Part shown: positions 1 through 64,000 of the stretch, one piece after another
Layout of the letters: each line of letters starts with the position of its first letter
Position numbering within the stretch: the first letter of the stretch is position 1
Assembly: GCA_963771175.1 (NCBI GenBank)
Contig: CAVYSY010000039.1
Coordinates: forward strand, 160,001 to 224,000
Direction: 5' to 3'
DNA length: 64,000 bases
Origin: an uncultured delta proteobacterium
Lineage (GTDB): Bacteria; Myxococcota; Myxococcia; Myxococcales; Myxococcaceae
Made by a program: the position numbers and the translations under genes
The notes under the pieces: generated by a model
Seen by the model: only the letters and a program-made list of their open reading frames with translations
The model's database searches: none
What the model was told of the DNA's origin: nothing

Positions 1-1
1 G

Positions 2-475
2 CAGGAGGCGGAGCAGAAGCCCGAGGAGCCCGAGAAGCCCGAGGAGCCCGAGACGGCGTCCGCCACGTCCGAGCCCGCTCCCCCCCAGGACTCCGGCCCC
101 ACGAGAGAGCCGGTAGCCACCACTCCTACGCTGGCGGTGGCCACCCCGGCGGCGCCGCGCTCGAAGACGCTCTCCTACGTCCTGCTGGGCGGAGGAGCGG
201 TGGCGGCGGGTGCCGGGACGTTCCTGGGGCTGTCCGCCCTCTCCTATAATGATGACCGGCTGGCTCTCCGGGCCGACGAGGCCGTGAAGGCGCGCTCCCA
301 GTCGGAGACGCAGCTCGCGGCCGGAGCGGTGCTGGTGCCCGTGGGGCTCGCGGCGCTCGGCACGGGCCTGGTGCTGCTGCTCTCGTCCGAAGACTCCGCG
401 TCCACTCCCTCCTCCACCGTCTCGCTCGCGCCGCTTCCCGGAGGACTCTCCCTCGGCGCCACGGGGCGCTTCTAG
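2..475 (+). CDS. C-terminal part of a myxobacterial TPR/PEGA-type outer-membrane-associated protein (5' truncated by window)
   Basis: Open frame from the window start with EKP/EEP low-complexity repeats, two Gly/Ala-rich hydrophobic segments and a terminal beta-strand ending ...GLSLGATGRF. Confidence 0.55.
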   Translation, partial: QEAEQKPEEPEKPEEPETASATSEPAPPQDSGPTREPVATTPTLAVATPAAPRSKTLSYVLLGGGAVAAGAGTFLGLSALSYNDDRLALRADEAVKARSQSETQLAAGAVLVPVGLAALGTGLVLLLSSEDSASTPSSTVSLAPLPGGLSLGATGRF

Positions 476-499
476 TCGCCGATTCCAGAGGACACGCCG

Positions 500-2902
500 A
501 TGACCTTTCGTCCCATCCACCTGCTGGTGTGCTGTATCGCGGTGAGCGCGGGGTGTGGCCTGCTCCTGGAGGACTTCTCCGGCGTCCTGTGCAACGAGGA
601 CGGGAGCTGCCCCCAGGGCTATTTCTGCAAGGCGGACACCGGGCGCTGCGAGCCCGGACAGGCGCCCGTCCAAGAGGACGCGGGCGTCGTTGAGACGCCA
701 GACGCGGGCGTGTGCGCCAGCGTGTCGGCCTGTGTCGCGGATGATGGCTGCTGCCCGAGCGGCTGCCATGCGAACAACGACCCCGAGTGCTCGCCCGTGT
801 GCGGCAACGGCCAGGTGGAGGCAATGGGCGACGAGGTCTGCGACGACGGCAACACGCTCAACGGGGACAACTGCGATCCCACCTGCCGCTACTTCAATGG
901 CGTGGCGCTGGTGTCCGGAGAGCCGGGCTCGCGCGGCTTCGCGGACGGGCCGCGTGGAAACGTCGCCCGCTTCCAGAGCCCGGGCCAGCTCACCACGGGC
1001 GAGGGCGCGGTCTTCCTGGCGGACTTCGACAGCGCCACGGTCCGCCGCATCCAGCTCTCGGACGGCACCATCACCACCGTCGCGGGCGTTCCCTTCGAGA
1101 AGGAGCTCAACGACGGACCCGTGGCCGCGGCGCGCTTCGTCCAGCCCGAGGACGCGGTGTACCTCGACGGGGTGCTCTACCTGCGCGACCGCATGCCGTC
1201 GAGTGACGGTGGCACACCTGGCCAACTCCTGCGCCGCATCACGCTCGATGGGGGGCTGGTGGAGACGGTGGATGCAGGCATGGACTTCACCAACCTCCGC
1301 GCTCTGGGCCGGGACACCCAGGCGCTGCTCTTGATCGACGACAACGGCCTGCGCCGGTGGACGCCTTCCTCGGGCGCGGTGGAGACGCTGGCCACCAACA
1401 CCCAGCTCACGGCCCTCGCCGGCTCGAGCCTGTGCGAGGGCGTGACGGCCTCCCAGTTCGGGACCTACCCCTACTATGTCGCCTGCCGCAGGACGCTGCT
1501 GCGAGTGCCCTCGGCGGGCACGGTCGAACTCCACGCCGGGAGCTCCACCACCTCTGGCTGCTCGGACGCGGACGGCGGCACGGCGGCGGCCTCCTTCGTG
1601 CGTGCGCGCAGCCTCGCCTGGGGGGCCTCCCGCCCGAGCCTCACCTTCCCGCTCACCTATCAGCTCATCGTCGCCGATCCTGGCTGCCAGACCCTCCGGA
1701 CCATCTCGAGTTCGGGCACAGCGATCTCCACCTACGCCGGGAGTCCCTACGCCATCGGGGCCATCGACGCGACGGATCGGCTCTCCGCCCGCTTCAACCA
1801 GCCCTCCTCCGTGGCGGCCATCTCCGCCGGCCTCAAGAGTCCGCCGACGCTCTACGTCTCGGACACCAACAACGGAACGGTGCGCGGCATGCAGACCGGC
1901 GTGAGCACCGTGGCGGGTGCGGTCGCCAGCACCTCCGTCTCCTATGGAGACGCGGGGACGGACAGCCTCTACGTCCAGGTGAACGACGTCGCCGTCGATG
2001 GGGATGCCGGGGTCGCCTACGCGACCTCTCAATACATCGCTGGAGGCAAGACCGGGCGCGTGCTCCGGCTCTCGCTGGACACGGGGGCTTCCGAGGAGCT
2101 GATGACGTTCTCCCCCCAGAAGCCCACGGCCCTCGCGGTGCTCGACGGCACGCTCTACGTGGCGATGGCCGATGGCACCATCCACCGCTTCACCCCGGGC
2201 GCCGCCGCGACGGAGCTCTACGCGGGCCAGGCCGGGCAGACGGCTCCGGCGGTGGATGGTGATCGCGGGACGGCGATCCTCTCCGCCTCGGCCCTGCTCT
2301 CGCATGGGGGGGCCCTCTTCTTCGTCGACGACAAAGCGCGGAGCATCCGCAAGCTCGATCCAACGACGGGCTTCGTGACGACGCTCGCGGGCAGCACGAG
2401 CACCGAGGGTGGCTCACCCGGCATCGTCGATGGGACTGGCCGCGCCGCGGGGTTCGACTCCCCGAGGGACCTCGCCTCCGACGGCACGCACCTCTACACC
2501 CTCGATGGCAACGGCTCCGTAGTGCGGCGGATCTCCCTCCCCCTCGGCGAGGTCACCACGCTGGCCGGGCAGCCCCTCTCCCTGGGTGCGCTGGACGGCG
2601 TCGGGTCCGCGGCCCGGTTCGCGGGAGCTCGGGGGCTGACCTCGGATGGGCGCTCCCTGTTCATCGCGGATCCCGGCGGCGGTCCGACCGTCTCGGACCT
2701 CTCGGGGCCGACGATCCGCGCGTTGGATCTCCGGACGTCCGCCGTCACCACCATGGTCGGTACGCGCGGGCAGTGGACCGCCATGGCGGGCACGGGAAGC
2801 GGCGCGAGGGTCAATGCCCCGGGGCCCATGGCCTTCGATCCGGTCCGCCAGTGGATCGTGTTCTACGACGATCGGGAGAACGTCTTCCTGCGCATCCGCT
2901 GA
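500..2902 (+). CDS. Lipoprotein with Myxococcus cysteine-rich repeat and NHL-repeat beta-propellers
   Basis: Lipobox-like SAGC; CGNGQVEAMGDEVCDDGNTLNGDNCDPTC motif; repeated DG..xxARF.xP / VTTLAG NHL motifs; recurring DAG/DGG tripeptides. Confidence 0.85.
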   Translation: MTFRPIHLLVCCIAVSAGCGLLLEDFSGVLCNEDGSCPQGYFCKADTGRCEPGQAPVQEDAGVVETPDAGVCASVSACVADDGCCPSGCHANNDPECSPVCGNGQVEAMGDEVCDDGNTLNGDNCDPTCRYFNGVALVSGEPGSRGFADGPRGNVARFQSPGQLTTGEGAVFLADFDSATVRRIQLSDGTITTVAGVPFEKELNDGPVAAARFVQPEDAVYLDGVLYLRDRMPSSDGGTPGQLLRRITLDGGLVETVDAGMDFTNLRALGRDTQALLLIDDNGLRRWTPSSGAVETLATNTQLTALAGSSLCEGVTASQFGTYPYYVACRRTLLRVPSAGTVELHAGSSTTSGCSDADGGTAAASFVRARSLAWGASRPSLTFPLTYQLIVADPGCQTLRTISSSGTAISTYAGSPYAIGAIDATDRLSARFNQPSSVAAISAGLKSPPTLYVSDTNNGTVRGMQTGVSTVAGAVASTSVSYGDAGTDSLYVQVNDVAVDGDAGVAYATSQYIAGGKTGRVLRLSLDTGASEELMTFSPQKPTALAVLDGTLYVAMADGTIHRFTPGAAATELYAGQAGQTAPAVDGDRGTAILSASALLSHGGALFFVDDKARSIRKLDPTTGFVTTLAGSTSTEGGSPGIVDGTGRAAGFDSPRDLASDGTHLYTLDGNGSVVRRISLPLGEVTTLAGQPLSLGALDGVGSAARFAGARGLTSDGRSLFIADPGGGPTVSDLSGPTIRALDLRTSAVTTMVGTRGQWTAMAGTGSGARVNAPGPMAFDPVRQWIVFYDDRENVFLRIR

Positions 2903-2966
2903 GAGGGCCCAAGCGGTGCGCCGAGGGGTTGCAGTGGCCCTCACCTACTCACAAGGAGGAGTCCAG

Positions 2967-3998
2967 ATGAAAGCCCTTCGAGCCGCCGTCCTCTCGCTGT
3001 GCGCCCTGTGGGCCCCCGCCGTCCTGGCGGAGCCCACCGGCGTGTGGATGAAGGACACCCCGAGCGACACCGGCCTGGAGCCGGATCCCGCCACCGCCAG
3101 CCAGCCCATGTGGCAGAGCGAGTACATCTGGGTGCGCAACGCGACTGACGGCTTCGCGAATGAGCACATGCACCAGAACCCGATCTTCGGCCAGACGAAC
3201 TACGTCTACGTGAAGCTGCTCGGGGACGAGGTGACCACCGTCGATGGGGAGCTGGAGCTGTACTGGGCCAATGCCTCGACGGGGCTGGACTGGCCGACGC
3301 AGTGGAACCTGATCGACACGGTGCCGGTCTCGGTCCTCTTCACGCAGGTGGTGGAGGTGGCCTGGGAGCCGCCCGGCGTGGGGCATTACTGCATGGTGGC
3401 GCGCTTCACGTCGTCGCAGGACCCGACCCAGCAGGACACGCTGACGAACATCGACACCTATACCCGCGTCAACAACAACGTCGTCTGGCGCAACCTCAAC
3501 ATCATCGACCAGAGCGAGGGCCTGAAGTCCCAGGCCTCGTTCATCGTCCGCAACATCGACAAGGAGCTCGACAGGGTGAACCTGGTGTTCCGGACGCCCG
3601 AGCAGCAGAAGCCCTACGTCCGGGAGCAGGGCCGGGTGTTCGTCCGACTGGACGAGGAGCTGTTCAAGCGCTGGATGGAGACGGGCGCGGAGGCCAAGGG
3701 GGTGGAGCACGTCGAGGAGGGGGTGCTGGAGGTGGTGGACCCGCTCCGGGCCGAGCTGTTCGGGCTGCCGATACAGCCCTGGGAGGAGTTCAAGGTCGAG
3801 CTCGTCTTCGAGCGCCACGAGAAGGCGGAGCCGGGCGTCTTCCAGTTCGACGCGGTCCAATACCGCAAGGACGGGGAGGAGACGGGCGGCGTGGGCTATC
3901 AGATCCGCACCATCCCCGAGGAGAAGCTGCCCCCGGTGGATCCGAAGGCCACCCGGGAGAAGGCCCGCCTCCAGAAGACCGCCGTGCCGAAGCGCTGA
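2967..3998 (+). CDS. Secreted hypothetical protein (Ig-like domain usually seen appended to peptidases)
   Basis: RBS AAGGAGGA before ATG 2967; signal peptide MKALRAAVLSLCALWAPAVLA; WMKDTPSDTGLEP...IWVRN...HQNP..GQTNYVYV motif. Confidence 0.75.
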   Translation: MKALRAAVLSLCALWAPAVLAEPTGVWMKDTPSDTGLEPDPATASQPMWQSEYIWVRNATDGFANEHMHQNPIFGQTNYVYVKLLGDEVTTVDGELELYWANASTGLDWPTQWNLIDTVPVSVLFTQVVEVAWEPPGVGHYCMVARFTSSQDPTQQDTLTNIDTYTRVNNNVVWRNLNIIDQSEGLKSQASFIVRNIDKELDRVNLVFRTPEQQKPYVREQGRVFVRLDEELFKRWMETGAEAKGVEHVEEGVLEVVDPLRAELFGLPIQPWEEFKVELVFERHEKAEPGVFQFDAVQYRKDGEETGGVGYQIRTIPEEKLPPVDPKATREKARLQKTAVPKR

Positions 3999-4067
3999 GC
4001 AGGCTTCGCAGCGCGCTCCGGGCGGGGTACGGTACGATCGGACCTCCGAGGTCACCCCCCTCCCGAA

Positions 4068-4810
4068 ATGAACATCCTCGCCTCCTTCGGAGCCCCCGTC
4101 CTGATGCTCGCGCGCACCGTGCGAGCGAGCGCGCGTGACGGCCTGTCCTGGCGCGAGTGCCTGCGACAGCTCCACGAGCTGGGCGGGCGCAGCGTGTGGC
4201 TGGTGACGTCGGGCATGGCGTTCTTCGGGGCGGTGATGGTGACGATCGCCGACAGCCAGGCGCGCAAGCTCACGGGAAACCTGCCGGTGGTGGGCCCGCC
4301 CTACTTCGAGCTGATGGTGCGCGAGTTCGGCCCGGTGGTGTCCGCGCTGCTGGCGGCGGCGCGCGGAGGGGCCAGCCACAGTGCCGAGCTGTCCACCATG
4401 AGCGTCAACGAGCAGGTGGAGGCGCTGGAGATGTCGGCGGGGATCCGTACGCGGACCTCGTGGCGCCGAGGGTGGTGGCGGGGCTGGTGGGAGTGCCGCT
4501 GCTGTGCGTGCTCGGGACGATGGCGGCGGCGCTGTCGGCGGTGGCGACGGCGACGTGGGCCTTCGGAACGGACGGGACGGCCTTCATCGACGCGCGGTTC
4601 GTGGACGGGTGGGACGTGGCGGCCGGGCTGGTGAAGGCGGCGGGCTGCGGCATCTACATCCCCCTGGCGGCGGCGGTGGAGGGACTGTCCGCGCGCGGAG
4701 GCGCCGAGGCGGTGGGCGAGGCCACCACGCGCGGGGTGGTGGCGGCGTGCCTCGGCTGCCTGCTGATCGATTTCGTGGTGGCACTCGGCTTCCAGGCGCT
4801 GCGGGTGTGA
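4068..4810 (+). CDS. mlaE: MlaE-family ABC permease (one frameshift near 4440)
   Basis: VREFGPVVSALL..AELSTMSVNEQVEALE continues in another frame as DPYADLVAPRV...GGAEAVGEATTRGVV. Confidence 0.85.
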
Positions 4811-5544
4811 ACGTGACGGGCACGCTGCGCTTCTCGGAGGTGTCCGTGACATTCGAGTCCGGCCGGCGGGTGCTGGCGGGGCTGAGCGCGGAGCTGTCCA
4901 CGCGCGAGCTGACCTTCGTGGCCGGAGCGAGCGGCGCGGGCAAGAGCGTGCTGTGCCGGCTGGCGGTGGGGCTGCTGCGGCCGGATGCGGGTCGGGTGGA
5001 GCTGCTCGGCGAACGGGTGGACACGCGGCCCGAGCGCGCCCTGCGAGCCCTGCGTCGGCGGGCACCGTACCTCGTGCAGGGCCCGGCGCTGCTGGACTGG
5101 CGAACGCTGCGGGAGAACGTGGCGATGGCGGCCCCCGGTGTGTCTCGGGCGGCGGTGGAAGATGCGCTGGGGCTGGTGGGGTTGGAGGCAGCGGGAGATC
5201 GACTGCCCACCGAGCTGGGGCCCGGGGCGAAGAAGCGGGCGGCGATCGCTCGGGCGCTGGTGCTGCAACCGGAGTACCTGCTGCTGGACGAGCCCACCAC
5301 GGGACTGGACCGGAGGGCGGCGGCGCAGGTGGAGGAGGTGCTGGCCTCGGTGAAGGCGCGAGGGCTGGGAGCGCTGGTGGTATCCCACGACTACCGGCTG
5401 CTGCGCACGCTGGCGGATCGGGTGCTGGTGGTGGGAGGGGGGCGATGCGCCTTCCTGGGCACGCCCGAGGAGTTCCTGGCATCTTCTGAACCGGAGTTGC
5501 GCGCCCTGACGGCGCCCTTCCTGGAGGCAGCATCGGATGGATGA
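4807..5544 (+). CDS. mlaF: MlaF-like ABC ATP-binding protein
   Basis: GTGA overlap with the mlaE stop; Walker A GASGAGKS; Walker B LLLDEPTTGLD; VVSHD; signature degenerate (LGPGAKK). Confidence 0.85.
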   Translation: MNVTGTLRFSEVSVTFESGRRVLAGLSAELSTRELTFVAGASGAGKSVLCRLAVGLLRPDAGRVELLGERVDTRPERALRALRRRAPYLVQGPALLDWRTLRENVAMAAPGVSRAAVEDALGLVGLEAAGDRLPTELGPGAKKRAAIARALVLQPEYLLLDEPTTGLDRRAAAQVEEVLASVKARGLGALVVSHDYRLLRTLADRVLVVGGGRCAFLGTPEEFLASSEPELRALTAPFLEAASDG

Positions 5545-6551
5545 GCGTCGCTTGGAGATGAAGGTGGGCGCGCTGGTGCTGGCGGCGGTGCTGGGCGTGC
5601 TCGGACTGCTGTGGCTGATGGGCGAGCTGACGACGGGCGGCGAGACGGTGCTCACGGTGGACTTCAGTCACACGGGCAACGTGATGAAGGGCGCGCCGGT
5701 GAAGCTGGGCGGCGTGGTGGTGGGCCGGGTGGAGGACATTGGCCTGCAGCCGGATCGCCGGGACGCAGCAGGGACGGCCACTGCCGGTGCGGATGGGGCT
5801 GTCGGTGCGGCCCGAGGCGCTGGCGGCACTGCGCTCGGACGCGCGGGTGACGGTGGGGACGGTGGGCCCGCTGGGCGAGCCCTACCTGGAGCTGAACCCG
5901 GGCTCCGCGTCCGCGTCTCCCCTGCCCTCCGGGTCTGCCCTGCGAGGCACGGACGCACCGCGATTGGATCTGGTGGCCCAGCAGCTCTCGGCCTTCCTGG
6001 ACGTGGCGAGCGGCGCGCTCGCGGAGGATCCGGAGGGGCTCCAGAAGCTGGCGGCCAACGTGTCGAGGCTGACGAGCACGCTGGACGGCGTGCTGAACGA
6101 GAACCGGGGCGACCTGAAGACACTGGCGGGCGAGCTGTCCGCGGCGGCGAAGGACATGCGCATGCTGGCGAAGCTCGCACGGGAGACGATGCAGGCCGGC
6201 GGCACGGGGGCTCAACTGCTGGGAGACGCGGCGGAGACGGTGGCGCTGATGAAGCGCGAGCTGCCCGGCATCTCCGGCTCGGCGGGGAAGACGCTCAACG
6301 GGCTCGCGATGATGACGGGCGGGCTCGACGAGAAGGACGGCGTGAAGCTGAAGCAGGCGCTGGAGCGCTACACGGCCGCGGGCGAGAAGCTCGATCAGAT
6401 CGCCGCGAAGGCGGATCGGCTGCTCACCCGCATCGAGGCCGGCGAGGGCACGGTGGGCGCACTGCAGAAGGACAAGCAGGTCTACGAAGACCTGCGGTCC
6501 CTGCTGTCAGACCTGCGCAAGCACCCGTGGAAGGTACTCTGGAAGGAGTGA
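5537..6551 (+). CDS. mlaD: MlaD/MCE-family protein (frameshift near 5770)
   Basis: N-terminal TM; GAPVKLGGVVVGRVEDI MCE motif; continues as TVGPLGEPYLELNPG...GEGTVGAL...DLRKHPWK. Confidence 0.85.
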
Positions 6552-6579
6552 CGCCTCACGCGGCCAGGCTACCGCGGTC

Positions 6580-7640
6580 TCACTGCCCGCCGTTCGCCGA
6601 GCTCGCGTTCTGCGAGTTCTTGCCCACCGCGTACTGCGTGAGGATCTGGTTCATGTCCATCGTCTGCAGCGTGGCTCCGTTGCGACCGCTGGGCATGAAG
6701 ATGATCTGCTTGCCCTGCAGCGCCTCGGCGATGCGCAGCTTCACCATCGTCCGGCCGCCCGCGCCGGCCAGCGCCTCGTTCTCCTTGGCGATGCCCTTCG
6801 ACCGGGCCTCGGCCTCCTTGAGGATCGCCGTCGCCTCGTTGGTGGCGCGCACCAGCTCCGCGTCCGCCGTCAGCTTCGCCTGCTCGAGCTGACCCGTCGC
6901 CTCGGCGATCTTCTGCGACACCGTGCCCTTGGCCGACTCCAGGTTGCGCTTGGCCTCCTCCGCCGCCGCCTGCGCCTCCGAGTGCAGCTTCTCCGCCGTC
7001 TGCTCCGCCAGCTTCTTCTCCCGGATGACCTTCTCGTACTCGGGGTTGAAGCGGTGCTCCTGGAGGATCACCTGCTCCACGATGACGCCCTCGGGCGCGA
7101 GCGCCCCGTCCAGCAGCTTGCGCGCGCTCTCGGCCGCCGCGAAGCGCTTGTCCGCCGTGTAGAAGTCCTCCGAGCGCAGCACGTTCAGCGCGTCACGCAC
7201 CAGGGCCCGTGTCGCCGGCCGCACCAGCCGGTCCTCCACGTCCTGCGTCGGAGCGCGCCACCTTCTGCACCAGATGCGGCGCCTTCGCCGGATCGATCCG
7301 CCACGCCACCGTCACGTCCACCGCGATGTCGTTGCCGTCCACCGTCTTGAACTCGATGTCGTCCGTGCGGCCCTTCTCCTCCTCGCTCCGCGTCTGCATC
7401 CGCAGGTTCTGCAGCTTCGTCTCGAAGGTGTTCCAGTCCGTGGAGAACGGCGGGAAGAAGAAGTACGTCGCGCCCGGTGCGTACGTCTCCTCCTGCACGC
7501 CCCGCGAGCCCATCAGCGTGAACTTCCGCGTGAGCACGCCCACCTCGTTGGCGTCCGTCGAGTGGCACGCGCACCCCTGCGACCACCGGCAGCGCCAGCA
7601 CCACGAACAGCCCCAGCATCCGCAAGTCCATGCGCTTCAT
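6580..7640 (-). CDS. SPFH/band-7 domain protein (frameshifts near 7580 and 7240)
   Basis: NEVGVLT...YAPG, FKTVDGNDIAVDVTVAWRID, coiled-coil AEA repeats. Confidence 0.75.
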
Positions 7641-7645
7641 GTGCC

Positions 7646-8704
7646 TCACATGCCCCTTCACGTCGAAGCGCTTGAGCGCCGCGTTGAGATCCAACGGGTT
7701 CACGCCGCCCTCGCCGTCCGTGGGCACCACGATGAGCTGCGTTCCGCCCAGCACGTCCGCCATCTTCAGCCCCACCATGTTCTCGCTGCCCGCGCCTCGC
7801 AGCGCCGCGTTCTCCAGCTCGATCCCCTTGGCCCTGGCCAGCTTCACCACCAGCTCGCCCTCGGCGGCCTTGGTGCGCCGGTAGAGCTCCGCTCCCGAGC
7901 GCAGCTTCGCCACCTCCGCGTCACCGCGCGCCAGCTCCACCTGCACCGTGGCCTTTCCCTCGGCGACGATCCGGTTCTTCTCCGCCTCGGCCTGCGCCGC
8001 CGCGGCCTCCGCCTGGTTCTTGAAGACCGTCTGGTCCTGGATCTTCCGCTGCTCGATGGCCCCCTGGTAGCGCTGAGTCGTACCGGTACTGGCGCAGCAG
8101 CACGTGCGTCACCTTGATCCCCTTGGGCTCCAGCTCCGTGACCAGCAGCTTCTGCGCCTGTGCCATGGCCTTGTCGCGCTGGTCTCCCTTGTAGAAGTCG
8201 TCCGCGTCCAGCTCGCCCAGCGTGCGCCGCAGCACCTGCTCGCCGCGGGGAATCACCGCCGAGTCCTCGTACAGCCGCCCCGGGCCGATCTGCGTGATCA
8301 CCTGGTACGGGTTCTCGATGCGGTAGAGCACCGTGACGTCCGACCGAGACCGTGTAGCCCTCGGACGTCTGGATCTTGATGGCCCGCACCACGCGGTGGT
8401 CCGCGCCCTCGCCCACATCGGCCGCGTTGTCCGCCATCTCCAGCACCTGGAGATCCGTGGGGAACAGGTGCATCCGCTCCGCCCCCGGCGTCACCCAGTG
8501 CAGGCCCGGTCCGTACACCTTCTCGCGGATGCCCTTCTCGCCGCCGAGAATGACCTGCTTCACTCCCATCTCGTACGGCCGCACGTAGACGGTGCACACG
8601 TTGTAGAGAAAGAGAATCCCGAACAGCACCACGACCAGGGGCCACAGCACCCGGGCCCGGGGCTGTTTCAGGACCTGGAGTACTCGCCCTCCCGCCTTGT
8701 TCAT
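7646..8704 (-). CDS. SPFH/band-7 domain protein (frameshifts near 8340 and 8070; 3' end uncertain)
   Basis: TM then YVRPYEMGVK...YGPGLHW, IQTSEGYTV/DVTVLYRI, LEPKGIKVTHVLLR, C-terminal AEA-rich helix. Confidence 0.75.
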
Positions 8705-9378
8705 GTCTTCTCCTTGGTACTGGACTCATTCCGCGCCGGAGACTCCGGCTCGGAGATACGCTCGGGGACCGGCGGGACGGACTCGTCCAGCGGCCGGTAG
8801 GCCTCGAGCTGCTGCTGCTCCACGCCCATGTCCCGCACGAGCGTGGCGAGCTGCCGTCGATAGCGGCGCTCGAAGAAGGACTCCTGCATGTCCGGCAGGA
8901 AGGGCCCGAAGAGGATGAGCGCGAAGGGCAGCGGCTCGATCCAGTCCGGCACCCGCGTGAGGGCCACCACCACCGCGGTCAGGAGCCCCACTCCCGTGTA
9001 CACGCCGCGCGAGACCAGATCTCCCCCGCGCCACAGGTCGTACTTGCGCCGCTGCAGCGCGTGGTACTCGCGGGCCAGTTGGAAGTAGCGCGGCAGCGCC
9101 ACGGTGAAGACGCTGCGCTCCAGGCGCTCCCAGTAGCCGGGATCCTCGGCCACCTCGGCGAAGCGCCGGGACACGTCGGCCAGTGCCAACCTCGCCTCGG
9201 CGGTGAGCTGCGCCTCCACCTCTCCGTCCCACTCTCCGAAACCGGGCCGGCGCCGCTCGAGCCAGGCCAGCACGTGCTCGGTCACCTGGGGCAACCGGAA
9301 ACTCTCGGGATACACGACGCGGGTTCCCCTTCGGGCCAATGGATCAGCCCTCCCCTCCGAGTCTTCCATGTGGGCCAT
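8701..9378 (-). CDS. Hypothetical membrane protein, two TM helices, coupled to the SPFH pair
   Basis: GC3-biased ORF; stop overlaps the SPFH start (ATGA). Confidence 0.7.
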   Translation of the reverse strand: MAHMEDSEGRADPLARRGTRVVYPESFRLPQVTEHVLAWLERRRPGFGEWDGEVEAQLTAEARLALADVSRRFAEVAEDPGYWERLERSVFTVALPRYFQLAREYHALQRRKYDLWRGGDLVSRGVYTGVGLLTAVVVALTRVPDWIEPLPFALILFGPFLPDMQESFFERRYRRQLATLVRDMGVEQQQLEAYRPLDESVPPVPERISEPESPARNESSTKEKT

Positions 9379-9516
9379 GTCCACACAATGCCCGGCCGCC
9401 CCGCTCGGGCTCAGGCGATCCGGATCGGAGCGGGCGCTCCATCCCAGGTGCGCCGGAATGGAGCAGCCGACCTCCGCTACTGCCAGGGATTCCCAGCAAA
9501 TCCAGCCATTTGACGT

Positions 9517-9532
9517 TGGCAGCATCCTTGCT
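9517..9532 (+). promoter_or_regulatory. Sigma54 -24/-12 promoter
   Basis: TGGCAG-CATCC-TTGCT, near the consensus TGGCAC-N5-TTGCW, about 60 bp upstream of the MBL hydrolase/EBP operon. Confidence 0.7.
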
Positions 9533-9593
9533 CTGTCCCGGAGACGTGAGCGCGGCTGGATCAGGCCGCCACGGTTTTCGAGGAGGAGCAGCC

Positions 9594-10442
9594 ATGGAAG
9601 TGCGTTTCTACGGAGTGAGGGGGAGCATCGCGGTGTCGGGGGCGCACGCGGCGCGGATCGGTGGCAACACCTCGTGCCTGGAGGTGACGAGCCAGGGGCA
9701 CCGGCTCATCCTGGACGCCGGCACGGGCATCCGGGCGCTGGGCGAGGCGATGATGCGGGAGAGCGGGCCGCAGAAGGCCAGCATCTTCTTCTCGCACCTG
9801 CACTGGGACCACGTGCAGGGCTACCCCTTCTTCACCCCGGGCTACCTGCCCAACACGGAGCTGACGCTGTACGGCCCGGGGCCGGGCGGGGCGCGGGAGC
9901 TGGAGTCGGTGCTGGCGCGGCAGATGGAGCCGCCCCACTTCCCGGTGCCGCTGTCCACCATGCGCTCGCGGATGACGTTCGACTCGGCGCTGCACGGGCG
10001 GACGGTGGAGGTGGGGCCCTTCAAGGTGACGCCCTTCGACGCACCGCATCCCCAGGGGTGCCTGGCCTACCGGGTGGAGGCGGACGGCCACGTCTTCGTC
10101 TACGCCACGGACATGGAAATCTCCCTGGCCACGCTCGACCCGCGGTTGGCGCGGTGGATGGAGGGCGCGGACGCGCTGTGCCTGGACGCGCAGTACACCC
10201 CGGACGAGTACGCCGGGAAGAAGGGCATCCCGAAGAAGGGATGGGGGCACTCCACCATGGTGGACGCCGCCCAGGTGGCCTCGGCGGTGAACGCGCGCCG
10301 GCTGTTCCTGTTCCACCATGACCCGGCGCACAACGACGACATGGTGGAGAACATGGCCGAGGAGGCCCGCAACCACTTCGCCGCCACCGAGCCGGCGCGC
10401 GAGGGCAAGCGGATCCTCCTCGGGACGGCGATCTGCGCGTGA
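9594..10442 (+). CDS. MBL-fold metallo-hydrolase (possible phosphodiesterase)
   Basis: RBS GAGGAGG; FYGVRGS, GGNTSC, LDAGTG, HLHWDH, GWGHS, FHHDP motifs. Confidence 0.9.
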
Positions 10443-10455
10443 GGAGGAGGGGCAC

Positions 10456-12027
<1,572 letters not shown>

Positions 12028-12159
12028 CCCCCCTCATCGCAGCACGGCCCCCGCCTTGCGCACACAGCGTTTTCTTCGCGAGAAGCGGCCTAAGCCCGTC
12101 TCCCGGTGAATGGGAAGCCTTACAATGGGTGAAACGCCTGGGTGCGTAAGGAGAAAACC

Positions 12160-13479
12160 ATGGGTTTCTGGAAGCACTGCATGACGGTGGCCGGTCTGGG
12201 GCTGGGCCTGATGTCGGGAGGGGTCCACGCCCAGAGTGCGGAGGACTTCATGATGGCGCAGCAGGAGGCGGAGCCCGCGCCGCCGCTGGCGCTCGACACC
12301 TCGGACGACTTCACGCTGCAGTCTTTCTCCGGGCGCTCGGTGCTGCCGGTGAAGGTGCGCAACTGCTGGTACTTCGCGTACAGCGCCTATCCGGCCCCCG
12401 GCTACGGCGGTCCACCCTTCCTGGTGTCCTGGCTCGTCGTGGAGCGGCTGCCCATTGGAGGTTGCCAACGGCAGGCGAAGGTGTTGGCCACCACCTACGC
12501 GGTGAACACGCTGTTGGCGCTGACTCATGCGGGGGACGACCTCGTCATCGCCTACGGCGTCACGCGCGCCCCGCCCATGTACTACCAGATACCGAACGCG
12601 GTGGTGCTCATGCACGTCTCGACAGACACACTGGAGAACCAGCGCACGGTCAACAACGAGCTGAGCCTGGGCCTCCCCTCCGGGACCGGCGGCGTGACCG
12701 CCAGCCACATGGAGTTCGTCGGGCAGTCGCTGGTGGTGCATGGCCACAAGACGGGCACCATCACCTCCGGGATGCCCGAGGAGGGCTCCGGGCCCTTCTT
12801 CAAGGCCACCTTCGAGGACTTCCTGCGTAGCACCACGCCGCCCTCCATCCTCGCCTCGGAGAGCCCGACGACGGAGCTGGGCGCCGAGGAGCTGCGGGCC
12901 ATCGAGGCCCGACAGGTGGATCCGGTCGCCTACGAATCGCCCTTCACCGCGGAACGCACGCGCTTCATGCCACCCTTCCAGGTGCGCAACTGCTGGTACG
13001 TGATGCACCAGCAGTGGAGCTACTACGCGAGCCCCAACAGCCTATATGTGGACCGGCTGCCGGTGAATGGCTGCTCGGCGGGACGCCTGTTCCTGGACTA
13101 CTCGTGGTCCCCGCAACGGTTCATGGTGGCGGTGCGGCAGGGAGAGATGGCCATGGCCTGGACGCGTGGCATGTTGTCGTACTGGCCGTACTGGCAAGAC
13201 ATCGCCCTGCAAGTCGCCCATGTGGATGCGCAGGCGCTGCAGATCCAGAGGAGCGCCAACACGCGGCTGTCGGTGGCCGTCCGCTGGGACGAGAACGGCT
13301 ATTACGGCGGTGCGGTGATTCCCGAGCAGCTGACCTTCGACGGCCACCGCCTGGTGGTACAGGGTACGAAGAGTGGCCCGCTGCAGGAGGTGCAGGAGAG
13401 CGGCTCCGGCTCGAACTTCATCGCCACCTTCGAGCACTTCCTGAACAGCGACGAACCGCCCTCGGTGGTCGCCTTCTGA
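12160..13479 (+). CDS. Secreted hypothetical protein with two tandem ~200-aa homologous domains
   Basis: RBS AAGGAG; signal peptide; internal repeat VRNCWY...RLP..GC...LVV.G.K.G...GSG..F.ATFE.FL....PPS. Confidence 0.8.
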   Translation: MGFWKHCMTVAGLGLGLMSGGVHAQSAEDFMMAQQEAEPAPPLALDTSDDFTLQSFSGRSVLPVKVRNCWYFAYSAYPAPGYGGPPFLVSWLVVERLPIGGCQRQAKVLATTYAVNTLLALTHAGDDLVIAYGVTRAPPMYYQIPNAVVLMHVSTDTLENQRTVNNELSLGLPSGTGGVTASHMEFVGQSLVVHGHKTGTITSGMPEEGSGPFFKATFEDFLRSTTPPSILASESPTTELGAEELRAIEARQVDPVAYESPFTAERTRFMPPFQVRNCWYVMHQQWSYYASPNSLYVDRLPVNGCSAGRLFLDYSWSPQRFMVAVRQGEMAMAWTRGMLSYWPYWQDIALQVAHVDAQALQIQRSANTRLSVAVRWDENGYYGGAVIPEQLTFDGHRLVVQGTKSGPLQEVQESGSGSNFIATFEHFLNSDEPPSVVAF

Positions 13480-13680
13480 TGACGTGACGCTGGCGCCCAA
13501 GTAGGACCGGGAAGGCCCATCGGCCGCATCACGACCGAGCAGCCATCCCACCTCGCGGGGTGAGGCAGGGTCCGCTTCTCCCCTCCTCCCCCCGTGAGGA
13601 CCCTCGACCCATAGTACATGCTCACGGCACGGTCCCGAGGGTCCGTGCCCGGGACGGTGCATATGGGGACGGCGGCAACC

Positions 13681-14743
13681 ATGCCCCCAAAGGGGCCAGG
13701 CGCTCGCAAGCTTCGCCTGCAACCCCGGCTGCTCATTCCCCTGGGCGTGCTGGCCGTGGCGGTGCTCGCCTGGAGCGGCTACCGAGCCTGGGCCGCTCGC
13801 CAGCCGTACACCTGGGCGGGCACCGTGGAAGCCCGAGACATCGCCGTGGGCTCGCGCGTGGGCGGCCGGGTGAAGGAGGTGCTCGTGCGCGAGGGCGAGC
13901 GCGTGGAGGCCGGCCAGCCCCTCGTCGTCCTGGAGGCGGGAGACCTGCGCGCCCAGCGCCTCCAGGCGGAAGGCCAGCTCATGCAGGCCGAGGCCGCGCT
14001 CGACAAGCTGGTGGGCGGTGCCCCTTCCGCGAGTACCGGAATGGGAGGTAGCGGGCCGCCCCCGTCCGGCAGCCTGGCCGAGCAGGTGGCCCGAGCCCGC
14101 GCGGAGCTGGCCGCCGCCCAATCGGCCCTGAGCAAGGCGGAGGTGGACGCGCGACGCATGCGGCTCCTCTTCCAGCAGGAGGTGAGTCCCCGCGCCGATC
14201 TCGAGGCCGCCGAGGCCACGCTCCAGCAGGCCCGCGCGCAACGGGATGCCCGCCGGGCCATGCTCCAGGAGTTGCAGCAAGGAACGAGCGCGGACGTCCG
14301 AGCGCAACAAGGAGTGGTGGAGGCCGCGCGGGGTCGGCTGGAGGCCATCGACGTGGCGCTCGCCGAGCTGACCATCCGTGCGCCGGTGGCCGCCCGCGTG
14401 GAGATCGCTGGAGCTGCGGCCTGGAGATCTGCTCCCGCCCAACGCCACCGCCGCCACCCTGGTCGAGGACGATCAGCTCTTCGTGCGCATCTACGTGCCG
14501 GAGACGCACCTGGGCAGGCTGAAACCGGGGAGCGAGGTGCCCGTGCGCGTGGACTCCTTCCCGAACCGCACCTTCACGGGCGTCGTCGAGAACATCGCCT
14601 CCGAGGGCGAGTACACGCCTCGCAACCTCCAGACGCCGGACGAGCGCGCGGAGCAGGTCTTCGCCGCGCGCATCGGCCTGCGCCAGGAGGGCCTGCGCCA
14701 GCTCCGCGCGGGGATGGCCGCCTATGTCACGGTGCCGCGATGA
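13681..14743 (+). CDS. HlyD-family membrane fusion protein (frameshift near 14405)
   Basis: [26 protein letters not shown]; coiled coil; [16 protein letters not shown] motif. Confidence 0.9.
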
Positions 14744-15741
14744 GCGAGCCAGAGTCCGCCATCTCCGTCCGAGGGCTGACCCGGCGCTTCGGGGACTTCA
14801 CCGCGCTGGACCGCGTGGACCTGGAGGTCCACACCGGCTCCATCTACGGGCTGCTCGGACCCAACGGCACCGGCAAGTCGACGCTCATCCGCATCCTCTG
14901 CGGGCTGCTCGCGCCCACCGCGGGAGGCGCGCGGGTGCTCGGCCTCGACGTGGCGCGCGAGGGCGAGGAGATCCGCCGGCGCATCGGCTACATGAGCCAG
15001 CGGTTCTCCCTCTACGAGGATCTCACCGTCCTGGAGAACCTCGAGTTCTACGCCCGCATCTACGGCCTGTCCGGGGCCCGGGCGCGGAATCGGCTGGAGG
15101 CGGCGGTGGAGCTCACGCACATCCGCCCGTACCTGGAGCGGCGCGCGGGGCAGCTCTCGGGCGGCTGGAAGCAGCGGCTGGCGCTGGGGGCGGCGCTGAT
15201 GCACGAGCCCCGGGTGGTGTTCCTCGACGAGCCGACGGCCGGCATCGATCCGGTGGCCCGCCGCGAGCTGTGGGATCTGCTCTTCCAGCTGGCGGCCGAG
15301 GGCGTCACGCTCTTCGTCACCACGCACTACATGGACGAGGCCGAGCGCTGCGGCGAGGTCGGCTACCTGTACCTCTCGAAGCTGCTCGTCACGGGCACGC
15401 CGGACGAGCTCAAGAGGCTGCCGGCGGTCCACCGTCCGGGCCAACGCCGCCTGGAGGTCGAGACGGCACACCCGGCGCGCGCGCTCTCCTTGCTGCGGAC
15501 CGTCCCCTGGTGCCACGGCGCCACCATCTTCGGAGGGTCCGTGCACGCGCTGGTGGACACGAGCCTGACTGACGCGGAGGTGCTCGCGGGGATGGAGGGA
15601 GCGGGCTTCCCCGCGGAGGTCCGCCCCATCGCGCCCTCGCTCGAGGACGTCTTCGTGGCCCTCACCGAGCAGGCCGCGCGGGAGCGGGAGAGCACGGGCA
15701 ACGGGCAGCCCCGGATGGAGCTCGCGGAGGTGCATCCATGA
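14740..15741 (+). CDS. ABC exporter ATP-binding protein
   Basis: [34 protein letters not shown]. Confidence 0.95.
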
Positions 15742-16875
15742 ACATGCGGCTCATCTGGGACTCCTTCGTCGCGGTCATCAGCAAGGAGTTCGTCCACGTG
15801 CGGCGGGATCGGGCCACGCTGCTCGCCGCGCTCTCCATCCCCATCTTCCAGCTCATCCTGTTCGGCTTCATCGACCAGACGGTGCGACACGTGCCGACGG
15901 TGGTGGTCGACCAGGACCGGACGAGCGCCAGCCGCGAGCTGGTGCAACAACTCGAGGCCACCGACACCTTCGACGTGGTGGAGGTGACGTCGAACCCCCA
16001 GGAGGCTCGCGAGCGCATCATCCAGGGACGAGCGAAGGTGGGCGTGGTGATCCCCCCGAAGTTCGGTGCCACGACGAACGCGGGCGGACCCGGGCGAGCA
16101 CGCCTCGATGCTGGTGCTCATCGACGGCTCGGACTCGATGGTCAGCTCGCAGGCGCTGGCGGCGGTGAACGGGCTGGCGGCGAAGGTGAACCTGGAGGCG
16201 GTCTCCGAGCGCATCGGCACCGCGGCCGATCCGGTGCTGGACGCGCAGCCGATCATCCTCTTCAACCCGAGCGGCCGCACGGCGAACTACATCATCCCGG
16301 GTCTGGTCGCCATCCTGCTGCAGATCGTGGCCACGCTGCTGACGGCGGTGGCGATCGTGCGCGAGCGCGAGCAGGGCACGCTCGAGCAGCTCCTGGTGAC
16401 GCCGGTGCACCCGCTCGGGCTGATGCTCGGCAAGCTGGTGCCCTACCTCGTCCTCGGGATGGTGGAGATGATCCTCATCCTGCTGGCGATGCGCTTCGGC
16501 TTCGGCGTGCCCATCCGCGGCAACCTGCTGTTCCTCTTCGCGATGGCGGTGGTGTACCTGTTCGCGCTGCTGGCGCTGGGGCTGTTCATCTCGACGCGCG
16601 CGCAGACCCAGGCGCAGGCGCAGCAGATGGCGCAGCTCTTCATCCTGCCGTCGATCTTCCTCTCCGGCTACATCTTCCCGGTGTCCGGGCTGCCGTGGCC
16701 CCTGTACGCAATCGGCCGCATCCTGCCGGCCACGCACATGGTCGAGATCATGCGCGGCGTGGTGCTGCGCGACGCGGGGTTGATGGACCTGCTGCCCAAC
16801 GTGCTCGCGCTGCTGGCGCTGTGCATCGTGCTGCTGGGGATGAGCGTGCGCCGGTTCCAGAAGATCACCGCGTGA
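15738..16875 (+). CDS. ABC-2 permease, YbhR/S-like (frameshift near 16070)
   Basis: [37 protein letters not shown]. Confidence 0.9.
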
Positions 16876-16907
16876 GCACGGGAAGGCCCCATGATGAAAG
16901 GCGGTCC

Positions 16908-17318
16908 TCAGCGGGGTCGCCGTGACCGCACCGTGCGGTCAATCAACGTCTTGTAGACGAGCGCTCCGGGAATGCTGCCAACCAGCCAGAAGACAACAGC
17001 CTCGATGAAGAAGAAGCGCTCCCGCCCGGCGATCCCGAAGTGGGTGAGAACCATCCCGCCCGCGCTGGCCAGCGCACCGCCGAGCAGACCCGCATGCACG
17101 GGCGCTCGGCCGAGACCAAAGAAACACCCCCCAAGCACACCGCCGAGCGTGCCGAGCGCGAACACGAACCGCCGATTCACTTCTGGGTCGCCGCCAAACC
17201 CAGCTACTTCCTGCGCCCCCAACACCGCGGGCAGGAACATCAGCACGAAGCCTATCTGGTTGAGGCGGGTGGCGCCGTCCTCACGGTGCAGTGCGAACGG
17301 ATTGACGTTGTCTTTCAA
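16908..17318 (-). CDS. Small hypothetical membrane protein
   Basis: 136-aa ORF with about four Gly-rich hydrophobic segments; lower GC3 than flanks. Confidence 0.55.
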   Translation of the reverse strand: MKDNVNPFALHREDGATRLNQIGFVLMFLPAVLGAQEVAGFGGDPEVNRRFVFALGTLGGVLGGCFFGLGRAPVHAGLLGGALASAGGMVLTHFGIAGRERFFFIEAVVFWLVGSIPGALVYKTLIDRTVRSRRPR

Positions 17319-17401
17319 TCAAGGCTCCCAGAAGCGCATGCGCATCTCATGAGAACGGACTCTACCGCTGTCGAGTCCCGCGTTTCGAGTCAAACCGCGC
17401 T

Positions 17402-18304
17402 CTACGGAAACGTCACATGGGAGAGGGAGAGGGCGCGACCTCCCCCCCCCACAGACGAATCGTCACGTCTCCTCGTGGCGATTCAGGCGCCGCGTCTGCC
17501 TCAACGAACACCCACCGAGTCTGCTGAGGCGGGATGGCTTCGCTCTGCCCGATCCTTATCCCCTCCAACTTCTCACCCGTGACGGTCACTATGGAGGCCC
17601 CCTCGGCGGTCCAGGGCTCGGCGCCGAAGTTGCTCAACAACAGTCGCACCGCGACACTGTTGCTGGAGCGCAAACTACCGCATTCTCGTCATGGAGAGAG
17701 CGCCGTTCGAATGCTGCTCAATCGACCTCGGTAGAAGCTCCTTGGCTGGAATGCCGTTCTCTCTCAACGCCCCATCGAGAAAGAGGCCCCGGAGCCCACC
17801 CGGCTTGATGAGCTGGGCTCGTAGCTGCTGGTTTTCCTCGAGCAGCTTCTGGTTCTTCGCGCGTTCTCGCTCCACCTCCTGCCGGTAGGACTCCCGGGGG
17901 CGTGGGTCGCGGTACACCTCCACCTGTCGGGTCGCCTGTCCCCGGCGAGCCACCAGCATGAAGGTGATGCCCTGCTGCGATTCTCCCTCTCCGAAGCGCA
18001 CTGTGAGCCGAATCCGCTCTCCAGACGCCATATCCTTCGGGGGCACGAAACTGATGCCGCCGTAGCCGCGTAGCACCTCGGCGAAGCGCACCTCGTCCTG
18101 AAGCTCCACGGACGCCGGTACGTCGAAGAGAAAGCCTGTCATGAGCCCCGGGCTGATGCAGATCTCATGCGCGACCTCGCTGGAGGCCAGGGATAACTCG
18201 ACGCGCTCGACGTCCTCACAGTTCGCAACGAAGGGTGACTGCGCTACGGGGCTTCCTTGAAGCAGCACCAGGACCATCAGGGATGGAGGGGATGCTAGGA
18301 GCAT
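17402..18304 (-). CDS. DUF2381-family protein (frameshifts near 17680 and in the G-run near 17445)
   Basis: EICISPGLMTGFLFD, ATRQVEVYR, NFGAEPWTAEGA; a shifted frame gives the family-type end VTFP-stop at 17402. Confidence 0.8.
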
Positions 18305-18327
18305 TTGCTGCCGCCTCCAGAGCGGCT

Positions 18328-20031
18328 CTACTCGAAGCGGCGTACGAGTCGGACGGTGAGGGAGGAATCGACGCGCGCCTCTTGGGCCGTACTGCCGGGC
18401 AAGGCTTCAGCGCCAAGCACGCCCAGCTCAGTCACTTGCATGCAGACGGGCACGGTCTCTCCGCCGGGGAGCCGGGCCGAGGTAAAGCGGCCATAGACAC
18501 GCCCCTGACCAAAGAAGAAGCGCCCGGAGAAGATGGTCCAATCTGGGAACGTGCCCCACGGGCCAAGGATCTCGGCCGTAATGGCCCCCTCACGCACAGG
18601 TACGATTCCAACCTTGCCAAAGGGAAGGAGGGTCACACCATGGACCGCCGAATCTTCGTACTGACCGTCGAGGTTCAAACCATAGCGCACGTGTACCTCG
18701 GCGGCGCCCGGCGGGCACTCCGCCGGCTTGGGGGGCAGGCGCGGCTGGGGGCCGCTCGCGCAGGCGGAGCCTGCGACGCAGGCAGCGGCAAAGAGTGAGC
18801 GGGTCTTTCGGTTCTTGAGCATTCGGTGTTCCTCGCTGTGCATCGCGCAGGCGATGGGCGCGGGGGTGGATGACCTCGGAGGTTCCGCGCCGGACACAAC
18901 TTCTCCCGTCATGTCGGCCGAATCGAATTCCTGGCCGAAGCTGTCCTGAGGCGTCGTGTGGTGGAGGATCAACTCCGTGAGTGGGGAGACCTCGGGAGGG
19001 ACGCCCAGAAGAACGGCTGCGGCGAACACGAGCCCGACAGCCCAGGGCCACCGCTGGGAGGGCGAGTGCTCGCGCACTGCCGGGGGCGGGACAGGGACGG
19101 GGCGCTTCTCCTTCCTCCCTCCCGGGAAGAGCGGCACGCGCCAGGAGTCGTCGGCCAGGGCCGCGGCCTCCTCCAGGGCCTCCGCGAGCTTGCCGGCGTC
19201 CGCGAACCGCGCCTCGGGGGCCTTCTCCAGCATGCGCATGCACAACTCGCCCAGCGCCCGAGGCACGCGGGAGTTGAGCTCGTGCGGCGGTATGGGGGGC
19301 TCCTCGAGGATGGCCTGTACCAGGCGCAGGTTGTACCGATCCCCGAAGGGCAGCGTGCGCGTCAGCAGCCAGTAGGTGGTGACGCCCAGTGCCCACAGGT
19401 CGTCTCCCGGACCAGGTGGATACGGTCCTCCCTCCCACTCACGAGCGAAGCGCAGGGCCTCGGGGCTGCGATACTCCGGCGTTCCCGGCGGCAGGCGCAT
19501 CGTCAGGCGCGGCGCTCCCTCGTACCCGGCCGCGCCGAAGTCCACCAGCACCGGCTGCCCGTCCGACTCGCGCATGACGACGTTGGCTTCCTTCACGTCC
19601 CGGTGCACCACGCCCTCGGCATGCACGGCCGCCAGGGTGCCCGCGAGCGGTCGCAGCACCTGGCTCACCAGCTCGAGCGCGGTGGGGTTCTCCTCCGGTG
19701 CCCACACCTCCAGCGGGCGGCCCTCGACGAGCTCCAGCGCCAGCACCAGGAAGCGCGGCTTCTCGTGGGGCCAGAGACCGTAGCCATGGAAGCCCACCAC
19801 GTTCGGGTGCCGCACCCGGCGCAGGGCGTCCACTTCCCGATCGCCTCGCCCGTTCATGGGGACGAGTTTGATCGCGAAAAGCCGCCCGACACGCTTCGCC
19901 CGGAACACGGAGCCAAAGCTGCCGGAGGCGAGCAACCCCTCGATGATGAAGCCGGCCACCTCGCTGCCGGGAGCGAGCCCCAACAGCAGGGGCGGCTCGT
20001 TGGCCATGCCCTGGATTCTGTCTTCGCGCAT
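18328..20031 (-). CDS. Myxobacterial Ser/Thr protein kinase (DUF2381-associated type)
   Basis: GSFGSV, AIK, HRDVKEAN, DFG, GTPEYRSPE; TM segment; C-terminal GRVYGRFTSARLPGGETVPVC domain. Confidence 0.9.
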   Translation of the reverse strand: MREDRIQGMANEPPLLLGLAPGSEVAGFIIEGLLASGSFGSVFRAKRVGRLFAIKLVPMNGRGDREVDALRRVRHPNVVGFHGYGLWPHEKPRFLVLALELVEGRPLEVWAPEENPTALELVSQVLRPLAGTLAAVHAEGVVHRDVKEANVVMRESDGQPVLVDFGAAGYEGAPRLTMRLPPGTPEYRSPEALRFAREWEGGPYPPGPGDDLWALGVTTYWLLTRTLPFGDRYNLRLVQAILEEPPIPPHELNSRVPRALGELCMRMLEKAPEARFADAGKLAEALEEAAALADDSWRVPLFPGGRKEKRPVPVPPPAVREHSPSQRWPWAVGLVFAAAVLLGVPPEVSPLTELILHHTTPQDSFGQEFDSADMTGEVVSGAEPPRSSTPAPIACAMHSEEHRMLKNRKTRSLFAAACVAGSACASGPQPRLPPKPAECPPGAAEVHVRYGLNLDGQYEDSAVHGVTLLPFGKVGIVPVREGAITAEILGPWGTFPDWTIFSGRFFFGQGRVYGRFTSARLPGGETVPVCMQVTELGVLGAEALPGSTAQEARVDSSLTVRLVRRFE

Positions 20032-20180
20032 CCAGCCTGCCTCCTAAAACCCTGGAGGCTACCAGAGACATCACGAACGGCCCCGGACGCGACAGGTTGG
20101 GCTGGCGGAGGGTGAGCCGCTTGGATACGTGGCCTGCCCGTCCGCCACCTCCAAACCGACCTGATGGACCCCAAGCACCT

Positions 20181-20226
20181 CACGAGACCCGGCGGCTTGA
20201 CCTGGCTATCGGTCTCTTTCTGTAAT
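20181..20226 (+). promoter_or_regulatory. Putative toxin-operon promoter
   Basis: CACGAGACCCGGCGGC-TTGACC-N18-TGTAAT; same architecture upstream of the second toxin gene (57510-57555, minus strand). Confidence 0.55.
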
Positions 20227-20276
20227 CGACGGGTTTGGGCTTCCAGTTCGGGCGGTGCGCCCGGAGAGGTGCGGCA

Positions 20277-21710
20277 ATGTCTATCCATTCTGTCGATTCG
20301 CGCCCCGCTGACACACGGCGGCCCTTGCGTGCGGGGGCGCTGGCCCTGGCGGTGTTGATGCTGGTTACAGCGTGCGCCACGGGGGCCCCGATGGGCACGG
20401 CGGGGCACCGTTACCGTCCGTCCGCTCCTCACGACTCGCCCGAAGCGGGAGCGCTGGAGTCGGAAGCCGACGATGGGGGTCAGGGAGAAGCTATCTTCAC
20501 CAAGCTGCCCACGGACTTCGCGCCTGTGCAGGTGAGTGATTCCGAGCTTACGGCAGCCCTGACCACGCTTTGGCTCGACGTGCCGCTGCGAGTGGTCAGG
20601 TCCCGACCCACTCTGTATGTTGGCCGTAGGCTGGCGTTGGCTTCCGTGTCTTTGAGTGGGGAAGCCTGGAAATCAGACCTGGCGCAGTCCTATGGGCATT
20701 ATTGCGAGCGGTGCGGCACTCCGGGCGATTGTCTGACCCTGTTTGACGACGGGCCCCGCCTCCAAGATGACGACAAGCGCCGCCTTGCGCTTGCCCTGGC
20801 GGTGGGCCCTGCCCTGGAAGGCGTAAACGCGGAAGTGCGGGCGATGCTCAACCCTACACGGGCGCTGACGATGCTTAGCATCACCATAACGGTTTACATG
20901 GCGCTATTGTTGGCACCAATACCCGAGCCGGTGACAAAGGGCGCAGCCCTGGTGTTTAGCGCCGCCATGTGGGCTTATCTCGGGTGGGAATTCTTCAATC
21001 TACTGAAAGCCTATGCGGAGCTTCACGAAGACGCGCCCCGCGCCTCCACCTTTGCGGAACTGCGCGAAATAGGCGATCGGTTCGGCCGTGTCATCGGCCC
21101 CAACAGCGTGCGGATTCTCGTACTGGTGGGGACGGCGGCGATAGGAGAAACGGCGGCGCTCGCATCCAAGGCCCCGAAGCTACCAGGATTCGCACAAGCT
21201 TCGGAGAGGTTCGCGGCCAATGCCGGCTTGCACTTGCAGGATGCGGCAACCGGAGCCGAGCGCGTCATTATCTCGGTGCCCGAGGGCACGATCCGCCTTG
21301 TGTTGGCGCCTCACGTCGTGGCCATGGCGGCCCGGAGCGTTGCCGCTGGGAGTCCTGCACCGAGTCGGGGTAGGCTCCTGCCCAATGGGCATAGGGCGTG
21401 GGGATCGTATAGTGGCTTCAAGTCGGCCATGGGGTCAGCGGGCAAGGGCAAGGAATGGCATCACATCGTGGAGCAGACGCCGGGCAACGTGAAGCGGTTC
21501 GGGGGCGAGGCCCTTCACAATACCGAGAATGTCGCTGCGCTAGGAAAGCCCACCCACATGCGCATCAGTGCGTTTTACTCGTCGATTCAGCCGAAGATCA
21601 CGAACTCAAACACCCTGACAGTGCGGCAGTGGCTCAGCACTCAATCCTATGAAGCACAGCGCGAGTTCGGCTTGCTGACCATCAAGAACATTCTAGGAGG
21701 CATCTGGTGA
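20277..21710 (+). CDS. SitA5-like polymorphic lipoprotein toxin with C-terminal HNH/WHH-type nuclease
   Basis: RBS GAGAGG; lipobox LVTAC; YGHYCERCGTPGDCL; PEPVTKG; FGRVIGPNSVRIL; C-terminal WHHIVEQ...LHNTEN...H. Confidence 0.85.
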   Translation: MSIHSVDSRPADTRRPLRAGALALAVLMLVTACATGAPMGTAGHRYRPSAPHDSPEAGALESEADDGGQGEAIFTKLPTDFAPVQVSDSELTAALTTLWLDVPLRVVRSRPTLYVGRRLALASVSLSGEAWKSDLAQSYGHYCERCGTPGDCLTLFDDGPRLQDDDKRRLALALAVGPALEGVNAEVRAMLNPTRALTMLSITITVYMALLLAPIPEPVTKGAALVFSAAMWAYLGWEFFNLLKAYAELHEDAPRASTFAELREIGDRFGRVIGPNSVRILVLVGTAAIGETAALASKAPKLPGFAQASERFAANAGLHLQDAATGAERVIISVPEGTIRLVLAPHVVAMAARSVAAGSPAPSRGRLLPNGHRAWGSYSGFKSAMGSAGKGKEWHHIVEQTPGNVKRFGGEALHNTENVAALGKPTHMRISAFYSSIQPKITNSNTLTVRQWLSTQSYEAQREFGLLTIKNILGGIW

Positions 21711-22066
21711 CGGAGATTGAGGAACTTGTTGCGGAATTTGCCGAGAACGTGGCTGCACAGACGGACTCGATCTGGAGAGGCGACGCGAAGACCGGCAACA
21801 AGCACGCCAAGCGATACATAGCCGCATTCGACAAGTTGACCGCACATGGTGATGCCGGGCGCGATGCGCTCACCGTGCTGTTTACGCACCCTCGCATGGA
21901 CGTTCGGGTCTCGGCCGCTGCGTATTTGCTCCGATACCGGACGGCAGAGGCCCGCGCGATACTGGAAGAAGCGGCGACGGGTGAGGGGCTGGTACCCTTT
22001 GAGGCCTCGTTGGTACTGAAAAATTGGGAAAGCGGCACATGGGCCCTAGACCCTGCCGACGCTTGA
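21707..22066 (+). CDS. Cognate immunity protein (DUF2019-like)
   Basis: GTGA overlap with the toxin stop; GDAKTGNKHA...GRDAL..LFTHP..DVR..AA.YLL...W..G.W.LD. Confidence 0.85.
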   Translation: MTEIEELVAEFAENVAAQTDSIWRGDAKTGNKHAKRYIAAFDKLTAHGDAGRDALTVLFTHPRMDVRVSAAAYLLRYRTAEARAILEEAATGEGLVPFEASLVLKNWESGTWALDPADA

Positions 22067-22087
22067 GTGGCCAAGGGGCCAGGTCAC

Positions 22088-22963
22088 TCAGCCCGCGAGC
22101 ACCCAGGCCGCCGTCACCATGAGGCCCCCTGCCGCCGCGAACAGGCGCCACGCCCGGCGTGTCAGCACCATGCCCGTCCCCTCGCACGCGTTGCCCAGAA
22201 TCACCATCGCCGGCCCGCCCTGCTTCCCGCGCAGCTCATACACGCCCAGCACCGGGCCCTTCCTCAGTTCCCCCACCACCAGGCACTCCTCGCCGAGCTT
22301 CCCCACCCGCTCGTACGACAGTGCCTCCTCCACCTTCACGCCCTCCGCCAGCGGATTCTCCCTCTGGCAGCGGCGGATCCGCATCGGCGCCAGCAGCAGC
22401 TTCGGCGAGAAGCTCACCGTCGCCTCCGCTCGCTCCCCCTTCACCTGCAGCACCGGCGCGTACGCCCGCGCCACCGAGAGCAGCGGCCCCTTGCTCCCAT
22501 CCGGCATCACGCCGCGCAGCTCCGTCTCGTAGAAGGCACACACCACTCCGCCCGGCGACGTCACCTGGCCACTCGAAACCAGCCGTCCCTGGTACACGCC
22601 CCACCCCGGCGAGCGTCCCTCGCGCAGCGCCGCCACGCCTTCGTCGATGCTCCGGGGCGCCTCGGCCCGCAGCGTGTCCGCGCGCACCCACACCCGCGAG
22701 CCCACCACCGACAGCCCCGCCGCCGCCATCAGCAGCCCGAAGCCCACGCCGTCCCCGAAAGCCTCCGGCGACACCCACTGGAGCGGCCCGGCCCCTTCAC
22801 GCAGCACGACGAGCGCGAAGGCCACCGCCAACACTCCGAACCAGGCCAGCGGCCACTGGGGCGTGGAGGCTCGGGCGTCCTTCCGGCCAAAGGTGAAGGC
22901 CGCGAGCACCAGCGCGCTCAGGCCCGCCGCGTACAGCGGGGCAAATGCCAACCGAAAGTCCAT
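22088..22963 (-). CDS. Membrane protein, possibly GIDE-like domain
   Basis: Three N-terminal TMs, soluble domain with TSPGGVVCAFYE, C-terminal TM. Confidence 0.6.
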   Translation of the reverse strand: MDFRLAFAPLYAAGLSALVLAAFTFGRKDARASTPQWPLAWFGVLAVAFALVVLREGAGPLQWVSPEAFGDGVGFGLLMAAAGLSVVGSRVWVRADTLRAEAPRSIDEGVAALREGRSPGWGVYQGRLVSSGQVTSPGGVVCAFYETELRGVMPDGSKGPLLSVARAYAPVLQVKGERAEATVSFSPKLLLAPMRIRRCQRENPLAEGVKVEEALSYERVGKLGEECLVVGELRKGPVLGVYELRGKQGGPAMVILGNACEGTGMVLTRRAWRLFAAAGGLMVTAAWVLAG

Positions 22964-23122
22964 GGCTCCCCCTGCCTGGAGTCAGCACCGCGGCCCGCCT
23001 TCACGGTCAGGCCTCGGCCCGGCCAAAGGTGAGGACGCCACGAGGCCCCGGCAAGGGCACACCCGCCCCATGCACCCGTGCACCACCGGACGCGGGCTCG
23101 CCCTCGGGGAGGAGACCTCCCG

Positions 23123-25147
23123 TCACTCCTGTTGGGTTTCCGCCACCTTGCTGGTGCGCTGGGGCTTCTTCATCGGCACACCCCGCACCGTCAGGTCCTC
23201 GAAGGTGCAGACCAGGTTGCGGCACCCCACCGCCACCTTCCCCGCGCGGTCCTGGAGTCCCTCCAGGTACTTGCGCGCGAAGCGCTGGCCGTTGAGGAAG
23301 GCCTCCACCTCCAACCCGGTCTTCTTCTTCCGGAGCTGCAGCTTCACGCGGAAGGGGCCATCCATGGGGACCGGCGTCTCGTCCTCCACGAGGCTCTCCA
23401 CCTCCTGCGCACTGTTGCCCACCACCTCCTTCTCATCCGCGGTGGTGTAGCGCCAGCTCAGCCGCATGCCCGCGCCCGGAATGGCGAAGACGGACACCTG
23501 CAGGCCCGTGATGCGGAAGGCCAGCTCGCCATAGTGCTGCGCATCGGGCTCCTCGGAGTAACCCCGGCCCAACGGGCGCACCCCCATCAGCACCTCGGCG
23601 GAGAAGTCGTCGGTGGAGAAGTAGCGATTCGCCAGGTACGCGCGGGGGATCAGCTTCCCCTTGCCGCCCGAGGTGTCGTTGCCGCCCTGCTGCGCCGTCA
23701 GCTTCCCGCCCGACACCGACCACGCGCCGGCGTGGGCGTTCAGTTCCTCCTCGCCCGCCACGAAGTCCATGTCCAACCGCACGCGCCCGTCCGCCAGTTC
23801 CTCCACCGACGAGGTCGCGAACAGGTCTCCGTTGGTGTTGGCTGGCCAGCGCTTGTCCGCCGGTACCAGCCGGGGGCCCCACGTGCCGACCACCACCTTC
23901 TTGTCCTCGCTCACCTGCACGCCCACCGGGCCCAGCAGCGTCCGAAGCACGAAGGAGGTGACCATGATTCCCCCCATCACCGTGAGCCCCGCGCGAACCT
24001 TGCGCCAGCCCGACTTCAGCCGGCCCTTCACCCCGCCCTCCCGCACCACCGCCCGTGGCTCCGTCACCAGCCCCGAGGGCAGACCGGGCTGCGAGACGCT
24101 CGTGACGAGCCCCTCGAGCGCCTGGCTCACCTCGGCGGCCCGCGCGTAGCGCGCCTCGGGCTCGGTCTCCAGCAGCCGCGCCACCACCGCATCCAGGCGT
24201 GGATCCAGTCCCGGCACGCGCTCGGAGGGCAGCTTGAAGCGCCCCACCGGCAGCTCCCCGGTGAGCATCTCGTAGAGCACCACGCCGAACGAGAACAGGT
24301 CCGCGCGCCCGTCCACGTTCTTCGCGTCCCGCCGCTGCTCGGGCGCCATGTAGTTGAGCGTCCCCATGGCCACCGACGTCGCGGTGAGCTGCAGCCGCGA
24401 GTCCGGCTGGCGGATGCCCGCGAGTCCGAAGTCCGCCACCTTCACGTGCCCGCGCACGTCCAGCAGGATGTTCTCCGGCTTCAGGTCACGGTGGATGATG
24501 CCCTTGTCGTGCGCGCACTCGATGGCCCGTGCCACCTGCAGCGCCACGCGCAGGGCCTCGGGGGGCGACAGCTCGCGCATCACCTCGCGCAGCGAGCGCC
24601 CCTCCACGTACTCCATCACGAAGTAGTAGTGCTCCCCCGCCACCCCGCGATCGATGATCTGGATGATGTTGGGGTGGCTCAGCGCCGCGAGCGCGGTGGC
24701 CTCTTTGTCGAAGCGGGTGACGAACTCGGGATCCTTCGCCAGCCGCGGCGGCAGCACCTTCACCGCCACGCTGCGGCCCAGGGAGATCTGCCGCGCCAGC
24801 CACACCTCGCCCATCCCGCCCCGGCCCAGCACCCGCACCAGCTCGAAGCCCGGCAGCTCCAACGCCGTGCTGACGTAGGTGCCGTCCATCCCGGGCTCCT
24901 GCGCCGAGGACTTCCCCGCCCGGCTGATCACCGTGGCGCCCGAGCCCAGGGCCCCCTCGTCCACGGAAGACGCCGGCGCCGGCCCGAGGCTGCCACGCAC
25001 CATCGTGGCGTCGACGCCCACGCCCGTGGAAGCCGACCCCAGACGCACGACGAACCGGGCCCCACAGGCACATGACACCTCGTGCCCGTCGGCGAGCCCG
25101 CTCACGTCATGCGCACGCGCACAGCCTGGACAGTTCTGGGTCGTCAT
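23123..25147 (-). CDS. Membrane Ser/Thr protein kinase with N-terminal zinc ribbon
   Basis: CPGC...CACG; GRGGMGEV, AVK, HRDLKPEN, DFG, GTLNYMAPE; TM and extracytoplasmic beta domain. Confidence 0.92.
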   Translation of the reverse strand: MTTQNCPGCARAHDVSGLADGHEVSCACGARFVVRLGSASTGVGVDATMVRGSLGPAPASSVDEGALGSGATVISRAGKSSAQEPGMDGTYVSTALELPGFELVRVLGRGGMGEVWLARQISLGRSVAVKVLPPRLAKDPEFVTRFDKEATALAALSHPNIIQIIDRGVAGEHYYFVMEYVEGRSLREVMRELSPPEALRVALQVARAIECAHDKGIIHRDLKPENILLDVRGHVKVADFGLAGIRQPDSRLQLTATSVAMGTLNYMAPEQRRDAKNVDGRADLFSFGVVLYEMLTGELPVGRFKLPSERVPGLDPRLDAVVARLLETEPEARYARAAEVSQALEGLVTSVSQPGLPSGLVTEPRAVVREGGVKGRLKSGWRKVRAGLTVMGGIMVTSFVLRTLLGPVGVQVSEDKKVVVGTWGPRLVPADKRWPANTNGDLFATSSVEELADGRVRLDMDFVAGEEELNAHAGAWSVSGGKLTAQQGGNDTSGGKGKLIPRAYLANRYFSTDDFSAEVLMGVRPLGRGYSEEPDAQHYGELAFRITGLQVSVFAIPGAGMRLSWRYTTADEKEVVGNSAQEVESLVEDETPVPMDGPFRVKLQLRKKKTGLEVEAFLNGQRFARKYLEGLQDRAGKVAVGCRNLVCTFEDLTVRGVPMKKPQRTSKVAETQQE

Positions 25148-26841
25148 CCGCCACGGGAGTTGGTGATCTCCAGCCCGAGCACCCGATACGCCAGGACGCC
25201 CTTTTCCCTGCCCTTCACCTGGGTGACGGGCAGGGGCTCCGCCTCGAAGCCGTTGCCGGCCTTGCGGATGGTGCTCTCGTTGGCCACCACCTCGCCGCCC
25301 TTGGCGAGCCCACACAGGCGCGAGGCCGTGTTCACCGTGTCGCCGATGGCGGTGAACTCATGGCGCTCGGTGCTGCCCATGTAGCCCACGACGGCCTGGC
25401 CGGTGTTCACGCCGATGCCCACCTCGATGGGCGGCTTGCCCGCCGCCATGCGCGAGCCGTTGAGCACCTCGACCGCGTCCTGCATCTCCAGCGCCGCGCG
25501 CAGCGCCCGGGCCGGATCGTCCGGGTGCTGCGAGGGCGGACCCCACACCGCCATCACGCAGTCGCCGATGAACTTGTCCAGGTTCCCCTCGTGACGGAAC
25601 ACCACTCCCGCCATCAGCGTGAAGAACTCGTTGAGCATGGACACCACCTCCTGCGGAGACTCGTTCTCCGACAGGGTGGTGAAGCCGCGGATGTCCGCGA
25701 ACAGGCACGTCACTTCCGCCAGCCGGCTCTGCCGCAGGTCCTCGGTCTCGCCGCGGATCACCGCCTCGGCCACCGCGCGGGACAGGAAGCGGCTGAGCTC
25801 GGCGCGCGTAATCGCCTCGGCCTGGATCTGCTGGGCCAGCGCGGCGTTCTCCAGGGCGATCGCCGCCTGCGCGGCCAGGCCCGAGAGGATGGTCAGATCC
25901 TTCTCCGAGAAGGCGTTGGTCTGCTGGCGCGAGTCCAGGAACAGCACCGCCTCGAGCTGGCCCTTGGCCAGCAGCGGCACCGCCATGGCCGAGCGGATGC
26001 CCTGCGCCACGATGCTCTCCGAGGAGGAGAAGCGCTCGTCGATGATGGCGTCCGCGGTGAGCACCGCCTTGTGCGTCTCGGCCACCTTCTGCAGCACGGT
26101 GTCGGACACCATCACGTTGGCCGGGCTGCTGCCCTGCCGGTACTTCACCGCCACCACGTTGTTGAACTGGCCGTCCGGGCCCCGCTTGAGGACGACGCCG
26201 TGGTCCGCCGTCAGGAGCTGGAAGGCCACCGAGAGGATCTGGTCGAACAGGTCCTCCTGCTGGCCCTTCTGGCTCACCTGGCGGTGGAACTCGTAGGCGA
26301 TGCGCAGCTTCTCGTACTCGCGCTTGAGGGCGGCCAGCTCCTGGATCTGCTCGGCGGGCCGGAAGTTCTGCGGCGCCTGCTGATCCATCTGCGCGAGGAA
26401 CGCGGGGATGGAGTGCGACTGCGCCACCACCGTCACCCGGGGGGCGGCGCGGCCCGGGGGTGGAGGGATGCCATGGGCTCCGACGGCGGCCTGCCCCTGG
26501 GCGACCGAGACCTCCCCCGTGGTGAAGACGAGCTTGGAGGTGCCCAGGGTGATCTCATCCCCCTCGCGCAGCCGCAGCTCGGCGACCCGCCGCCCGTTGA
26601 CGAAGGTGCCGTTGGAGGAGCCCAGGTCGCGCAGGATGAAGTCGCGCCCCATGCGCTCGATGGTGGCGTGCTCCTTGGAGACCTCCCGGTCCACCAGCCG
26701 CACCGTGTTGGACGGGTGGCGGCCCAGCGTCATCAGGTCCCCGAGCGGGAACTCTCCCGTCGAACCGTCCGGAAACCGCCCCTTGAGGTGCGGACCACGA
26801 CTGGGGGTGGACTTGGCAGATGGGGCGGGGACTTGACTCAC
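25144..26841 (-). CDS. FHA-GAF class III adenylate/guanylate cyclase
   Basis: FHA (LGR..SKEHA..GSSNGTFVNG); GAF; FADIRGFT, DKFIGDCVMA, IGDTVNTASR. Confidence 0.93.
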   Translation of the reverse strand: MSQVPAPSAKSTPSRGPHLKGRFPDGSTGEFPLGDLMTLGRHPSNTVRLVDREVSKEHATIERMGRDFILRDLGSSNGTFVNGRRVAELRLREGDEITLGTSKLVFTTGEVSVAQGQAAVGAHGIPPPPGRAAPRVTVVAQSHSIPAFLAQMDQQAPQNFRPAEQIQELAALKREYEKLRIAYEFHRQVSQKGQQEDLFDQILSVAFQLLTADHGVVLKRGPDGQFNNVVAVKYRQGSSPANVMVSDTVLQKVAETHKAVLTADAIIDERFSSSESIVAQGIRSAMAVPLLAKGQLEAVLFLDSRQQTNAFSEKDLTILSGLAAQAAIALENAALAQQIQAEAITRAELSRFLSRAVAEAVIRGETEDLRQSRLAEVTCLFADIRGFTTLSENESPQEVVSMLNEFFTLMAGVVFRHEGNLDKFIGDCVMAVWGPPSQHPDDPARALRAALEMQDAVEVLNGSRMAAGKPPIEVGIGVNTGQAVVGYMGSTERHEFTAIGDTVNTASRLCGLAKGGEVVANESTIRKAGNGFEAEPLPVTQVKGREKGVLAYRVLGLEITNSRGG

Positions 26842-26942
26842 GCGCGAGACCTCTCCGTCTCGGACAACGGCATCACGGGCGGGACACTACCAGAGGCGCC
26901 GGAGCACCGGAACGGCAACGGATGCCTGCCTGGAGGGTTGCT

Positions 26943-27897
26943 TCAGGGCACCACGGGCGTCGGGTTTTCCGGGCCTACCGGAGACGGCCCCGAGGCCAGC
27001 AGAGGGAGCGGGTTCTTGATGGCGAGGCCCACCGAGGGGTACAGGGTGACCCCCCCCAGGTCCCTCGCCTGGCCGAACACCACCGGGCGGCTGTGGACGT
27101 AGCCACCGGTGAGCTCGGCATAGAGGTGCACGTACTTGTAACCCAGGGCGAAGCCCACACTGGCGCCATAGAAGTGGCTGTTGACGCGGGCCGGCAACGC
27201 CAGGTCGAAGCCCGTCACGTTCTTGCCCGCCTGCGAGTAGTCCACCAGCTTCTGGTCCAGCGAGGTGCGGCTGAAGATGTACTTGGGCGCCGCGTACAGC
27301 TTGAAGATGTCCCCCAGGTCCACGCTCATGTAGAGGGGGACCTCGACGTCCCAGCGCGAGAAGCTGTCGAGCTGTACCACCTCCAGCGCGTCCAGGATGG
27401 GGCTCTTGAAGAGGTGGCGGGCGACGCCCACGCCCAGGGCCATGTCGAGCGACTTTCGCCGGGTGGGAGGCAGGTGGGAGTCGTCGGGGTCTCCCCCGTG
27501 CAGCAGGCGCACCTTGCCGTCGAACCGGACGGAGGTGGTGCTCAGGCGCAGGCCCACGTCCAGGGCAGTGGACTCCAGCAGGCCGGCGCGGATCATCAGC
27601 TCCTGGCCGACGCCCGGAGGAGCCAGCGCCAGTGCCATGCCCGCGGTGAGCAGCTTCTGGGCGTCCTCCTCGGCGAGGGCGTAGGGCTGATCCTCGTCGA
27701 TGGCCTTCTTGATGGCCTTGCCCTGGCCGATGCCCTGGTCGATCGCCGTGGCGAGCTGGCCCACCGGGGCGAAGAGGCCCATCCCCCCGGACACCTGGAA
27801 CTGGCCCCGGGCGAGCGGCTTCGCCGTCTGCATCGTGGACAAGGGTGGAGGCACAGCCGGTGGCGGCTAGCAGGGCTAGCAGGGCGAACAATCTCAT
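26943..27897 (-). CDS. Lipoprotein / outer-membrane beta-barrel-like hypothetical (frameshift near 27845)
   Basis: MRLFALLALLAATGC lipobox, then LSTMQTAKPLARG and alternating beta-strand pattern in a shifted frame. Confidence 0.7.
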
Positions 27898-27993
27898 GGC
27901 GGGTCGGGACGTTACGCCGCCAGGTGCCGGCTTGTCAGGCCCCCGACCATTCGTTCCTTCCTCTCGGGGCGCTCTCGCTGTTAAGGAAACCCC

Positions 27994-29610
27994 GTGCGAA
28001 TCAAGCAGAAACCCGAAGATTTCTCCGTCAAGGAGTCCTACCGCTTCGACGAAGTGCCAAGCGGGCGCTACCGCGTCTACCTGATGGACAAGCAGAAACT
28101 GTCCACCTTCGAGGCGGCGGATCGCATCCGCGACGCGTTCGGCCTCAAGCCGGGCTCCATCTCCTACTGCGGCCTCAAGGACAAGCAGGGCCGCACCGAG
28201 CAGCTCATCGCGGTGGAGAGCGCGGACGTGGACATGCAGGATCCCGACCTGCGCCTGAAGTACCTGGGGCGCACGGATCAGCCCCTGTCGGCCGCCAACA
28301 TCACCTCCAACCGCTTCGCCGTCACCGTGCGCTCGCTGCGCGAGGAGTCCGTCGGCCCCCTCAACGTGGCCGCCGCCGAGGTCAACCGCCTGGGCGTGGT
28401 GAACTACTTCGACAGCCAGCGCTTCGGCTCGCTCAAGCACGGCCAGGGCTACATCGCCAAGGATCTCATCCGCGGCGACTTCGAGGCCGCGCTGCGCAAC
28501 TACCTCGCCAAGCCCTCGGAGCTGGACCGCACCGAGGACGCCAAGGTGAAGACCTTCTGGCGCGAGAACTGGGGCCGGTGGGACGCGCGCGTGCCCTTCG
28601 AGGGCTCCCGCAAGTACCACCGCATCCTCAAGTCCCTGCGCGAGCACCCCGACGACTACGTGCGCGCCTTCCTGCAGATCGACTCGGACTACCGGGCCAT
28701 GCTGCTCTTCACCTACCAGAGCTACCTCTGGAACGAGGGCGTGCGGCGCTACCTCCAGCTGCTGCTGCCGCGCGAGCACCTCTTCCCCATGAAGTACCAG
28801 GCCGGCACCCTGCTCTTCCACCGGACGCCGACGCCCGAGGTGCTCCGCACCCTGCGCGACGCCACCTTCCCCCTGCTCGGGCCGGACACCCACATCGAGG
28901 ATCCGAAGGTGCAGGAGGCCGTGAACTGGGTGCTCGGCAAGGAGAAGCTCGCCCTGCAGGACCTGCGCATCGAAGAGGCCTCGCGGATGCTCTTCTTCAA
29001 GAGCGAGCAGCGCCCCCTCCTCGTCTTCCCCCAGAAGCTCGTCATCGGCCGCACCCAGCGGGACGAGCTGAACAGGGGCGACGTCAAGGTCAACGTCGCC
29101 TTCACCCTGCCCCCCGGCGCCTACGCCACCCTCGTCATCAAGCGCCTCTTCCACTTCGAGTACCGGGAGGAGACCCCGCAGCAGATCCGCGAGTCGTGGC
29201 GTGCCCCCGTGGAGGATCGGGACGGGCAGACCGCGGACACGGCCTACGCCCCCCGCGGCCCCCGGAAGGCCCCCGCCCCCACGCCCCCCGTCCAGGCGGC
29301 CAGGGGCCCCGCCCGACGGACCCGAGACACCGAGGAGACCTCCGCCCGGACCCCGGCCCGACGCGCCCCGGCCACCGAGTGGCCCCCCAGCCGGTCCACC
29401 CGGACCCCGGCCCGGCGCACTCCGGCCTCCGAGCCCGCCGCTCCCGCCGAGCAGCGCGGCAGGACCCGGGAGGCCCCCCTCGCCGAGGCCCCCCTCGCCG
29501 AGGCCCGCTCCAGCGGATTCCTCGAGCGCCAGCGCCAGAAGAAGCAGACGAAGCAGCAGGCGCAGAAGGAGCAGGCGGCCAAGCGCGCGGAATCACAGAA
29601 GAAGAAGTGA
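27994..29610 (+). CDS. truD: tRNA pseudouridine(13) synthase TruD with low-complexity C-terminal tail
   Basis: KQKPEDFSVKE, GLKD, NYFDSQRFG, YQSYLWN, FTLPPGAYAT. Confidence 0.92.
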   Translation: MRIKQKPEDFSVKESYRFDEVPSGRYRVYLMDKQKLSTFEAADRIRDAFGLKPGSISYCGLKDKQGRTEQLIAVESADVDMQDPDLRLKYLGRTDQPLSAANITSNRFAVTVRSLREESVGPLNVAAAEVNRLGVVNYFDSQRFGSLKHGQGYIAKDLIRGDFEAALRNYLAKPSELDRTEDAKVKTFWRENWGRWDARVPFEGSRKYHRILKSLREHPDDYVRAFLQIDSDYRAMLLFTYQSYLWNEGVRRYLQLLLPREHLFPMKYQAGTLLFHRTPTPEVLRTLRDATFPLLGPDTHIEDPKVQEAVNWVLGKEKLALQDLRIEEASRMLFFKSEQRPLLVFPQKLVIGRTQRDELNRGDVKVNVAFTLPPGAYATLVIKRLFHFEYREETPQQIRESWRAPVEDRDGQTADTAYAPRGPRKAPAPTPPVQAARGPARRTRDTEETSARTPARRAPATEWPPSRSTRTPARRTPASEPAAPAEQRGRTREAPLAEAPLAEARSSGFLERQRQKKQTKQQAQKEQAAKRAESQKKK

Positions 29611-29635
29611 CGTCGGGCGCCGATTTTCCGGGCGG

Positions 29636-29662
29636 TGCAATCAGGGAACCCATGCTCCGTAG
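29636..29662 (+). promoter_or_regulatory. Putative ECF sigma promoter (autoregulatory)
   Basis: TGCAAT-N16-CGTAG just upstream of GTG 29671; same motif and spacing at 36978-37004. Confidence 0.65.
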
Positions 29663-29670
29663 ACCAGGGC

Positions 29671-30300
29671 GTGAATGCTCTCGCCCTCAACGCAGCAGAC
29701 GTCGCGGACCTCGCCCGAGCCATCGGCATGCTGATGGCCGATGACGCCGCCGCCCCGCCGTGGAAGGCCGATGTGGTGGCCGCCCGGCGGGGGGATCCGT
29801 CGGCCTTCGAGTCGCTCGTCCGCAGTGTGCAGCGCCCGGTGTACGGCCTGGCGCTGCGCCTGCTCGGCAACGAGGCCGAGGCCGCCGAGGTCTCCCAGGA
29901 GGCCTTCCTCCGCGCCTACCAGAACCTGCACAAGTACGACGAGTCGCGCCCCTTCGATCTGTGGGTGATGGCCATCACCCGCAACCTGTGCCTGGACCTG
30001 CTGCGCCGGCGCACCAAGGTGAAGACGGAGGAGCTCGAGCCCATGCGGGAGTTCCTCCCCAGCGGCGAGGCCTCGCTCGAGGAGGGCGCCATCGCCCGCC
30101 AGGAGCACCAGTCGCTGGAGGCGGCCCTCGCCACGCTGTCCGCCGACGACCGGGAGGTGCTCGCGCTCTACTACGTGCAGAAGCGCACCACGAAGGAGAT
30201 CGCCCAGATCCTGGGCTGCGCGCCGGGCACCATCATGGCGCGCCTGTTCCGGGCCCGGGAGAAGCTCCGCAAGAAGATGAGCCCGGAGGAGCCGACATGA
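29671..30300 (+). CDS. ECF RNA polymerase sigma factor
   Basis: GDPSAFESLV, QEAFLRAY, W..AITRNLCLD, EIAQILG..GTIMARLFRAR. Confidence 0.92.
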   Translation: MNALALNAADVADLARAIGMLMADDAAAPPWKADVVAARRGDPSAFESLVRSVQRPVYGLALRLLGNEAEAAEVSQEAFLRAYQNLHKYDESRPFDLWVMAITRNLCLDLLRRRTKVKTEELEPMREFLPSGEASLEEGAIARQEHQSLEAALATLSADDREVLALYYVQKRTTKEIAQILGCAPGTIMARLFRAREKLRKKMSPEEPT

Positions 30301-30809
30301 TGCCCACGTCCATCGAGTGCCCGGACCTCGAGGTGCTCTTCACCGAGCTGGAGTCCGGCGAGCACGGCCCCGCCCTGGAGCACGCGAAGCTGTGCCCCCT
30401 GTGCACCGCCATCATCGAGGAGCACCGGCTGCTGGAGAAGGACCTCTACCGGCTGGCGGATCCGCTCCCCCCGCCGGACCTGGTGCACAAGGTGATGGCG
30501 CGGGTGGCCGTCGAGCCCGTCCCCGTGCGACGCGAGTTGTGGACGGGCCTGAGCATCCTGGGAGTCTCGCTGCTGATGGGGCTCGGGGTGCTGCTCACCA
30601 ACGACGCGGCCCTGAGCGGGGCCGGCACCGCGCTGGCCCGCTTCCTCGTGGACGGCAAGGCCTTCCTCGAGGCGCTGCGCAGTGGCTCCCGCGCCCTGTG
30701 GAGCACCGCGGCCGGACCCGTCGCCGGTCTGCTCGCCGCCCTCCTCCTCTCCTCCCTGTTCGGCATCAAGCGACTGGCCGGCAACGGCCCGACCCCCTCC
30801 GAAGCGTGA
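30297..30809 (+). CDS. Zinc-binding (ZAS-type) transmembrane anti-sigma factor
   Basis: HAKLCPLC (HxxxCxxC), two TM helices, overlaps the sigma stop. Confidence 0.8.
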   Translation: MMPTSIECPDLEVLFTELESGEHGPALEHAKLCPLCTAIIEEHRLLEKDLYRLADPLPPPDLVHKVMARVAVEPVPVRRELWTGLSILGVSLLMGLGVLLTNDAALSGAGTALARFLVDGKAFLEALRSGSRALWSTAAGPVAGLLAALLLSSLFGIKRLAGNGPTPSEA

Positions 30810-30817
30810 GTGTCGCC

Positions 30818-32257
30818 ATGAAAATCTCCAAGCGCCTGTTGCTCCCCGCCCTCCTGCTCGCTTCGCCCCTCGCACTCGCCCAGACGCAGGCCCCCGCGGC
30901 CGCCGCCGAGGCCCCGGCCAAGGACACCATCAGCATCCAGTTCCGCGGCTCGCTGCGGGACGCCCTCCAGAAGATCGCCGAGGAGGGCGGCCTCAACGTG
31001 GTGGTGACGGGAGACCTGGACTCTCCCGCCGAGGTCCGCCTGAAGAACGTCAGCGCCGAGCAGGCCCTGCGCACGGTGGCCCGCGCCTACTCGCTGAAGC
31101 TGGAGGAGGACGGAGGCATCTACACCCTGCGCGCCCAGACGGCCCTGGAGAAGGTCCAGGGCCTCGCGGGGACACCGGCCACCCCGCCCGTGCCCCCGGT
31201 CCCGGCCGCTCCGCCACTCCGGCGACCTGCCCTCGCGCCCCCGCCGCCGGGGCCCTCGGACCTGGCGAACGAGGTGGCCCAGAGCGCCATGGACGACGAC
31301 GAGGTGAAGGAGCGCATGCGGGATCGGATCCGTGAGGTGCGGCGCTCCAACCGGAACAAGGGCTCGCGCGACGTGGTGGCCCGCGGCCGCTCGCTGGAGG
31401 TGAAGGAGGGCGAGTCGGTGGACAGCGCGGTCGTCTACGGCGGCAACCTGACGGTGAAGGGGAACGTGGAGGACGATGCGGTCGTCTTCGGCGGCAACCT
31501 GGAGATCACCGGCCACGTGGAGGGTGACGCGCACGCCTTCGGCGGCAACGTGGTGCTCGGCCCGAACGCGGTGGTGGAGGGCGACGTGTCGTCCTTCGGC
31601 GGCAACGTCATCAAGCAGGACGGCGCGCATGTGGAGGGCAGCACCGAGTCCTTCGGCGGCGCCGACATCGGCAAGCTGGTGGCGGGAGAGCTCAAGGAGA
31701 ACATCCAGAAGGAGACGAAGAAGGCGGCCCGCCTCGATCGCGAGGACGACAAGCGGCACGGCAGCGGCTTCGCGGCCTTCCTGGTGTGGTTCGCGATGCT
31801 CTTCGGGACGGGCTTCCTGGGACAGCTCTTCTTCCCCACGCGGATGAAGGAGTTGGGCGCGGAGGTCAAGGCGCAGCCGGTGAAGAGCGGTGTGGTGGGT
31901 CTGCTGGCGGCGCTGGCGATGATCCCCATCACCGTGGTGCTGACGGTGACGATCATCGGGATCCCCGTGATGATGGCCCTGTGGGTGGTGGCCCTGCTGA
32001 CGACGGCGCTCGGCTTCGCGGCGGTGGCGAGCGAGCTCGGCGCGAGGGTGCCGGTGCTGCGCGGTCGCAAGACGCAGGCGATGGTGCTGGCCTTGGGGCT
32101 GCTCATCCTCCTGGTGGTGGGCCACATCCCGGTGCTCGGCCCGCTCGCGCTGACGCTGGCGACGATGATGGCCTTCGGCGCGGTCATCCGCACCCGGTTC
32201 GGCAACCGCTCGCGGGGCATCCCGGAGCCCATCTTCTCCGAGCACGCACCGGGCTGA
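30818..32257 (+). CDS. Signal peptide + STN-like domain + bactofilin-like beta-helix + multi-TM membrane protein
   Basis: LRDALQKIAEEGGLNVV (STN-like); repeated VxGD/xxxFGGN units; five C-terminal TMs. Confidence 0.8.
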   Translation: MKISKRLLLPALLLASPLALAQTQAPAAAAEAPAKDTISIQFRGSLRDALQKIAEEGGLNVVVTGDLDSPAEVRLKNVSAEQALRTVARAYSLKLEEDGGIYTLRAQTALEKVQGLAGTPATPPVPPVPAAPPLRRPALAPPPPGPSDLANEVAQSAMDDDEVKERMRDRIREVRRSNRNKGSRDVVARGRSLEVKEGESVDSAVVYGGNLTVKGNVEDDAVVFGGNLEITGHVEGDAHAFGGNVVLGPNAVVEGDVSSFGGNVIKQDGAHVEGSTESFGGADIGKLVAGELKENIQKETKKAARLDREDDKRHGSGFAAFLVWFAMLFGTGFLGQLFFPTRMKELGAEVKAQPVKSGVVGLLAALAMIPITVVLTVTIIGIPVMMALWVVALLTTALGFAAVASELGARVPVLRGRKTQAMVLALGLLILLVVGHIPVLGPLALTLATMMAFGAVIRTRFGNRSRGIPEPIFSEHAPG

Positions 32258-32336
32258 GCGGCGCGCTCACCTGAAGGCAGCACCCTCCGGGGGGCGGCAC
32301 GGGGCACGAGGCTCCGGGTCGTCCCCCGAAGTCGTT

Positions 32337-32831
32337 TCAGGCCGGCCCGGCGGCCGGAGGGTGCTTGTGGTGCAGCCCGTGCAGCGCGCCATGCAGGAAC
32401 CCATGCCGCAGCAGCAGCGCGGGGCCGATCGCCATCACCAGGTTGGCCGGGAATGCGCACCCCGCCCCGAGCCCGGTAATCGCCGCGAGGAACACGATGC
32501 ACCCCACCAGGCCGAGCCGCACCTGGTTACCCCGGCCGAACAGCACCGCCAGTCCGCACAGGAGCTGCCCGAGCGCGATGGGCAGCACGAAGAGCGCGGG
32601 ATTCCGGGCGAAGGGCCCCTCGATGAAGGCCTGATAGAGAGGGATCGCCGTGGCCCCGAAGCCCTCCACGTACAGCGATGGATTCATGAGGGCGAGCGCG
32701 GCGTTGACGGCACCCGCGGGCAGGAAGACGACGACCACCGCGAGGCGACCCGCCGTATGGGGCCACCGGGCACAGAGCACGACCATGGCAGCGGCCACGA
32801 GAAGCGAGACGAAATAGCCGGCGAGCATCAT
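32337..32831 (-). CDS. Small integral membrane protein
   Basis: Four to five hydrophobic segments; preceded by a sigma54-like promoter. Confidence 0.7.
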   Translation of the reverse strand: MMLAGYFVSLLVAAAMVVLCARWPHTAGRLAVVVVFLPAGAVNAALALMNPSLYVEGFGATAIPLYQAFIEGPFARNPALFVLPIALGQLLCGLAVLFGRGNQVRLGLVGCIVFLAAITGLGAGCAFPANLVMAIGPALLLRHGFLHGALHGLHHKHPPAAGPA

Positions 32832-32872
32832 GGGACACCTATCGGTTGCGTTGCGGACCTACCCCCACACAA

Positions 32873-32888
32873 AGCAGGGGACGTGCCA
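32873..32888 (-). promoter_or_regulatory. Sigma54 -24/-12 promoter
   Basis: Minus strand TGGCAC-GTCCC-CTGCT about 40 bp upstream of ATG 32831. Confidence 0.6.
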
Positions 32889-32984
32889 CGCCGAGCCCTT
32901 CGGGAGCCCCCCCGCGAGTCCGCGCAACTCCTGCGCGAACGCACGGGAGGAAGGTGCCGCGCCAGTGGGCGGGCTGCTACGACG

Positions 32985-33875
32985 TCACGCCTCCTCCGGC
33001 CCACCAGCCAGCAGGATTCGCTGGCCGAGCCGGGCGTCCGGGTGCGCGGGCTCCAGCAGCGAGGTGTCGTGCCGCAGCTTCCGGGCGGCCACAAGCCCCC
33101 CGGCCCGCATCACCGAGCGCGGCACGAGCGACGACAGCCGCATCAGCCACCGGTAGGCGAAGCCTGGATATACGAGGGGCGCGGCGCGCTCGAAACCCTC
33201 GAGGGCCTCGCGGGCGCACTGCACCGCGGAAATGCGCAACCACGAGGGAGCCCGCTCGACCAGCTCCTGCGTGCCGGCCACCCCGCAGAACTCGGTATCC
33301 ACCACGGGCCCGGGCGCCACCTGCGTCACCACGACCCCCGTGCTCAGCAGCTCCAGCCGCAGCGCCTCGGTGAAGCCATCGAGGAAATGATTCGTCCCGG
33401 CGTAGACGGCCAGTCCCGGAATGAACACCCGCGGTCCTCCCGAGCTGATGTTGAGGATGCCGCCGCGCTTGTGCTCCACCATGCGCCGCAGCAGCCGGTG
33501 GACGAGCAGCACGGGCGCCGCCACGTTCACCTGGAGCATCTGGTGGATGCGCGACCAGCTCTCCTGCTCGTAGAGGCTGTAGTCCGCCATGCCCGCGTTG
33601 TTCACCAGCACGTCCACCCGGACGAGGTGGCGGTGCAGCGAGTCCAGCAGCGAGTCCACCTCCTCCAGGCGCGAGAGGTCACATCGCTCCACCATCACGC
33701 CCAGCGTGGGATTGCGCGCGTGCAGTTCCTCACTCAACTCCTCCAGGCGCTCGGCCCGGCGCGCCACCAGCACGAGCGTCCGCGCTCTGCGGGCGAGCTG
33801 GCGGGCCATCTCCCGGCCAATCCCCGAGGAGGCCCCCGTGATGAGGACGGTGCCCGAATCGATGGGTGGACGCAT
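32985..33875 (-). CDS. SDR-family oxidoreductase
   Basis: TGASSGIG, LVNNAG, NISS; catalytic motif reads YAGTN instead of YxxxK. Confidence 0.88.
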   Translation of the reverse strand: MRPPIDSGTVLITGASSGIGREMARQLARRARTLVLVARRAERLEELSEELHARNPTLGVMVERCDLSRLEEVDSLLDSLHRHLVRVDVLVNNAGMADYSLYEQESWSRIHQMLQVNVAAPVLLVHRLLRRMVEHKRGGILNISSGGPRVFIPGLAVYAGTNHFLDGFTEALRLELLSTGVVVTQVAPGPVVDTEFCGVAGTQELVERAPSWLRISAVQCAREALEGFERAAPLVYPGFAYRWLMRLSSLVPRSVMRAGGLVAARKLRHDTSLLEPAHPDARLGQRILLAGGPEEA

Positions 33876-34036
33876 GGGCTCCTCCGTGTCCTGACGGAGA
33901 AGAAAAGTAGCCACCCGCCCCTTCCTCCACATGACGCGCCGGGTCGAAAGCCCTCCGAGCGGACGCAAGGCTTGCGCATCCCGTCGTCGTGGGGAAGAGT
34001 TTGCGCGCGAACACCCCACTCCAGGTGAAGCGCCCC

Positions 34037-34052
34037 TGGCACGCTTCTTCCA
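34037..34052 (+). promoter_or_regulatory. Possible sigma54 promoter of the USP gene
   Basis: TGGCAC-GCTTC-TTCCA; -12 element imperfect. Confidence 0.4.
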
Positions 34053-34108
34053 GCGATGAAGGGAAGAACCCGCCCCGTTCCGGGGACCGGGTAACGGAGG
34101 GAGCACCG

Positions 34109-34567
34109 ATGCCCACGCCTTCTCGCATCCTGGTACCCGTGGACCTGATGGAGGGTTCCCGGGCGGTCATTGACTACGCGGTCCAGCTCGCACGGCCGTT
34201 CAACGCCTCCATCGAGGTGATGCACGCCTGGGAGCCGCCACAGTACGTGGCACCGGATCTCCTGGTGGCCGCGCCGGGGTGGAACCCGCAGTCGCTGGAG
34301 AAGACCGCGCTCGAGGCCGCGCGCAAGGAGCTGACGACGCTCATCGGCTCGCTCAACGCGCCCGGCCCCATCACCCAGCGACTGGAGGTGGGCGAGCCGG
34401 CCGCGGCCGTCCTCCGGGTGGCCGAGACGGGCGGGTTCGACATGATCGTCATGGGGACGCACGGTCGCCGGGGCCTGCCGAGGCTGCTGCTGGGCAGCGT
34501 GGCCCAGAAGGTCATCGCCCGGGCGCACTGCCCCGTCCTCACCCTGCACGTGATCGAGGAGAAGTAA
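34109..34567 (+). CDS. Universal stress protein
   Basis: RILVPVD; DMIVMGTHGRRG...LLGSVAQKV...CPVL. Confidence 0.93.
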   Translation: MPTPSRILVPVDLMEGSRAVIDYAVQLARPFNASIEVMHAWEPPQYVAPDLLVAAPGWNPQSLEKTALEAARKELTTLIGSLNAPGPITQRLEVGEPAAAVLRVAETGGFDMIVMGTHGRRGLPRLLLGSVAQKVIARAHCPVLTLHVIEEK

Positions 34568-34573
34568 GCAGAA

Positions 34574-34600
34574 GGCGCGGGGGCCCCCAGCCTCCGCGCC
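34574..34600. terminator. GC-rich hairpin between convergent genes
   Basis: GGCGCGGGGGC...GCCTCCGCGCC stem directly after the USP stop; no U-tract. Confidence 0.4.
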
Positions 34601-34606
34601 CCGCCC

Positions 34607-35697
34607 TCACCGCTCCGGAGTATCGGCCTTCAGCTCGGGGCTCGCGGGAGGAGCGGCCCGGCGGGCCTTCAGCACGGTAGGCAGGCCGAGCACCAGCATG
34701 GCCGCCATCACGCAGACGGCCCCCAGCAGCTCCCGCGAACCCCACGCCCGGCAGGCCGAGCCAGAGCGGAGAGGAGTCCCGTGGCCACCACGCCCGCGAG
34801 CGACGCTCGAGGCGCGGTTCACCGGGACGCAGAAGGTGTTCTCCCGGTGGTCCAGGAGGATGAGCCCGCCGAAGACGCCGGTGCCCTGCGACAGCACGCC
34901 CGACGAGCGAGCTCCTCGAACACCCGCGCCGCGCACGAGCACGTCCGTGAAGCCGTGGCGGATGTCCGAGCAGCACGGGCCCCTCGCCGATGAGCGCCGC
35001 CACGCCACGAGGATCGGCGACGAGCGCCGGGCGTGGCCACCATCTGCTCCTCGACGAAGTAGCGGATGCTGGCGCGCCGGATCGTTCGACTTGGCCAGGT
35101 GGCTCATGAAGCGCAGCCGGACGAAGTAGCGCGACCAGGTAGATCGCCACGTCGAGCGCCGCCGACCAGCGGTGAGCGCAGGGCTCCGCGCCGGGCGCGG
35201 TGGCCACGCACCACGCGCGCGCGAAGCTCAGCCCGAGCGCCACCCACGAGGGCCACGCGCACGCGGCGCCGGCTCAGCACGTCCACCAGCGGCGCGAGGA
35301 TGAGCACGCCGCCGCGCATGAGCAGCATCATGAAGACGATGGACGTGCCGCTGAAGGTGTAGGCCAGCGTGGTGGTGGCGATGATGGCGGCGGTGCACAG
35401 GCCCGACAGGAACGTCCAGCGGCTGGGGCACGGGCAGCGCGCACGCCGAGCACCGTGCGCGGTGCTCGGCGTACTTCCACCAGCCCAGCGCGGTCAGGAA
35501 GCGCGAACATGCCCACGCAGCGAGGCGAGCGTGCGTGCACGGCAGCAGCTCGAAGCCCGGCAGATGCCGCGCGCCATGCCCGGCAGCGCTCCTCGAGAGA
35601 GCGCCTTGGTGAGCGCGCTGTAGGGCGCGTAGCAGGCGAAGTAGCCGAAGGCGTACCCCCAGATGGCCAGCTCGCTTCGGTGGTTCGTCGTGTCCAA
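34607..35697 (-). CDS. Multi-TM membrane protein (many indels; function unclear, possibly DMT/EamA-like)
   Basis: RBS GAGGAGG + TTG; fragments IWGYAFGYFACYAPYSALTKAL, MMLLMRGGVLILAPLVD, ENTFCVPVNRASS in shifting frames. Confidence 0.6.
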
Positions 35698-36003
35698 GGG
35701 GTCCTCCTCTATGCCCAATCCAAAGGGTCTGCAAGAGCGGCGCCCGGCTCCGAGGGGACGGGGCTCGCGGCCATGGAAGGCGCTGCGAACCCCCCGGCCC
35801 CTGACCCTTGGGCAATCAGGAGCTGAAGGCCGCGGGAGACACAGTGCTGGAGCAGGCAGCTGTGGCGGTGTTCTCGCGGCCGGAGGTGGAGCTGGAGCTG
35901 GCCATCGGCACGCGGCTGGCGGGAGGGCTCGCCCGCGAGAAGGCGCAGCAGGAGCTCTTCCAGGAGGGCAAGGCGCGGAAGGGCCGGCCCTGAGCGCTCA
36001 CCG

Positions 36004-36492
36004 TCACGAATGAAACCTCCCCCAATATCTCTCAAGTGCGAGCTTGGGAGATTCACCCTGTGGAAAGTAATGTGACGCTTCGTCCCTCGCATACTCCAGG
36101 AATGCCCTGACAGCACTCTTTTGGGCCGCAGTAAGCCCCTCGAATCTTTCGATCTGCCAATCCCTGAGTTCGCGCTCCTCGGGCGAAGACTCGTCATGCG
36201 GAGTCAGTCCATACACTGTCATGGGCATCCGATTGCCATAATCATCCAGTGCCGCCAACAGATAGGCAGGGAGATAGAACCGAAACCCTCCCGAGCTCAA
36301 GAACGAGCTGCTGTGATATTGGAGTTCCTCGTGGGATAGCTCCGACCAGTGCTTGCCCCTGAAAGCCCGCGCCAACTCGGCGCTCTCCCAATCGTCTGGA
36401 TCGTAAGCAATGCGGTCATCTCCAGGGTAAACCGCTTCCGCGAAGGCGGCCCTGACCTGTTGCCTGACGGCATCGATTCTAGAAGTCGGCAT
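36004..36492 (-). CDS. Putative immunity protein (DUF6714-like)
   Basis: AFAEAVYPGDD...FRGKHW...FLSSGGFRFYLPAYL; directly downstream of the toxin-like ORF; low GC. Confidence 0.65.
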   Translation of the reverse strand: MPTSRIDAVRQQVRAAFAEAVYPGDDRIAYDPDDWESAELARAFRGKHWSELSHEELQYHSSSFLSSGGFRFYLPAYLLAALDDYGNRMPMTVYGLTPHDESSPEERELRDWQIERFEGLTAAQKSAVRAFLEYARDEASHYFPQGESPKLALERYWGRFHS

Positions 36493-36498
36493 GGTGGA

Positions 36499-36918
36499 TT
36501 ACCGGCACTGCTCCGGACACCGCTTTTCAACCATCATTCGCGAGCAATCCGCGGCTCCCCTCCTGTAGTTCTCGACTTCATCGCGGTGGGTTTTATTTCC
36601 ACCCCGGAAACACTTGTCCATGACTGCAACCCGGGCGCCGATACACCGCTGGTACAGCAAGAAGTTGGTCAGCAACTCGGCACAGCCCTGGGATTCGTAA
36701 CACTTCATACTCGTGGCCTTGCACGCCCGACCCACCTCTTCCTTTAGCTTTTTGTGCTCCTCTGAAGAGCAATCGCCCGGTGGCTGCATCGTCGTTGCAG
36801 CGCTCGGCTCTGCCGCATTCAACGATGCAGGCGAAAGCCACAGGATCGCGAGAAGGAGCAGTGCAGAGGGGCCTCTTCCAAAACGCGGCGGGGAATGGAT
36901 GCGCAGCACAGCTTGCAT
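36499..36918 (-). CDS. Secreted Cys-rich Ntox16-like toxin
   Basis: Signal-like LLLLAILWLSPASLNA; PPGDC...L...V..AC...C..AR......CFRGGNKTH pattern; nine Cys in the mature part. Confidence 0.6.
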   Translation of the reverse strand: MQAVLRIHSPPRFGRGPSALLLLAILWLSPASLNAAEPSAATTMQPPGDCSSEEHKKLKEEVGRACKATSMKCYESQGCAELLTNFLLYQRCIGARVAVMDKCFRGGNKTHRDEVENYRRGAADCSRMMVEKRCPEQCR

Positions 36919-36977
36919 GCTAACACGCCAAAGTGCGACCTTCTCCCACACCTGATTCAACTGGGGGCGTCACGCCC

Positions 36978-37004
36978 TGCAATCGCTCCGTCGGCCCTTC
37001 GTAG
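36978..37004 (+). promoter_or_regulatory. Putative ECF promoter, second copy
   Basis: TGCAAT-N16-CGTAG, matching 29636-29662. Confidence 0.65.
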
Positions 37005-37053
37005 GACCGAGCGCACCGCCCCCGCGCGGCCACTCGCCCGGAGTCCTCGAACC

Positions 37054-37572
37054 ATGTCCAAGCCCCTCTTGTCCGCCCTCGTCGCCTTCAGCATGGCCGC
37101 CCTGCCCGTCTCCGCCCGCGCGGGGGATGACGGCAAGAAGGCGGACACGTCCCACTGCACCATCAGCGTCAAGAAGGGGGACCTCGTCTCCAAGGGCAAG
37201 ACCCTGGTCGTCGAGGGCCAGGGCGCGCTCCGGGACGCGCTGGCCATCGACGGGGACGTGGTGGTCCGCGCGGGCGCCACGGTGAACAAGGTGTCGGCCA
37301 TCCGCGGCAAGGTGACGGTGGAGGCCGGGGCTCGGGTGTCCGGGGACGTGTCGGCCCTCGGTGGGGACGTCCACATCCAGAAGGGCGCCACCGTCGTGGG
37401 GAACGTGAACGCCATCGGCGGCAAGGTTCAGGTCGACAAGGGCGCCACCATCGCCGGCGAGAAGAACCAGCTCACCATCAACCTCAACGGAGAGGAGCTC
37501 GTCACCAGGCTCCTCGGCGGGGCCGACATGGGCAAGGACACCCAGTGCGAGCTCCGCGTCATCGAGGAGTGA
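37054..37572 (+). CDS. Secreted bactofilin-like beta-helix repeat protein
   Basis: Signal peptide; repeats of V.A..G.V.V..GA.V.G.V. Confidence 0.8.
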   Translation: MSKPLLSALVAFSMAALPVSARAGDDGKKADTSHCTISVKKGDLVSKGKTLVVEGQGALRDALAIDGDVVVRAGATVNKVSAIRGKVTVEAGARVSGDVSALGGDVHIQKGATVVGNVNAIGGKVQVDKGATIAGEKNQLTINLNGEELVTRLLGGADMGKDTQCELRVIEE

Positions 37573-38338
37573 CTGGCTGCTCCTGAATCACGGGCTCCGT
37601 CGTGCCAGCGCTCGTGTGCGGCACCAGCGAGGCCCGGAGCGCGAGAATCTGCTCACGAGCCATCTGCTTGAGCCGCTCCACGTCCGCGAGCGTCATGCCC
37701 TGGGTGGAGATGGGCGTGCCCACCGTCACCAGCGCGCGCGAGGTGGCGAAGCGCCACGAGTGCTTGGGCAGCGCCCGTCGCGTCCCGCTCACCGCCATGG
37801 GCAGCACGTCCGCCCCGGTCTCGATGGCCAGCCGGAAGGCGCCGTCCTTGAAGGGCAGCAGATCCTCCGTCTTCGAGCGCGTGCCCTCGGGGAAGATCAT
37901 CACCGGCATGCCCTTGTCCAGCCAGCGGGCGCAGATGCCCATGGCCGCCTGGGCCGAGTCCTTCTCGCCCCGGCGCACGGGGATGTCCCCGGCCAGCCAC
38001 ATGCTCCAGCCCACCACGGGAATCTTGAAGAGCGAGGCCTTGCCCAGCCACTTCATCTCCCAGGGCAGGTACGAGATGAGGAACGGGTCCGCGTTGGACT
38101 CGTGGTTGCTCACCACCACGGTGCGACCCGAGGGGCGGGTGGGCGTCCCGTGCACGCCGAACTTCCAGAAGGGGTTGAGTTTGGCCGCGGTCACGCCGAT
38201 GAGCCGGAAGGCACGCCCCGTCACCACCTTGCGCCGATCGAAGGGCCAGGTGACGATCAGTGGAGCCTGAATGCAGAAGCCCGTCAGCGCCACCAGGCCG
38301 GTTTCCAGCCACGCATAGATGGAGAGCAGTGCGTTCAT
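37559..38338 (-). CDS. plsC: 1-acyl-sn-glycerol-3-phosphate (lysophospholipid) acyltransferase
   Basis: NHESNAD, FPEGTRS, PFKDGAF. Confidence 0.9.
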   Translation of the reverse strand: MNALLSIYAWLETGLVALTGFCIQAPLIVTWPFDRRKVVTGRAFRLIGVTAAKLNPFWKFGVHGTPTRPSGRTVVVSNHESNADPFLISYLPWEMKWLGKASLFKIPVVGWSMWLAGDIPVRRGEKDSAQAAMGICARWLDKGMPVMIFPEGTRSKTEDLLPFKDGAFRLAIETGADVLPMAVSGTRRALPKHSWRFATSRALVTVGTPISTQGMTLADVERLKQMAREQILALRASLVPHTSAGTTEPVIQEQPVTPR

Positions 38339-38356
38339 GAGATGCCCTCCGGCGTA

Positions 38357-39148
38357 TCAGCGGCGGGCCTTGGGGTCCAGATCCACGCTCACCGGGCAGT
38401 GATCCGAGCCGAGGACGTGGGGGTGGATGGCGGCGCGCTTCACGTAGGGCATGGCCCCGGGCGAGGCCAGCACGTAGTCGATCCGCCAGCCCACGTTGCG
38501 CTCGCGCACGCCGAAGCGCTGGCTCCACCAGCTGTAGTGGCCCCGTCGCCTTCTCGAAGTGGCGGAAGGTGTCCACCCAGCCGGCGCGGATCCAGCCGGT
38601 CGAACTCCTCGCGCTCCTCGGGGAGGAAGCCGCTCGTCTCCCGGTTGTCCTTGGGGCGCGCCAGGTCGATCTCCTGGTGCGCCGTGTTGAAGTCCCCCAT
38701 CACCAGGATGCGCTCGCCGTCGCGCAGGCCCTTCTCCAGCCGCTCGAAGAGGCGCCGGTAGAAGGCCAGCTTGAAGGGCACCCGGCTGTTGTCCCGCTCC
38801 TTGCCGTTGCCGTTGGGGAAGTAGCAGTTCACCACGGTGAGGAGTCCGAAGCGGGCCACCTGCAGCCGGCCCTCGGAGTCCAGCTCCCCCACCCCCAGCT
38901 TCGTCTCCACGTCATCCGGGGCCTTGCGCGCGAAGAGGCCCACCCCGCTGTAGCCGGCGCGCTCCGCCGCCACGAAGTGGGTGGCGTGCCAGCCCTCGGG
39001 AGAGCGCACCTCCTCGGGGAGCTGCTCCTCGCGGGCCGCGCACCTCCTGCACGCCCACCATGTCGGCCGTCTCGGCCGCCAGCCAGTCCAGGAAGCCCTT
39101 CTTGTGGGCCGCGCGCAGCCCGTTCACGTTCCAGGAGACGATCCGCAC
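38357..39148 (-). CDS. xth: Exodeoxyribonuclease III (several frameshifts)
   Basis: SWNVNGLRA, QEV, GYSGV, YFPNG, MGDFNTAH, GWRIDY, SDHCPV. Confidence 0.88.
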
Positions 39149-39237
39149 GATACCGCTCTCATTGCCTGACCGGCGCGCGCGGGTCCAGCCCCAACGCGCA
39201 TCGGCCAGCCGGCCGATTCACGGCTCGTGCGGGCTGC

Positions 39238-40207
39238 TCAGGGGGGCCGGGCCAGGTACTGCGGGCCCACCCCACAGGCCTGCCGGAAGGCGCGCACGGC
39301 CTCGGCGATCTCCGTGCCCGCCTCCACCAGCCCCGCGTGGCCCGCGTCCTCGACCAGCAGCCAGCTCCGCGTGCGGCAGGGCCTGACGCATCCGCTCCAG
39401 CTCGCGCAGGGGCACGATGAGATCATTCTTCGCGGCGATGAGCTGCGTGGGCACCTCACCTGGGGCAGCACGTCCCACGAGGCGGCGCCTCCAGCAGGCC
39501 GCGCAGCATCTGCCAGTAGGCCCGCGGGTCCATGCGCTGGAGCCCCTGCATGAAGCTCGTCGATGTCCGCGCGGGGGGCCCGGGCCCGCAGCACGCCCGC
39601 AGCGCGCGACCGACCGGGTACGCCAGCCGCGAGCCAGACGAGATCCTGGACGACCGGCGCCAGCCACGGGCACCAGCGGCGTGCAGGCGTGGAAGGCGCT
39701 GGGCCAGGGTGCCGCGCCCCGCGGCACCGGAACGAGCGCACGGCTGCCCGGGTCCGGGGAGGCCGGCGCTGCCGGCGATGAGCGTCATGGCGGGCACCAG
39801 CTCGGGCCGCCGCCGGTACAGCTCCAGCAGCACCCGCACGCCCATGGAGAAGGCCGACGTGGTGCGGGGGCGGCCCGTCACCGCGAGCCATCATCGTCCT
39901 CGGTGACGCGCTCGAGGTCGTCCACGTGGACGCGCAGACGCGTAGTCCCCGCTGGCGCGACACCTCGCTGCCGCCGTGGCCCCGGTAGTCCCAGTGCACC
40001 ACCCGGTGGTCCTGCTCCAGGTCGCGCGACGATGTAGCGCCAGAAGTTCTCCGAGGTGCCGATGCCGTTGGTGAGCAGCACCCCGCGGCCGGCGAGCCCA
40101 GCGACACTCCGCTCGGTCTCCGCGGGCATCGCCCACATGGCGTGTGGTACGCGATGCGGGTGCCATCGGGGGCGAGGACGAAGCGGGTGAGCGCGGCGGT
40201 AGGGCAT
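39238..40207 (-). CDS. Alpha/beta hydrolase (many indels)
   Basis: DGTRIAYH, LLTNGIGT, WDYRGHG, FSMG nucleophile elbow, DAGHAG in shifting frames. Confidence 0.75.
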
Positions 40208-40315
40208 GTCCTGCCAACCATTGGGGCGCCCCCGCGCCGGCGCAAGTCCCGGCGTTGCAGTATTGCGCTGATATCGAGCGAGTTCTCGCCGGACGTGGAC
40301 GTTCGCATCCTGCCC

Positions 40316-41333
40316 ATGACGCCTCACCGCCCACTCCCCAGCCCTCGCGCGCTGGCTCGAGCCCCGCGCGCGGCCCCGGACGCGCCTCCCGCGCTCGTGG
40401 CCGTGGGAACGATGAACTTCGGCGCGCGCACGCCCGCCCCCGAGGCCGCGCGCATCGTGGCCCGTGCGCTGGAGCGCGGGCGTGCCCTTCTTCGACACGG
40501 CCAACTCGTACGGGGACGGAGAGGCCGAGCGCATCCTCGGACAGCGCTGCGCGGCCGGCGGGCGGAGGTGGGCATCGCCACCAAGGTGGGGCTCGCGCGG
40601 GTGCGCGGCAAGCCCGAGGGGCTCTCCGGCGCCCAGGTGGTGCGCGCGGTGGAGGACGAGCCTGAAGCGGCTCGGGCACGGACTACGTGGACGTGCTCTA
40701 CCTGCACGCGCCGGACCCCACCACGCCGGTCGAGGAGACGCTGGAGGCGCGTGCGCGGGCTGCTGCGAGCCGGGCAAGGCGCGACACTGGGGCGTGTCCA
40801 ACTACGCGGCCTGGCAGCTCCTGGAGCTGCGGCGCGCTGTGCGACGCGCGCGGCCTGCCGCCGCCCGGCGCTCTCGCAGGTGCTCTACAACCTGCTCGTG
40901 CGCCAGCTGGAGGTGGAGTACCTGCCCTTCACGCGCCGCCACCCGCTCCACACCACCGTCTACAACCCGCTCGCCGGAGGGCTGCTCTCCGGGCGCTACA
41001 CGCCCGGAGCCGCCATTCCCGTCGGGCTCGCGCTTCGACGGGAACCGCTTCTACCAGCGCCGCTACTGGTCCGAGCGCGCTCCTCGAGCTGGCCGAGCGC
41101 CTGCGCGCCGTGGCCGCAGGACAGCGGGCCTCGACGCTGCTGGAGCTGGCGTACGCGTGGCTCGCGGGGCGGCCGGGCGTGGACTCGGTCCTGGTGGGGC
41201 CCGGCGGACGGTGGAGCACCTGGACGCGGCGCTGGACGCCGTGCGGCCCGCGGCTGCCGCCGGAGGTGCTCGGCGCAAGTCGACGAGCGTGCACCGCGAC
41301 TTCCTGGGCACGGACGCCAGCTACGCGAGGTGA
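40316..41333 (+). CDS. Aldo/keto reductase (many indels)
   Basis: GTMNFG, FDTANSYG, IATKVG, DVLYLHAPD, GVSNY, YNPLAGGLL. Confidence 0.82.
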
Positions 41334-42138
41334 GCATGCTGCGCGTGGACGCCGGAGACGCTTCGACATCGACCGGGCCGCTCGCGCACTACGCCGAGCA
41401 CGGCTACGCGCGCCTGGGCACGCGTGCTGGACGACGAGGGCCTGGCGTCGCTGCGCGAGCGCGCGGACGACCTGATGCTCGGCCGGGTGAGCTACCCGGG
41501 CTTCTTCTTCCAGATGGACGCGACCACCGGGCCGCTACGAGGACGCGCCGCTGGGGCTCGGCTGGCAGGGCCCGTCGCTCGACTACCGCAAGCTGGAGAA
41601 GCTGGAGAAGGACCCGCGCTTCCTCGCGTGGCTGGAGAACCCGCTCTTCGAGCGCATCGTCCGGGCGCGCATCCCCGGGGACATCGTGCTCTACCGCGCC
41701 ATCCTCTTCCACAAGGGCGAGCGGGCGGCAGCAACCTGCCCTGGCACCAGGACGGCGGGCAAGCTGTGGGGCCTGACCGCAGGAGCCGGAGCTGCAGCTC
41801 TGGACGGCGCTGGACGACGCGCCGCGAGGACGGCGGCTGCCTGGAGGTGGTGCCGGGGAGCCACCGCGCGGGGCTGGTGACGCCGCTCGGCGGGCGTCGT
41901 GCCGCCGGACCGGGTGGCGGCGCGCGGGCGCGGACGCGCGCGCGGTGCCGCTGCCGGTGCAGGCCGGCGAGGTGCTGCTCGTCCACAACCACGTGTGGCA
42001 CCGCTCGGGCGCGCGAGCCGCACGGGCCAGCGCCGGCGCGGCTTCTCGGCCTGCTACATGAGCGCGGACACGCGGTGCGTGCGCAAGAAGAAGGCGCCGC
42101 GCGTCTTCTTCCCGCTCTTCCGTCACGGCGCCCGCTGA
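41330..42138 (+). CDS. Phytanoyl-CoA dioxygenase-family protein (many indels)
   Basis: LPWHQDGG (HxD), GCLEVVPGSH, AGEVLLVHNHVWHRSG. Confidence 0.78.
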
Positions 42139-42153
42139 GGCGTCGCGGACGCC

Positions 42154-44559
42154 CTACCCCGCCTTCAGCCGGTTCTTGCGGTACGAGGGGAGGCTGATGC
42201 GGAAGGTGCTGCCCTTGCCCACCTCGCTGGTGGCGGAGATCTCCCCGCCGAAGCCGGTGATGATGCCGTGGCAGATGGAGAGGCCGAGCCCCGTGCCCAC
42301 GCCCACCGGCTTGGTGGTGAAGAAGGGATCGAAGATGCGGTCCAGCACCTCGCGGGACATGCCGCAGCCGGTGTCCTTCACCTCGATGATGGCGTGGTCG
42401 TTCTCGGCGTGCAGCGAGACGCGGATCTCGTTCTTGTCCGACTGGCCCTGCGGGAATGGCGTGGGCGGCGTTGATGAGCAGGTTGAGGAAGACCTGACCG
42501 AAGCGGCGCCTCGCTGCCCTCGCACGAGCGGCACCTCGGACACGTCGCTTCACCACGGTGGCGCGGTGGCGCATCTCGCCGCGGGCCAGCGCCAGCGCCG
42601 AGTCGATGACGCGCCGCAGGTCCACCGCCGTGGGCTGCTCCTCGTCGCCGCGCGAGAACGTCTTCAGGTCCTGGACGATGTAGCCGGACGCGGTTGACGC
42701 CCTCGTTCGTCTCCTCCAGCACCTCCTCGCAGCTCGTCCAGGCGCCCCTTGGGCAGCTCCCCGGTGAGCGCGTGCAGCTCCTCGGTGAGGAAGGACAGGT
42801 TGGAGATGACGAAGGCGAGCGGGTTGTTGATCTCGTGGGCCACGCCCGCGGCGAGCGTACCCACCGAGGCCAGCCGATCCGCCACCACGAGGCGCGCTTG
42901 AATCTGCTTGCGCTCGGTCAGGTCGCGCGCGCTCACCAGGGTGGCGGGCTGGCCGGCGAAGACGAGCCGCAGGCTGCTGATCTCCGCCGTGACGATGCCG
43001 CCGTCGGGAGGCAGGAAGCGGATCTCCCGGACGCGGGGAGCGCCCCTGCCGGGCATGCCGTCGAGCTGGCCAGCGGCGGCGGCCCGGTCCTCCGGGTGGA
43101 CGAAGTCCAGCAGCGAGCGGCCCACCAGCTCATTGGCGGGCAGGCGCAGGAAGGCGCACGCCGAGGGGTTGACGTAGAGCAGCGGCCCGCCCCGGTGGAC
43201 GAAGATGGCCTCGGGCGAGCCCTCGATGAGGGCGCGGAAGCTCTCCTCGGAGCGGCGCAGCGCCTCCTCGGCGGCCTTGCGCTCGGTGATGTCGAAGGAC
43301 ACGCCTCCGAGGAAGCGCCGGCCCGAGCTGTCGCGGGCGATGAACCGGTAGGTGAGGAAGTGGCGCGGCTCGCCCTCGGGCGTGGGGATGACGGTCTCGG
43401 ACACCGAGGGCTGACCGGACTTGAAGGCCTGATCGTCCTGGTCCCTCAGGTGGGCCACCGTCTCCGGCGACATGATCTGCTCGTCGGGGATGGTGCTCAC
43501 GTCCACGCCGGGCGACAGCGCGAAGAAGCGCCGGAAGGGCTCGTTGACGAAGACGCGCCGGCCGGACTCGTCCTTCATGTAGGCCAGCGCCGGGTTGTTG
43601 TTGAGGAACGAGTCGAAGAGGTGCTGGCTCTCCTGCAGCGCCGTGACGATCGACGCCACCTCGGTCATCAGCGCCTGCTTCGCCGCGTGCTCGGCGGCGT
43701 TGCCCATGGCGGCCCCGAGCAGACCGGCCATCAGCTCCAGCGTGCGCTCGTCCGAGTCCACGAAGGCATACGGCACCCCCGAGGAGATGCTCACCACGCC
43801 CACCGTCTGGTTGTCGCGCTTGAGCGGCACGTTGAGCATGGAGCGGAACTTGAACTTGCGCGCCTGCTCCTGGTTGACGCGCGGATCCCGCTCGGAGTCG
43901 TCCGTCCGCAGCACCTCGCCCGTCAGCACGCAGGAGCCAGCGAAGGTGTTGGCGATGGGCAGGCGCGCGCCCTGGAACTGCGCGGAGAAGCCCGTGCCGA
44001 CGCGGTAGAACATCTCCTCGCCCTCGACGAGCGCCACGGCCGCGCCCGTCGCGCCGCAGAGGATCATCGCCCGCTCGGCGATGAGCCGCATCACCACGTC
44101 CAGATCCAGGCCGGCCAGCGCGATGTCGTTCTGCGTCTGGATGATGGCCGCCAGCCGCTCGATCTCCCCGCGCGCGGACTCCTCGTGCGTCTGCCGGCGC
44201 ATGAACGCGTAGCTGCGACGCTCGAACAGCTCCACCCGGGCGCGCACGTCCGCCGGGTGGAAGGGCGCCACCAGGTAGTCGTCCACGCCGATCTCCATCA
44301 GTGGCGTGAGCTCCTGGGCCGCCGAGCTCGCGGCCATGCCGAGCACGAACACCTCGGCGGCGCGGATCTGCGCGCGCAGCCGGCTGAACCACTCGGACTT
44401 CTCGCGGACCAGATCGGCCCCGACGATCAGCACGTCCACCAGGGAGATGGTGGCGGCCGTCACCTCGGGTCCCGGGGCGACCACGACGTCATGGCCCATT
44501 CGGGCGAGCTCCGCCCCGATGGGATGGTCACCGTCGCGACTGAGGAGGAGGAAGCGCAT
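42154..44559 (-). CDS. Hybrid sensor histidine kinase: degenerate REC-GAF-PAS-PAS-HisKA-HATPase (indels in 3' part)
   Basis: [41 protein letters not shown]. Confidence 0.9.
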
Positions 44560-44944
44560 GGAGGGCTGAAGCGGAGATTCTTGGATGCGGGAGATTGCTT
44601 GATCGGAGCCCTTCAGGTCCACCAGGAGCACGACATTCTGGAGGACACGGCTCTCCTGCTGGGTGGAAGCCTACCCTCGTTCGCCGCTCCGAAGGGAGAG
44701 CTGGACTGCTCCGGGGCGGCTGCTGGCCGGCTGCTGGCCCAGGAAACGGCCAGGAGTACGCCGTGTTTGCCTTGTGTGCGACGTTTTCCGGATTTCGACC
44801 TGCTCACTGGTGGTCGGAGTGACCCGGGTCGGGACGGTCCCCCCTGGCATCAAGGCGAGGGCGCCCTATCTCACCCAAGCATCCACCCAGGCAGGCGGAT
44901 GTGTGGGTGGAGCTCGGGGCGGGTCGGTCCGGGGGGATGTCACG

Positions 44945-46096
44945 ATGAAGTGCGTCATCGCGGTGGGATTGTGGATGGTGGCGCTCGGCGCCTGTCAGGT
45001 GGCGACGCTGCCCCAGCAGGTGGAGGAGCGGGAGGAGGTCTCCGCCTCCGAGCTCTTCGGCCCAGACGCCCTCACGGTGATGACGCGCGGCCTGTCCACC
45101 GGAGTCGTCCTGGAGCGGGTGCTGGAGGCGCCCACCCCGGCGGAGCTGCCGGCGCGGACCGCGAAGGCCTTCGAGGCGTTGCACCAGGCGGACCTCGCCA
45201 CCCGGGCGCGGCGACTGGCGGATGAGCTCCAATACGCCCGGCCGCACCTGATCGGGCTGCAGCAGGTAACCGAGGTGCGGCTCCAGTCTCCGGGGGATGC
45301 CATCTTCGGAGGCACCCGGCCGGCGGAGGCGCTGTACCTGGACATGCTGCCCATGCTGCTGGGCGAGCTGGAATCGCGCGGGCTGCACTACCGGGAGGTG
45401 GCCCGGGTGCGGAACGCGGACGTGGAGCTGCCCTTGCTCACCAGCGCCGCGCCCTCCTTCGATGACGTGCGGGTGACGGACTTCGACGTCATCCTCGCGA
45501 GGGCGGACGTGGACGTGAGCGAAGTCCGGACGGGGAACTACCTGGCGCGCCGGGAGGTGGACCGTGCCGGCCTCGGGCCCGTGGAGCTGCGGCGCGGCTG
45601 GGCATCGGTGGCGGCGACGGTGAAGGGCCGGACGTACCGGTTCGTCAGCACGCACCTGGAGCCCGCGCCAGACGAGGCGGGCCTGCGCGTGCAACTGGCG
45701 CAGACGGAGGAGCTGCTCGCGTCGCTGCGCCGCGAGTCCCTGCCGGTGGTGCTGGTGGGAGGCTTCAACACGCCGGCCAACCTGGGGCTGATGGGGGCGC
45801 CCACCTACCGGGAGCTGCTGCTGGCCGGCTACGTGGACGTCTGGACGCGCCGGATGGGACAGGCGGCCTGGAGCAACACGGCGGAGGCGTCGCCCGGAAT
45901 GCCCATGCTGGAGGAGCGCCTCAACCTCGTCCTGGTGCGTCATCCCGTGACGTCCGTGCCCCGGAGGCTCGGCCCGGTGCACGCCTACGTGGTGGGGGGC
46001 TTGCTGGAGGAGTCGCGGTTCGGACCATGGCGGTCGGACCTGTCCGGGGTGGTGGCGCGCCTGCGGATGCCCCTCGCCGCGTCCGTGAGGAACTGA
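44945..46096 (+). CDS. EEP (endonuclease/exonuclease/phosphatase)-fold lipoprotein with degenerate active site
   Basis: Lipobox LGAC; TVMT.., LIGLQ.V, DVILAR, STHLE, VVLVG.FN, SD.SGVVA skeleton. Confidence 0.8.
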   Translation: MKCVIAVGLWMVALGACQVATLPQQVEEREEVSASELFGPDALTVMTRGLSTGVVLERVLEAPTPAELPARTAKAFEALHQADLATRARRLADELQYARPHLIGLQQVTEVRLQSPGDAIFGGTRPAEALYLDMLPMLLGELESRGLHYREVARVRNADVELPLLTSAAPSFDDVRVTDFDVILARADVDVSEVRTGNYLARREVDRAGLGPVELRRGWASVAATVKGRTYRFVSTHLEPAPDEAGLRVQLAQTEELLASLRRESLPVVLVGGFNTPANLGLMGAPTYRELLLAGYVDVWTRRMGQAAWSNTAEASPGMPMLEERLNLVLVRHPVTSVPRRLGPVHAYVVGGLLEESRFGPWRSDLSGVVARLRMPLAASVRN

Positions 46097-46107
46097 CTCC
46101 CGCGCCC

Positions 46108-47058
46108 CTACTCCACCTGGATGAGGGTGACGCGCTTGGGGTTGAACTTGGGGATGGCCTTGCGGTCGACGAGGTCCACCACGTCGAACTTGAGCGGCGG
46201 GAGGGTCGGCGGCGGCTGGAAGGTGAAGCGGTAGACGCTGCGAATGGAGTCCCGGTGTCCCACCACCTCGGGAGGCGGAGCCGGGAGCGATGCGGCGGCG
46301 GCGCGCAGGTCCGCGAGCACCTCCTCGTCCATGCTCGGGTCGCACGAGGGGAAGCGGATGGAGACCTCTTGGAGCCTGCCCGAGGGCGCCTGGACGAGAC
46401 GCAGCTCCACCTCGCAGGTGCGGCCCGACCTGCGCCGGGCGGAGGTGCCCGTGGCACGCCACGCCGCGAGCAGCACGTCCTGGAGCTGGCCGAAGTAGGC
46501 GTGGACGAAACCACTGCGCACCTTCTGCTGGGCCACGAGCTCGCGCACCATCTCGCCGGGGCCCTTGGGCTCGGGAGCGCGCAGCCGGGTGCCCGGCGCG
46601 CCGGTGCCTGGCTCCGTACCAGGGCGCGAACCCGGGGACACCTGCGCGGAAACCTCCGGGAGGCTCCGGGGCAGCAGGGACTCGCCGCGAACGGGGAAGT
46701 CGGACGTCAGCGCCCGAGGACCCGAGGGGACGTCCGACGCCGCGGAGGCGGAGGCCTTGGAGTCGGTGGAAGCGACGGGAGTCTCTGGCACCTGGGGAGC
46801 CGGAGCCAGCTGAGGGGCCTGTGCGCGCTTCTGGGGCCGCCGGGTCGGCGGGGCCGCGGGAGGAGGCGGAGCGGGTGCGCGGACCACCGGGGCGGGGGGC
46901 CGGGTCACCTCGTGGATCTCCATCTCGACCACCTCGGAGGCCGGAGAGGCGCGGGGCGGAGTCTCCTGGAGCCACAACGCCCGGAAGAGGAAGACGTGCA
47001 GCACGACGCTCGCCGCGATGGCAAGGACGAGAGGCAGGCGGGAGCGGGAACGAGCCAC
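46108..47058 (-). CDS. TonB-like protein (TM anchor, Pro-rich linker, TonB/TolA C-terminal domain)
   Basis: SVVLH in the TM; Pro-rich linker; C-terminal PSCDPSMDEE..A...LPAPP. Confidence 0.75.
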   Translation of the reverse strand: MARSRSRLPLVLAIAASVVLHVFLFRALWLQETPPRASPASEVVEMEIHEVTRPPAPVVRAPAPPPPAAPPTRRPQKRAQAPQLAPAPQVPETPVASTDSKASASAASDVPSGPRALTSDFPVRGESLLPRSLPEVSAQVSPGSRPGTEPGTGAPGTRLRAPEPKGPGEMVRELVAQQKVRSGFVHAYFGQLQDVLLAAWRATGTSARRRSGRTCEVELRLVQAPSGRLQEVSIRFPSCDPSMDEEVLADLRAAAASLPAPPPEVVGHRDSIRSVYRFTFQPPPTLPPLKFDVVDLVDRKAIPKFNPKRVTLIQVE

Positions 47059-47104
47059 ACCTCATCTTCCGACGAATCGGAGGCGCGGGCTACAGTGGCG
47101 AGCC

Positions 47105-47887
47105 GTGAGTGTCCATCCGGGAGTCCTGGTCGCCGAGCAACCACACTACCTGCCCTGGCTGGACTTCTACGAGCAGGTGGCGAGGGCGGACACACTGCTG
47201 GTGCTGGACAATGTGCAGTGGCTGCGACGGGGCTGGCAGCGGAGGACCCGAGTAGCCCTGCCGCCGGGCACTCCCCTGCCCGCTCCCACGGAGCCGGCCT
47301 TCCAGTGGATGACGATTCCGCTGGAGGGCGCGCACCGGGACACGCTCATCTCCGAGCTGGCGCTGGACACGAGCCAGCCGTGGACACGCAAGCACCTGGC
47401 GACGCTGACGATGCTGTACGGGCGGAGGCCCTATTTCCGAACGCAGGTGCTGCCGAGACTGGAGTCCTTCTACGAAGAGGCGGCGAAGGATCGGGGACCG
47501 GGCTCGCTGCTGCGCACGCTGATGGCGAGCACGGCGCTCTTCTACGAGCCGCTGGGGTTGAAGCCGAGGGTACAGCTCGCCTCCCCGATGGACCGCTCGC
47601 ACCCGGACAAGACGGGGCGGCTGGTGTCGTACTGCACGCAGCTCGGGCTGGACACGTACTACTCGGCGATAGGCTCGCAGTACCTCAAGCCGGGGCCCTT
47701 CAGGGACGCGGGGGTGCGGCTGCTGTGGCAGAAGTTCCGCTACCCCGCGTACGACCAGGGCCGGAAGGGCGAGCGCTTCGTGGTGGGCCTGTCCATCGTG
47801 GACGTCCTGTCGAACGTCCCCGTGGACGAGGTGCGCCGGTGGCTCGAACCCTCCCCGTGGGGACCCTTCGCGAGGTCCCCACCTTGA
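47105..47887 (+). CDS. WbqC-family protein
   Basis: QPHYLPWLDFY, DNVQW..GWQRR, LSIVDVL. Confidence 0.85.
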   Translation: MSVHPGVLVAEQPHYLPWLDFYEQVARADTLLVLDNVQWLRRGWQRRTRVALPPGTPLPAPTEPAFQWMTIPLEGAHRDTLISELALDTSQPWTRKHLATLTMLYGRRPYFRTQVLPRLESFYEEAAKDRGPGSLLRTLMASTALFYEPLGLKPRVQLASPMDRSHPDKTGRLVSYCTQLGLDTYYSAIGSQYLKPGPFRDAGVRLLWQKFRYPAYDQGRKGERFVVGLSIVDVLSNVPVDEVRRWLEPSPWGPFARSPP

Positions 47888-47896
47888 CCCGGGACC

Positions 47897-49661
47897 TCAG
47901 CGCCCCGCGTTGCCCTTGTCGAACCGGACGAAGTAGCTCCTCACCGCGGCGTCGATGAGCTCCTGATCGAGCTGCGGCTCCATGCCCCGGTAGTGGGCCA
48001 TGTCGATCATCTGATCGAGCAGGTCGCGCGGCTGGCACGCGGCGAAGCGGCGGCCGACGGGCTTGTAGTGCCTGTCGATGAGGTACTGCACCATCTCCGA
48101 GTCATAGGGCACGCCACGCTTCTCGCACATGACCTCGAAGATCTGGTGGAACAGGTCCTCATCGGGAGGCTGGACCTCGAGCTTGTAGCGGACGCGGCGG
48201 AGGAAGGCGTCGTCGACGAGGTCGCTCGGATCCAGGTTGGTGGAGAAGGCGGCGAAGACGTCGAAGGGCACCTGCACCTTCTTGCCGGTGTGGAGGGTGA
48301 GCATGTCGACGTCACTCTCCAGCGGGACGATCCACCGGTTGAGCAGGTCCTTGGGGGAGACCTTCTGCCGGCCGAAGTCGTCGATGAGGAGCATCCCGTT
48401 GATGGCCTTCATCTGGAAGGGAGCCTCGTAGTACTTGACCTCGGGCGAGTAGACGAGGTCGAGCATCTCGCAGCGTGAGCTCACCGCCCACGACGACGAG
48501 GGGCCTGCGGCAGCGCACCCAGCGCCGGTCATAGGGAGGCGAACCGGAATCCTCCTCGATGGGCTTGTGCAGGTTGCTGTCGAAGATGCGGACGACGAAG
48601 TCGTCGATGAGGATGGCATGGGGGATGAAGATCTCCCCATCGAAGCAGTTGACCATGCCCTGGCAGATGGCCGTCTTGCCGTTGCCGGGGGGCCCGTAGA
48701 AGAAGATGGCGCGGCCCGAGTTCATGGCGGGGCCGATGCCGTCGAAGATGTAGTCGCGGATGATGAGGTCGCCGAACTTGTCCTCCATCCGCTGGCGGGT
48801 GATGCGGTTGCCGCGGACGGTCTGCTTGCGCACGACGTCGATCCAATCCTGCAGGCGGATGGGAGCGGGACCGTTGTAGCGGTTGCGGTCGAGGATCTGC
48901 CGCAGCACGTCCGTGGCGAACGTGGTGAGCTGGTAGATCATCGTGGACTTGCCCACGCCCGAGCCGCCACCGCCGCGGATGTCGATGTACTTCTGCCGGC
49001 GCAGGCCCTCGATGACGTCCTCGACGATGGAGGTGGGCAGCTTGAGGCGGTTGGCGATGTCCAGGCCCCGCATCTCGCCGGCGTAGAAGATGGCCTTGAG
49101 GATGAGCTCCTCGACCATGCTGGCGGTGAGACCGGTGTCCTCGAGCGAGCGCGGCTGGGCGGGCCAGAAGCGCCAGCCAGCCCCGCCCCCCTCCTCGGCC
49201 GCGGGGGCGGCGGCACGGCGCGGCTGGGTGGAGCCGGCGGGCCGGCGCTCGGAGGCCATGTCGATGCCCGGCCCGGGAGCAGCCGTGCGGCGCTGGGGCT
49301 CGACGATGACGGAGGGTTGGTCCATGGCCGGCACGGGCGGGCCCGAGCGCCTGTCCGCGGGCCCGGGAGGATGCTGCTCCGTGGGGCTCGGGGCCGTGCG
49401 GCGCTGCTCGGGGCTCGCGGGGCGGCGCTCGAGGAAGGGGCTGGGACCGGCGGGACGGCGCTCGGGGGCACCCTGGGCCGGGGGCCGTGCAGGGCCACCC
49501 GGGGCCGCCCCTGCGGGCGCTCGGGGCCGGGGAGGCGAGGAGAGCACGTTCCCGGCGGCGGGCGTGACGCCCTCTCTGGGAAGGGTGCTGCTCGTATCGG
49601 TCTGGAACTCGGGGGGCTCGAATCCGGGGGGATTCGCCCCCGGCCTCCGCTGCTCGGCCAT
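47897..49661 (-). CDS. AAA-type ATPase with winged-helix domain and disordered N-terminus (frameshift near 48470)
   Basis: YNGPAP, GPPGNGKT, VGGELT, EAPFQMKA.NG..LIDDFGRQ, FSTNL, DAFLRR. Confidence 0.85.
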
Positions 49662-49783
49662 GCTTGCTCCGGGTTGAGGCGACCGAGTCTAGCAGGAAGT
49701 GGCCGGGAGACTGTTTCCGGAGGTGAAAAAGGGGTGCGAGACACGGGCTCCCCCCGTGCCGGCTCGATGCTAGCTTGGCGGGT

Positions 49784-51446
49784 ATGAGCTTCTTCCAGGA
49801 ACCGCCGAGGCTTGGAAACCAGTACGACGACGACGCGCTGCTCCGGAGCTACCTCGCCCGGGTATTGCCGCAGGAGATGCGGGCCGGGCTGGAGGGCGAG
49901 TTCCGCGAGCTGGGCGAGCTGGGAGGCAGGTACTTCTACGAGTTCCAGCTCAGGGACCGACTGAACGAGCCCGAGCTGACGCAGTGGGACGCCTGGGGCA
50001 ACCGGGTGGACCACATCGAGGTGTCGCCGCTGTGGAAGGAGGCGGAGGCGCTGGCGGCGAAGCGGGGGCTGGTGGCGGTGGCGTACGAGCAGAAGAGCGG
50101 CGAGCTCTCGCGGGTGCACCAGTTCACGCTGAACTACCTGGTGCAGCCGTCGCTGGACGTCTACTCGTGCCCGCTGGCGATGACGGACGGGGCGGCGCGG
50201 ACGCTGCTGTCGCTGGGGAACCAGGAGCTGATCCAGCGCGCCCTGCCCCACCTGACGTCGAGGGACCCGGCGACGTTCTGGACGTCGGGGCAGTGGATGA
50301 CGGAGCGGACGGGCGGCTCGGACGTGGGGCTGACGCAGACGGTGGCGAGGAAGTCGCCCGAGGGGTGGAAGCTGTACGGAACGAAGTGGTTCACCTCGGC
50401 GACGACGGCGCAGATGGCGCTGACGCTGGGGAGGCCGGAGGGGAACGGACCGGGGGGCAAGGGGCTGGCGATCTTCTACGTGGAGACGCGAGGGGCGGAC
50501 GGGAGGCTGAACGGCATCAGCATCAACCGGCTGAAGGACAAGCTGGGGACGAGGAAGGTGCCGACGGCGGAGCTGACGCTGGACGGGACGCTGGCGGTGC
50601 CGGTGGCGGGGCTGACGGACGGCATCCGGAACATGTCGTCGATGCTGAACGTGACGCGGACGTGGAACGCGATGGGCGCGACGTGGAGCATGCGTCGGGC
50701 GCTGGCGCTGGCGAGGGACTACGCGAGCAAGCGGGTGCAGTTCGGGGCACCGCTGTCGGAGAAGCCGCTGCACGTGGACACGCTGGCGGGGCTGGAGGCC
50801 GAGTTCCACGGAGGCTTCCTGCTGGCGTTCCGGGCGGTGGAGCTGCTGGGGAAGCTGGAGGCGAGGACGGCGACGGAGGAGGAGCTGCTGCTTGCAGCGG
50901 CTGGTGACGCCGTTGGCGAAGCTGACGACGGGGCGGCAGGTGGTGCACGTGACGTCGGAGGCGGTGGAGAGCTTCGGCGGAGCGGGCTACGTGGAGGACA
51001 CGGGGCTGCCGAGGATGCTGGCGGACGCGCAGGTGCTGTCCATCTGGGAGGGGACGACGAACGTGCTCTCGCTGGACACGCTGCGGGCGATGGCGAAGGG
51101 CGGCTCGCTGGAGGCGCTGTACGCGGACGCGGAGCGGCGGCTGGGAGCGGCGAAGGACGCGGGCCTGCGGCCGTGCGTGGCGGCGGCGCACGACTCGCTG
51201 GAGAAGGCACGGGCGTGGGTGATGAAGGCGATGGAGAACCCGGCGGGGGTGGAGGCCGGGGCGCGGCGGTTCTCGCTGACGCTGGGCCGCACCTACGAAC
51301 TGGCGCTGCTGGTGGAGCACGCGCAGTGGTGCCTGGACAACGGGCACGGCCCGAGGGCCATGGCCGCGGCGCGGCGACTCATGCGCAACGGCGTGGACCT
51401 GATCGCCGACATGGACCTGGACGACTCACGACTGCTGGTGTCGTAG
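49784..51446 (+). CDS. Acyl-CoA dehydrogenase (AidB/ACAD11-like; frameshift near 50890)
   Basis: SCPLAMTDGA, GQWMTERTGGSDV, RLKDKLGT, FGGAGYVED, IWEGTTNV. Confidence 0.9.
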
Positions 51447-51513
51447 GTCACCCCATGGCGCAGGACAACCAGGCCCCTCTCATTGCGAGAGAATGGAGAG
51501 GGGCCGACCCAGC

Positions 51514-52370
51514 TCAGGGCACGGGATTGCCGCGCTCTTCCGCCTGCGCTCCAGCTCGCGCGAATCGCACCATTTCCTGAAGGATGGCGGGTTGGTCGAG
51601 CACGTCATTGTGGTGCTTCCCTTCAAGAATGCGCGTGGTGGCACTCGGGAACAGCGTCCCCAGTCGCTGCCCCATGTCCACGGGAATGACCTCATCCTGC
51701 GTCCCGTGGACGATGAGCACTGGCAGCTTGAGCCCGGGTGCCTTGGCCGCACTGTCGAACGGATCCCTCACGAGCAGGCTCGCGGGGAGCCACGGGAAGA
51801 CCCTCGCCCCTACCTCCACGATCGAGGTGTAGGGCGTGATGAGCACCAGCCGCGCGCCATGGCCCCGCTTCGCCATCTCGACCGCCACGCCCGAACCGAG
51901 CGACTGCCCCTGCAGCACCGTGAGCTCCCGAGGCACGCTCAACGCTCCGTGTAGATGCTCCAGTGCGGTCTCCGCTGCGGCGTAGATGCCTGCCTCGGAA
52001 AGACCCTGCCCCGCCGCGAGCCCGTAGCCCGGATACTCCACCGCGTAGAAGCCGAGTCCCTCCTCCTGGAAGTGCTGCGCCAGCCACTCGGTGCTCGCGA
52101 GTTGCTCACCGTTGCCGTGGAAATGCACCACCGTCGGTGCCCCAACGGGCGCGGGCACATGCAGCGCGATACACCGTCGACCCCTCTGGTCCGGGAATGC
52201 GCAGGAGCGTGGCTCCGGGCAGCGATGGCTCGCGGGCCCCCGGTGGCACCGGGAATACGATCTGCCTCTGGCTGAGGAACACCAGCAGGCAGAGACCCAC
52301 GTACGCGATGACCAGCGTGGCCAGAATCAGCGAGCAGCATCCGCCTCGCCCTTTGGAGAAAACGTTCCAT
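51514..52370 (-). CDS. Alpha/beta hydrolase (frameshifts in 5' part)
   Basis: HFHGNGE, EYPGYG, GQSLG, HGTQDEVIP, HHND. Confidence 0.85.
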
Positions 52371-52402
52371 GACGGAAGATTAACGCACCCGCGCTCCCAT
52401 CC

Positions 52403-52753
52403 CTATTCAGGATCCAAGGCCCAGGTCCCCTCTTCCCAGCGCTTCAGCGCCTCCCGAGCTTCAAAAGCAGCCAGTCCTACCCCCTTGGCGATCTCCTCCA
52501 AGACTACTTTGGCTTCCGCCGTCCGATGGCGGAGCAGGTAGACCGCAGCCATGCCTCGCACATCCACTCGTGGGTGCGTGAATAGCACGGCGAGCGCATC
52601 CCGTCCGGCATCACCCTAAGCACGCAGCTTTTTGAACGCGTCGCGACGCTTCGGGGCGTGCTTGTTTCCTGTCTTGGCGTTTCCGCGGAAGATCGCATCG
52701 ATCTGCGCCGCCGTATGCTGGGCGAATGCCTCAACAAGATCTACAAGATTCAT
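52403..52753 (-). pseudogene. Orphan DUF2019-like immunity gene with in-frame TAG at 52616-52618
   Basis: MNLVDLVEAFAQHTAAQIDAIFRGNAKTGNKHA...KLRA*GDAGRDALAVLFTHPRVDVR...WEEGTWALDPE, colinear with 21707-22066. Confidence 0.8.
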
Positions 52754-52783
52754 TATCGAGCCCCCTCTTCCGCAAGAGGAAAA

Positions 52784-53155
52784 TCAAAGGGGCTTGAACG
52801 TGCCCGCCTTCCACTGTTCTAGCGTCCACTCCGCTGAAAAGCCAATCAGACCGTTAGGGGCTTTAGCGAGTTCGGTAAGCACCCGTTCCCCCTCATCTGG
52901 TGCGAACTCCAAGACCGATGCAGCAACCCAGCAACGGGTGCCCAGGTCTGGATCATCGAGCAATCTCAACAACTGTCGCTGCGCATCTAGACCTCTTGCA
53001 CGCAACTCCCTGTCGATTGCGACGAGAAGATCGAACATGCGATTTCCGTCCTTTGGCTTGCCCGCATAAATGGCCCGCCACCTCTCAGCGGAAAGAATCC
53101 TGGTTTTTTCAATGAGCTGCTCCGTTGAGAGTTTCTTCACCTCTGCCTTTTTCAT
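52784..53155 (-). CDS. Cognate immunity protein (DUF2019-like) of the split toxin
   Basis: ATGA overlap with the toxin stop; ELRARG.DA...LL.LLD.PD...R..A...L...W..G. Confidence 0.8.
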   Translation of the reverse strand: MKKAEVKKLSTEQLIEKTRILSAERWRAIYAGKPKDGNRMFDLLVAIDRELRARGLDAQRQLLRLLDDPDLGTRCWVAASVLEFAPDEGERVLTELAKAPNGLIGFSAEWTLEQWKAGTFKPL

Positions 53156-53943
53156 GGAATGACCCCGAACTGCCTAAGAACCTTCAACCCGAAAGCGCGC
53201 TGTTCCTCATAGGACTTCGTGCGGAGCCATTCACGCACTACCAGACCACCCGTATCCCGGGATTTGGACGAGTAAAAGGCGCTTATTGCGTCATGCTTTG
53301 ACTTCTCGATCGCAATCACATTCTCGGTGTTGTGAATGGCTTCCGGACCGAAGCGCTCGATGTTCGCCTTGCGCTGTTCGACGATGTGGTGCCAGTGCTT
53401 GCCCTCACCTGCCGGCCCCATGAAGTCCTTGAAGTCATCAAAGGACTTGAACGCACGATAGCCGTTGGGAAGAAGCCTGCCCTCCTTGGGGATCCCACTC
53501 CCGCCTGCGGAGGACTTACCACCGCCGCTCCGGGCAGACATGGCAACGGCCGTGACCGGCAGGACAACTCGGATCGTCCCCTCGGGCACGGAGACGATGA
53601 CCCGCTCGGCCCCGGTTGCCGCATCCACCATGCGCAAGCCGGCGTTGACCTCTACTGCCCTCGAGGCTTGTCCAAAGCCCGGTAGCTTTGGTGCCTTGGA
53701 CACGAGTGCCGCGGTTTCGCCTACGGCCGCCGTCCCCACCATGACGAGAATGCGCACGCTGTTGGGGCCAATGACCCGCCCGAACCGCTCGCCCGCCTCG
53801 CGTAGTTCCGCGAAGGTGGAGGCTCGCGCCGCGTCCTCGGAGAGCTGCGCATACGCCCGGATCAGGTCGAAGAATTCCCATCCGAGGTAGCCCCACATGA
53901 GCACCGTAAACGCAGCGGCCACGCCCTTCGTGACCGGCTCGGG
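53152..53943 (-). pseudogene. 3' half of a SitA5-like toxin (nuclease tip), interrupted by the element
   Basis: PEPVTKG...GYLGWEFF...FGRVIGPNSVRIL...WHHIVEQ...IHNTEN; colinear with 20277-21710. Confidence 0.9.
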
Positions 53944-54419
53944 AAAGCCCCCAACGACGCACCCCCTTAAAGACGCAGCCGTCGAGAGATTTGGTGGTCA
54001 TCACCCACCCGCTCCATCCGTTCGTGGGTCGCGCATTCCCCGTGCAGCAGCGCCTGCGCTACCTCGGCCGCCCCAGCGTCGTGCTGCTGTTTCCCGACGG
54101 CCGTCTCGCGAGGGTTCCGGAGGATTGGACGGACCTGCGGCCCAGGCCCCCACCGCTCGAGCTCCGAGGGAAATGTCCGAAGCTGCACCCTGAATCGCTC
54201 CGCGAGCTGAGTGCCCTTCTCGATGACTTGAGGCATAGGTCTCAGCTCCATGACCAGGAAGGTAGTGCGTCGGACGAGAAGCGCCAAGGGCCGGTCATCG
54301 CCGGGCGCGCTCTACGCCGCACTCCCCGCGGCGGCCCGGCACGAGCTGCTGGGCGTACTGGCCGACGTGCTGCTCAAGGCCGTCACCAAGGCTCCCGCCG
54401 GAAGCGAGGCAAGCGATGA
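53943..54419 (+). CDS. DUF5372 (Y4bD/Y4pK)-like protein; frame open back to the left junction
   Basis: VITHPLHPFVGRAF...DGRLARVPEDWTDL; no ATG in the integrated state (TTG at 53991, GTG at 53994). Confidence 0.7.
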   Translation, partial: ESPQRRTPLKTQPSRDLVVITHPLHPFVGRAFPVQQRLRYLGRPSVVLLFPDGRLARVPEDWTDLRPRPPPLELRGKCPKLHPESLRELSALLDDLRHRSQLHDQEGSASDEKRQGPVIAGRALRRTPRGGPARAAGRTGRRAAQGRHQGSRRKRGKR

Positions 54420-54588
54420 CCACCAAGATTCGGCCAGAGCACCTGGCCAGACCCGCGCTGGTGTACATCCGCCAGTCCACCCTGTTGCAGGTCCACGAGC
54501 ACCGGGAGTCGACCGAGCGCCAGTACGCCCTGGTGGAGCTGGCCAAGAAACTCGGCTGGGACGCCACCCAGGTCGAGGTCATCGATGA
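54250..54588 (+). CDS. Small accessory ORF of the recombinase element
   Basis: ATG 54250; helical LYAALPAAARHELLGVLADVLLKAV; overlaps the LSR start. Confidence 0.45.
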   Translation: MTRKVVRRTRSAKGRSSPGALYAALPAAARHELLGVLADVLLKAVTKAPAGSEASDDHQDSARAPGQTRAGVHPPVHPVAGPRAPGVDRAPVRPGGAGQETRLGRHPGRGHR

Positions 54589-56784
54589 GGACCTGGGTCA
54601 GAGCGGTGCCAGTGCCGCCCGGCGCAAGGGCTTCCAGCGGCTGACGGCCGAGGTCAGCCTCGGCAAGGTGGGCGCCGTCTTGTCGCTGGAGGTGTCACGA
54701 CTGGCGCGCTCCTCGTCCGATTGGCACCGGCTGCTGGATTTGTGCGCGCTCTCCGACACGCTCATCATCGACGACGATGGCGTCTACGACGCCAACGACT
54801 TCAACGACCGGCTGGTGCTGGGCATGAAGGGCACCATGAGTGACGCCGAGCGCCACTCCATGCGCCTGCGCCTGCAAGGCGGCATCCTGCACAAGGCGAA
54901 GAAGGGCGAGCTCGTCTATCCCCCGCCCACTGGCTACGTCTTCGAGGACGGTGCGCTCGTCTTCGACCCCGACGAGCAGGTGCAGAAAGCCATCCGTCTC
55001 CTCTTCGAGCGCTTCCGCCTGGAAGGCAGTGTCAGCGGCGCCGTGCGCTACTTCACCCGCAACAAACTGCTCTTCCCCTCACGCCATGCTCACCGGGGCG
55101 CTCCGGCGGAAATTCGCTGGCACGCGCTGGACGTCCCGCGTGCCGTGTCCATCCTGCGCAATCCGGTGTACGCCGGAGCCTACGCCTGGGGCCGCAATCG
55201 CGACCGGCGCGTCCTCGTCGAAGGAGAGGTGCGACGCAAGCACGAGACGCTCCAGGAGCCGGAGCAGTGGCATGCGTTCCTGCGCGATGCGCACCCCGCG
55301 TACATCTCCTGGGAGCAGTACCTGGAGAACTTGAAGCGCCTCGAAGACAACGCCGTCAGAGGGGCGCATGTGCGTGGCCGAGGTGCGCCACGCGGAGGTC
55401 CGGCGCTGCTCCAGGGGCTGGTGCTGTGCGGCAAGTGTGGCCGGCGGATGCACCCGGTCTACTCCGTCGCCGACGACCCCAGCTACCAGTGCAGCCGGCG
55501 CCTGTACGGCGAGGGCAACTGCTGGTCCACGGTCGCGCGCCGCATTGACGACAAGATAGTCGAGACCCTGCTGACGGCTTTCGCCCCGCCCGAATTGGAC
55601 CTGTCGCTGGCGGTCCTCAAGGAGGTGGAGCGGCAGGCCGAGGAGGTCAACCGCCAGTGGAAGCTGCGCCTGGAGCGGGTGCGCTACGAGGCCCAGCGCG
55701 CCGAGCGCCAGTACAACGCCGTGGAGCCGGAGAATCGCGTGGTGGCCCGCACGCTGGAGTCGCGCTGGAACCAGAAGCTCGAGGAGCTCGCGCGGGTCGA
55801 GCATGAGTACGAGCAGGCCAGGAGCACGAGTCCGCTGGAACTCTCGGACAAGGACAAGAAGAAGATACTGGCGCTGGCGGGCGACCTGCCCGGGCTGTGG
55901 AACGCGCCGACCACGACCAACTCGGACAAGAAGCGGATACTGCGGCTGCTCATCCAGGAGGTGGTGCTCTCGCCGGTGGACGTGCCAAAGCGGGCCACTC
56001 GCATCCGCATCCTCTGGAAGACGGGAGCCATCACCGAGTTGCAAACGCCTCGGCCCACGTTTTCTGAATCCAGAAGGACGCCACCCCAGGTCATCGCCGA
56101 GATTCGCAAGCTCGCCAGGAAGCATTACAGCGATCCGCAGATAGCAGAGGAGCTCAACCGGGGTGGCTTGAAGAGCGGCCTGCGTCACGCCTTCACCCGC
56201 CGCCTGGTGGCGGGCATTCGCAAGCGACAGGGCATTCGTGCTGGACGAACTGCTGGAGGATTCAGCATCCGGGCGCCCGAGCGCGACGAGCAGGGGCTTT
56301 ATTCCATCCGCGGTCTGATCGCGCATTTCGGAGTGACGGCCCCCATGGTCCACTACTGGGTCAACCGCGGCCTGATCACCCCCGTGCACAGCCGCACGCC
56401 CATACACAAATGGAACAAGGAGCCCTTCTGGTTCGAGATGACGCCCGAATTGGAGGCGCTCCTGGCCAAGGCGCGCGACCAGGGCTACGCAGCCGGGCAA
56501 GCCGCCGCATCCGCGGTCACAGTGGCCATCCGCGCCCGCCGGCTCGTCTGCCGGACGGCCGCTACTCCACGCGCGGTCTCGTCGAGAAGTACGGAGTAAC
56601 CTGGGACACCGTGCGGTACTGGATAAAGAAGGGCATCCTCACGCCCGAGCGCGCTCTACCGAAGGGCAATTTCTGCTTCCGGCTGACCCACGAGGTGGAG
56701 CGGCACATCCAGGCCGCCCTTGCTCGAAAACGGACGCCACGCGGTCCCACGCAGCACCACCATCATCACCTCCATTCCCGCTAA
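54416..56784 (+). CDS. Large serine recombinase (resolvase + recombinase + zinc ribbon + coiled coil + tandem C-terminal HTHs; frameshift near 56490)
   Basis: ALVYIRQST (catalytic Ser), DEDLGQSG, EVSRLARS, LRNPVYAGAY, LLQGLVLCGKCG; two MerR-like HTH repeats, the second in frame 56410-56784. Confidence 0.93.
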
Positions 56785-56810
56785 CACAGGTGTCCTGATG
56801 CAGGTTCCGG

Positions 56811-57449
56811 GGCCAGCAAGAGCGCCATGTACGTCGCGATCGCGAGGCTGACGGTCGCCAGCACCCGCGTGGGGTCGAGCATGGCCCGCACTTCCGCGCC
56901 CACTCCTTCCAGTGCCGGTCCCACCGCCAGGGCCAGGGCAATGCTGCGCTTGTCGTCGGCTTGCAGAAAGGGACCGTCTTCCAACAGCGTCAGACAATCA
57001 CTGGGAGTGCCGCGCCGCTCGCAATAACCCCCATACGACGTCAACAGCTCCGATTGCCCTGCATCTCCACCCGAGCCGCCGGTGCCCGGCGCCAGCCTGC
57101 CGCCATGTTGCACGGGGGCGGAGGAGGCCACCCGCAGCGGAATGTTGAGCACCAGCGTCGCCAGGGCGGCATGGAACTCCGCGTCCCCAATCCGCACCGG
57201 TTCGAAGTCCGTGGGCAACCTGGCGAAGACGAGCACGCCGTTGTCCACCTCATCGCTCCGTGCCGCCGTTCGCTCCTTCGTCTCCAGGGACTCCCGAGGT
57301 GTTGGCCACTGGTCGCGATACGTCGTCAGCCGTCCACCCGGGTGCGCCCCCGTGGAACACGCCCCCAGGAGCACCAGCCCAACTAGAGCCAGCGCGCCCA
57401 CGCGAGAGCACGGTCGCTCACCAAAGGGGGGCAGATGATGAGTAGACAT
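56811..57449 (-). pseudogene. 5' half of the SitA5-like lipoprotein toxin
   Basis: RBS GAGAGG; lipobox LLGAC; RLPTDFEPV; YGGYCERRGTPSDCL; ALALAVGPALEGV; ends MALLLA at the junction. Confidence 0.9.
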
Positions 57450-57509
57450 GGCCGCACCTCTCCTGGCGAGTCGTACGAGCTGAAACGCGCCGCTTATCCG
57501 AGGGGCCAG

Positions 57510-57555
57510 ATGACAAGTGGTCGAGGTGCTCCCTGTCAAGCCGTCGGGACTGGTG
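57510..57555 (-). promoter_or_regulatory. Putative toxin-operon promoter, second copy
   Basis: Minus strand CACCAGTCCCGACGGC-TTGACA-N18-TGTCAT. Confidence 0.55.
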
Positions 57556-57585
57556 GGGAGTCGGGTCGGTTATTCGAGTCACCCA

Positions 57586-57800
57586 CTACGAACCACCACG
57601 GTCCGTGAGCAACTCGTGAGGAGTTCCGGCGTTCCGCGTCGCGCGCCAGGCTCGAGCGAAACCGCCCGAGACCACGAAGCGGGGAAACGTCACCCACTGC
57701 TCGACGAAGATCCGCGCCAGGACGTCGAAGGGGCCACGGAAGGGCACCGGCGCTGTCATTTCGAGACGGTGACCGCGACCCTGGAGTGCTCCCGCCAGGC
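57586..57800 (-). pseudogene. C-terminal remnant of a small membrane-protein gene (DUF962-like)
   Basis: Reads ALQGRGHRLEMTAPVPFRGPFDVLARIFVEQWVTFPRFVVSGGFARAWR; no intact 5' part found. Confidence 0.4.
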
Positions 57801-57935
57801 CCTCGCGTGGCCAGCAGCGGCGGCCATACCGGCAAGGGCACTCCAGAGGTGACGCGAGGGGCTCCAGTGATGCGCACGCCTACATCGTACACCCATGAGA
57901 GTGCGCGGCAGTCGCCCCTTCGCGTCCACTCCGTG

Positions 57936-57983
57936 TTGCATTCGTGTCCATTCGACACTATGTTGGTGTACACAAAACACCAA
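57936..57983 (+). promoter_or_regulatory. Sigma70 promoter overlapped by two tandem NrtR-type 21-bp operators
   Basis: TTGCAT(57936)-N17-TATGTT(57959); palindromes TTCGTGT-N7-ACACTAT (57941-61) and perfect TTGGTGT-N7-ACACCAA (57963-83). Confidence 0.75.
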
Positions 57984-58000
57984 TAAGACGGAGAAGGACC

Positions 58001-58978
58001 ATGAGCATCCGGTACATGAAGGCGCCGCCGACGACGTACGTGATGCAGTTCAAGGACGGACGGGTGAAGCGCGAGGGGCCGGGCCTCTCCTTCTTCTACT
58101 GGGCGCCCACCACCACCGTGGTGTCCGTGCCGCTCGCCAGCTCGGACGTGCCCTTCGTCTTCAACGAGGTGACGCAGGACTTCCAGGCCGTCACCCTCCA
58201 GGGGCAGCTCACCTACCGGGTGGCCGACCCCAAGCTGCTCTCGGGGCTGCTGGACTACTCGGTGAAGCCCTCGGGCGAGTACGTGTCTGAGGACCCCTCG
58301 AAGCTGGAGGAGCGACTCGTCCAGTTGGCCCAGGTGCGCGCCCGCACGGTGGTGCAGTCCATGCCCCTGCGCGAGGTGCTGGTGCAGGCGGCCACCATCG
58401 AGGGCAAGGTGCTCGCGGCGCTCCGTGAGACGGAGGCGGTGAGGATGCTGGGCGTGGAGGTGCAGGGCTTCGCGCTCCTCTCGGCGCGCCCCACCCCGGA
58501 GATGGCTCGGGCCCTGGAGGCCGAGGCGCGCGAGGCCCTCCAGCGGCGCGCGGACGAGGCCATCTACGCCCGCCGCAACGCCGCCGTGGAGCAGGAGCGG
58601 CGCATCAAGGAGAGCGAGATCGCCACCGAGCTGTCCGTGGAGGCCGGCAAGCGGCAGATCCGCGAGGCGCAGATCGCCGCGGACATCGCCGTGGAGGAGC
58701 AGCGCTCGTCCTTCATGGAGCGCTGGAGCGAGAACGAGCGCAAGGCCGCCGAGGCCAAGGCCTACGCGCTGGAGAAGACGCTCGCCCCGGTGCGAGACAT
58801 GGACTGGAAGGTGCTCATGGCGGCGGCCGGCGGCGGGAACGATCCCAAGCTGAACATCGCGCTCGCCTTCCGCGAGATGGCGGAGAACGCGGGGAAGATC
58901 GGCGAGCTGAACGTGTCCCCGGACCTGCTGCGCTCGCTGCTCTCGGCCCCGTCGGGCAACCAGGGTCGTCATGGCTGA
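58001..58978 (+). CDS. SPFH/band-7 domain protein, no obvious TM
   Basis: RBS GAAGGA; GPGLSFFYW, FNEVTQDFQAVTLQGQLTYRV, RADEAIYARRNAAVEQER, IGELNVSPDLL. Confidence 0.9.
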   Translation: MSIRYMKAPPTTYVMQFKDGRVKREGPGLSFFYWAPTTTVVSVPLASSDVPFVFNEVTQDFQAVTLQGQLTYRVADPKLLSGLLDYSVKPSGEYVSEDPSKLEERLVQLAQVRARTVVQSMPLREVLVQAATIEGKVLAALRETEAVRMLGVEVQGFALLSARPTPEMARALEAEAREALQRRADEAIYARRNAAVEQERRIKESEIATELSVEAGKRQIREAQIAADIAVEEQRSSFMERWSENERKAAEAKAYALEKTLAPVRDMDWKVLMAAAGGGNDPKLNIALAFREMAENAGKIGELNVSPDLLRSLLSAPSGNQGRHG

Positions 58979-59897
58979 GTACGAGAAGATCGTCCTCGTC
59001 ACCCGGAAGACGCGGCTCGCCGAGCTGGTGGAGCGGTTCAACACGCGCTCGCAGGCGCGCTTCTACCTGGAGCACGCCGGCCAGGACTTCGAGGACTACG
59101 CGCAGGAGGATGACACCTACCGGAAGGCCCTGGACGGGCTGCGGGGGATGCTGGACTTCGGCCTGCCGGTGCAGCAGGTGGACCGGGCGCTGGTGCCCAC
59201 CTTCCTCTTCACCGGCAAGGAGCTGGTGGTGACGGTGGGCCAGGACGGACTGGTGGCCAACGTGGCTAAGTACGTGGGGTCGCAGCCCCTCGTCGGCGTC
59301 AATCCGGACCCGGCGCGCATCGATGGCGTGCTGCTGCCCTTCGGCGTGGACTCGGCCCGGGTGGCGGTACGCCACGTGCTGGAGGAGCGCGCCCGCTTCC
59401 GCGAGGTGACGCTCGCCGAGGCGGTGTTGAGCGACGGCCAGCGGCTGCTCGGGTTCAACGACCTGTTCCTCGGGGCGCGCACCCACGTCTCCGCCCGCTA
59501 CACCCTGCACTACGAGCGCCGCGCCGAGTCCCAGTCCTCCAGCGGCATCATCGTCTCCACGGGAGCGGGCTCGAGCGGCTGGCTGTCCTCGGTGTTCACG
59601 TTGGCCCGAGGGCTCACGGCGGCCACCGGAGGCACGCCGGGCGAGACCTGGCGGCTCGCATGGGAGGACCCACGGTTGGCCTTCGTGGTGCGCGAGCCCT
59701 TCATCAGCCGGCACTCGGCGGCGAGCATGGTGGGCGGGTTCGTCAGCACGGAGACGGAACTGCAAGTGGAGTCCCGGATGCCCACGGGGGGCGTCATCTT
59801 CAGCGACGGAGTGGAGGAGGACTTCCTCGCCTTCAACGCGGGCACCACGGCCCGGGTGCGTCCGGCCGCCCAGCGTGCCCGGCTCGTCGTTCACTGA
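58971..59897 (+). CDS. NAD kinase-like protein
   Basis: VGQDGLVANVAKY (GGDG variant), GVNPDP, FNDLFLG, SSGIIVSTGAGSSGW, FSDG; overlaps the SPFH gene. Confidence 0.85.
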   Translation: MAEYEKIVLVTRKTRLAELVERFNTRSQARFYLEHAGQDFEDYAQEDDTYRKALDGLRGMLDFGLPVQQVDRALVPTFLFTGKELVVTVGQDGLVANVAKYVGSQPLVGVNPDPARIDGVLLPFGVDSARVAVRHVLEERARFREVTLAEAVLSDGQRLLGFNDLFLGARTHVSARYTLHYERRAESQSSSGIIVSTGAGSSGWLSSVFTLARGLTAATGGTPGETWRLAWEDPRLAFVVREPFISRHSAASMVGGFVSTETELQVESRMPTGGVIFSDGVEEDFLAFNAGTTARVRPAAQRARLVVH

Positions 59898-59920
59898 AGA
59901 CACAGTCGAGGGGTGACGGA

Positions 59921-62900
59921 TCAGCCCGGGGGCGCGGACGCGAGCGCCTCCAGTTGCTGCACCTTCACGTTCGTCACCTTCCCTGTCTTCTCCAGCGTCC
60001 CCTGCCCCACCAGGAACAGCGCGCCGTGGATGTCCTTGCGGAACCGCGCGTACATGTCCGGCGGCACCACCAGGTTCGCGATCCCCGTCTCGTCCTCCAG
60101 CGACAGGAAGCAGAACCCCTTCGCCGTCGGCGGCATCTGCCGGCAGATGAGCATCCCGCCCACCGCCACCCGAGCCCCCGCTCGCACCCGCTCCAGCCCC
60201 GCCGCCGTCACCGCGCCCCGCTTGCGCAGCATCGGCCGCAGCAGCTCCAGCGGGTGCTTCTCCAGCGACACGCCCACCGTCTCGAAGTCCTTGCTCACCC
60301 GCTCCGCCACGTTCATCTGTGGCAGCGCCACCTCCGTCCCGTCCATCGCCATCCCGAAGAACAGGTCCATCTCCTCCAGCGGGCCCAGCGCCTGGATCTC
60401 CCACAGGGCGTCCCGCCGAGAGCCGCTGAGGCTCCCCAGCGCCCCCGCCAGCGCCAGCCGCGCCAGCTCGTGCCGGGGCGCCCGCGTCCTCCGCGCCAGC
60501 TCTCCGATGCTCGAGTACCGCTGGCCCTGCCTCAAGGTCTCCACCCGCCGCCCCGCCGCCTCCTGGAGCCCTCGCACCATCCGCAGCCCCAGTCGCAGCG
60601 CCCCACCCTCCTCCAGCGTGCAGTCCCACCCTGAGTGGTTCACGTCCACGTTCAGCACTCGCACCCCGTGCCGCTGCGCGTCCGCCACCAGCGTGTGCGG
60701 CGCGTAGAAGCCCATCGGCTGTGAGTTCAGCAGCGCCGCCGTGAAGGCCGCCGGGTAGTGGCACTTCAGCCAGGACGACGCGTACGCCAGCAGCGCGAAG
60801 CTCGCCGAGTGGCTCTCCGGGAAGCCGTAGTGCGCGAACCCGCGGAACTGGCGGAACAGCGTGTCCACGTACTCGGGCGTGTACCCCCGCGCCACTCCGC
60901 CCTCCACGAAGCGCTGGTGGAAGGGTCCCAGCCTCTCCTCCGCTCGCTTGTGGGACAGCGCCCGGCGCAGCCCGTCCGCCTCCGCCGGCGAGAAGCCCGC
61001 CACCGCCATCGCCAGCTTCATCGCCTGCTCCTGGAAGAGCGGCACCCCCAGCGTCTTCTGGAGGATCTTCCGCACGTCCTCCGACGGGTACTCCACCGGC
61101 TCCCGCCCCTCCCGCCTCCGCAGGTACGGGTGCACCATGTCCCCGACAATCGGCCCCGGGCGGATGAGCGCGATCTCCACCACCAGGTCGTAGAAGCACC
61201 GCGGCTTCAGCCTCGGCAGCATGTTCATCTGCGCCCGGCTCTCGATCTGGAACACCCCGATCGAGTCCGCGTTGCACAGCATCTCGTAGACCTGGGGGTC
61301 CTCCGCCGGAATCGTGGCCAGCGTCAGCTCGCGCCCGTAGTGCTCCTTGATGAACGTCAGGCACTTCGCCAGCGCCGTCAGCATCCCGAGCCCCAGCAGG
61401 TCCACCTTCAGGACGCCCACCGCCTCCAGGTCGTCCTTCTCCCACTGCACCACCGTGCGGCCCTTCATCGCCGCGTTCTCCACCGGGATCATCTCCACCA
61501 GTGGCTCGCGCGTGATCACGAACCCGCCCACGTGGATGGAGAGGTGCCTCGGGCAGCTCTCGATCTCCTGCGCCAGCGCGAGCGTCTGCCGCACCCGCCG
61601 GTCCTCCTCCGACAGCCCCACCTCCTTCAGCAGCTCGGTCGACATCTCGCCGCCGTGCGAGCCCGCCACCTTCGCCAGCCGGTCCACCTGGTCCAATGAC
61701 AGCCCGAGCGCCTTCCCCACCTCGCGCAGCGCCAGCCGCCCCCGGTAGCAGATGACCTCGCACACCATCCCCGCCCGGTGCCGGCCGTGCTTCTCGTAGA
61801 CGTACTGAAGGACCTCCTCGCGCCGCTCGTGCTCGAAGTCCACGTCGATGTCCGGCGGCTCCTTGCGCTCCATGCTCAGGAAGCGCTCGAAGAGCAGCCC
61901 CATCCGCACCGGATCGATCGCCGTGACTCCCAGCGCGTAGCAGACCGCCGAGTTCGCCGCGCTCCCTCGCCCCTGGCACAGAATCCCCCGCGAGCGCGCG
62001 TACCGGACGATGTCCCAGATGGCCAGGAAGTATCCCGCGAAGTCCAGCGCCGCGATGAGCTTCAGCTCGTGCTCGATCTGCTTCACCACCTCGGGTGGGA
62101 CGCCTCCCGGGTAGCGCACCTGGAGCCCCTGGTACGTCAGCTCGCGCAGCCACGTCGCCGTCGAGTGTCCCGGCGGTAAGTCCTCCTCCGAGAAGTGGTA
62201 GCGCAGCCCATCCAGCGTCGCGTGGCAGCGGCTCGCCAGCTCCAGCGTGCGCTCCAGCGCCTCGGGGCAGTCCGCGAACAGCCGCGCCATCTCCTCGGGC
62301 CCCTTCAGCGTCCGCTCCGCGTTGGGCAGCCGCCGCGTCCCGAGCTGCCCCAGCGTCGTCTTGTGCCGGATGGCCGTGAGCACGTCCTGCAGCGGCTGGC
62401 GGCTCCGGTGGTGCGTGTGCACGTCGTTGTGCGCGCACAGCGGCGCCCCGAGTGCCTTCGCCAGCGCCCGCGATTGGGCCACCCGCGCCTCGTCCCCCGA
62501 GGACAACGAGCGGCTCACGCCCACGTAGAAGCGCTCCGGGAAGGCCTCGGCCAGTGGGGCCACCTTCTCCGCGGACACCGGGTGCGGCAGGAGCGCCAGC
62601 AGGCCCTGGTTGCCCTCCGCCAGCTCACGCCAGGGCAGGCCCGCCTCGCCCTTCGGGTGCATCATCCGGCTCTTGGAGATGAGCCGGCTCAGGTTCGCGT
62701 AGCCCGCCGCGTCCTGCGCGTACACCACCACGCTCGGGCCATCCATGAGCGTCAGCTCGCTGGCCAACAGGAACTTGATGCCCGCCTCCCTCGCCGCGAG
62801 GTGCGCCTTCACCGCCCCGTACAGTCCGTCCCCGTCCGCCAGCGCCACCGCGGCCAGCCCCTGAGCCGCCGCTGCCTGGATCAGTTCCTCGGGGTGCGAG

Positions 62901-62959
62901 GCCCCGCGCAGAAACGAAAAATTCGAGCGGCAGACGAGCTCGGCGTACACGCTCGCCAC
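59921..62959 (-). CDS. dnaE2: Error-prone DNA polymerase DnaE2 (ImuC)
   Basis: YAEL..SNFSFLRGASHPEEL, GRGSAANS, PDIDVDFE, PRHLSIHVGG, YGFPESH, LLNSQPMGFY, SLEDETG. Confidence 0.96.
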   Translation of the reverse strand: MASVYAELVCRSNFSFLRGASHPEELIQAAAAQGLAAVALADGDGLYGAVKAHLAAREAGIKFLLASELTLMDGPSVVVYAQDAAGYANLSRLISKSRMMHPKGEAGLPWRELAEGNQGLLALLPHPVSAEKVAPLAEAFPERFYVGVSRSLSSGDEARVAQSRALAKALGAPLCAHNDVHTHHRSRQPLQDVLTAIRHKTTLGQLGTRRLPNAERTLKGPEEMARLFADCPEALERTLELASRCHATLDGLRYHFSEEDLPPGHSTATWLRELTYQGLQVRYPGGVPPEVVKQIEHELKLIAALDFAGYFLAIWDIVRYARSRGILCQGRGSAANSAVCYALGVTAIDPVRMGLLFERFLSMERKEPPDIDVDFEHERREEVLQYVYEKHGRHRAGMVCEVICYRGRLALREVGKALGLSLDQVDRLAKVAGSHGGEMSTELLKEVGLSEEDRRVRQTLALAQEIESCPRHLSIHVGGFVITREPLVEMIPVENAAMKGRTVVQWEKDDLEAVGVLKVDLLGLGMLTALAKCLTFIKEHYGRELTLATIPAEDPQVYEMLCNADSIGVFQIESRAQMNMLPRLKPRCFYDLVVEIALIRPGPIVGDMVHPYLRRREGREPVEYPSEDVRKILQKTLGVPLFQEQAMKLAMAVAGFSPAEADGLRRALSHKRAEERLGPFHQRFVEGGVARGYTPEYVDTLFRQFRGFAHYGFPESHSASFALLAYASSWLKCHYPAAFTAALLNSQPMGFYAPHTLVADAQRHGVRVLNVDVNHSGWDCTLEEGGALRLGLRMVRGLQEAAGRRVETLRQGQRYSSIGELARRTRAPRHELARLALAGALGSLSGSRRDALWEIQALGPLEEMDLFFGMAMDGTEVALPQMNVAERVSKDFETVGVSLEKHPLELLRPMLRKRGAVTAAGLERVRAGARVAVGGMLICRQMPPTAKGFCFLSLEDETGIANLVVPPDMYARFRKDIHGALFLVGQGTLEKTGKVTNVKVQQLEALASAPPG

Positions 62960-62963
62960 CCTA

Positions 62964-62979
62964 CTGAGCAGCCGTTCAG
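62964..62979. promoter_or_regulatory. LexA (SOS) box, myxobacterial type
   Basis: CTGAGC-AGCC-GTTCAG, one mismatch to the palindrome CTGAAC-N4-GTTCAG, 4 bp upstream of the dnaE2 start. Confidence 0.7.
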
Positions 62980-63129
62980 GCGGAAGGTCCGCCCCAGTAG
63001 GTATGTTGATCCTACCGGCCGTGTCACGTCACCGCCGAAGTGGGATCGAACAGCGTGACCTTCTCGCGGTCAGCACCACGGAGTCACGTTGACTTCCCCC
63101 AAGCGCGGGCCAAGCATGCGGCGTCCTCG

Positions 63130-64000
63130 ATGCCGTCCTCCATCCGCGGCTCGCCCACCCCGACACGTGGGCTCCTGACAACGACCTCTCCTCGGAAGCA
63201 CCGGAAGCGGCGCGCCCCGGGATGGCCAGGTGTGCTGCTGCTCGCGCTCGGCCTCGCCTGCTCGCGTGGACGTGAGCAACCGCCCCGAGCGCTCCTCCAC
63301 GAGGCCTATGTCTGGCAGCGCGCCTGGAGCCCCGAGCTGGCTCAGGCCGTCACGGAGGCGCCCACCGAGCTGGGCGTACTCCGGGTGCTGGCGCGTGAAC
63401 GGTCGGGGTCGGCGCGTACGCCGGTGGACGTGGCGGTGGACGTGGCAGCCCTGGCTCGGAGCGGCCGCGAGGTCGTGGCGGTGATGCGGGTGGACGGCAC
63501 GGCACCGCTCGATGGCATCTCCCTCCAGGAAGTCACCGCGCATGCTCGGGCCTGGCGGGCACGGGGAGTGCGCGTGCGCGGCATCGAGCTCGATCACGAC
63601 TGCGCCACCGCCGCCCTGGATCGGTACGCGGACTGGCTGGCGCGCGAGCGGGCCGCACTCGGCGACCTGGCGCTCTCCATCACGGCGCTGCCCACGTGGA
63701 GCTCCTCGCCCGTACTCGCCCGGCTGGTCTCCATCCCCGACGACATCGTCCTCCAGGTGCACGCGGTGCGCGCGCCGACGCTCTTCACCCCCGAGGAGGC
63801 ACGAGGATTCACCGAGGCCTGGTCCCAGGCCACCGGCCGCCCCTTCCACGTGGCGCTGCCCACCTATCGCGTGCGGCTACGCGACGGGACACCCCTGTCC
63901 GCCGAGCCCCGAGAGGTAGCGCGCTTCCTCGCCGGGCTGCGCGAGCGCCCCGTGGCGGGAGTGGTGGGCATCCTCTGGTTCCGACTCGGCCACCGGGGCG
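63130..64000 (+). CDS. DUF3142-like lipoprotein (3' truncated by window)
   Basis: Open frame to the window end: LALGLAC, EAYVWQRAW, GIELDHDCAT, LSITALPTW, VLQVH, VALPTY, GILWFRL. Confidence 0.8.
   Translation, partial: MPSSIRGSPTPTRGLLTTTSPRKHRKRRAPGWPGVLLLALGLACSRGREQPPRALLHEAYVWQRAWSPELAQAVTEAPTELGVLRVLARERSGSARTPVDVAVDVAALARSGREVVAVMRVDGTAPLDGISLQEVTAHARAWRARGVRVRGIELDHDCATAALDRYADWLARERAALGDLALSITALPTWSSSPVLARLVSIPDDIVLQVHAVRAPTLFTPEEARGFTEAWSQATGRPFHVALPTYRVRLRDGTPLSAEPREVARFLAGLRERPVAGVVGILWFRLGHRG

Follow-up and report, generated by a model that had tools for sequence, protein, structure and literature searches.

Serine recombinases are known to interrupt genes with elements that are later removed precisely. 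SPbeta is a prophage of ~134 kb, which resides at one attB and whose excision is tied to sporulation, when its recombinase SprA reportedly rebuilds the split gene. In Bacillus subtilis SPbeta, with its integrase SprA (YokA) and its directionality factor SprB (YotN), splits spsM, which is rejoined by precise excision of the prophage. The skin element (SpoIVCA) and the fdxN element of Anabaena (XisF) are also intervening elements removed precisely by a serine recombinase, each fixed at a single locus, from which it is excised in a terminally differentiated cell. Excerpts from PMC5025042 place skin within sigK.

Large serine recombinases (LSRs) of the TndX-TnpX-like type, found in Tn5397 and Tn4451, are multi-targeting according to excerpts from PMC10083194: closely related enzymes enter a number of diverged targets with a common motif about a fixed core dinucleotide, their elements move as circles, and DUF4368 is present in 63% of the members of the TndX-like clade. 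Multi-targeting is assigned there when one LSR cluster at 90% identity is found in >3 target gene clusters at 50% identity. SitA toxins are described, in excerpts from PMC8546572, as being transferred by outer-membrane exchange in a TraA/TraB-dependent manner.

The locus described here lies in a 64,000-nucleotide stretch of DNA from an uncultured delta proteobacterium, and the whole of this stretch is referred to as the window. Judged by its sequence, the host gene is a SitA5-family lipoprotein toxin gene cut in two by an LSR element. The features of the host gene and its neighbours are the following:

56811..57449, reverse strand: SitA5 N-terminal half, 213 codons from the ATG at 57449, with a signal peptide carrying a lipobox and escort-domain profile positions 24–182
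56781..56810, reverse strand: read-through of the N-terminal half into the right end of the element, 9 codons (PEPASGHLC), stop at 56781
53152..53943, reverse strand: SitA5 C-terminal half, 263 codons, stop at 53152, with escort-domain profile positions 183–262 and the C-terminal toxin region
52784..53155, reverse strand: putative cognate immunity gene (DUF2019), intact, its start overlapping the toxin stop
20277..21710, forward strand: intact SitA5 paralog, 477 aa, uninterrupted

The N-terminal half matches the NCBIfam profile NF050093 (SitA5_escort) over positions 24–187 (99.5 bits, E 2.2e-28) and the C-terminal half over positions 183–262 (95.1 bits, E 4.9e-27). Each half alone is below the cut-off of 160 bits, yet the two are contiguous in the profile. 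Aligned to the intact relative P0001 they abut without a gap, covering residues 1–205 and 206–468, and on P0002 they cover residues 1–213 and 216–478, again gap-free; neither half contains a stop or an indel. Removal in silico of 2,867 bp across a 2-bp GG core restores a 476-codon frame; among 120 intact SitA5 relatives, which their sources name “SitA5 family polymorphic toxin”, the resulting junction peptide LLLAPEPV is present unchanged in 30. This bears out the preliminary description of the locus, which had joined 56811 to 53943 into a 476-aa ORF (213+263) of two undamaged halves; the 22-mer empty site that it proposed is the same as the site derived from the element ends.

The lipobox, an RBS-like motif and the immunity gene are also retained, as had been claimed. 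An SD-like GGAGAGG is located upstream of the ATG at 57449, a lipobox LLGAC (...LVLLGAC...) can be read from the translation near the N-terminus, and the immunity gene matches DUF2019 with 25.0 bits against a cut-off of 23.3. For the promoter, likewise claimed to be retained, no sigma-70-like sites were found in 52300–58000. For the C-terminal toxin region no Pfam family came up, even with E values as high as 10 admitted. A W-H-H-like motif was spotted by eye in this region. The paralog at 20277–21710, correctly given as 477 aa, matches NF050093 over profile positions 18–262 with 189 bits (cut-off 160); precisely where the element has its target, it contains a 2-codon insert (APIPEP).

The element itself comprises the following features:

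53944..56810, forward strand: LSR mobile element, 2,867 bp, cargo-less, one copy of the GG core counted in
53942..53943, no strand: left GG crossover dinucleotide, on the host side at the junction with the C-terminal half
56809..56810, no strand: right GG crossover dinucleotide, the final two bases of the element
53991..54419, forward strand: 142-aa DUF5372 protein, sharing 4 nt with the start of the LSR, a candidate recombination directionality factor
54416..56599, forward strand: ORF of the large serine recombinase, written as 727 aa, with native sequence up to about residue 692
56492..56511, forward strand: frameshift within the linker of the LSR, with 1 surplus base at 56492 and, after 56510, 2 bases absent, net -1
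56410..56784, forward strand: ORF to which the second, C-terminal MerR-like HTH of the LSR is displaced, with native sequence from about 56511

The length of 2,867 bp between the two toxin halves, stated previously, is right, and the ends, [A/C]AAGCC... and ...GGTTCCGG, are now set by nine other copies of 78–97% nucleotide identity. The same dinucleotide is found at both junctions in all nine copies with two flanks (GG in five, AA in three, GA in one), so that the core covaries between the junctions across copies, and no target duplication longer than the 2-bp core is present in any of them. This is the pattern of conservative LSR-type exchange and agrees with the 2-bp core that had been assumed. 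A 4-bp register, CGGG, was considered for the window and rejected, as the other four right-flanked copies of the GG type read C or T, not G, after ...TTCCGG; the CGGG register would also give an out-of-frame excision product. No regulator or cargo gene was found inside the element among its ORFs and Pfam matches.

The same element with the same ends is present in 10 of 61 LSR loci, in genomes of Archangium, Cystobacter and Corallococcus. C. fuscus Cbf 10 contains three 100% identical copies and A. gephyra PVMSAZ two that are 99.9% identical, while no second copy was found within the 64-kb window. The ten insertions with at least one flank are distributed over SitA5 genes (four), a second lipoprotein family (four), an intergenic site (one, occupied by a 99.9% identical copy) and an unresolved site (one). 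All four SitA5 insertions split NF050093 between profile positions 182 and 183. The insertions in the second, also multi-copy, lipoprotein family belong to a sister lineage with an AA or GA core, consisting of the three identical C. fuscus copies and one from an Archangium MAG. Among 48 short N-half proteins of SitA5, six, counting that of the window, carry the element-derived tail APEPASGHLC; the five others are 55–70% identical to the window's. The interrupted alleles P0244 and P0247 occur on 12 and 16 contigs, so interrupted states do persist.

The occupied SitA5 host genes are only 35–65% identical to one another, indicating that these insertions represent repeated, independent homing events, and no synteny was found among the occupied loci outside the toxin-immunity module. 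The insertion in the window is one of many made by a multi-copy, target-specific family that has repeatedly entered diverged sitA5 genes at one and the same codon. The preliminary description had called for a comparison of boundaries in related strains; the SitA5 codon and the element ends are indeed the same, but they are found in different, non-syntenic paralogs. All eight gene-interrupting insertions remain open through the junction after excision in silico, a weak test at ~67% GC, and the four SitA5 hosts retain full coverage of the NF050093 profile. The intact halves, the open junctions and the persistence of interrupted alleles fit selection for recoverable genes as well as recent insertion.

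The recombinase of the window is an LSR, with catalytic, Recombinase, zinc-ribbon and predicted coiled-coil domains and exchange over a 2-bp core. Its Pfam matches are the resolvase domain PF00239 (E 1.2e-20), the Recombinase domain PF07508 (E 5.5e-14) and the zinc ribbon PF13408 (E 3.9e-08); DUF4368 is absent from the Pfam matches of both this protein and the intact 789-aa LSR of copy L005. Tyr17, Arg19, Gln20 and Ser21 are invariant in all 27 aligned relatives, and Cys338, Cys341, Cys359 and Cys369 of the zinc ribbon are likewise invariant among the aligned relatives. In the AlphaFold2 model (mean pLDDT 77.6) the zinc-ribbon strands are followed by long paired helices, 391–435 and 441–470, and residues 391–470 are thus modelled as a coiled-coil motif inserted in the zinc-ribbon domain. 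The best NCBIfam match is XisF, which with 87.6 bits against a cut-off of 375 does not make the enzyme its equivalog.

The C-terminal extension of ~250 residues contains one or two MerR-like HTHs, at residues 629–658 and, in intact copies only, at 717–747. Intact copies have one continuous LSR ORF of 788–789 aa, and in L001, L002, L005–L008 and L010 the second MerR-like HTH is continuous with the LSR. In the window a frameshift, placed by alignment of ten element copies, displaces it into a separate ORF (MerR_1, E 6.9e-05). Neither this frameshift nor the DUF5372 ORF upstream of the LSR figured in the preliminary description. As 17 of 21 distant relatives end naturally at most 23 residues from the frameshift column, the shortened LSR of the window may still work. 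An acyl-CoA dehydrogenase gene near the element is also split between frames, and the LSR frameshift may therefore be an indel error of the assembly. Both element genes are under purifying selection, with dN/dS of 0.12–0.24 for the LSR and 0.37–0.45 for DUF5372.

The DUF5372 ORF is assigned by its match to PF17342 (E 5.4e-09), and such a gene is found upstream of the LSR in 22 of 61 LSR loci. No sequence or fold match of DUF5372 to any solved protein was found. Complex prediction for LSR residues 140–692 with DUF5372 residues 1–92 gave a score of 0.69, as opposed to 0.00 for the best of three controls; 116 of 157 solved complexes attain this mark, as do 2 of 215 mismatched pairs, numbers that are only rough, own alignments having been used. 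At least 94% of contacts are shared between the runs, and the partner pLDDT is at least 78. Directionality factors are reported to bind LSRs at the zinc ribbon or the coiled-coil base (excerpts from PMC11795197 and PMC11722253), and binding to this place on the LSR is predicted for DUF5372. Its predicted position makes excision plausible for the element family.

The element is probably best explained as a selfish, target-specific insertion family, which uses the expansive toxin family as safe landing sites. The recombinase would join a circular form (attP, ...GGTTCC-GG-[A/C]AAGCC...) to its target in sitA5, where the conserved L-A-P-E-P motif of the escort domain is encoded, with strand exchange over the GG dinucleotide. 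The toxin would thereby be divided into an N-terminal stub of 222 aa and a C-terminal portion without a start and a signal peptide, and so would be turned off, while the downstream immunity gene is left intact. In this way the family would home again and again to one site of diverged sitA5 genes, and the sister lineage to another lipoprotein family. Precise excision would rebuild the toxin gene, with DUF5372 probably acting as the directionality factor. As the recombinase of the window has lost its last domain by the frameshift, the window's copy may depend on help in trans or be stuck.

The preliminary description had left open whether the locus is a disruptive insertion or a reversible switch. 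The latter, a toxin ON/OFF switch co-opted by the host in the manner of skin or SPbeta, excised on a developmental or stress signal through DUF5372 and toggling one digit of the SitA “barcode”, is unlikely. The exact restoration of a full-length SitA5 with a junction found in intact relatives, the retained immunity gene, the intact halves of all eight interrupted host genes and the evident mobility of the family are what it would lead one to expect, a switch that is controlled and reversible would also need a partner at the directionality-factor site, where DUF5372 is predicted to bind, and the closest solved LSR is SPbeta SprA. However, the insertions lie in differing paralogs, 35–65% identical and without shared synteny, a 99.9% identical copy occupies an intergenic site, and the three identical sister-lineage copies in another gene family are indicative of a spreading element and not of a fixed regulatory module. 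In addition, the LSR of the window is frameshifted, the element has neither regulator nor cargo, and the literature searched yielded no description of sitA genes split by a recombinase element and no link between SitA and serine recombinases. The disruptive insertion is thus the better supported of the two readings, the skin-like switch being without direct support.

A single ancient insertion in a sitA5 ancestor, passed on by vertical descent or gene duplication, would account for the position and orientation common to all SitA5 insertions through common descent, and sitAI loci are often multi-copy and on mobile DNA (excerpts from PMC8546572). The divergence values make this very improbable, as the elements are 93–96% identical in nucleotides while their hosts are 71% identical in nucleotides or 40–65% in amino acids. 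The window and L004 share 95.7% of nucleotides in the element, 71% in the flanks and 65% of residues in the host proteins; for L002 the element is 93.5% identical and the host proteins 40%. For the LSR, the window and L001 show a synonymous divergence of only 0.09, and identical or near-identical copies occupy non-homologous targets of one genome. An assembly artefact or chance juxtaposition, with ORFs that are not halves of one gene or a misplaced element, can practically be dismissed: repeats do break assemblies, L001 stopping exactly at the element end and L009 being an element-only contig, and a nearby gene of the window is likewise split between two frames, but the two halves meet residue to residue both in intact relatives and in the family profile, and complete chromosomes show junctions of this structure too, again with matching core dinucleotides.

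The element family resembles several known systems, each in part. Like SPbeta in spsM, it is an LSR element interrupting a gene that precise excision would rejoin; SPbeta YokA/SprA is the closest solved structure to the window LSR (9dxh, E 1.1e-20, profile 65–527), and the directionality factor site in SPbeta is equivalent to the predicted position of DUF5372. In contrast to SPbeta, the element is 2.9 kb long, cargo-less and multi-copy with many paralogous targets, DUF5372 is without a match to solved proteins, and the LSR has the ~250-aa C-terminal extension. Unlike skin and fdxN, which as intervening elements are fixed at one orthologous locus, the family is scattered over different paralogs without shared synteny and includes one intergenic copy.

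The IS size of the element and its serine recombinase with a MerR-like HTH are reminiscent of the IS607 family. In the excerpts describing that family, the enzyme is small, with an N-terminal DNA-binding domain and minimal target specificity. Membership was rejected, as the LSR of the window has an N-terminal catalytic domain, C-terminal HTHs, LSR domains and a specific target. The host gene shares the escort-domain match, the lipobox and the downstream immunity gene with the SitA5 toxins of outer-membrane exchange, but differs from known members in being interrupted and in a C-terminal region without a Pfam family.

As in the TndX/TnpX-type transposons (Durrant et al. 2022), related recombinases enter diverged targets around a fixed core dinucleotide. 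The copies of at least 92% nucleotide identity (window, L001–L004) occupy three SitA5 genes that are 40–65% identical and, once each, an intergenic and an unresolved site. The family departs from the TndX-like clade in that no DUF4368 was found in its LSR, no cargo is carried and a DUF5372 partner gene is present; its targets are, for the most part, a single codon position within a single family of proteins.

The SitA5-family lipoprotein toxin gene of this region is interrupted by an IS-sized serine-recombinase element, which is target-specific and takes as its landing site a codon conserved across an expansive family of toxins. The toxin gene and the element comprise the following parts:

57449 (ATG) to 56811, minus strand: N-half of the SitA5 toxin, 213 codons, with signal peptide and lipobox
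53944–56810: the inserted element, 2,867 bp
56410–56784: ORF with a MerR-like helix-turn-helix (HTH), overlapping the recombinase ORF
54416–56599: large serine recombinase (LSR) ORF, with Resolvase, Recombinase and Zn_ribbon_recom domains
53991–54419: DUF5372 ORF, between the toxin halves
53943 to the stop at 53152, minus strand: C-half of the SitA5 toxin, 263 open codons

The SitA5 escort-domain model (NCBIfam NF050093, cut-off 160 bits) matches the N-half over profile positions 24–187 (99.5 bits, E 2.2e-28) and the C-half over positions 183–262 (95.1 bits, E 4.9e-27), while the uninterrupted paralog at 20277–21710 (477 aa) matches over positions 18–262 with 189 bits. Among 8,000 candidates scored, the C-half finds 236 longer proteins at E ≤0.001; the best 120 of these measure 462–640 aa, and the name “SitA5 family polymorphic toxin” is attached to several of them in the source records. 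In alignments to the closest intact relatives, the halves cover residues 1–205 and 206–468 of P0001, abutting and gapless, and residues 1–213 and 216–478 of P0002, again without gaps, which makes the ORFs the two halves of a single gene. This alignment also bears out the preliminary description in that neither half contains a stop or an indel. The lipobox is kept in the signal peptide of the N-half, and an SD-like GGAGAGG precedes the ATG at 57449 on the minus strand. The DUF2019 immunity gene (52784–53155) is likewise intact, its start overlapping the toxin stop. The frame of the N-half enters the element for nine codons (PEPASGHLC) and stops at 56781. A sigma-70-like consensus scan of 52300–58000 returned no sites. 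A Pfam search with the toxin domain of the split gene gave no match, whether the limit was E 0.01 or E 10; a W-H-H motif was read in this domain by eye.

Downstream of the cognate immunity gene lies a second DUF2019 immunity-like gene (52409–52756, minus strand), an orphan immunity pseudogene that shares 64% identity across 116 residues with the paralog's immunity protein (21707–22066) and contains an in-frame stop. The G+C content is 0.53–0.59 over 52400–53400, which takes in the immunity genes together with the toxin gene's 3' end, compared with 0.65–0.70 in the element and flanks; the low value fits a horizontally acquired toxin-immunity cassette. The closest relatives of the genes in this region are from Archangium, and the regional G+C is about 67%.

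The ends of the element are fixed by its other copies. A scan of genome contigs with the recombinase yielded 61 loci, ten of which (from Archangium, Cystobacter and Corallococcus) carry the same element at 78–97% nucleotide identity, with similarity beginning and ending at the same two points. All copies start with [A/C]AAGCC and finish with TTCC or TTTC followed by two bases, and these terminal two bases are repeated just before the first base of the element in all nine copies with both flanks (GG in five, AA in three and GA in one). The occurrence of three dinucleotides, with the left and right junctions in agreement every time, is the mark that a serine recombinase leaves when it crosses over at a 2-bp core. 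In the window, a run of G also permits a 4-bp register (CGGG). The gene rejoined in that register would be out of frame, and the register is contradicted by the flanks of the other copies and by the protein junction census. The GG register is fixed by the base that follows ...TTCCGG: of the other GG-type copies, four have a right flank, and in these the base is C or T and never G. The length of 2,867 bp, the 22-nt empty site and the rejoined frame of 476 codons proposed from the sequence of the window all agree with these ends. The right end of the element (56781–56820, minus strand) remakes the P-E-P codons, with ccg gaa cct replacing ccc gag ccg, and the arm before the core is alike in element and target, GG[T/C]TC[C/G]. 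A search of the window for a second copy or a solo att site gave only the self match and others of at most 43 nt with E ≥0.044.

Ten insertions, that of the window included, have at least one flank and are distributed as follows:

SitA5 genes: the window, L002 (A. violaceum Cb vi76), L004 (A. gephyra) and L010 (Corallococcus coralloides), in each case with toxin and recombinase in antisense orientation
Second lipoprotein family: L005–L007 (C. fuscus) and L008 (an Archangium MAG), each at ...RRFLGDF/NKPR..., sense; the core is AA or GA
Intergenic: L003, between the neighbor of an Rhs toxin and an mlaE-like gene
Target unassigned: L001, with the left flank alone on the contig

The contig of L001 ends exactly at the element end, and that of L009 consists of the element alone. 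In all four SitA5 insertions the NF050093 match is split between profile positions 182 and 183, while the host SitA5 proteins share only 35–65% mutual identity. The element of the window is 95.7% identical to that of L004, whereas the flanks are 71% identical, and no synteny with the occupied loci was found beyond the toxin-immunity module. Diverged hosts and flanks around a near-identical element, with no shared synteny, mark these as independent insertions and not as one inherited event. The chromosome of Cystobacter fuscus Cbf 10 carries three copies that are 100% identical, and the two copies in A. gephyra PVMSAZ (L003, L004) are 99.9% identical. Six of 48 matches among short N-half-like proteins, the window's own included, end in ...APEPASGHLC, the read-through tail of the element. 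These proteins add five interrupted SitA5 alleles, 55–70% identical to the N-half of the window; one belongs to an A. violaceum chromosome, while another two occur on 12 and 16 contigs.

The second target family is occupied, at one conserved position, by a sister lineage of the element. Its junctions lie at locus positions 4528/7397 (L005–L007) and 219/3088 (L008), and the four hosts are 47–64% identical. Their 701 relatives (327–1043 aa) are all named “hypothetical” or “lipoprotein”, and no Pfam or NCBIfam model matched. The Atlas places the family among unnamed Myxococcota clusters with a weak lead (0.85) to Tox-REase-5, so that “toxin” is for this family a lead only. The intergenic A. gephyra copy (L003, 148–4466) once more has a polymorphic-toxin-like locus as its neighbor, being placed shortly downstream of a 1,284-aa Rhs-repeat protein and a small ORF.

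The SitA5 target occurs in two main forms among the best 120 intact relatives. The junction is free of indels in 50 (the APEP class) and reads exactly LLLAPEPV in 30 of these, which supports the proposal that precise excision would restore the toxin in frame. A two-residue insert (APVPEP or APIPEP) is found at the junction in 69 relatives, as in the paralog of the window (insert region 20900–20925), and a one-residue insert in one. Occupied alleles are APEP in nine of nine cases and APVPEP in none. The two-codon insert would shift the right arm of the target away from the core, and such alleles may be refractory to the element.

The element contains DUF5372 and the recombinase and nothing else. 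The Y-x-R-Q-S motif and four cysteines of the LSR are invariant in all 27 aligned relatives. Its model (mean pLDDT 77.6) predicts a coiled coil, made of helices 391–435 and 441–470, after the zinc-ribbon strands, and a C-terminal extension bears a MerR-like HTH. Between copies, both genes show purifying selection, with dN/dS of 0.12–0.24 for the LSR and 0.37–0.45 for DUF5372 (four comparisons each). By tblastn, 22 of the 61 loci have a DUF5372 ORF immediately upstream of their recombinase. DUF5372-LSR pairs, with an LSR ~40% identical to that of the window, are present among L011–L061 in Solirubrobacterales, Acidobacteriota and other MAGs; the two-gene module is thus widespread and not confined to myxobacteria.

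The recombinase copy of the window differs from the others by one additional base at 56492 and the loss of two after 56510 (−1 overall). Its frame ends in 35 foreign residues, and the second MerR-like HTH is cut off from it and falls in the ORF at 56410–56784, while intact copies have a single LSR ORF of 788–789 aa. Among distant LSR relatives, 17 of the 21 aligned end naturally within 23 residues of the frameshift column, and the shortened LSR keeps an architecture found across the family and may work. Trust in this frameshift is affected by a second break nearby, in an AidB-like acyl-CoA dehydrogenase gene (49775–51446, plus strand) split between two frames near 50860–50900, with positions 2–79 of the Acyl-CoA_dh_1 profile in one frame and 87–147 in the other. 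The region contains either two real frameshifts or assembly indel errors. A programmed LSR frameshift is contradicted by seven copies (L001, L002, L005–L008, L010) that read through in one frame. Both A. gephyra copies have a 1-nt LSR insertion in the same column (equivalent to 55839 of the window) with different bases (G, A), which could be a sequencing error or an oddity of the site.

Serine-recombinase elements travel as excised circles, and a spreading family must therefore excise. In the predicted complex of LSR residues 140–692 with DUF5372 residues 1–92, the score is 0.69, and the best of three controls scores 0.00; among 157 solved complexes 116 attain this mark, as do two of 215 mismatched pairs, a rough guide only, as custom alignments were used. 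Contact agreement between runs is at least 94%, and the partner pLDDT is at least 78. The predicted interface comprises the zinc ribbon (337–343, 364), the coiled-coil ends (388–418, 464–517) and residues 531–540, and passages of two reports place the action of directionality factors at this zinc ribbon/coiled-coil-end spot (PMC11795197, PMC11722253). The DUF5372 model shows a small beta domain (1–50, pLDDT >90), a helix (67–89) and a disordered basic tail. DUF5372 has no match among PDB sequences (all E above 0.8), and Foldseek gives no fold match at E ≤0.001, only weak small beta-barrel look-alikes. The prediction is thus unlikely to have been memorized from a solved pair, and DUF5372 is a candidate directionality factor, a role that can be tested.

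The preliminary description, correct in its anatomy of two halves of one gene, left a choice between a disruptive insertion and an ON/OFF switch. The insertion stands and is to be widened to one hit of a target-specific element family; with the immunity gene unaltered, it would silence the toxin and cost the host little. The distribution of the element lends no support to a regulated social-identity switch, and the LSR frameshift in the window copy weakens this reading further; it keeps a small probability, since the family is equipped for reversibility and the eight interrupted genes all remain intact. A broader proposal, which we regard as improbable, is that DUF5372-LSR elements reversibly edit social identity through the SitA5 codon and, in the sister lineage, through the second lipoprotein family, and that the toxin family has answered with a target-destroying insert. 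If so, DUF5372 would be a built-in directionality factor with which elements hop in and out of the escort-domain codon, single “barcode digits” would be switched off and on with immunity kept, and the APVPEP insert would be a sign that kin discrimination and a mobile element are engaged in an arms race.

SitA toxins are described in PMC8546572 as combinatorial kin/non-kin “barcodes”, with 25–80 sitAI loci per myxobacterial genome. The literature searched, which does not extend to the paper defining SitA5, revealed no link between SitA toxins and (serine) recombinase elements, its SitA5 reports contain nothing on recombinase-split toxin genes, and DUF5372 is not mentioned in it. An insertion of the target-specific element is in principle exactly reversible and leaves immunity in place, and a codon-seeking element would be a previously undescribed force acting on SitA barcodes. 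The recombinase module is very compact (2.9 kb) and occurs in several phyla with the conserved partner DUF5372. For genome engineering, the comparison of copies offers an LSR together with its attP and several attB variants from nature, as well as three core dinucleotides that work and a candidate factor for excision. By sequence, the closest solved relative of the LSR is the SPbeta integrase YokA/SprA (E 1.1e-20), while its best NCBIfam match, XisF, is far under the cut-off (87.6 vs 375 bits).

Follow-up and report, generated by a model that had tools for sequence, protein, structure and literature searches.

A compact large serine recombinase element in a SitA5 toxin gene, and a DUF5372 gene that its circular form would complete

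Anatomy of the element and its insertion site

Within the window (the whole stretch of DNA analyzed, 64,000 nt in length), a SitA5 toxin gene is interrupted by an insertion sequence (IS)-like element of 2.87 kb, which occupies 53944-56808 together with a 2-bp GG core and carries a start-less DUF5372 open reading frame (ORF), a small nested ORF (ORF2) and the gene for a large serine recombinase (LSR); coordinates are positions in the window, and L- and P-numbers are labels of compared loci and proteins. The host gene lies on the minus strand. Its C-terminal half (53152..53940) shares 90% identity with residues 216-478 of the intact homolog P0009 and its N-terminal half (56811..57449) shares 85% identity with residues 1-216 of the same protein (both by BLASTP), the latter match beginning at residue 31 of the listed ORF. 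The designation SitA5 family polymorphic toxin is the source annotation of many of the homolog matches.

The left end is marked by a run of G (53941..53943) at attL, the last two of which (53942-53943) form the crossover dinucleotide; GG stands immediately 5' of the first base of the element (53944) in all sitA5-type copies, and it is at 53944 that similarity between independent copies starts. The adjoining segment (53944..53993, plus strand) comprises the left arm of attP (P' arm) and the DUF5372 leader, which should escape translation in the integrated state, with GCACC at 53959-53963. The right junction consists of TAA (56782-56784), the SD-like motif AGGTG (56788-56792), ATG (56798-56800), eight further bases and GGGG (56809-56812), the first two G of which (56809..56810) constitute the attR crossover dinucleotide; the flanks of L002-L004 and L010 diverge right after it. 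The block forming the right arm of attP (P arm; 56785..56808, plus strand) was found in 10 of 10 myxobacterial right ends.

All eight ways of splitting the seven G between attP and attB were tried. The host gene stays in frame in two of them, both of which place ATG 56798 in frame with DUF5372. Leaving five G in attB and two in attP yields the exact residues of intact SitA5 homologs (e.g., P0011 and P0015); the other in-frame split was rejected because it needs five G at the right junction, where only four are present. The chosen join is symmetric, with GGTGT and GCACC each 15 nt away from the GG core, on its left and right side, respectively, and the host protein is restored by deleting the element at the only core position that fits the other copies. 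Four independent targets regain their host protein when attB is reconstructed: SitA5, IS21 istA (checked against a real uninterrupted copy, L025), a group II intron reverse transcriptase motif, and an rve-type transposase motif. Insertion is conservative, at a short shared core and without target duplication: GG is present at both junctions and removal of the element restores the target.

The family to which the element belongs is made up of IS-like integrative elements of 2.7-3.3 kb, the cargo of which is limited to an LSR and two small accessory genes. Cystobacter fuscus carries three identical copies and Archangium gephyra two, and on Sinorhizobium plasmids up to four places per plasmid are occupied. 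Judged from their sequences, these precise multi-copy insertions show that the elements move or have moved, and excision to a circle would be the work of the LSR. A class of compact, multi-copy serine recombinase elements was not found in the literature searched. In the SitA5, istA, and reverse transcriptase cases the element lies antisense to its target gene and an in-frame stop is present 2-29 codons upstream, so that read-in from the host is unlikely.

Reading frames within the element

The LSR ORF as it stands (54416..56599, plus strand) matches the Pfam profiles Resolvase, Recombinase, and Zn_ribbon_recom. The catalytic domain is of resolvase type (PF00239, E = 1.2e-20), with residues R19-Q20-S21 that are invariant in 58 aligned homologs and also present in the window protein; PF07508 and PF13408 (a zinc ribbon with an inserted coiled coil) are likewise matched, and the four cysteines are invariant. 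By its domains and mode of insertion the element appears to be an LSR integrative element. Relative to locus L001, a +1 change at about 56492 and a -2 change at about 56511 shift the frame, so that the ORF from 54416 ends at 56599, its last ~36 residues out of frame. The displaced C-terminus (56512..56784, plus strand, +1 frame, ending at TAA 56782-56784) encodes a second MerR-like HTH repeat (MerR_1, E = 6.9e-5), and GC3 changes frame at about 56535; intact LSRs of 789 aa in L001, L002, L005-L008, and L010 read through this region. The stop at 56784 that the original prediction assigned to the LSR is thus that of the ancestral frame, but the ORF of this copy stops at 56599, and its last C-terminal HTH repeat has been lost by frameshift. 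Because its LSR is frameshifted, the window copy may be dead.

The whole start-less DUF5372 frame extends over 53943..54419 on the plus strand. It continues past the domain to TGA 54417-54419, which overlaps the LSR start codon at 54416 (ATGA). The domain itself (53994..54239, plus strand) was identified with PF17342 at 35.9 bits against a curated gathering threshold of 25 (E = 7.5e-9), over profile positions 1-77 of 78 and with a domain start at about 54000. An AlphaFold2 model predicts a small beta-barrel followed by a C-terminal helix, with a mean pLDDT of 83.7 and low values for residues 1-16. The reading frame of the leader is open in 10 of 10 myxobacterial elements, substitutions in the domain display a third-position bias (5/26/13 and 6/19/11), and by these comparisons the domain is under clear purifying selection. 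A full-text literature search found no paper naming DUF5372.

ORF2 (54250..54588, plus strand) would encode a small helical protein in another frame, within the tail of DUF5372 and overlapping the LSR start. Its conserved part spans about 54250-54420, and GC3 is high in its frame over 54240-54400. Homologs of 52-55 aa with their own SD and ATG are present in L027, L030, and L031, and the helix motif also ends a Sinorhizobium HTH protein; there was no match to ORF2 in Pfam, NCBIfam, or PHROGs. The LSR frameshift, the DUF5372 stop on the LSR start, and the nested ORF2 were all absent from the original prediction.

A start codon at the circle junction

While integrated, the DUF5372 ORF of the window lacks an ATG, as had been proposed: upstream of the domain the frame is open back to TGA 53931-53933, and only TTG 53991 and GTG 53994 are in frame. 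This GTG, directly 5' of the domain, is kept in all myxobacterial copies seen and is the annotated NCBI start in P0002, P0005, P0007, and P0008, so some translation from the integrated element is possible. In the integrated pWW53 and Mycetohabitans copies no in-frame ATG, GTG, or TTG was found between the upstream stop and the domain, and in Mesorhizobium no canonical in-frame start precedes an ATG inside the first strand of the domain. PLSDB lists no CDS under the DUF5372 matches. Annotated N-termini of 140 family representatives lie anywhere from 0 to 160 residues ahead of the conserved HP motif; the annotated start of P0001 falls in the host flank, and in Sinorhizobium (L020) the first canonical in-element start, chosen by annotators at 6097, removes the conserved N-terminal motif.

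At the right end of the window element, AGGTG lies 5 nt upstream of ATG 56798, and joining the ends into a circle brings this ATG in frame with DUF5372, the GG core falling after codon 4 of the junction ORF. The central claim of the original prediction, that a right-end ATG fuses in frame to the start-less DUF5372 ORF, is confirmed in the sequence, with the join backed on four grounds. The element therefore has a split expression signal, with a start codon and SD-like motif at its right end and the coding body at its left. Circularization of LSR and DUF5372 elements in silico, which had been suggested as a check, was applied to 20 elements (17 + 3) having five end architectures (myxobacteria; pWW53/Mycetohabitans; Mesorhizobium; Sinorhizobium/Burkholderia; and Paraburkholderia/Caballeronia) and DUF5372 proteins with as little as 28% identity to that of the window. 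A canonical start at the right end reads without a stop into the DUF5372 motif in 17/17 and 3/3 circles, rather than in the one-third or so of homologous elements that would have refuted the proposal, although these 20 elements are not 20 independent events but represent about five architectures, two of which have a clearly homologous right end.

The junction start is ATG in 19 of the 20; the remaining element, L029, has lost the ATG position yet has an in-frame GTG that overlaps the TGA of its LSR. Other candidate starts in the circles lead to ORFs of only 1-51 aa. The distance from the start to the left arm varies (13, 16, or 10 nt), and Mesorhizobium (L031) has a 3-nt insertion between ATG and core that preserves the frame. 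The leader has 17 codons in the window vs. 15 in pWW53, and 20 in Sinorhizobium vs. 22 in Burkholderia/Paraburkholderia; all differences between groups in leader length and spacing are multiples of three. Ten representatives were assessed for SD-like complementarity 5' of the junction start: eight have values from -6.2 to -10.5 kcal/mol (-6.3 kcal/mol for the window right-arm motif paired with the anti-SD motif) and two have -3.1. In the integrated state, complementarity 5' of the domain is no better than -3.8 (eight measured).

To gauge how often such an arrangement arises by chance, the terminal 30 nt at the right end of each of six representatives were shuffled. A canonical start in frame and not followed by a stop turned up in a fraction of 0.22-0.38 of the shuffles, and an ATG in 0.10-0.15, so the finding is not significant for a single element; its recurrence across lineages is significant as judged from the sequences compared. 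The junction start could nevertheless be a by-product of the attachment site, with ATG and AGGTG kept for recombinase binding, the frame match an inherited coincidence, and DUF5372 made from integrated copies, in myxobacteria by way of the internal TTG or GTG and elsewhere by way of non-canonical or flank starts. Both motifs sit within ~25 nt of the core, in an attP arm to which the recombinase has to bind; the opposite arm carries the mirror image of GGTG and, in the C. fuscus type, CAT as the counterpart of ATG. Their conservation may for this reason serve DNA binding. The leader also lacks codon periodicity (variable sites over the first 60 nt of the DUF5372 ORF are distributed 12/9/11 by codon position, with no third-position bias), although it contains no indels in myxobacterial copies, and an open stretch of 20 codons is expected by chance in DNA of 69% G+C. 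The conserved myxobacterial GTG used by annotators also fits this account. It is nonetheless distinctly unlikely given the in-frame junction in every circle across five architectures, the behavior of L029 and L031, the variation of leader length only in multiples of three, the lack of any canonical start in the integrated pWW53 and Mycetohabitans copies, and the loss of the conserved N-terminal motif from the in-element start annotated in Sinorhizobium. A consensus scan of the integrated sequence over 53700-57000 returned no sigma-70-like promoters.

Possible action of DUF5372 and comparison with known systems

The best explanation overall, to which we assign a probability of about 0.6, is that the DUF5372 gene is completed by circularization and that its protein acts on the LSR. 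The element family would move by conservative excision and integration at the 2-bp core. In the integrated state the RBS and start codon lie 2.9 kb from the DUF5372 body, leaving an ORF with no proper start or a poor one; excision as a circle would unite at attP the start signals, which follow or overlap the LSR stop, with that body. Ribosomes ending the LSR, or loading at AGGTG, could then start at the junction codon, which is probably used in the circle, and produce full-length DUF5372. This protein would dock on the LSR zinc ribbon at the base of the coiled coil, the spot where directionality factors (RDFs) steer the enzyme, so that what the recombinase does would depend on the state of the element, inserted or free. 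For the lineages of 2.7-2.9 kb, junction-started translation should in addition raise LSR synthesis in the circle, because the frame runs to the LSR ATG.

Docking is suggested by a model of the complex in which DUF5372 is placed on the zinc ribbon/coiled-coil base with a score of 0.65, compared with 0.00 for the best of three controls. ipSAE values across runs were 0.68/0.65/0.65, with at least 83% contact agreement and a partner pLDDT of at least 77. Among 157 solved complexes 116 attained the score mark, and among 215 mismatched pairs 2 did so, a calibration that is rough because own alignments were used. The modeled interface involves LSR residues 337-343, 388-404, 474-519, and 531-540 and DUF5372 residues 22-27 and 71-99, which include the most conserved residues of the family (H25, P26, and L86). 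The model supports binding of DUF5372 to its cognate LSR at the DBD2/coiled-coil junction. Passages of PMC12286644 describe verified RDFs as predicted or seen to bind this same zinc ribbon (DBD2)/coiled-coil junction, and a portion of PMC5814800 also gives this contact for RDFs. Such a predicted docking site lends support to the original suggestion that DUF5372 is a candidate directionality factor or integration cofactor.

It is also conceivable that the junction start serves LSR synthesis only, as a translational counterpart of junction promoters: ribosomes started there would re-initiate at the LSR ATG, giving a burst of LSR for re-integration, and the activity of DUF5372 itself would be unrelated to directionality. 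All six short-lineage elements checked (the window copy, L005, L010, L027, L030, and L031) have a DUF5372 stop codon that overlaps the start of the LSR, the frame in these lineages being open for 55-70 codons past the domain and across ORF2, and the tail is Arg/Gly-rich and poorly conserved. However, the Sinorhizobium and Paraburkholderia lineages retain the junction start even though 130-180 nt separate the end of their DUF5372 from the next gene, so coupling to the LSR is not general. Together with the clear purifying selection on the domain and its modeled position on the LSR, with the most conserved residues at the interface, this makes a role confined to LSR synthesis unlikely.

A further alternative is that DUF5372 is a classical RDF that triggers attL × attR recombination and is supplied by rare initiation or host read-in, the junction start being secondary. 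The modeled docking site is that of verified RDFs (PMC12286644, in part), and small accessory proteins beside LSRs are often RDFs, as described for GirX in passages of PMC5595907. An RDF must be producible from the integrated element, and the sequences argue against this for DUF5372: host read-in is unlikely given the antisense orientation and upstream stops, and no canonical start was seen in at least three proteobacterial copies, which also have no annotated gene there. Moreover, an RDF made strongly and 1:1 with the LSR in the circle would inhibit re-integration, and ORF2, conserved and with its own start, is available for the RDF role. DUF5372 as a classical RDF is consequently very unlikely. 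With completion of the gene in the circle as the preferred reading, a role for DUF5372 in aiding integration is favored, since there would be little point in a classical excision factor that the integrated element is unable to produce; a classical RDF made only in the circle would block re-integration.

More tentatively, and on balance doubtfully, the elements may form a new class in which directionality control is a mirror image of the usual one and is wired to DNA topology, with DUF5372 as the integration factor. Rare excision would be left to the LSR, produced in small amounts by the integrated copy and acting by itself or perhaps together with ORF2; DUF5372 would then lock or flip the LSR into attP × attB mode, or displace an ORF2-type RDF, and insertion would split the DUF5372 gene and so reset a two-state switch that needs no host regulator. 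If true, this would reveal a widespread and undescribed class of serine recombinase insertion sequences whose targets are conserved motifs in genes present in many copies, namely those of other transposases, of group II intron reverse transcriptases, and of polymorphic toxins. The homing of the elements to motifs of other mobile elements and of kin-discrimination toxins is also relevant to mobile-element conflict and to toxin gene decay. The preferred reading provides a first testable role for DUF5372 and the same kind of lead for ORF2. LSRs are tools of genome engineering, and their reversibility depends on finding partner proteins; an LSR family in which the architecture singles out the partner, perhaps one of reversed logic, would be of use in that field.

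Like the LSR-RDF pairs phiC31 Int-gp3, SPbeta SprA-SprB, and gin GirC-GirX, the present family has attP/attB and attL/attR sites with a 2-bp core and a small, family-specific accessory protein beside the LSR, and the contact modeled for DUF5372 is the one given for verified RDFs in part of PMC12286644. It differs in that the DUF5372 gene is complete only across attP, in having two accessory proteins, one nested in the frame of the other, and in an element of only 2.9 kb that is multi-copy like an insertion sequence. As a further parallel, gin is described in passages of PMC5595907 as a non-phage LSR element with an RDF of 6.5 kDa (GirX). DUF5372 had no PDB fold match at E ≤ 0.001, no PHROGs family, and no match in 50,697 phage records, and by these searches is without detectable similarity to any described RDF. 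To our knowledge, the RDFs described so far are equipped with a start codon of their own and are produced by the integrated element, in which they set off excision. The Anabaena fdxN element has an LSR, XisF, that requires two small accessory proteins, XisH-XisI. XisF is the best NCBIfam match of the window LSR, at 85.5 bits against a family cut-off of 375, so far below it that the window LSR is not a member, and the searches run revealed no relationship between the accessory proteins.

Junction promoters are formed in circular intermediates of IS911, IS30, IS21, IS492, and the IS110 family, of Tn4451 (with the LSR TnpX) and of ICEclc (Pcirc), where a -35 box from one end meets a -10 box from the opposite end and the gene expressed is that of the transposase. 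As the signal is assembled only in a circle or tandem, expression is high in the free form and off on insertion. The present elements resemble these in an expression signal that is split between the ends and assembled in the circle; here, however, it is a start codon and SD that are separated from a coding body, so that the split acts at translation and not transcription, and the product is an accessory protein. Circle-activated gene expression would thus be extended from transcription to translation, and from transposases to a possible direction-setting factor. In SSV1-type archaeal viruses and in the intP gene of the Myxococcus phage Mx8, attP lies inside a gene of the element, and the gene split is that of a tyrosine integrase. 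As in those systems, crossover occurs here inside a coding sequence of the element, which integration splits and circularization restores; the split gene is instead DUF5372, accessory to a serine recombinase whose own gene is left unsplit by integration, and what becomes detached from the DUF5372 body is limited to the translation signals and codons 1-4.

An interrupted toxin gene and the crossover position

In the window, whose G+C content is 69%, a 2.87-kb insertion between 53941 and 56812 splits a minus-strand gene into two halves (53152-53940 and 56811-57449) that match residues 216-478 and 1-216, respectively, of intact proteins of 450-490 amino acids. These intact homologues, from Archangium and Cystobacter, are named by several sources as SitA5-family polymorphic toxins, which are kin-discrimination toxins of myxobacteria. 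An uninterrupted SitA5 paralogue is present at 20241-21692 of the same window; it carries two extra codons at the equivalent site and is therefore not an exact target. The interrupted gene is directly followed by a minus-strand ORF (52784-53155), a candidate for its immunity gene.

Three reading frames occupy the plus strand of the insertion. The first, a DUF5372 frame (PF17342; 35.9 bits against a cut-off of 25), is open from the insertion's very edge, is without an ATG and extends to a TGA overlapping the ATG of the large serine recombinase (LSR) gene. The second is a small ORF in another frame (ORF2, from ATG 54250), and the third, from 54416, encodes the LSR, with Resolvase, Recombinase and zinc-ribbon domains and MerR-like C-terminal repeats. 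The order claimed for the right end in the original prediction could be read in the sequence: TAA at 56782-56784 (the ancestral LSR stop), AGGTG, five bases, ATG 56798, eight bases and a run of G. The assignment of 56784 as the LSR stop holds for the ancestral frame; in the window's copy it is the stop of a displaced C-terminal piece (56512-56784). Relative to the intact LSR of locus L001, this copy has a +1 near 56492 and a -2 near 56511 (region 56485-56515); it is thus frameshifted, and the last MerR-like HTH repeat has been lost.

The two junctions hold seven G residues to be shared between the circle junction (attP) and the reconstructed uninterrupted target (attB), and all eight partitions were tried. 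The toxin gene stays in frame in only two of the eight, both of which bring ATG 56798 in frame with DUF5372; the remaining six break the host frame and were ruled out. Placing two G in attP gives the same residues as intact homologues at that position, and the other in-frame partition, with five G in attP, was rejected because the right junction has four. With the two-G join, attP is symmetric about the GG, with GGTGT and GCACC each 15 nt away, on the left and the right side respectively. Host frame, homologue residues, the four-G right junction and attP symmetry together confirm the predicted circle join, in which ATG 56798 is in frame with DUF5372.

Junction starts in related elements

Genomes were scanned with an alignment of 13 sequences, a 25-sequence alignment having no sufficiently conserved stretch; 52 stretches matched and 18 loci were confirmed. 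Whole or nearly whole elements were found in nine loci, with 78-97% nucleotide identity to the window and similarity that starts and stops at the predicted end bases. Some copies are hosted by other SitA5 paralogues, and the Cystobacter fuscus type is inserted in a different toxin-like lipoprotein gene and has a different core. C. fuscus (strain Cbf 10) holds three identical copies and Archangium gephyra two copies, and in Corallococcus aberystwythensis the element lies on a collapsed high-coverage contig, which indicates that it is a multi-copy, IS-like unit. An intact LSR (789 aa) is encoded at L001, L002, L005-L008 and L010. The gene is broken in the window and in the A. gephyra copies L003 and L004, which have in common a different +1 at the counterpart of window 55839, so several copies are in decay. 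The block with stop, AGGTG and ATG is common to all 10 of the 10 myxobacterial right ends seen. An uncultured deltaproteobacterial contig (L017, 9638-10345) carries a DUF5372 frame that no LSR follows, by appearance a remnant.

Plasmid tblastn searches returned 53 records with the DUF5372 protein and 28 with a second family member, yielding four further architectures in all; P0176, from a third DUF5372 subgroup, had no match among plasmids. The elements of pWW53 and Mycetohabitans lie antisense in group II intron reverse-transcriptase genes, and their right end is clearly homologous to that of the window, with the ATG in frame. The Mesorhizobium loti element, of a type like that of pWW53, has two in-frame ATGs owing to a 3-nt insertion. 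Elements of Sinorhizobium and of Burkholderia RPE67 encode, in this order, DUF5372, an HTH protein and the LSR, and are inserted antisense in IS21 istA; a start overlapping the LSR TGA (a GTG-ATG pair in the former, GTG in the latter) reads across the join in the DUF5372 frame. Sinorhizobium meliloti GR4 and S. fredii NGR234 are among the strains whose copies are intact. The ends of the Sinorhizobium type were fixed by comparison with a real uninterrupted istA copy, which ruled out an element ending directly after the ATG; the right end lies 9 nt further out, and the frame is unchanged. The IS21 copy of L020 was rejected as an empty attB on account of a 22-nt target deletion. Paraburkholderia and Caballeronia elements have the order DUF5372 (annotated 'Y4bD/Y4pK family'), DUF6788, LSR; GAGGTG and an in-frame ATG are found 10 nt after the stop, and the reverse-transcriptase motif is restored in the reconstructed targets.

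The expectation that circularised LSR+DUF5372 elements would consistently have a right-end start in frame was borne out, with 17 of 17 and a further 3 of 3 circles giving a start-codon-led ORF that reaches the DUF5372 motif; these 20 circles are not independent: they fall into some five architectures, and homology links the right ends of the myxobacterial and pWW53 types. Not counted among them were L001, where the contig breaks off at the core, with a right end matching that of the window; L009, L011, L012, L014-L016 and L018, with one end only; L020, whose right and left flanks have no common core; L023, L028 and L032, with the LSR missing or truncated; L035, with the LSR split by IS3 and the right end not found; L017 (DUF5372 remnant, no LSR); and L013, which ends at a contig edge. 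Judged by shuffling, a canonical start of any kind would fall in frame with a chance of 0.22-0.38 per lineage, and an ATG with 0.10-0.15. The remaining candidate starts close to the element ends open ORFs of 1-51 residues. Leader lengths (17 versus 15 codons, 20 versus 22 codons) differ by multiples of three only, and the start-to-arm distance is 10, 13 or 16 nt with the frame kept throughout; where there is no longer an ATG at the usual position, a GTG on the stop codon is in frame instead.

Expression of DUF5372 and its predicted partner

Integrated copies in pWW53 and Mycetohabitans show no in-frame ATG, GTG or TTG between the upstream stop and the domain, and in the Mesorhizobium copy the first in-frame start is an ATG within the first strand of the domain; no gene is annotated at DUF5372 on these plasmids. 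Across 140 family representatives the annotated N-terminus falls 0 to 160 residues ahead of the conserved HP motif, and in one Cystobacter record it lies in the host flank. In 8 of 10 representatives the sequence ahead of the junction start is complementary to the anti-SD motif at -6.2 to -10.5 kcal/mol; ahead of the domain in the integrated state the value is no better than -3.8 kcal/mol. A promoter scan of the integrated sequence returned 0 sites. Third-position bias is clear in the DUF5372 domain (5/26/13) and absent from the 60-nt leader (12/9/11), which is predicted to be disordered. A point against start-less integrated copies is the GTG just before the domain, which is kept in myxobacteria and used by annotators. 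On the reading with most support, full-length DUF5372 would come only from the attP junction of an excised circle or tandem form.

In lineages of 2.7-2.9 kb the DUF5372 frame remains open for 55-70 codons beyond the domain and ends on the LSR ATG (6 of 6 checked). Wholly inside this tail, in another frame, lies ORF2, a helical protein of 52-57 residues (window 54250-54588; L027 7308-7472; L030 7302-7469; L031, from Mesorhizobium, 5344-5502). ORF2 is conserved from myxobacteria to proteobacteria, where it has its own SD and ATG, and the Sinorhizobium HTH protein ends in the same helix motif. Its end lies at the LSR start or further downstream; the myxobacterial ORF2 has lost its stop and extends 80-170 nt into the LSR gene. 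The accessory proteins matched no PHROGs or NCBIfam family, and ORF2 is without any family match.

The AlphaFold2 model of DUF5372 is a small beta-barrel with a C-terminal helix (mean pLDDT 83.7, pTM 0.61). A PDB fold search found no solved structure at E<=0.001, the weak best matches being the SH3/KOW-like barrels of ribosomal protein eS4 and NdhS; there was no usable match in the protein atlas and none in the phage collection. Complex models of DUF5372 with the intact L001 LSR scored 0.68, 0.65 and 0.65 (best control 0.00), with at least 83% of contacts common to runs and a partner pLDDT of at least 77. The models thereby passed the mark set for such predictions, which 116 of 157 solved complexes had attained against 2 of 215 mismatched pairs; these rates apply only roughly here, as our own alignments were used. 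The modelled interface comprises the LSR zinc-ribbon domain and proximal coiled-coil ends, and includes the family's most conserved DUF5372 residues. All verified RDFs (recombination directionality factors) examined in one study are predicted to bind at the DBD2/coiled-coil junction (PMC12286644). The models support, as a prediction, binding of DUF5372 at the zinc-ribbon/coiled-coil site of the LSR, and this predicted docking at the RDF site lends in silico support to the proposal that the accessory protein is a directionality factor or integration cofactor.

Ribosomes leaving the LSR, or loading at AGGTG, would produce full-length DUF5372 from the junction, and the protein would go on to target the part of the LSR that sets reaction direction; in the short lineages translation from the junction would be expected to feed the LSR start as well. 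Since an excision factor of the classical kind that could not be made in the integrated state is hard to fit to this layout, we favour an effect whose sign we infer to be pro-integration, or one that neutralises an ORF2-type factor.

Junction promoters are known from IS circles and Tn4451, and a split integrase gene from SSV1-type viruses; like the present element, each has an expression unit assembled by circularisation. None of them is known to split the start codon from an accessory gene of a serine recombinase. LSR-RDF pairs have the enzyme and the modelled docking site in common with the element, whereas the expression logic differs (PMC5595907; PMC12286644). Within openly accessible full-text literature, no paper naming DUF5372 and, by topic, no description of DUF5372+LSR elements was found; searches on y4bD/y4pK/y4bA/y4pH gave nothing relevant to the DUF5372 family, judged by title and abstract start. 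The proposed junction-completed DUF5372 gene, supported in silico, is general, unexplained in print within that literature and directly testable.

Targets and rearranged copies

The targets in each lineage (plasmid loci L019-L036, and L005-L008) are conserved motifs of multi-copy genes, mostly entered antisense: istA of IS21, a transposase motif of the rve type, the IPT..DR motif in reverse transcriptases of group II introns and two polymorphic toxin gene families. The niche of the elements seems to be the repeated genes of other mobile elements. Compared with L025, some Sinorhizobium IS21 copies lack 22 nt (L020 type, L020 4880-4895) or 15 nt (L026 type) exactly at the istA target, and of the 133 records that match, 38 have an identity of at least 95% to the sequence with the deletion; these deletions could be scars of imprecise excision, or reflect target loss. 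One Sinorhizobium medicae copy (L020 9300-9330) is part of a larger repeated unit and its right flank has no core in common with the left, and L022 (1027-4350, 10258-11417) holds a second copy split by other insertions; this suggests rearrangements between copies. The contigs that encode many of the close LSR homologues (P0284, P0289-P0293, P0300, P0310 and others) measure 2.6-2.9 kb, as does the element, which fits collapsed repeats or assembled circles.
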